Part shown: piece after piece, positions 1 to 12,836 of the stretch | Layout of the letters: every line of letters begins with the position of its first letter | Position numbering within the stretch: the stretch's first letter is position 1 | Assembly (NCBI GenBank): GCA_031370005.1 | Contig: JANMPT010000011.1 | Coordinates: forward strand, 1-12,836 | From: Bdellovibrionales bacterium | GTDB taxonomy: Bacteria > Bdellovibrionota > Bdellovibrionia > Bdellovibrionales > Bdellovibrionaceae | Reading direction: 5' to 3' | Length of the DNA stretch: 12,836 bases | Position numbers and translations under genes: made by a program | The notes under the pieces: generated by a model | Told to the model about the DNA's origin: nothing | What the model saw: only the letters and a program-made list of their open reading frames with translations | The model's database searches: none

Positions 1-1413
1 AATTACATATGATGTCCCCGCCGAAATTCCCGTTTCCCAAAAATTGGCCGACCCCGATTGGCGATATCGAATTCTAGGATTTGAAGTGGCCTGTAATTCC
101 ATTAATGCTGCGGGGCTGCTGGTGCCTATGCCAACGTTGCCGCCAGAGTCAATCGTTAAGCGAGCGGCTAAGGCTGTATCATCGTAAACTCCAAAACGAC
201 CGCCGCCTAGGCCGGATGTGTTATTTGTTGAAAAAAATGAGTAAGAACGTCCGCCTGTCGCGGTGTTATTTAAGCTAATTCCGGTTGATGTTCCGGCTGA
301 TGACTCGAGCGAAAGATTGCGAATCGGCGTTATCGTACCAATTCCGACGTTGCCTGATGTTGTGATGTTGCCACTGGTGTTGATAGCCGTACTGCCACCA
401 ATTGTTCCAGAGGTCATCGCCGAGCCTGACACTTTTCCTGCTGTTGCAATCGTCGCAAGCTTTGTATCGGCGATTGCTGCGCTTGCTGAAATCTGTGCAT
501 TCGTGATTGCTCCCGCAGCCACACTTGGATTGGGGTAAGTACCTGTTAAATCGCCGCCCGCTGTGGCCCCACTTTGCAGTGCTCCAGTAATGCGAGAGTC
601 ATTACCTGCCGCAACTGTGTTTGCGGCACTGCCGACGTTCAAAGTAAGAACTGGCGTCGAAGTCCCGGTGGCTACTGATAAGTATGCATTAGCTGACGTA
701 ACGCTTGTAACTGTGCCACCACTGGCTCCGCTAACAACAGCGCAAGTCATGCCACTTCCGCTATTTGTTAAAAACTGACCTCCAGGGCAAGTCGGCAAGG
801 AAGCACTTGTTATATAACTAGTGCTTGTTCCACCTAGGAGTGCCATGAAATTGGAGTAATCGCCCGCAGATAAAGCCGTGGGCGTTGCACCACTGACACT
901 TAAAAACTGTCCAGCACTTGTTCCGCCGAGCTTTCCACTGTCTTCAGAGTAGATCGCCTGAGGTAACCAGGAAAGAGGAATCGTCGGAACCGTATCCCAA
1001 CCGCCCCCATCATTGTATGTTATTACCAAATTCCTAGTGTCACTGGCTAGCGGAGTAAAAGATGTAGCTGAATTGGAACAGGCAGTGGGCGCTGCTGTTA
1101 AAGACAATGTTTTTGAATTAGAAAATATTTGATCTAAACTATTGCCGCCGTCCACAGTTGAGGCCGCTCGACTCCCTTGACCAACAATAAGTGAAAATGC
1201 CCCTTGATCTTGAGATAAGTTTAAAATCTGACTCTCTTGGTAAAGCAAACAGTTTTCTGTCCCAGTGGTTCGCACTTGAACTTTAAACAGCACCGAACTT
1301 GCCGTGAGCGGCGTCCCATCAGCATTCAACAAGCGCCCCTGAATGGTAAACGATTGGGCCGCCATTGCTGCGGCACCTATGAAACTTAAGAATATAAAAA
1401 CAAGTGGTCTCAT
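1..1413 (-). CDS. Large secreted fibre/adhesin (Bdellovibrio MAT / tail-fibre-like); 3' end lies outside the window
   Basis: Not in the ORF track because there is no stop in the window. ATG at 1411-1413 follows GAGGGATAAG and the frame reads open to base 1. Signal peptide MRPLVFIFLSFIGAAAMA, then AQSFTIQGRLLNADGTPL...ENCLLYQESQ...GAFSLIVGQG. Body is Ser/Thr/Gly/Ala-rich with GGTVTSVT, AGGDLTGTYPNP and two GNVGIGT motifs (334-354, 121-141) typical of trimeric phage-like fibres. Confidence 0.85.
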   Translation of the reverse strand, partial: MRPLVFIFLSFIGAAAMAAQSFTIQGRLLNADGTPLTASSVLFKVQVRTTGTENCLLYQESQILNLSQDQGAFSLIVGQGSRAASTVDGGNSLDQIFSNSKTLSLTAAPTACSNSATSFTPLASDTRNLVITYNDGGGWDTVPTIPLSWLPQAIYSEDSGKLGGTSAGQFLSVSGATPTALSAGDYSNFMALLGGTSTSYITSASLPTCPGGQFLTNSGSGMTCAVVSGASGGTVTSVTSANAYLSVATGTSTPVLTLNVGSAANTVAAGNDSRITGALQSGATAGGDLTGTYPNPSVAAGAITNAQISASAAIADTKLATIATAGKVSGSAMTSGTIGGSTAINTSGNITTSGNVGIGTITPIRNLSLESSAGTSTGISLNNTATGGRSYSFFSTNNTSGLGGGRFGVYDDTALAARLTIDSGGNVGIGTSSPAALMELQATSNPRIRYRQSGSANFWETGISAGTSYVI

Positions 1414-1438
1414 CTTATCCCTCGCTCAAAGTTAAATA

Positions 1439-1732
1439 TCACTTTGAAATTATTTGTCCTTGGACACTCACGTACATGCTTCGATTTAAACTGGTTTTAA
1501 GAATTATTTTGGACTCTGCCGTGCCCACTGATATCTGCGCCTTGCGATTGAGCGTGGTGATAGCTCCTTGATTACTTCCTGAAACGACCCCAAAACCCGA
1601 TGGCGCAGGTAAGGTTGCATTAGGACCATAATTGGTGTCCACTGAAGACCCTTCATTGCCAAATGGATTGCTACAACCCAGTGTTAGGCCAAAGACACAA
1701 ATAACCATCAAGATGCAGTGAAGGTTTCTCAT
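1439..1732 (-). CDS. Small putative lipoprotein, fibre-operon associated
   Basis: Hydrophobic N-terminus with lipobox-like TLGC-S. Start overlaps the upstream stop (ATGA, 1729-1732). Internal duplicated motif TTLNRKAQISVG / TSLNRSMYVSVQG. Confidence 0.75.
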   Translation of the reverse strand: MRNLHCILMVICVFGLTLGCSNPFGNEGSSVDTNYGPNATLPAPSGFGVVSGSNQGAITTLNRKAQISVGTAESKIILKTSLNRSMYVSVQGQIISK

Positions 1733-2853
1733 TTCTTATCTCCTGAGAAAAGTGGAATACTAATGCCGATATTGGTACGAATATCTTTTCGCTGCTGATC
1801 AAAAATCGAAGTATTTTGCTTTAAATCCACATACTCAAACTCAGTAAAAAAGCTCAGTTCTTTTAGTCGCTGGGAAAGCTTCATCTGCAGGAGGTATTCC
1901 TGCCCTGGAAGAACATCGTAGGCACTAAAAGTCCCTCCCATTAGATATGAGCCACCTATTCCCGCTGTCAACTTCAAAGCACGCACTTGAGCCAAGTCCA
2001 AGGTCAAGATCAGTTTTGCATAAGGCAAAGGACGTGTTTCAAGACTTGCAGACCCAATCTGATAAGATGGAATAAAAATTTCCTCATTTGTACCGACCTC
2101 AAAACGAAACGAGGATTTTTCATTGAGTTTATAATGCACTCCAAATCCCATCATTGATGTTGATTGCTGACTATTATAAAGAAGTCCGTGCCCTGCATCC
2201 TGATAGGAAATTGAAGTATAATCCCAGTCAATAAATGACTCGAGCGACTCTGACCAAATTTGCTCCCAAGAGAGCTTCACAGCAACCAGCGGTTTTGACA
2301 AAGCGACTGCTTGGGCGCCACTAGTGGAGATCTTAGAATCGATTCTTGAATAACCAGAACCTAAAGAAAATATGAGACGACTTTGCTCACTCTCATTATT
2401 CTCTTTCTGCAGAATCACCGGGAGCTCCGGAGCTTGAGGCTTTGCTATGGCTGGTTCCAAAACTTCTTGCGCAATAGCTCGAGTTTGTCTTATCACCGTT
2501 TTTGGCAACACCACTGCAAGGCTTTCTTTTTTGATTTCATCTTTAAATTGAATTTCGTTTTCAGCTGTAACTAAGATACGGCCCTGAGATTTTGCCTTTT
2601 CTACGATTTCCTGAGAAAAATAAATTATTTGCCCCTGCTTCACTTTATTGATGTCAAAAACTTGACCAGCATTTAAATTTTGTACTAATTTAAGATAACC
2701 CCGTCTGCCATAGATAGGCGCAAGACTTGCTAAATACAGGACTTGAGAAACAAATTCATCTTTTTTCATACGATAGAAATATTGCCGCTCAGCTGCCAAC
2801 GAACTGAAAGTAAGACAGAATGTTATGCAAAAAACGATACACTGACGGCCCAT
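1729..2853 (-). CDS. Secreted protein with LysM-like N-terminal domain and C-terminal outer-membrane beta-barrel-like domain
   Basis: Signal peptide ending SSLA. YRMKKDEFVSQVL...IYG...LN...INKVKQGQIIYF resembles LysM. Pro/Glu-rich linker, then about 220 aa of alternating amphipathic beta-strand pattern ending TNIGISIPLF. Confidence 0.65.
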   Translation of the reverse strand: MGRQCIVFCITFCLTFSSLAAERQYFYRMKKDEFVSQVLYLASLAPIYGRRGYLKLVQNLNAGQVFDINKVKQGQIIYFSQEIVEKAKSQGRILVTAENEIQFKDEIKKESLAVVLPKTVIRQTRAIAQEVLEPAIAKPQAPELPVILQKENNESEQSRLIFSLGSGYSRIDSKISTSGAQAVALSKPLVAVKLSWEQIWSESLESFIDWDYTSISYQDAGHGLLYNSQQSTSMMGFGVHYKLNEKSSFRFEVGTNEEIFIPSYQIGSASLETRPLPYAKLILTLDLAQVRALKLTAGIGGSYLMGGTFSAYDVLPGQEYLLQMKLSQRLKELSFFTEFEYVDLKQNTSIFDQQRKDIRTNIGISIPLFSGDKK

Positions 2854-2862
2854 ACCTACTAC

Positions 2863-2890
2863 TTATCGGTCGATTTTAGGATTTTCTTGA
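2863..2890 (-). promoter_or_regulatory. Putative sigma28 (FliA) promoter for the barrel-lipoprotein-fibre operon
   Basis: Minus strand reads TCAAG-N15-ACCGATAA, 9 nt before the ATG at 2853. Resembles the sigma28 consensus TAAA-N15-GCCGATAA. Confidence 0.6.
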
Positions 2891-3281
2891 CAGAAACTTA
2901 ATAACAATACCTTTGTCCAAATTGGCCAAAAAACATGCACGCCAAGCCACCCTGTTCACCATATTTTACCTCTTAAACTGCACTGCCCCAAGTTTATACC
3001 AAATACGACAGACCTGCCATGGTAGCGCCACATCACGTGGGCATCGTAAAGAACAGCGACCAGTCTTTACAGGAAAGTGGATCCACCTAGTGCAAAATCA
3101 GATTACGTAAAAGGAGATTGTTCCTGAAGACGTGGCGCAAAATATCCCTTTCCGAAAAACGGAGAACCGCCAAGAGAATATGCTGAAGTGAGAATTCCTC
3201 AGTTTTAACTTTATATAAATATAATAAACATTATTTGTTTAATGATACTCTTATCGAATGCGCCAGATTTGAAAAACTAAA

Positions 3282-3308
3282 TTTAGAAATTTACAATCAC
3301 GCCGATAA
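3282..3308 (+). promoter_or_regulatory. Putative sigma28 promoter for the response regulator
   Basis: TTTA-N15-GCCGATAA with a perfect -10 box at 3301-3308 and a weaker -35. Confidence 0.5.
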
Positions 3309-3357
3309 GCTTCATTCAAGGGGCTTCACAAGCTCCAAGAAAGTAATGCGAGGATCA

Positions 3358-3909
3358 ATGCATAAACCAAGATTATTAATTGCAGACGACGAGGTTGAGA
3401 TTCGAAACTCAATTCGTTTTTTTACTAAAAAACACTTTGAAATACTCGAAGCAAGTAATGGAATGGAAGCACTTAAAATTCTCAAATGCAACCGAATAGA
3501 TCTATTGCTTTCTGATTATAATATGCCATGTATGAATGGCTTCGAGCTTCTCAAGTCGATAATCGAGCTGAATATGCGTGTCCCCGTAATTTTGCTCACA
3601 GGAAGAGGATCAGTTGATCTTTGCCGATCAACTTGGGCCCTTGGAGTATTTAAATACTTAGAAAAGCCTTTTAATACCACCGAACTAGTTCAGTGCCTGG
3701 AAGGAGCTATGGATTTCAGGGCCGCATTCTCAGAAGTCAGAAGAATCCGTCGTATTTCAAAATTAATCTATGAAGAACCTAACCTTATGTTCGCTTCAGA
3801 AGACTATCGAAAATTTCATGAATTATGTTTAGAGCGTGGAGTTTCTGTATCCACTGCGATAAGCGAGCTGATCGCGAACAGCTTAAAGAGTCGTGGCAAT
3901 ACTCCCTAG
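3358..3909 (+). CDS. Orphan response regulator (receiver domain plus short C-terminal putative ribbon-helix-helix domain)
   Basis: LLIADDE, phospho-acceptor LLLSDYNMP, LLTG and EKPF motifs are intact. Start moved from TTG 3235 to ATG 3358 (ATG 3346 is the alternative) because receiver similarity begins there and GAGG precedes it. Confidence 0.88.
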   Translation: MHKPRLLIADDEVEIRNSIRFFTKKHFEILEASNGMEALKILKCNRIDLLLSDYNMPCMNGFELLKSIIELNMRVPVILLTGRGSVDLCRSTWALGVFKYLEKPFNTTELVQCLEGAMDFRAAFSEVRRIRRISKLIYEEPNLMFASEDYRKFHELCLERGVSVSTAISELIANSLKSRGNTP

Positions 3910-3954
3910 TTTGCTTGGAACAGTCTTCCACAAAAAGACTCTTTAAAGTCATTT

Positions 3955-5220
3955 CTAAACTTTAACGCTCAACCCATCTTTGAGGGCCATTTTCTGTGCA
4001 CGATAAGCTGGAATAAACCCAGTAAGAATTCCTCCGATAAGCGTAAAGCCTAGATATATAAATTCAATTTTTCCGAGGGCCCTTCCCTCTAAGTAAAAAC
4101 CAAATTCGATCTCCAACCATGGTCTTAAAAAAGTCGTTGCTACAAGTGCGACCGAGGTTCCCAACAGAATACCTGCAAGGGTCAGCAGGGCGGATTCAAA
4201 AACAAGCAACGCTAAAATTTTATTAGTACTTGCTCCTAAGGCTCTCAAAATGGCCATTTCACGACGGCGTTCATTCAGGCTTGTCGTCAGTGCAATCAGC
4301 ATTGCCATAAAGCCCACAGCTACCACCATCCATGAGATAGCCTTCAATACTTGCTCCACATAGGAAAGCCCATGCCAGAGCTCACTCAATGTCACGCCTG
4401 GAATGATTGCGAGCAGGGGCTCGTCTTTATAGTTATTGATCTCACGTTGCAGGCTTAGTGTTTCGATTCTAGATTTTGCTCGCACAAAAAAAGCCGTGAT
4501 TTGATCAATCTTGATATCTTCCTTGTGGATCTTATCAGGACTGATGGCTTTATCTGCTGTTGGGGCCGAGCCATCCTTCCAATCTATGTGCATTGCCTCG
4601 ACTCCCTCAAGGCTCACATATAGAGACTGGTCCAAGGCCGTACCTGTAGGCTTCATGATTCCAACAATGGTGAATGGCTTATCATCATGCTTTTGAATGC
4701 CTTCACCGTGAGTCACCCCGTGGGCAATGACAATTTTATCTCCCAAATGGTATTTCAATTTGCGCGCTACATCAGCGCCAATCACAACATCCCAAAGACC
4801 GCTCAATTTATTGCCTTCGGATAATTCTACACTTCTGTCTCCGCGAAAACGGTAATGCTCAAAAAAATCATTGGTCGTTCCCACCACACGAAAACCATGA
4901 TGGCCATCACCAAGGGAGTAAGGGATCGTCCAAGCAATTGCCGGATAATTTTTAATTTCTTGATAGGTTTTGTAGGAAATATTGTGGGTCGCGTTTCCCA
5001 TATTAAAAACCGTGTACAGAATCAACTGAGTGGGACCACTCCTCGCGCCGACAATCAAGTCTGTTTGACTGATGGTTTGAGCAAAGCCTTCTTCTGCCGC
5101 GCGTTTGGCTCGCTCAACAGAAAGCAAAAGTGTCACGCTAAGGGCAATTGAAATCACGGTCAGGATTGAGGCTAGGAATCTGTTTTTAAGGGATTTTAGA
5201 GCAAGGTTTAAAAAAACCAT
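3955..5220 (-). CDS. ABC transporter permease, MacB/FtsX family (ZrgC-like)
   Basis: N-terminal TM helix, large periplasmic domain with His-rich HGVTHGEGIQKHDD, ERRREMAILRALGA motif and three C-terminal TM helices. Confidence 0.92.
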   Translation of the reverse strand: MVFLNLALKSLKNRFLASILTVISIALSVTLLLSVERAKRAAEEGFAQTISQTDLIVGARSGPTQLILYTVFNMGNATHNISYKTYQEIKNYPAIAWTIPYSLGDGHHGFRVVGTTNDFFEHYRFRGDRSVELSEGNKLSGLWDVVIGADVARKLKYHLGDKIVIAHGVTHGEGIQKHDDKPFTIVGIMKPTGTALDQSLYVSLEGVEAMHIDWKDGSAPTADKAISPDKIHKEDIKIDQITAFFVRAKSRIETLSLQREINNYKDEPLLAIIPGVTLSELWHGLSYVEQVLKAISWMVVAVGFMAMLIALTTSLNERRREMAILRALGASTNKILALLVFESALLTLAGILLGTSVALVATTFLRPWLEIEFGFYLEGRALGKIEFIYLGFTLIGGILTGFIPAYRAQKMALKDGLSVKV

Positions 5221-5221
5221 T

Positions 5222-5914
5222 TTAGACTCCCTTCCCGAGTAGATTTATCGAATCTAAGGAGATCGAGCGTGAAAACAAATGTTGAATTGTGCGATCATGA
5301 CTGACAAACAGCACCGTTGTTCCAAATTGTTCACAGAGCTCAAACATTAGCTCAAGAAAACGTTCACGATGATCCATGTCCAAAGATGAGGTGGGTTCAT
5401 CTGCCAGGATAAATTCCGGACGACCAAGTAGTGCTCTTGCAACAGCAACCCTTTGTTGCTGCCCCACACTGAGTTCCGTCACATTCTTTTCAAGCAAGGT
5501 CACAATACCCAAACGAGTGCAGAGATGCCTTACTGCCGAATGTGTGTCTTCTCCCTTTAAGCGGTTCCGACGACTATGGTTAAGGTGAATTGGCAATTCG
5601 ATATTTTCTTGAACACTTAAATAGGGAATAAGATTAAAACTTTGGAAAATATACCCCAGATGTTCGGCTCGAAAGTGATCACGATCCCTTTCCGACATTT
5701 TTGAAAGATCATGACCCAAAATACTCACTTCACCCTGTTCTACTTTTAAAATCCCGGCAAGCACCTCTAGAAGAGTGGTTTTGCCTGAGCCACTAGGTCC
5801 ATAAAGAAAAACCTTTTCACCCTTATTGATTCTGAATTCTGGGATATGCAAAGTATCTTGGGTAGAGTTTGTGTAGCGGTACTTGAGTTTCTTTACTTCA
5901 ATAAGCATAGACAT
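5222..5914 (-). CDS. ABC transporter ATP-binding protein, LolD/MacB-like (ZrgB-like)
   Basis: Walker A GPSGSGKTT, Q-loop GYIFQSFNL, signature LSVGQQQR, Walker B ILADEPT, H-switch VSHD. Confidence 0.95.
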   Translation of the reverse strand: MSMLIEVKKLKYRYTNSTQDTLHIPEFRINKGEKVFLYGPSGSGKTTLLEVLAGILKVEQGEVSILGHDLSKMSERDRDHFRAEHLGYIFQSFNLIPYLSVQENIELPIHLNHSRRNRLKGEDTHSAVRHLCTRLGIVTLLEKNVTELSVGQQQRVAVARALLGRPEFILADEPTSSLDMDHRERFLELMFELCEQFGTTVLFVSHDRTIQHLFSRSISLDSINLLGKGV

Positions 5915-5924
5915 GAAGGATTAC

Positions 5925-6377
5925 CTATCTATAAGGTTCGACGTTTTCACCGATAAGCTCAAAAGAAGCCTCTCCGTACATTGATTTTTTTGTTACAAGA
6001 TTAAGTGTGCCATAAACCCAGATAGGTCCGAAGGCGACTTCGGCTCCGGAGCGCATTTTCACGTAGACCATTTGATTGGGTGGAGGGGCCGGAACGTGAA
6101 TACAGGCTTGCGGACTTGGCACTAGTAAAAACTCAGTCACAGCTTTCTGGCTGTCTTCTAGGGGAACCATAAAGCCTGGAATCTTCACTTGATGGCCATT
6201 TAAAGCCTCTAGCTCCGAACTGGACTTTCCATTAACATAGTCCATTTGTCCAAGTAATCGCCAGTCCACCTCAACACCACTACCCGTCATCCCGCTATCG
6301 GCAAATTTGTGATAAAGCAAAGCTCCCATCACTACAGCAAGCACCAAAAACCCAACACCAACCAGCATTCTTTTCAT
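5925..6377 (-). CDS. DUF3299 family membrane-anchored OB-fold protein (ZrgD-like)
   Basis: N-terminal TM helix and VKIPGFMVPLE...EFLLVP...ACIHVPAPPPNQMVYV...PIWVYGTL motifs. Lies in an operon with the ABC pair. Confidence 0.88.
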   Translation of the reverse strand: MKRMLVGVGFLVLAVVMGALLYHKFADSGMTGSGVEVDWRLLGQMDYVNGKSSSELEALNGHQVKIPGFMVPLEDSQKAVTEFLLVPSPQACIHVPAPPPNQMVYVKMRSGAEVAFGPIWVYGTLNLVTKKSMYGEASFELIGENVEPYR

Positions 6378-6383
6378 TCCAAG

Positions 6384-6465
6384 AGGGTACCAGGTCGCTT
6401 TTCCGGATCAACTCAAACTAAATCAATCCATCGCGTTGCGTCCACGAAAAGCGACCTGGTACCCT
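6384..6465. repeat. Perfect 20-bp inverted repeat with 42-nt spacer (REP doublet/REPIN-like)
   Basis: AGGGTACCAGGTCGCTTTTC (6384-6403) and its exact reverse complement GAAAAGCGACCTGGTACCCT (6446-6465). Each arm is itself an imperfect palindrome. Confidence 0.85.
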
Positions 6466-6544
6466 TTCGTCAAATTTCTTCTTTGGGTCTTGATAGCGGA
6501 TTTGTGGCTCCTTCTGTCATACTTACTTACTAATGGAGGTGCTT

Positions 6545-7174
6545 ATGAGTGCGCTGTATTTTAATGACAAACCAGGAATGGGTTCTTCACGAGTGATTTT
6601 TTTGGGTAGTGTCTATGTATTGTTAGGCCTTTTAGCTTTGGCCTTTGCTTCAACCACAACACTGGCCGCCATCATAACATTGGGCGTAGTATTAATCTTT
6701 GCAGGGATTGCTGAAATTGTTTATGGCATTCAGGGTCGCAAAAGAGGTCAGCTTTGGCCCCACTTGGCCTTTGGCTGCCTAGCCTTGATTTGTGGTTCCT
6801 TGGTACTTTTGAATCCCGTTGAAAACACCTTGGGCTTCACTCTTATTGCCGGATTTCTATTAATCGCTAGCGGCTTGGCAAAAGTCATCGGCTCTGTGGT
6901 AGAGCGCTCAAGCGGATGGGCTTGGTTTACAACAAATGGAATTATCTCAATTATTCTTGGAGCTTTTATTTTAAGAGCTTTTCCAACCTCTGCATTTTGG
7001 ACAATTGGTGTCTTCGTCGGTGTTGATTTGATGGTGGCAGGGGCGGCACTGATCGGCTTGGGAGCCTCAGCGAAGCGGTCAAAAAGAGAACTCGTTGGTC
7101 AAGTATACTCAACATTGAATCCCGAACCGGGAGCACGACAAGAGATCGAAAGAGAAGATCACCCATTGCACTGA
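6545..7174 (+). CDS. HdeD/DUF308 family membrane protein
   Basis: Six hydrophobic helices in two similar halves, with GWAWFTTNGIISIILG and SAFWTIGVFVGVDL motifs. GGAGG at 6535-6539 favours ATG 6545 over 6533. Confidence 0.88.
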   Translation: MSALYFNDKPGMGSSRVIFLGSVYVLLGLLALAFASTTTLAAIITLGVVLIFAGIAEIVYGIQGRKRGQLWPHLAFGCLALICGSLVLLNPVENTLGFTLIAGFLLIASGLAKVIGSVVERSSGWAWFTTNGIISIILGAFILRAFPTSAFWTIGVFVGVDLMVAGAALIGLGASAKRSKRELVGQVYSTLNPEPGARQEIEREDHPLH

Positions 7175-7282
7175 CAAATATGGTATGGCTGACAACATAA
7201 AGATAATGGCGAAGTCTCGAAAGCCAATGACGAAGGTCGAGGTTTGCCTTGTTTTTGTCATGATCCTGACTACAATGATCCA

Positions 7283-7885
7283 ATGAGAAAACTTATAAGT
7301 CTTTTTATTGTTGTGGTCAGCATCCTCTCTTTTAACTCTTCCCAAGCTGCGATTTCACCAGTTTCGGTCGCTATCATTCCTCCGGTGCAATTCCCACCTG
7401 GTGATTTCACAATCACCGGCGTCCGTGCCAGTATCCTTTGGGGAAAACATCGTGACGTTTACGGTCTCGACGTCGGTCTCCTCGGAAACATCACGGAACA
7501 GAACTTTACTGGAGTTGCAATTTCTGGAATCTTCAACAACACCCGTGGAATGACTAATATACTAGGGCTCCAATTTGCTGGTATTTCCAACATCAACACC
7601 AACAAAGTCAGCGTTTATGGGCTTCAGATGGCCTTAGGTGCCAATTACAATTCAGCCGCCTCGACAGTTGCGGGAGTTCAACTAGCTTTTTTAGCAAACG
7701 TCTCTCCCTTTACCGATATCTACGGTCTTCAAGTCGGCCTCTATAATCGCGCCAAGGATGTTTATGGGTTCCAAATTGGTCTGGTGAACGTGGCGGACAA
7801 TCTTCACGGAATTCAAATTGGCCTAGTGAACTTCAATCACAAAGGTCCATTTGCAATCTCTCCTATCCTCAACGTCGGTTTTTAA
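7283..7885 (+). CDS. Secreted/surface repeat protein (LA_2272-like GxQxGxxN repeats)
   Basis: Signal peptide MRKLISLFIVVVSILSFNSSQA from ATG 7283. Repeats GLQFAGISN, GLQMALGAN, GVQLAFLAN, GLQVGLYN, GFQIGLVN, GIQIGLVN. Ends PILNVGF. Confidence 0.8.
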   Translation: MRKLISLFIVVVSILSFNSSQAAISPVSVAIIPPVQFPPGDFTITGVRASILWGKHRDVYGLDVGLLGNITEQNFTGVAISGIFNNTRGMTNILGLQFAGISNINTNKVSVYGLQMALGANYNSAASTVAGVQLAFLANVSPFTDIYGLQVGLYNRAKDVYGFQIGLVNVADNLHGIQIGLVNFNHKGPFAISPILNVGF

Positions 7886-7905
7886 AAAGCCACTCATAGA
7901 CACTG

Positions 7906-8661
7906 TTATTTCGTCTCAGGCCTCATGCTGTATGCACTTAAAATGCCTTGATCGCGCAACCATTGAGCGGCCATGGCTGACCTTCTGCCCATGCTACAAC
8001 AAAGAACGAATTTTTTATCTACGCGCCAAAATTCTCTACTCCACTCGCCGGACATAATATCTTGATATGAAATATGAACAGCATTGGCAACGTCAACACC
8101 AAACAGTGGCTCGTGCTCTCTTTCCGCTTTGGATCGCACATCAATAAGGATACAATCACTGAGCGCATGAACTTGATCTGCCGTTAAATATAAACTCTCG
8201 TTTTTCGTTTGCCCTTGAATCCTATTTTTTTGAGCACAAAAACAGTTAGGATTCTGCTCTAAAGAAATGGACCTAAGCTTGGAATTGAAAAAATCAAAAA
8301 ACAAAACTTTTCCTTTTTGATCACTCAAGTTTCGACTTTGCCCTGCCCGAATAAGAATTATTTTTAAAACTTCAGCAGCCTGCCATGAACCAACGATTCC
8401 GACAAAAGCACCTAAAATCCCGCTTAGACTGCAATTCCCGACATCCGCAAACATCCCATGAGGATAAAAACAACGCAAACACGGGCCACCTTCACCCACA
8501 ACCATCAAGTTTGCTTCAAAACCTGTAGCTGACGCCGAAATTAAAACTTTTCTTGCTCGCAGGCAAACATCATTGAGCAGGTATTTCGATACAAAATTAT
8601 CAGTGCAATCAAGAATAATGTCATAATTTTCCAAAACACAATTTACATTTTCTGAACTCAG
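7906..8661 (-). pseudogene. moeB: 5'-truncated MoeB/ThiF adenylyltransferase with C-terminal rhodanese domain
   Basis: YDIILDCTDNF, PCLRCFYP, CSLSGILG...QAAEVLK and rhodanese LIDVRS...CCSMGRRS are present. In-frame similarity (LSSENVNCVLENYD) extends to 8661, then TAA at 8662-8664. The N-terminal GxGxxG/SNLxRQ nucleotide-binding part is absent and only 50 nt separate it from the next gene. Confidence 0.8.
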
Positions 8662-8686
8662 TTACATTTCGGCTCCGAGGGACTTC

Positions 8687-8714
8687 AAGGGAAAAAGAGT
8701 AAAAGGGACAAGAG
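8687..8714 (-). repeat. Pyrimidine-rich imperfect direct repeat immediately after the stop codon (candidate IMH/3' homing region)
   Basis: CTCTTGTCCCTT-TTA-CTCTTTTTCCCTT, with 26 of 28 nt pyrimidine. The repeat is seen directly; the IMH role is inference. Confidence 0.5.
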
Positions 8715-8849
8715 CTACTGGGCAGTCCTCACAAGGCGGAAGCCCACGTAGGAGTAACGATTACCAGGCCCCCAGATGCCACGGCCACCGGAGCGCAGGT
8801 AGGAAGCATCGTTGCCCCAGCTGCCGCCACGCATAACGCGGCTGGAGCC
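8715..8849 (-). other. Candidate DGR variable repeat (VR)
   Basis: Encodes GSSRVMRGGSWGNDASYLRSGGRGIWGPGNRYSYVGFRLVRTAQ*. Hand count gives 88/135 G+C and 16/135 A, and none of 45 codons ends in A. Most putative variable positions are NNC/NNT codons, as expected from AAC/AAT template codons. Confidence 0.75.
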
Positions 8850-11800
8850 CGTATTAGGACCTTGCGGATCAGTTCCACCAGGCAATGCACTTTGATACCA
8901 ATCATGGGTCCATTCCCACACGTTTCCATGCAAGTCGAAGAATTCCTTACCACCGATTACAAGCGGCTTCTTTTGCGCAACAGGATGAGTCTGGTTACCA
9001 GAATTTCCACTAAACCAACCGTAGTCACCAAGTTGGGACTCTTGGCTTCCGAAGTGGTAGACATCGTTTAATTGACCACGGCCCCTGATAACAAATTCCC
9101 ATTCAGCTTCTGTCGGAAGACGATAAACATCGCCCTTTTTATGACCCGGATTTAAATCCGCGAGCGTCGGTTCTCCTGCCTGAGAAAGCTCATTCAGGCC
9201 TTGGATCCATGTTTGGATGTCTTCGTAGGAAACCTGCTCCACAGGCCTTGTATCGCCCTTAAAGTTCGATGGATCTACGTTAATCTTGTACTTCGCGCCA
9301 AACTTTGCGTTTGCGAGGTCTGCCACCTTCTTCCAGATCACTTGGGTGGTTGGAGTCGCCATCATATCAAACGGTTTAGTGAGCGTGACATCGATCTGCT
9401 TTCCGACTTCGCCCATTTTAAATTTATCGGGTTCAACTCGGTGTAAGATCGCGCGATTTCCATCGATGACAGATTCTTTAATTTTCTGTTCTTGTTCTTT
9501 TCGTCTGCGAGCCTCTTCCTCTTTGGAGCGGTCATCTTGCTTGGTTTCAGTTTGCTTTTTACTTTGGAGGACTAAAATTTCCTGCTTCATCTTTTCGATC
9601 AGCTCAGCACGAGTCATAATCTTGTATTTTTCCAAGTATTCTACGAGGGCTTGCTCTTTCTTTTTAAAATCAGAGGTTAGAGCCGTGAGCTCAATCGAGC
9701 TTGTACCCTTTGATTTCGCAATATCAAGGCTGAGTCGTAAGCCCGACAGATCCTTGACTGCTTGATTGATCGATTTCTGGAGTTCAGGTGTTAAATTAGC
9801 TTTTCCAGGTGCGGGCAGACCTGCAACTTGGTTGTGAGCTTTGTCGCTAACAAACAAACTTGGAAAAAGGTCGGGATATTTCGTGATCTCCTTTTTATAC
9901 TCCTGCATAAACTCACCAATAGAAGAGTTTAAAACTTGGCTATAGTCTTTAGCCTCATCAATCATCATTTCTAGATGAAATTTCACTCTGCTGTCTACGA
10001 CTCCTGAACCAATGAGTCTTTCGATGACTTCCGACTGGTTGCTAAATTGTAGAACTCCGTCTTGACCATAAGAGGGCACTATTTTTTGCGGCGCCCAATA
10101 GCCAAGACCTTCAAAGAAAAGCCCTAAATCTTTCATCTCGATTGTGGTTCTTAAATTTTTAAATTCGACACCACTCATCAACTGATGAACGATAAACCTA
10201 GCTTTGAGTTGGTCAAAAAGTTTAATGACCGTTCGATCCGAAGCGCTGCCCGCAGCAGAAACGTAGTAATCCGGGAACTCGCGAACATCCATTTTATGCG
10301 CTCGTCTTGTTTCTTCTTCTTTCTTAACTCTTAAGGACAGGAATTTTTCATGAACTTTGGCAAGCATTTCCTTTAAAGCGGGGTTTTCAAACTCAACCTG
10401 TTTCACTAAAGGTTCAAGCTCGTGAATAGCAAGTAAGCCTTTCCAGTTGGGGGAAATCCCTTTTTCTAAATTAACTAGAAATTGAGTCAGGGCTTCCTCA
10501 CTAGATATTTTATTTGAGACATAAACTTTATTGACCGCACGGTCCATCACCGCTTCGCCCGTAGTTCGATCTTCATTATAAGAATCTAAAAATTCACTCG
10601 GCATTTTATTTGAAGTTAAAATGGCCGATCTTAAAGCCGTTTTGATCACTTGGTTTCCGGCGAAAACTTCACGCTCATTCAGAATAGAAAGAAGTGCCGT
10701 AATTGTTTGCGGATTGGCCTTATCAACCTCATCCAAAATTGCAAAAACGAATTTCTGATTTGCCAAGCTTGTTGACACTTCAATCTCTTCCTTACCTTCA
10801 TTAAGTTGTTTCTCAATCTTTGGAAAACCGATTAATACCCCTTCAGGCAAGAGTTTGTGGAATTGCAGAAGGAATCTTTCGAACTCCTGCGGTCTCTCGG
10901 TGCGAATGCGTTTTAATACCGCACGCAAGAATTTTTGATCTTTTCCGACAGACGCTATCGTGGTTCTAACAAAAGCATCCACTTGATCCGCATTTAACTT
11001 CTTAAGCTCTGATTTTAAAATGACTTCGGCCAGTGCGGTCTTCGCTCCTCCCGGAGGGCCAAAGACATAAAGATGATTATCCGATAATATTCCGGTCAAA
11101 TGTGCTTCAATCGAATGCTCAAGTTCCACAAAGCGCTGCTTCAGCGCTCGGACTTCATACCCCATCCATTCGTAATATTTAGATGCTCTTGCCTCAGCAG
11201 TTGCATTCAACATTTCTCTTCTAAATTGTCGTTTTTCTTTTTCGCTTCGAGCGGGCAACAATTTTTCTTGCGCAAGTTTTTGAGGAACTTGGTCTTTGTC
11301 AAAATGCTGATTAAGTACGTTGGCAAATTGCTCAAGGTCCTTCTTGATAGAATCAAGTTCGGCCCGTGTTCTTTCTTTAAGGGTCCCTTTTGCCAGAAGC
11401 TGATCAATTCCTTGATCAACCTCAAACTGAGGTTTTGCGAGATCAATTTTATTTGCATCAATGACAGTTTTAATTTTGGGTCCGAGAGCTGTAAAACCAC
11501 CGCTATCTACTGACCAATCTTGAAATTCTTGAGATTTCGATTTGAGAACCCATGCATTGTCTTTTTGAGTGAATATAAATTGGGTTTTACCGTTACCATC
11601 TTGAAGTAATAGTTGACCATCATAAGGGCTATATTGAACAGCCATCTCTGACGCTGTTCCATAAGGTGAGGTAACTCGAATGCCGTTTTGCACTTCTGTT
11701 ACAGGATAGGTTTTCATTCTTAAACCCGCTGGTCCCGCATACAGCGCACTCCGTGATAGTAGGCTTAAGTCTTTTCGTTGTGGAATCAGGCGCATTTGAT

Positions 11801-12836
11801 CAAAAGGAACGCCGTCCATAAGTTGTTTTGCGATCAGCGCTGATTTGAAAATCTGCACGAGGCGTCTGACAGAACGATTTGAAAATTGATTGGCCGGAAA
11901 ATATTCGCTCTCGGCTTCTCCGTATCTCACGGCGGTCCGTGACTGATCCGCCTTCTTGGTCACGTAACGATCAAACTCGCGGGCTATCGATACGATCTCT
12001 GCCATCATGTCATCAGGGATCTTAACCTTGGCGACCAAGACCTCCAGGTCTCTCAGTGGAAGGCTGATTTTTAATTTCTCAGGATTTTTCACCAGATCAT
12101 ACATGGCCACAGTTTCTTTGGGGCTCATCTGTTGATTTGGTATATGGATTTTAATTGCCATCCGATCAAGAAGGGCTTCGCCTGATGGACGGTCATTTAA
12201 GAAACCCTGAATAAATTCGCCAGTCGTTTTGTTGGATGTGAACACGCCGCTTGATAAAATACTGTCAACGACCTTAGCTCCTAAAAATGCTTTTCTTTCA
12301 TTCAGCACGGAAAGAAGTGCGTTCAGGACCGCCGGGTTTGATTTTTCCGCTTCATCGGCAATTAAGAATAAAAACCTATCACCAACAAGAGACGACTCTG
12401 TTTCGATCTCATACTTTCCGTCTTTCATCATTGATGAGAATTTCTGAAATCCAGAAATTTTTCCCTCAGATATCAATTTATGAAACTGAAGAACGAATAC
12501 TTTTTTATCTTTTTCTGGAATTGAGTTTAAAACCGATTGGAACATGAGTCGTGATAAAAAGGTTTTAGCTCCGCCGGGCTCACCATTAATCCAGACAAAT
12601 TCTTTAGCTAAAATTGCTGTCGTCAATGCTTCAATAACTTGACTTCGTCCATACACCTTTTGATCAATTTGTTTTAAGGCAGTAACCGATTCTGTCCAAG
12701 CTTCCGAAGGCGTCTTTATTTGAACCGAAGTTGCAACAACCCCTGCGTGACTGAATATTTCTGAGCACTTATTCGCAGCCGATGCGACCGGAGATTCAAG
12801 AATGAGTAGGGATAGGAAAGTCCCTACTAATAATAT
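8715..12836 (-). CDS. Secreted tandem RavA/MoxR-like AAA+ ATPase with coiled coil and C-terminal FGE-sulfatase (CLec-fold) domain; start lies just beyond the window edge
   Basis: Frame stays open upstream of GTG 12656 to base 12836 (ILLVGTFLSLLILESPVASA-ANKCSEIF). Walker A GEPGGAKT (12561-12584) and GPPGGAKT (11037-11060). Walker B IADEAEK and ILDEVDK, followed by LLSVLNER/LLSILNER, TSNK and EALLDR/EAVMDR. C-terminal domain has YRLPTEAEWEF, FDLHGNVWEW, RVMRGGSW and VGFRLV. Confidence 0.9.
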   Translation of the reverse strand: MLLVGTFLSLLILESPVASAANKCSEIFSHAGVVATSVQIKTPSEAWTESVTALKQIDQKVYGRSQVIEALTTAILAKEFVWINGEPGGAKTFLSRLMFQSVLNSIPEKDKKVFVLQFHKLISEGKISGFQKFSSMMKDGKYEIETESSLVGDRFLFLIADEAEKSNPAVLNALLSVLNERKAFLGAKVVDSILSSGVFTSNKTTGEFIQGFLNDRPSGEALLDRMAIKIHIPNQQMSPKETVAMYDLVKNPEKLKISLPLRDLEVLVAKVKIPDDMMAEIVSIAREFDRYVTKKADQSRTAVRYGEAESEYFPANQFSNRSVRRLVQIFKSALIAKQLMDGVPFDQMRLIPQRKDLSLLSRSALYAGPAGLRMKTYPVTEVQNGIRVTSPYGTASEMAVQYSPYDGQLLLQDGNGKTQFIFTQKDNAWVLKSKSQEFQDWSVDSGGFTALGPKIKTVIDANKIDLAKPQFEVDQGIDQLLAKGTLKERTRAELDSIKKDLEQFANVLNQHFDKDQVPQKLAQEKLLPARSEKEKRQFRREMLNATAEARASKYYEWMGYEVRALKQRFVELEHSIEAHLTGILSDNHLYVFGPPGGAKTALAEVILKSELKKLNADQVDAFVRTTIASVGKDQKFLRAVLKRIRTERPQEFERFLLQFHKLLPEGVLIGFPKIEKQLNEGKEEIEVSTSLANQKFVFAILDEVDKANPQTITALLSILNEREVFAGNQVIKTALRSAILTSNKMPSEFLDSYNEDRTTGEAVMDRAVNKVYVSNKISSEEALTQFLVNLEKGISPNWKGLLAIHELEPLVKQVEFENPALKEMLAKVHEKFLSLRVKKEEETRRAHKMDVREFPDYYVSAAGSASDRTVIKLFDQLKARFIVHQLMSGVEFKNLRTTIEMKDLGLFFEGLGYWAPQKIVPSYGQDGVLQFSNQSEVIERLIGSGVVDSRVKFHLEMMIDEAKDYSQVLNSSIGEFMQEYKKEITKYPDLFPSLFVSDKAHNQVAGLPAPGKANLTPELQKSINQAVKDLSGLRLSLDIAKSKGTSSIELTALTSDFKKKEQALVEYLEKYKIMTRAELIEKMKQEILVLQSKKQTETKQDDRSKEEEARRRKEQEQKIKESVIDGNRAILHRVEPDKFKMGEVGKQIDVTLTKPFDMMATPTTQVIWKKVADLANAKFGAKYKINVDPSNFKGDTRPVEQVSYEDIQTWIQGLNELSQAGEPTLADLNPGHKKGDVYRLPTEAEWEFVIRGRGQLNDVYHFGSQESQLGDYGWFSGNSGNQTHPVAQKKPLVIGGKEFFDLHGNVWEWTHDWYQSALPGGTDPQGPNTGSSRVMRGGSWGNDASYLRSGGRGIWGPGNRYSYVGFRLVRTAQ

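Follow-up and report, generated by a model that had tools for sequence, protein, structure and literature searches.

RESULTS

Architecture of the gene and its surroundings

The window analysed here is the whole stretch of 12,836 nucleotides that makes up contig C107. An open reading frame of 1373 codons occupies positions 8715..12836 of the minus strand and is open at the contig end. Its features, and those of the flank below it, are the following.

7906..8667, minus strand: ThiF/MoeB-rhodanese gene, 5'-truncated, abutting the breakpoint
8659..8667, no strand assigned: rearrangement breakpoint; below 8659, runs X14 and X15 have contigs that continue differently, with a GC-hairpin sequence
8683..8714, minus strand: first part of a conserved element behind the variable region (VR); the GC hairpin following in relatives is absent here
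8715..12836, minus strand: exported tandem-MoxR/lectin gene (predicted); stop TAG at 8715-8717, first nine codons absent at the contig end
8718..9446, minus strand: TvpA-like FGE/C-type-lectin-fold domain, without cysteine
8725..8853, minus strand: predicted DGR variable region, the last 129 nt; hypervariable codons 1341-1363 at 8748-8816; IMH-like end GGCTTCCGCCTTGTGAGGAC at 8725-8744
9471..9788, minus strand: charged three-helix stalk, residues 1017-1122
10086..11153, minus strand: AAA+ module 2, tandem duplicate of module 1; Walker A 11037-11060, Walker B 10719-10742
11157..11729, minus strand: middle region with a beta-rich domain and helices, without family match
11730..12677, minus strand: AAA+ module 1, bpMoxR type; Walker A 12561-12584, Walker B 12342-12365
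12750..12776, minus strand: motif ANKCSEIFS at the mature N-terminus, its Cys invariant; same motif in the vWA partner
12777..12836, minus strand: h- and c-region of the predicted signal peptide, with a cleavage-type site between ASA and A; n-region MKKMRSTLH on contig C113

We consider it highly likely that the product is a Sec-exported protein of ~1382 amino acids, of which the gene gives all but the first nine residues, and that it carries, in this order, a cleavable signal peptide, a short, conserved Cys motif, two AAA+ modules of the bpMoxR type, a three-helix stalk and a TvpA-like domain of the FGE/C-type-lectin fold. A first, sequence-only reading had proposed a signal peptide, two AAA+ modules, a stalk and an FGE-fold lectin, and this architecture was borne out by Pfam, by the internal duplication and by AF2 models (pLDDT 86.3 and 87.7, the latter for residues 1001-1373). 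A search for the same architecture recovered 33 independent full-length homologues of 1353-1455 amino acids with both Pfam families, which rules out that the AAA and FGE parts were joined by an assembly error.

The frame begins with ILLVGTFLSLLILESPVASA followed directly by ANKC, i.e. the h- and c-region of a signal peptide. The nine absent codons were found on contig C113, which has 23 nt in common with the contig end. Judged by eye and by a crude rule of our own in place of a trained predictor, a hydrophobic core and an AXA-type site precede the invariant Cys in 24 of the 33 homologues, most of the failures being marginal; the signal-peptide-like N-terminus of the first reading is thereby upheld.

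Two AAA+ modules of the MoxR clade

The PF20030 (bpMoxR) profile matched in three stretches (E 7.2e-28; 97.5 bits against a cut-off of 27) and AAA_5 in two (E 6e-15). The modules, at residues ~54-369 and 562-917, are 33% identical to each other (E 9e-51) and, as far as motifs can tell, represent an internal duplication that is catalytically intact. Indeed, both of the proposed complete modules have their Walker A and B motifs (GEPGGAKT and DE in one, GPPGGAKT and DE in the other), and these are invariant in 33 aligned sequences. Three tandem chains would supply six modules. The closest solved ATPase is RavA, by phmmer (E 1e-7) and by the top Foldseek matches, and the label 'RavA-like' holds at the level of the MoxR clade but not for RavA itself, since the RavA equivalog NF010054 (NCBIfam) reached 67.2 bits against a cut-off of 681.

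A divergent vWA gene as the partner

A protein that does without a vWA adaptor is not supported by the gene neighbourhood. In 6 of 8 related loci, an exported vWA protein is encoded upstream in divergent orientation, the remaining two being without upstream DNA or differently arranged, and the strain has a copy of its own on C113 (1212 amino acids, 80.5% identical to that of the related locus L010), divergently transcribed beside the first 17 codons of the MoxR gene. Thus, the two genes very likely specify a MoxR-vWA couple whose diversified head belongs to the ATPase subunit. The N-terminal Cys motif is common to both partners and co-varies in 6/6 pairs as well as in the strain's own pair, while the synonymous codons differ. 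In both, positive charges, a hydrophobic core and a conserved AXA-type site predict export of the bulk of the protein. A transglutaminase domain in the vWA partner, suspected from a C/H/D pattern seen by eye, was dropped after neither Pfam at E<=5 nor, for residues 380-530, PDB phmmer gave a match.

One assembled path, that of C113, leaves the gene at codon 17 and continues into an IS3-type element, so that some members of the population may have a disrupted copy. A simple IS insertion does not describe this junction: to the right of the element, C113 continues with sequence other than this gene, the inverted ends of the element are ill-defined, and it occurs as a single copy in the assembly. 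The junction may represent a disrupted allele, a partial duplication or a mis-join.

A lectin head with the signature of a DGR target

The charged coiled coil suggested at about 9470-9790 coincides with three long helices in the AF2 model of the C-terminal part. Behind it, the HMM scan placed the expected FGE-sulfatase domain at residues 1149-1370 (PF03781, E 2e-29). The best solved relative of this head is the Treponema DGR protein TvpA (2y3c; phmmer E 3.8e-25, Foldseek E 1.4e-17); true FGEs match at about E 4e-10, ~15 orders of magnitude worse. FGE (SUMF1) activity requires a catalytic cysteine pair, and residues 1131-1373 contain no cysteine. We therefore regard the head as a binding domain and reject a formylglycine-generating enzyme, given also the far weaker match.

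The VR-like segment noticed at the C-terminus of this domain was confirmed as a run of variable codons (1341-1363), mostly NNC with a conserved third base, interleaved with invariant scaffold residues; the VR has an IMH-like GTGAGGAC at its 3' end. In the ATPase modules of 13 close homologues, mean pairwise identity reaches 0.91 and 0.89, as against 0.75 in the lectin scaffold and 0.54 in the VR. Lysine, glutamate, glutamine, methionine and tryptophan make up 50 of 583 residues at the variable positions of these homologues, compared with 25% in the scaffold; these five residues are out of reach of AAC mutagenesis.

In one relative (G071, the same as G002), a separate contig of 3.5 kb carries a 317-aa RT with a TR immediately 3' of it, and this TR matches the VR of the full-length homologue. 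TR and VR differ at 16 of 33 TR adenines and at 2 of 96 other bases, these two being the left boundary and the IMH. The TRs of five relatives encode one and the same AAC-rich template, and the RT is accompanied by Avd and HRDC in G071, G082 and G037. Compared with the best of these five TRs, the VR of the window differs at 18/33 adenines and 16/96 other bases.

Run X14 provided variation within the species. A contig of 10.4 kb matches 8823-12836 with 49 differences in 4014 nt (98.8% identical) and ends at the VR. The stretch 8719-8852 is covered by two alternative 134-nt contigs, of depth 2 and 3 and both from one study, which show 18 and 19 differences and are flanked by shared contigs. The seven VR differences listed fall on codon positions 1 or 2 only, each to or from adenine, and the three listed just outside the VR are synonymous. 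Run X1, a possible source run, gave one contig over the VR and no alternative, which counts for little because contigs drop rare variants; runs X2 and X15 cover the VR only partially.

The retroelement and the flank of the variable region in this strain

Is the variable region still being rewritten in the present strain? Its assembly is 99.79% complete by marker genes and comprises 123 contigs, none under 1504 bp. The RVT_1 HMM found no match in it, nor did tblastn with the RT of a relative, and neither a repeat search of the window nor blastn with the VR against the window, the strain's genome and four related loci recovered a TR. No DGR-type RT was found in six other genomes of the genus. 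Five other genomes of the family sample carry the full-length fusion, and of these G071 alone has a DGR-type RT and the TR motif. The genome of L010 contains an RT, which we set aside as being of the group II intron type, with a maturase-like C-terminus (by eye).

The flank differs as well. The sequence behind the VR has a folding z of +0.68 here, i.e. no hairpin, compared with -8.5 in L011 and -5.1 in L043, and the GC hairpin is seen in the loose ends of X14 and X15. Homology to ThiF begins at 8667 and covers profile positions 97-236 only. A rearrangement at ~8659-8667 took away the post-VR hairpin and joined the flank to the truncated ThiF gene. Contig C76 of the strain holds a further FGE gene fragment with a VR, behind which the hairpin element is complete.

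DISCUSSION

Based on this pattern of variation, we regard it as very likely that the last 129 nt (8725-8853) are a DGR variable region on which an RT-TR cassette acts in trans from another locus. Could the C-terminus instead vary by ordinary diversifying selection or by recombination among FGE-domain paralogues, with no retroelement involved? Such paralogues, alike at the C-terminus, are common in this bacterial family, and the RT is absent from most genomes that bear the fusion. Such an origin is nevertheless highly improbable in view of the adenine-specific TR/VR mismatches in G071, the NNC codons with their conserved third base, the depletion of residues that AAC mutagenesis does not reach, the X14 alleles confined to the span of variable codons in an otherwise near-identical background, and the IMH-like end with the conserved post-VR element. 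The mutagenic retrohoming of the head put forward in the first reading is therefore supported at the level of the family and the species but not at that of this strain, because its assembly has no detected RT or TR and the hairpin is missing. For the same two reasons, we think that the VR is probably frozen here. A DGR still active on the gene is possible although the less likely reading; its cassette would have escaped assembly or binning, e.g. on a mobile element or on a contig that is short or broken at a repeat, and the hairpin would be dispensable. Such a DGR would fit with the lower size limit of the contigs, the small contig that carries the cassette in the relative, the intact element on C76 and the trans-acting DGRs with remote targets documented in the passages available to us from PMC5758913 and PMC10907252. 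Against it stand the RT and TR searches by HMM, tblastn and blastn, the lack of a DGR-type RT in the six congeneric genomes, the lost hairpin and, weakly, the single VR contig of X1.

Alternatively, the protein could stay in the cytoplasm or be tethered to the membrane as an immune sensor like those of MoxR-vWA 'ternary conflict systems'. The hydrophobic segment at the N-terminus would then be an uncleaved anchor that keeps the ATPase where ATP is. This would resolve the ATP problem, and DGR-diversified lectin domains have been described as MoxR-vWA sensors or effectors (passages of PMC7159879 and PMC10907252). We judge it quite unlikely, since, in most homologues as well as in the vWA partner, the hydrophobic core comes after positive charges and before a conserved AXA-type site, and the 12 ORFs scanned around L010 encode no VMAP-type component, peptidase or TIR. 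With the exported MoxR-vWA couple as the preferred reading, the head would bind a changing ligand outside the cytoplasm, e.g. a prey, competitor or phage surface or protein, and the ATPase ring with its vWA/MIDAS partner would then act on the bound ligand. The 'unfoldase' and 'prey effector' roles of the first reading are conceivable. To go further, we speculate that members of Bdellovibrionota export an ATP-driven MoxR-vWA machine, its partners coupled via the co-varying N-terminal Cys motif and its lectin head reprogrammed by a trans-acting DGR, which works outside the producer's cytoplasm, e.g. in or on prey with ATP, as a retargetable recognition and remodelling device; this full scenario is rather doubtful. 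If true, it would give bacterial predators their first extracellular effector that is both hypermutable and driven by ATP. We know of no ATP supply in the periplasm, and an exported ATPase that its intact motifs predict to be active is hard to square with that compartment.

The first reading knew of no described system of this kind, which was too strong a statement: related designs are in print, although the combination itself is unusual. In the passages available to us, Kaur et al. 2020 (PMC7159879) and Dore et al. 2024 (PMC10907252) report MoxR-vWA systems with DGR-diversified lectin domains on the vWA component. As described there, the VMAP-type ternary conflict systems likewise couple a MoxR ATPase to a vWA protein and contain a domain of the FGE/C-type-lectin fold in which a DGR rewrites the C-terminal VR, the TR possibly lying elsewhere in the genome. 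Their lectin sits on the vWA component or is a separate target beside MoxR, whereas here it is fused to an ATPase that is a tandem duplicate, both partners have signal peptides, and the host belongs to Bdellovibrionota instead of cyanobacteria or Chromatiales. A third VMAP component with peptidase, cyclase or adaptor, or a TIR, was not found by Pfam (E<=0.001) in the 12 ORFs flanking L010, the locus scanned because the upstream side of the window is cut by the contig end. In CPR bacteria, AAA-ATPase/lectin fusions are DGR targets according to citing passages (PMC10907252; with a 'Midasin domain' in PMC5758913); they resemble the present gene, by description only, in having the AAA-type ATPase N-terminal to the diversified domain, and the passages make no mention of tandem MoxR modules, signal peptides, a vWA partner or Bdellovibrionota. 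Treponema denticola TvpA, the closest in sequence and fold (TM 0.67 on the target), shares the C-terminal VR and remote targets served in trans, but is a small variable protein of the lipoprotein type and has no ATPase modules. In E. coli RavA-ViaA, too, a MoxR-clade AAA+ protein has a vWA partner; RavA is cytoplasmic, of a single module and without a lectin head. In the literature listings and paper passages covered here, neither DGRs nor exported MoxR proteins were found described for Bdellovibrionota.

Most DGR targets bind passively, e.g. phage tail fibres, surface lipoproteins and proposed immune sensors. In the present protein, a double AAA+ motor, evidently active by its motifs, is joined to the diversified head, and motor and vWA partner have export signals in a lineage of Bdellovibrionota, whose members are bacterial predators. 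If export is real, it raises the questions of where an exported ATPase gets its ATP and what becomes of the ligands caught by a hypervariable head. The family moreover offers natural 'on' and 'off' states, i.e. strains with an RT-TR cassette and hairpin and strains with a probably frozen VR as here, which are useful for studying the gain and loss of DGR targets.

A degenerate VR pattern searched against metagenomes gave one match only (L045), with no RT or TR within 4 kb; it is a different exported FGE protein of 509 amino acids with a near-identical VR scaffold.

Architecture of the protein and its homologues

The genome (3.21 Mb in 123 contigs, the shortest of 1504 bp; marker genes put completeness at 99.79% and contamination at 1.09%) holds the gene under study on contig C107, all 12,836 bp of which make up the window. 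The sequence-only reading had named AAA+ modules, a coiled coil and an FGE domain, among other features, and all of them were found, at the coordinates it gave, by ORF analysis, Pfam searches and AF2 models.

Domains of the tandem-MoxR/lectin protein
8715..12836, minus strand: open reading frame, 1373 codons, open at the contig end
three stretches of the protein: bpMoxR, PF20030, E 7.2e-28 (Pfam)
within the protein: AAA_5, E 6e-15 (Pfam)
residues 1149-1370: FGE-sulfatase, PF03781, E 2e-29 (Pfam)

The two ATPase modules, at residues of about 54-369 and 562-917, share 33% identity (E 9e-51) and so form a tandem duplication; Walker A and Walker B are invariant in both modules across 33 aligned sequences. 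The model of residues 25-560 (pLDDT 86.3) has RavA and the MoxR protein 2r44 as its nearest structures, and that of residues 1001-1373 (pLDDT 87.7) consists of three long helices (1017-1122, nt 9471-9788) followed by an FGE-fold domain. Among 70 matching proteins, 33 are full-length (1353-1455 aa, 56-85% identity) with both PF20030 and PF03781, and about 30 are shorter (about 980-1090 aa) and end without the lectin part.

The missing start, the vWA partner and a shared cysteine motif

The final 23 nt of C107 were found again inside another contig of the genome, C113 (locus L058), where an ATG and eight more codons (MKKMRSTLH) precede them. The N-terminus completed in this way is predicted from its sequence to be a classical signal peptide, with a charged n-region, a hydrophobic core and cleavage between ASA and A. 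Divergently upstream on C113 lies a gene for a 1212-aa protein with a signal peptide of its own and a vWA domain (PF00092, E 4.3e-07), which is 80.5% identical to the product of the gene divergently upstream of the homologue in L010. Such a divergent vWA gene precedes the homologue in six of eight related loci; of the other two, upstream DNA is lacking for L009, and L015 shows a different arrangement.

Past the 23 shared bases, C113 runs into an insertion element.

Element abutting the start of the gene on C113
C113 (L058 6433 to about 7900): IS3-type element, starting right after codon 17 of the MoxR gene

The assembly contains a single copy of this element (OrfA 104 aa, OrfB 324 aa), on whose far side lies sequence unrelated to the MoxR-lectin gene. 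Since C107 retains about 20 nt upstream of the IS junction and one contig of the metagenome run X14 extends 6.4 kb beyond the window end, an uninterrupted form of the gene exists. An interrupted allele may coexist with it in this population.

One short Cys motif is common to the MoxR-lectin protein and its vWA partner, and in each it directly follows the point where the signal peptide is predicted to be cut.

Cys motif in the two partners
12750-12776 in the window and about 6160-6185 in L058: own pair, NKCSEIFS in both partners
L013: RCEDFY in both partners
L011 and L012: RCENIF in both partners
L008: KCAELLSG and KCVDLLSG
also present in L010 and L014

The motif co-varies across genomes, in 6/6 pairs besides the own pair, and is written in different synonymous codons in the two partners (18/24 nt identical in the own pair). 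Selection on the peptide would account for this pattern better than gene conversion, and the two proteins may share a sorting step or be linked through the Cys.

The lectin head carries a DGR variable region

By sequence, the best solved relative of the head is TvpA, a Treponema protein diversified by a diversity-generating retroelement (DGR), with E 3.8e-25, where true formylglycine-generating enzymes reach about 4e-10; TvpA is also its best fold match (Foldseek E 1.4e-17), and the head contains no cysteine. The family alignment comprised 32 homologues and the window protein (P0013, marked partial, P0022 and P0034 were left out). Thirteen of the sequences match the window protein at 78% identity or more. 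Averaged over pairs of these, identity is 0.91 and 0.89 for the two ATPase modules, falls to 0.75 for the lectin scaffold and reaches 0.54 for residues 1332-1366. In the variable region (VR), invariant scaffold residues are interleaved with positions of entropy above 2.3 bits, where K, E, Q, M and W account for 50 of 583 residues; in the scaffold their share is 25%. The variable codons of the window are mostly NNC.

RVT_1 reverse transcriptase (RT) matches occurred in two of five genomes holding homologues, one of these RTs being of group II intron type. In the other genome, G002 (the same as G071), a separate 3.5-kb contig carries a 317-aa RT, then a template region (TR) encoding GSNRVIRGGSWNNNAQNLRSGNRNNNGPGNRNNNVGFRLVS, with a small local FGE target adjoining this RT-TR pair. 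The VR of the full-length homologue of this genome (L011) mismatches the TR at 16 of its 33 adenines and, among the 96 other bases, at two, the left boundary and the IMH. The same template recurs in four more TRs (G082, G101, G037, G019), which adjoin RT, bAvd and HRDC genes. All five TRs align to window 8725-8853, and the best-matching one is separated from the window VR by differences at 18/33 adenines and 16/96 other bases.

Variation within the species was visible in X14, which belongs to another study than X1, the probable source of the genome. A 10,435-nt contig spans 8823-12836 with 49 differences and stops at the VR. There the assembly splits into two alternative 134-nt contigs over 8719-8852, of depth 2 and 3, with 19 and 18 differences, and a further contig picks up again at 8748. 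Apart from its k-mer flanks, this assembly bubble coincides exactly with the variable codons 1341-1363 (nt 8748-8816). Among the differences listed for these low-depth contigs of one study, beyond which there are 82 more, all seven in the VR fall at codon positions 1 or 2 and change to or from a coding-strand adenine, and all three just outside it are synonymous third positions.

Other targets and cassettes were also found.

A putative further target
L045 2573-4102: 509-aa exported FGE protein on a metagenome contig, VR scaffold bases almost exactly as in the window

This shared scaffold points to a single TR type acting on several unrelated targets of the lineage. Two relatives have complete DGR cassettes, in L059 (G082:C30) and L061 (G037:C27), in the order FtsH-like AAA/M41 protease gene, ankyrin-FGE target, HRDC, bAvd and RT; the target has 1085 aa and is split in G037 into ORFs of 778 and 245 aa.

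State of the retroelement in this strain

Is the copy in the window still diversified? In the 123-contig assembly, neither the RVT_1 model nor tblastn with a relative's RT found an RT, and blastn with the window VR or a relative's TR found no TR. Only two other VR-related pieces were detected.

VR-related pieces elsewhere in the genome
C76:2825-3223 (L002 1490-1894): FGE-domain gene fragment truncated where the contig stops, 53% amino-acid identity
C5:760-800: decayed VR 3'-end remnant (GFRLVRTYP*), retaining some of the post-VR element and lying in no long ORF

The C76 fragment has a VR-like C-terminus, the NNC codon pattern and the full post-VR hairpin element of the relatives. A putative toxin-antitoxin-like gene pair, read by eye, lies downstream of it.

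Downstream of the stop codon, relatives have a conserved element and then a long hairpin with a GC core (fold z -8.5 and -5.1). Of this element the window retains the first 32 nt only, and the hairpin is missing (fold z +0.68). Contigs of X14 and of a further metagenome run, X15, part from the window below 8659 into GC-hairpin-like sequence, and the ThiF/rhodanese gene of the window, starting at 8667, matches profile positions 97-236 only; a rearrangement has therefore taken away the hairpin with anything that lay beyond. Among 151 sampled genomes of the bacterial family, 13 had a strong DGR RT match (E<=1e-35, a cut we set). Full-length fusions occurred in five (G059, G036, G071, G104 and G094), of which only G071 combines RT and TR motif; the six other genus members searched had neither a DGR RT nor a full-length fusion.

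An RT-TR cassette that is present in the strain but unassembled is the less probable alternative. Taken together, the empty searches for RT and TR, the lost hairpin and the lack of a DGR RT match in the six other genomes of the genus argue that the window VR is probably an orphan and that this copy probably no longer diversifies. The core of the sequence-only interpretation, an exported tandem ATPase with a DGR-diversified head, is supported for the family and the species; the label of retargetable unfoldase is a putative one.

Proposed mechanism and relation to known systems

Both partners in the family have an exported-type N-terminus, the two ATPase modules are conserved, a vWA partner is present, and the lectin head is diversified by a trans-acting DGR. 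We infer that the head would capture a variable ligand outside the cytoplasm, on which the MoxR ring and the vWA/MIDAS protein would then act. The suggested role as a prey effector, if true, would explain where an exported ATPase obtains its ATP.

Excerpts of earlier work describe MoxR-vWA ternary systems whose vWA component carries a fused FGS domain diversified by a DGR, with the TR in some cases at another place in the genome (PMC7159879), DGR targets adjoining MoxR ATPases, with AAA-lectin fusions cited as the most frequent architecture of targets in CPR bacteria (PMC10907252), and Midasin-type AAA motifs in CPR targets as well as remote targets (PMC5758913). The same excerpts describe no tandem MoxR fused to a lectin domain, no export signals on both partners and no Bdellovibrionota; a literature search on Bdellovibrio and DGRs returned nothing on this subject.

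Other features of the window

1-1413 and 1439-2853, minus strand: three predicted exported proteins lacking a Pfam match, one an ORF of at least 471 aa running off the contig end, with Gly/Ser/Thr/Ala-rich, fibre-like low-complexity sequence
3235-3909, plus strand: response-regulator gene, adjoining the following block
3955-6377, minus strand: operon-like block of a MacB/FtsX-type ABC permease, an ABC ATPase and a DUF3299 protein
6384-6403 / 6446-6465: perfect 20-nt inverted repeat with a 42-nt spacer, between the DUF3299 and DUF308 genes

Follow-up and report, generated by a model that had tools for sequence, protein, structure and literature searches.

The window, by which we mean the whole 12,836-nucleotide stretch of DNA analysed here, most likely carries a former in-cassette DGR target whose core genes have been deleted, leaving a single variant of its variable repeat (VR) frozen. 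It is the entire contig C107 of the host assembly G000 (3.2 Mb, 123 contigs, 99.79% complete by markers). The target gene leads from a signal-peptide-like end with a conserved cysteine through two MoxR/RavA-type AAA domains and a linker to an FGE-type C-lectin (CLec) domain, at the end of which the VR is found (Table 1). In a working DGR, RT and Avd copy the RNA of a template repeat (TR) with errors at adenines, and the resulting cDNA replaces the VR starting from the IMH.

Table 1. Features of the target gene and of its downstream junction, in window coordinates
Feature	Position	Strand	Remarks
Headless moeB/moeZ (ThiF + rhodanese) remnant	7906..8661	-	begins at the break point
Pyrimidine tract and left arm (5' part) of the conserved hairpin 3' of the gene	8659..8714	-	homology to intact cassettes
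DGR target gene	8715..12836	-	runs off the window edge; 1,373 codons inside the window
Variable repeat (VR), 126 nt homologous to TRs of relatives	8725-8850	-	ends 3' in the IMH
FGE-sulfatase-like C-type lectin (CLec) domain	8727..9392	-	Pfam and structure-sequence match
MoxR-type AAA domain 2 core, about residues 581-767	10536..11096	-	
MoxR-type AAA domain 1 core, residues 52-236	12129..12683	-	
Hydrophobic stretch, AxA-type cleavage site and Cys24 (C-x-x-I-F)	12753..12836	-	by eye and hydropathy

The last 45 codons of the gene (8715-8849, minus strand; 44 sense codons and TAG) have a composition of their own. GC is 65.2% and A 11.9%, against 42.7% and 31.9% in the remainder of the frame, and none of the 45 codons ends in A, compared with 30.8% elsewhere; these recomputed values reproduce those of the first-pass annotation (GC about 65%, A about 12%, no A-ending codon in the last 45). 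The uninterrupted stretch of sense codons not ending in A is 48 long, and all other 45-codon spans of the gene contain at least five A-ending codons. Among the 1,386 stop-to-stop frames of at least 300 aa in G000, eight have two or fewer A-ending codons in the last 44, and zero is reached by two of them, the target and a frame on C101 with 73% GC. Such a shift could also stem from a Gly/Arg-rich terminus conserved in ordinary FGE-family domains, with no DGR involved, as the RGGSW...GFR end is common to FGE-family proteins. However, on C54 the last 45 codons of a housekeeping FGE-family gene include 11 that end in A, at a GC content of 39%, and the mismatches of the window segment to real TRs cluster at adenines, so this reading is already refuted and its probability is practically negligible.

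The TRs come from relatives. At locus L106 an orthologue, with an AAA part 88% and a lectin 84% identical to those of the window gene, sits in a cassette ordered target, hairpin, HRDC, avd, RT and TR, with Avd scoring above the NCBIfam DGR-Avd cut-off. The L106 TR differs from the window VR at 22 of 126 positions, 16 of which are TR adenines, and the TR of genome G034 at 23, again with 16 at adenines (Fisher p 2e-7), adenine making up 24% of the TR. The six non-adenine mismatches to the L106 TR consist of one IMH/IMH* site (8727 is G as opposed to C in the TRs of L106 and G034, whose own VRs likewise have G) and five third codon positions. Since VR/TR pairs from the same genome show 1-3 non-adenine mismatches in 15 cases and 6 in one, the L106 TR, like that of G034, is a sister of the cognate TR and not the cognate itself. 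Between the window and L106 the VR diverges by 17, 14 and 12% at codon positions 1, 2 and 3, versus 12-23, 7-11 and 54-61% in the remaining gene; the low third-position divergence in the VR is expected if related TRs overwrote it repeatedly. By our computation the L106 TR would vary 15 codons, corresponding to about 8e15 protein variants.

Diversification can be followed directly in close pairs. Genomes G126 and G254 show zero differences across ~7,930 nt upstream of the VR, 16 within it (15 at TR adenines) and 8 downstream. The assembled run X19 contains a 97%-identical orthologue of the window gene (22 differences per 778 bases) with two VR alleles, which carry 19 and 18 differences within 134 nt and are seen as a bubble at depth ~5. 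Among the differences listed, all 11 of the 11 VR positions are TR adenines, and 15 of the 18 upstream of the VR, counted against the window, fall at third codon positions; the target gene is under purifying selection between the window and X19 lineages. The adenine-mutagenesis (DGR) footprint proposed in the first pass is thus strongly supported by the TRs of relatives and by the adenine-specific differences, and 8725-8850 is a genuine DGR variable repeat. Some details of that proposal need to be adjusted. Of its segment 8715..8849, the 10 last bases lie outside the TR homology and the remainder falls within the VR; in its list of adenine-derived codons the TCC of 'tcc tac' (residue 1345) belongs to the scaffold and is not derived from AAC, and two variable codons were overlooked (ATA>ATG at 1335 and AGG>GGG at 1356). 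The TR core that it predicted agrees with the real L106 TR except at three third-codon positions.

Two side observations concern these cassettes. The G126 and G254 loci (L282 and L283) are 99.7% identical across 9.3 kb, and their genomes are assigned to different families; the identity may reflect recent transfer or a binning error. The TR of L252 (G216:C2) has TAG where others have TGG and fits the neighbouring VR poorly without gaps; it is possibly a decaying cassette.

Downstream of the target, the sequence can be aligned with intact cassettes for 59 bases beyond the stop codon, up to position 8659 within the left arm of the conserved hairpin; at exactly this base the X19 contig diverges from the window and runs on into a full hairpin. 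In intact relatives the hairpin lies ~45 bases past the IMH and has an outer stem of ~17-24 bp, an inner GC-rich stem and a GAA-type loop; its position suggests a role in homing. On folding, intact hairpins reach z-scores of -4.3 to -6.1, while the window flank gives +0.6, the weakest among 59 VR flanks. The arrangement resembles the BPP-1 target site, where, according to the accessible part of PMC3240598, an IMH at the VR end is likewise followed by an inverted repeat. BPP-1-type stems measure 7-10 bp, carry a GRNA loop of 4 nt and lie 4-34 bp from the VR, and in BPP-1 the stem is needed for efficient homing. Loss of the hairpin alone is no proof of inactivity, since the VR of G193 is still matched to its TR despite a deleted hairpin. 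As a separate observation, the hairpin is deleted or cut at varied points at L075, L076, L087, L008, L080 and L069, with the core sometimes retained, and it may be a deletion hot spot.

On the other side of the break point begins the moeB remnant, which lacks about the first 100 profile positions. Its front half was not found elsewhere in G000, where the other matches are different ThiF-family genes at no more than 34%; a simple insertion of the cassette into moeB, which would predict such a front half, is not supported. MoaE was not found in G000 either. The simplest history would be a deletion from the hairpin into moeB, which would have removed the core along with the moeB front and the remaining hairpin. 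Since no relative has a cassette adjoining moeB, the pre-deletion arrangement is a reconstruction. The closest moeB relative, L097 (G113:C27:326508-330089), is 65% identical across the first part and is itself frameshifted. Near-identical pieces of the target gene are present in runs X2 and X3, too fragmented for the 3' flank to be read, and the lack of cover of moeB in X2, X3 and X19 carries no weight as evidence.

Strong hairpins and VR bubbles break assemblies and the other end of the window is also a break point, so one may ask if the hairpin led the assembly to a false join at 8659, with the real gene followed by a core. This deserves very little credence, as a separately assembled contig from the likely source run X1 crosses the junction with zero differences and no listed joint, and the core is missing from all 123 contigs of the assembly.

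The core was sought in the host in several ways. RT was not found in G000 with Pfam RVT_1, with tblastn using two clade RTs, in a search with the L106 RT or with an HMM built from 25 clade RTs (E-value limit 10); no Avd was found there, and the only HRDC match is one of 61 aa and 43% on C3. An adenine-tolerant scan detected no TR in G000, and nhmmer with 18 TRs matched three VR ends only, in the window, on C76 and on C5. In X1 one depth-10 contig covers 8000-9600 with zero differences (contigs only, from which rare variants drop out), and ~86% of the run contained no TR-like contig at depth 10 and no VR bubble, the VR being touched by short pieces of depth 2-3 only. A core on an unbinned contig could be missed, given the 123 contigs and the fact that completeness counts marker genes.

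These results bear on the first-pass annotation, which had seen no second copy, RT or avd in the window, as our window search also finds, and had called the gene a probable remote target. The search of the genome that it suggested, for a TR copy beside an RT, found none in G000 but revealed the two additional VR ends. The idea that an unassembled or unbinned core still rewrites the VR in trans was reasonable, since true remote targets occur in this DGR clade: in G338 the VR is ~600 kb from the TR, with 13 of 14 mismatches at A, and further examples are found in G278 (21 of 22) and G034 (12 of 14). The VR scaffold also remains close to a living TR, and the assembly is fragmented and holds the VR ends on C76 and C5. 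We nevertheless consider an active remote target unlikely. Besides the missing RT, Avd and TR, neither a TR-like piece at depth 10 nor a VR bubble was seen in ~86% of the likely source run, whereas the X19 bubble could be seen at about half that depth; the hairpin is cut, and in BPP-1 the loss of the stem brings homing near to background, as the accessible part of PMC3240598 has it. One hidden core would also not explain both VRs, because the VR on C76 is of another TR type. Finally, the gene in relatives is an in-cassette target, and it is a deleted cassette, not a remote target, that we prefer for the window.

The two other VR ends are relics worth describing. C76:2819-3223 (L297) is a second orphan CLec target, truncated by the contig end, with an intact hairpin and no core behind it; its VR has 20 adenine and 10 other mismatches to the G169 TR, and it is followed by a RelE-like/HTH pair and a nucleotidyltransferase-like gene (named by eye). 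C5:757-900 retains the 3' end of a VR with a stop, a pyrimidine tract and remnants of a hairpin-like element, and upstream of these there is no lectin frame.

Pfam recognises bpMoxR/AAA_5 domains in the target protein and FGE-sulfatase at its C-terminus (residues 1149-1370). In the first AAA domain we identified Walker A at 85, Walker B at 157-162, the sensor at 200 and the arginine finger at 225, and in the second Walker A at 593, Walker B at 698-703, the sensor at 741 and the arginine finger at 766; when the window protein was aligned with 33 of the 65 homologues, the motifs of both domains proved invariant. The nearest solved structure to domain 1 is RavA (E 1.5e-7), which is also the top NCBIfam match, far under the family cut-off, and the ESM Atlas returned nothing beyond generic MoxR/AAA_5 clusters for the protein. 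Cys24 is invariant in 34 of 34 aligned rows, and a hydrophobic signal-like N-terminus followed by a conserved cysteine is present in 54 of the 65 homologues (by eye and a loose pattern). It is also the sole cysteine of the target protein; the CLec domain has none, and a CLec without catalytic cysteines is not an FGE enzyme. The nearest solved relative of the CLec domain is the DGR variable protein TvpA (2Y3C, E 3.8e-24), to whose end the VR aligns in a comparison of sequences. A structure prediction of the domain from 13 sequences (pLDDT 52.7, VR below 50) was discarded. The 65 homologues of the N-terminal 1,120 residues divide into 34 with an FGE domain and 31 without, and the six of them that carry a taxon name belong to Bdellovibrionales, Oligoflexia or Bdellovibrionota, as do the nearest genome records with a name. 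The host would therefore be a Bdellovibrio-like bacterium.

The target ATG is found on another contig, C113 (18380), which shares 23 bases (12814-12836) with the window end. C113 also carries a divergent gene of 1,212 aa beside the target start, whose L106 orthologue has transglutaminase-like and vWA domains, with the Cys, His and Asp of the transglutaminase-like domain in the expected order (by eye). The divergent target/vWA pair recurs at every orthologous locus long enough to reveal both genes, and both proteins have signal-peptide-like N-termini. Across 12 flanks compared beyond the vWA gene there is no third conserved component (VMAP, iSTAND, FtsH or beta-propeller) and no shared gene, one short pair excepted; on the downstream side of the target lies either the DGR core or unrelated DNA. 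With flanks so little shared, the vWA-AAA-CLec module has the character of an island. Possibly the second AAA domain takes the place of the missing third component of a conflict system.

Several observations were made around these genes. On C113 (18380-19896, L295) the target ATG and first 17 codons are followed by a 1,467-bp IS3-family-like element, scoring just below the NCBIfam cut-off, and the 23 bases at 12814-12836 of the window represent the uninterrupted allele, without the element. The far flank of the element resembles C61:29997 onward at 98%. This suggests a mixed population, or an IS-driven rearrangement disabling the target gene in some cells. The C-x-x-L/I-F motif after the signal peptide is found in the whole tandem-AAA family (P0001-P0065), in the vWA partner and in the G034 target; a near-identical peptide closes the C-terminus of a Clp-like protein upstream in G034 (L022:154-4455), and G000 proteins on C70, C105, C108 and C120 were also listed with it. 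It is possibly a sorting tag. Genome-wide, and by a crude signal-peptide rule, the motif is not enriched after the signal at the N-terminus (7 of 734, against 1-8 in control windows) or at the C-terminus (8 of 861, against 1-8). Elsewhere in the window, 1-1413 on the minus strand encodes a signal-peptide protein truncated by the window edge, without a Pfam match, which we take to resemble Bdellovibrio fibre-like adhesin proteins, and a perfect 20-bp inverted repeat with a 42-base spacer (6384-6403 and 6446-6465) lies between DUF3299 and DUF308 genes.

Across the 384 genomes of the order, the AAA part has matches in 27 and close orthologues in 16, none of the latter among the six from the same genus, and RTs at least 50% identical to that of L106 are present in 18 of the 384 (38 matched). 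Sixteen AAA-CLec loci have a readable 3' flank, not counting L107, which is cut short of its VR end, and the frameshifted L161. Core genes are present in cis at five of them (L106, L110, L113 and the nearly identical G126 and G254). At two HRDC is cut, by an IS in G169, with RT and TR on another contig, and in G166, where RT was not found. Eight have no core: the window, G099, G098, G137 and G100, plus three copies that all lie on a single metagenome contig. One locus is terminated by a contig edge. The break points past the stop differ, from within ~20 bases in G098 and G137 to +59 in the window and ~+89 in G099. In the AAA tree (16 rows; L293 excluded as too short) core-less and core-bearing loci are interleaved across several clades, and since the position of the window is weakly supported, the tree does not fix the number of independent losses. 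A FastTree tree of the CLec domains gave long-branch warnings and was set aside.

With so patchy a module, unshared flanks and no cassette beside moeB in any relative, it can also be proposed that the module was coreless when it was transferred horizontally and that it entered moeB at the cost of the front of that gene, so that mutagenesis never ran in this host. Transfer and deletion in place look alike in the present data, and the VR is a frozen leftover either way; the 97%-identical X19 orthologue with its intact hairpin shows only that the loss is recent. We regard such a transfer as quite improbable and retain deletion of the core in place as the preferred history.

The cores themselves are found on various targets. 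In G034 (L022:4459-10043, G034:C6) the target is a 1,056-aa signal-peptide protein with an unrelated N-terminus and a lectin 44% identical to that of the window. The HRDC, Avd and RT of this locus share 93-99% identity with their L106 counterparts (RT 96-97%), and the nucleotide identity climbs at the VR boundary; other loci display yet other N-termini. Judging from these sequence comparisons, the DGR core is modular and grafted at the VR boundary onto unrelated targets. A phage origin was considered and rejected, as viral contigs gave distant lectins only (31-36%) and there were no phage genes at the inspected loci. At L111/L021 (G034:C7), L290 (G236:C420), L034-L036 (G027) and L025-L026 (G020:C66), 5-7 or more CLec genes stand in tandem, their VRs decayed, and some of these arrays adjoin a tandem AAA gene without a lectin. 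They are apparent archives of old variants.

The closest parallels come from known DGRs and from MoxR-vWA systems. The T. denticola HRDC-type DGR (TvpA; Architecture C in PMC5758913, which in its accessible part also catalogues remote targets and the HRDC architecture) has a TvpA-type CLec with a C-terminal VR and signal-bearing targets, and HRDC is an accessory gene in the cassettes of our relatives as well. Differences lie in the host group, in the order target-hairpin-HRDC-avd-RT-TR with both HRDC and avd present, and in the target, which instead of a small lipoprotein is here a tandem ATPase fusion of 1,380 aa bearing a signal of the AxA type. Leftover target genes in T. denticola strains without RT and TR are described in the accessible part of PMC4891356; unlike those, the window retains a visible break point of the loss. 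For Nostoc, removal of the diversification parts after a good variant had arisen was suggested (PMC7517822, in the portion available).

DGR-varied lectins in MoxR-vWA systems are known from PMC7159879 (Kaur et al.) and PMC10907252 (Dore et al.). A MoxR-type ATPase (Pfam bpMoxR), an adjacent vWA protein, a peptidase-like domain and a DGR-varied CLec are common to these ternary conflict systems and our module. However, in the accessible parts of these papers the CLec is on the vWA protein or an uncharacterised extension, with MoxR separate, while here it is on a doubled MoxR. Moreover, no VMAP, iSTAND or beta-propeller gene was seen at our loci, the two genes are divergent with signal-peptide-like N-termini, and the host group consists of unicellular predators and not multicellular bacteria. 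The E. coli MoxR-vWA pair RavA-ViaA is similar in that AAA domain 1 best matches RavA, and differs from the target in having no second AAA domain per chain, signal peptide or C-terminal CLec; the target in turn has no LARA-type match. In the literature searched, with subscription papers largely outside it, we found no report of a DGR in Bdellovibrio, Bdellovibrionota or Bdellovibrionales. The word 'Bdellovibrio' is absent from the texts of PMC7159879 and PMC10907252, the DGR term appears in PMC10769870 in one reference only, and PMC11656739 contains none of the relevant terms. The supplementary catalogues of PMC8144416 and PMC5758913 may already list these cassettes. The VR and its orphaned state are of known kinds, and what appears new is the host group and the target architecture, a lectin on a tandem MoxR with a transglutaminase-vWA partner.

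What would such a protein do? Signal-like N-termini on both proteins together with intact ATPase motifs suggest work outside the cytoplasm of the producer, possibly in prey, or a membrane anchor. The periplasm contains no ATP, and MoxR ATPases act with vWA partners. We infer an exported or membrane-anchored two-domain MoxR ATPase with a variable lectin tip, which would be paired with the transglutaminase-like/vWA protein. The lectin tip would choose the ligand, and the doubled MoxR with its vWA partner would remodel the target or release the transglutaminase-like domain. With the core lost, mutagenesis would stop and the last VR variant would be fixed, the target gene itself being kept under purifying selection. 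Recognition or attack of prey or competitors has about an even chance of being the role; phage defence, about half as probable, and another surface function are both less likely. A more elaborate and rather doubtful scheme may be put forward tentatively: in Bdellovibrionales predators a mobile DGR core, joined at the VR boundary to various lectin genes, would retune the binding tip of secreted enzymes, the MoxR-MoxR/vWA/transglutaminase pair would reach an ATP-containing compartment of the prey by means of its signal peptide and C-x-x-L/I-F tag, and repeated deletion of hairpin or core would lock the variant, so that prey specificity is first tuned and then frozen.

At a practical level the case is a warning that VR signatures without RT are often relics and not remote targets. 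The intact cassettes, cut HRDC genes, cut hairpins and core-less loci form a natural on/off series in which selection can be weighed against decay in the loss of the core. This DGR clade is present in at least 18 of the 384 genomes of a predatory order, and for the question of how prey range is set in Bdellovibrio-like predators, a hypermutated and predicted exported binder would be a direct, testable candidate.
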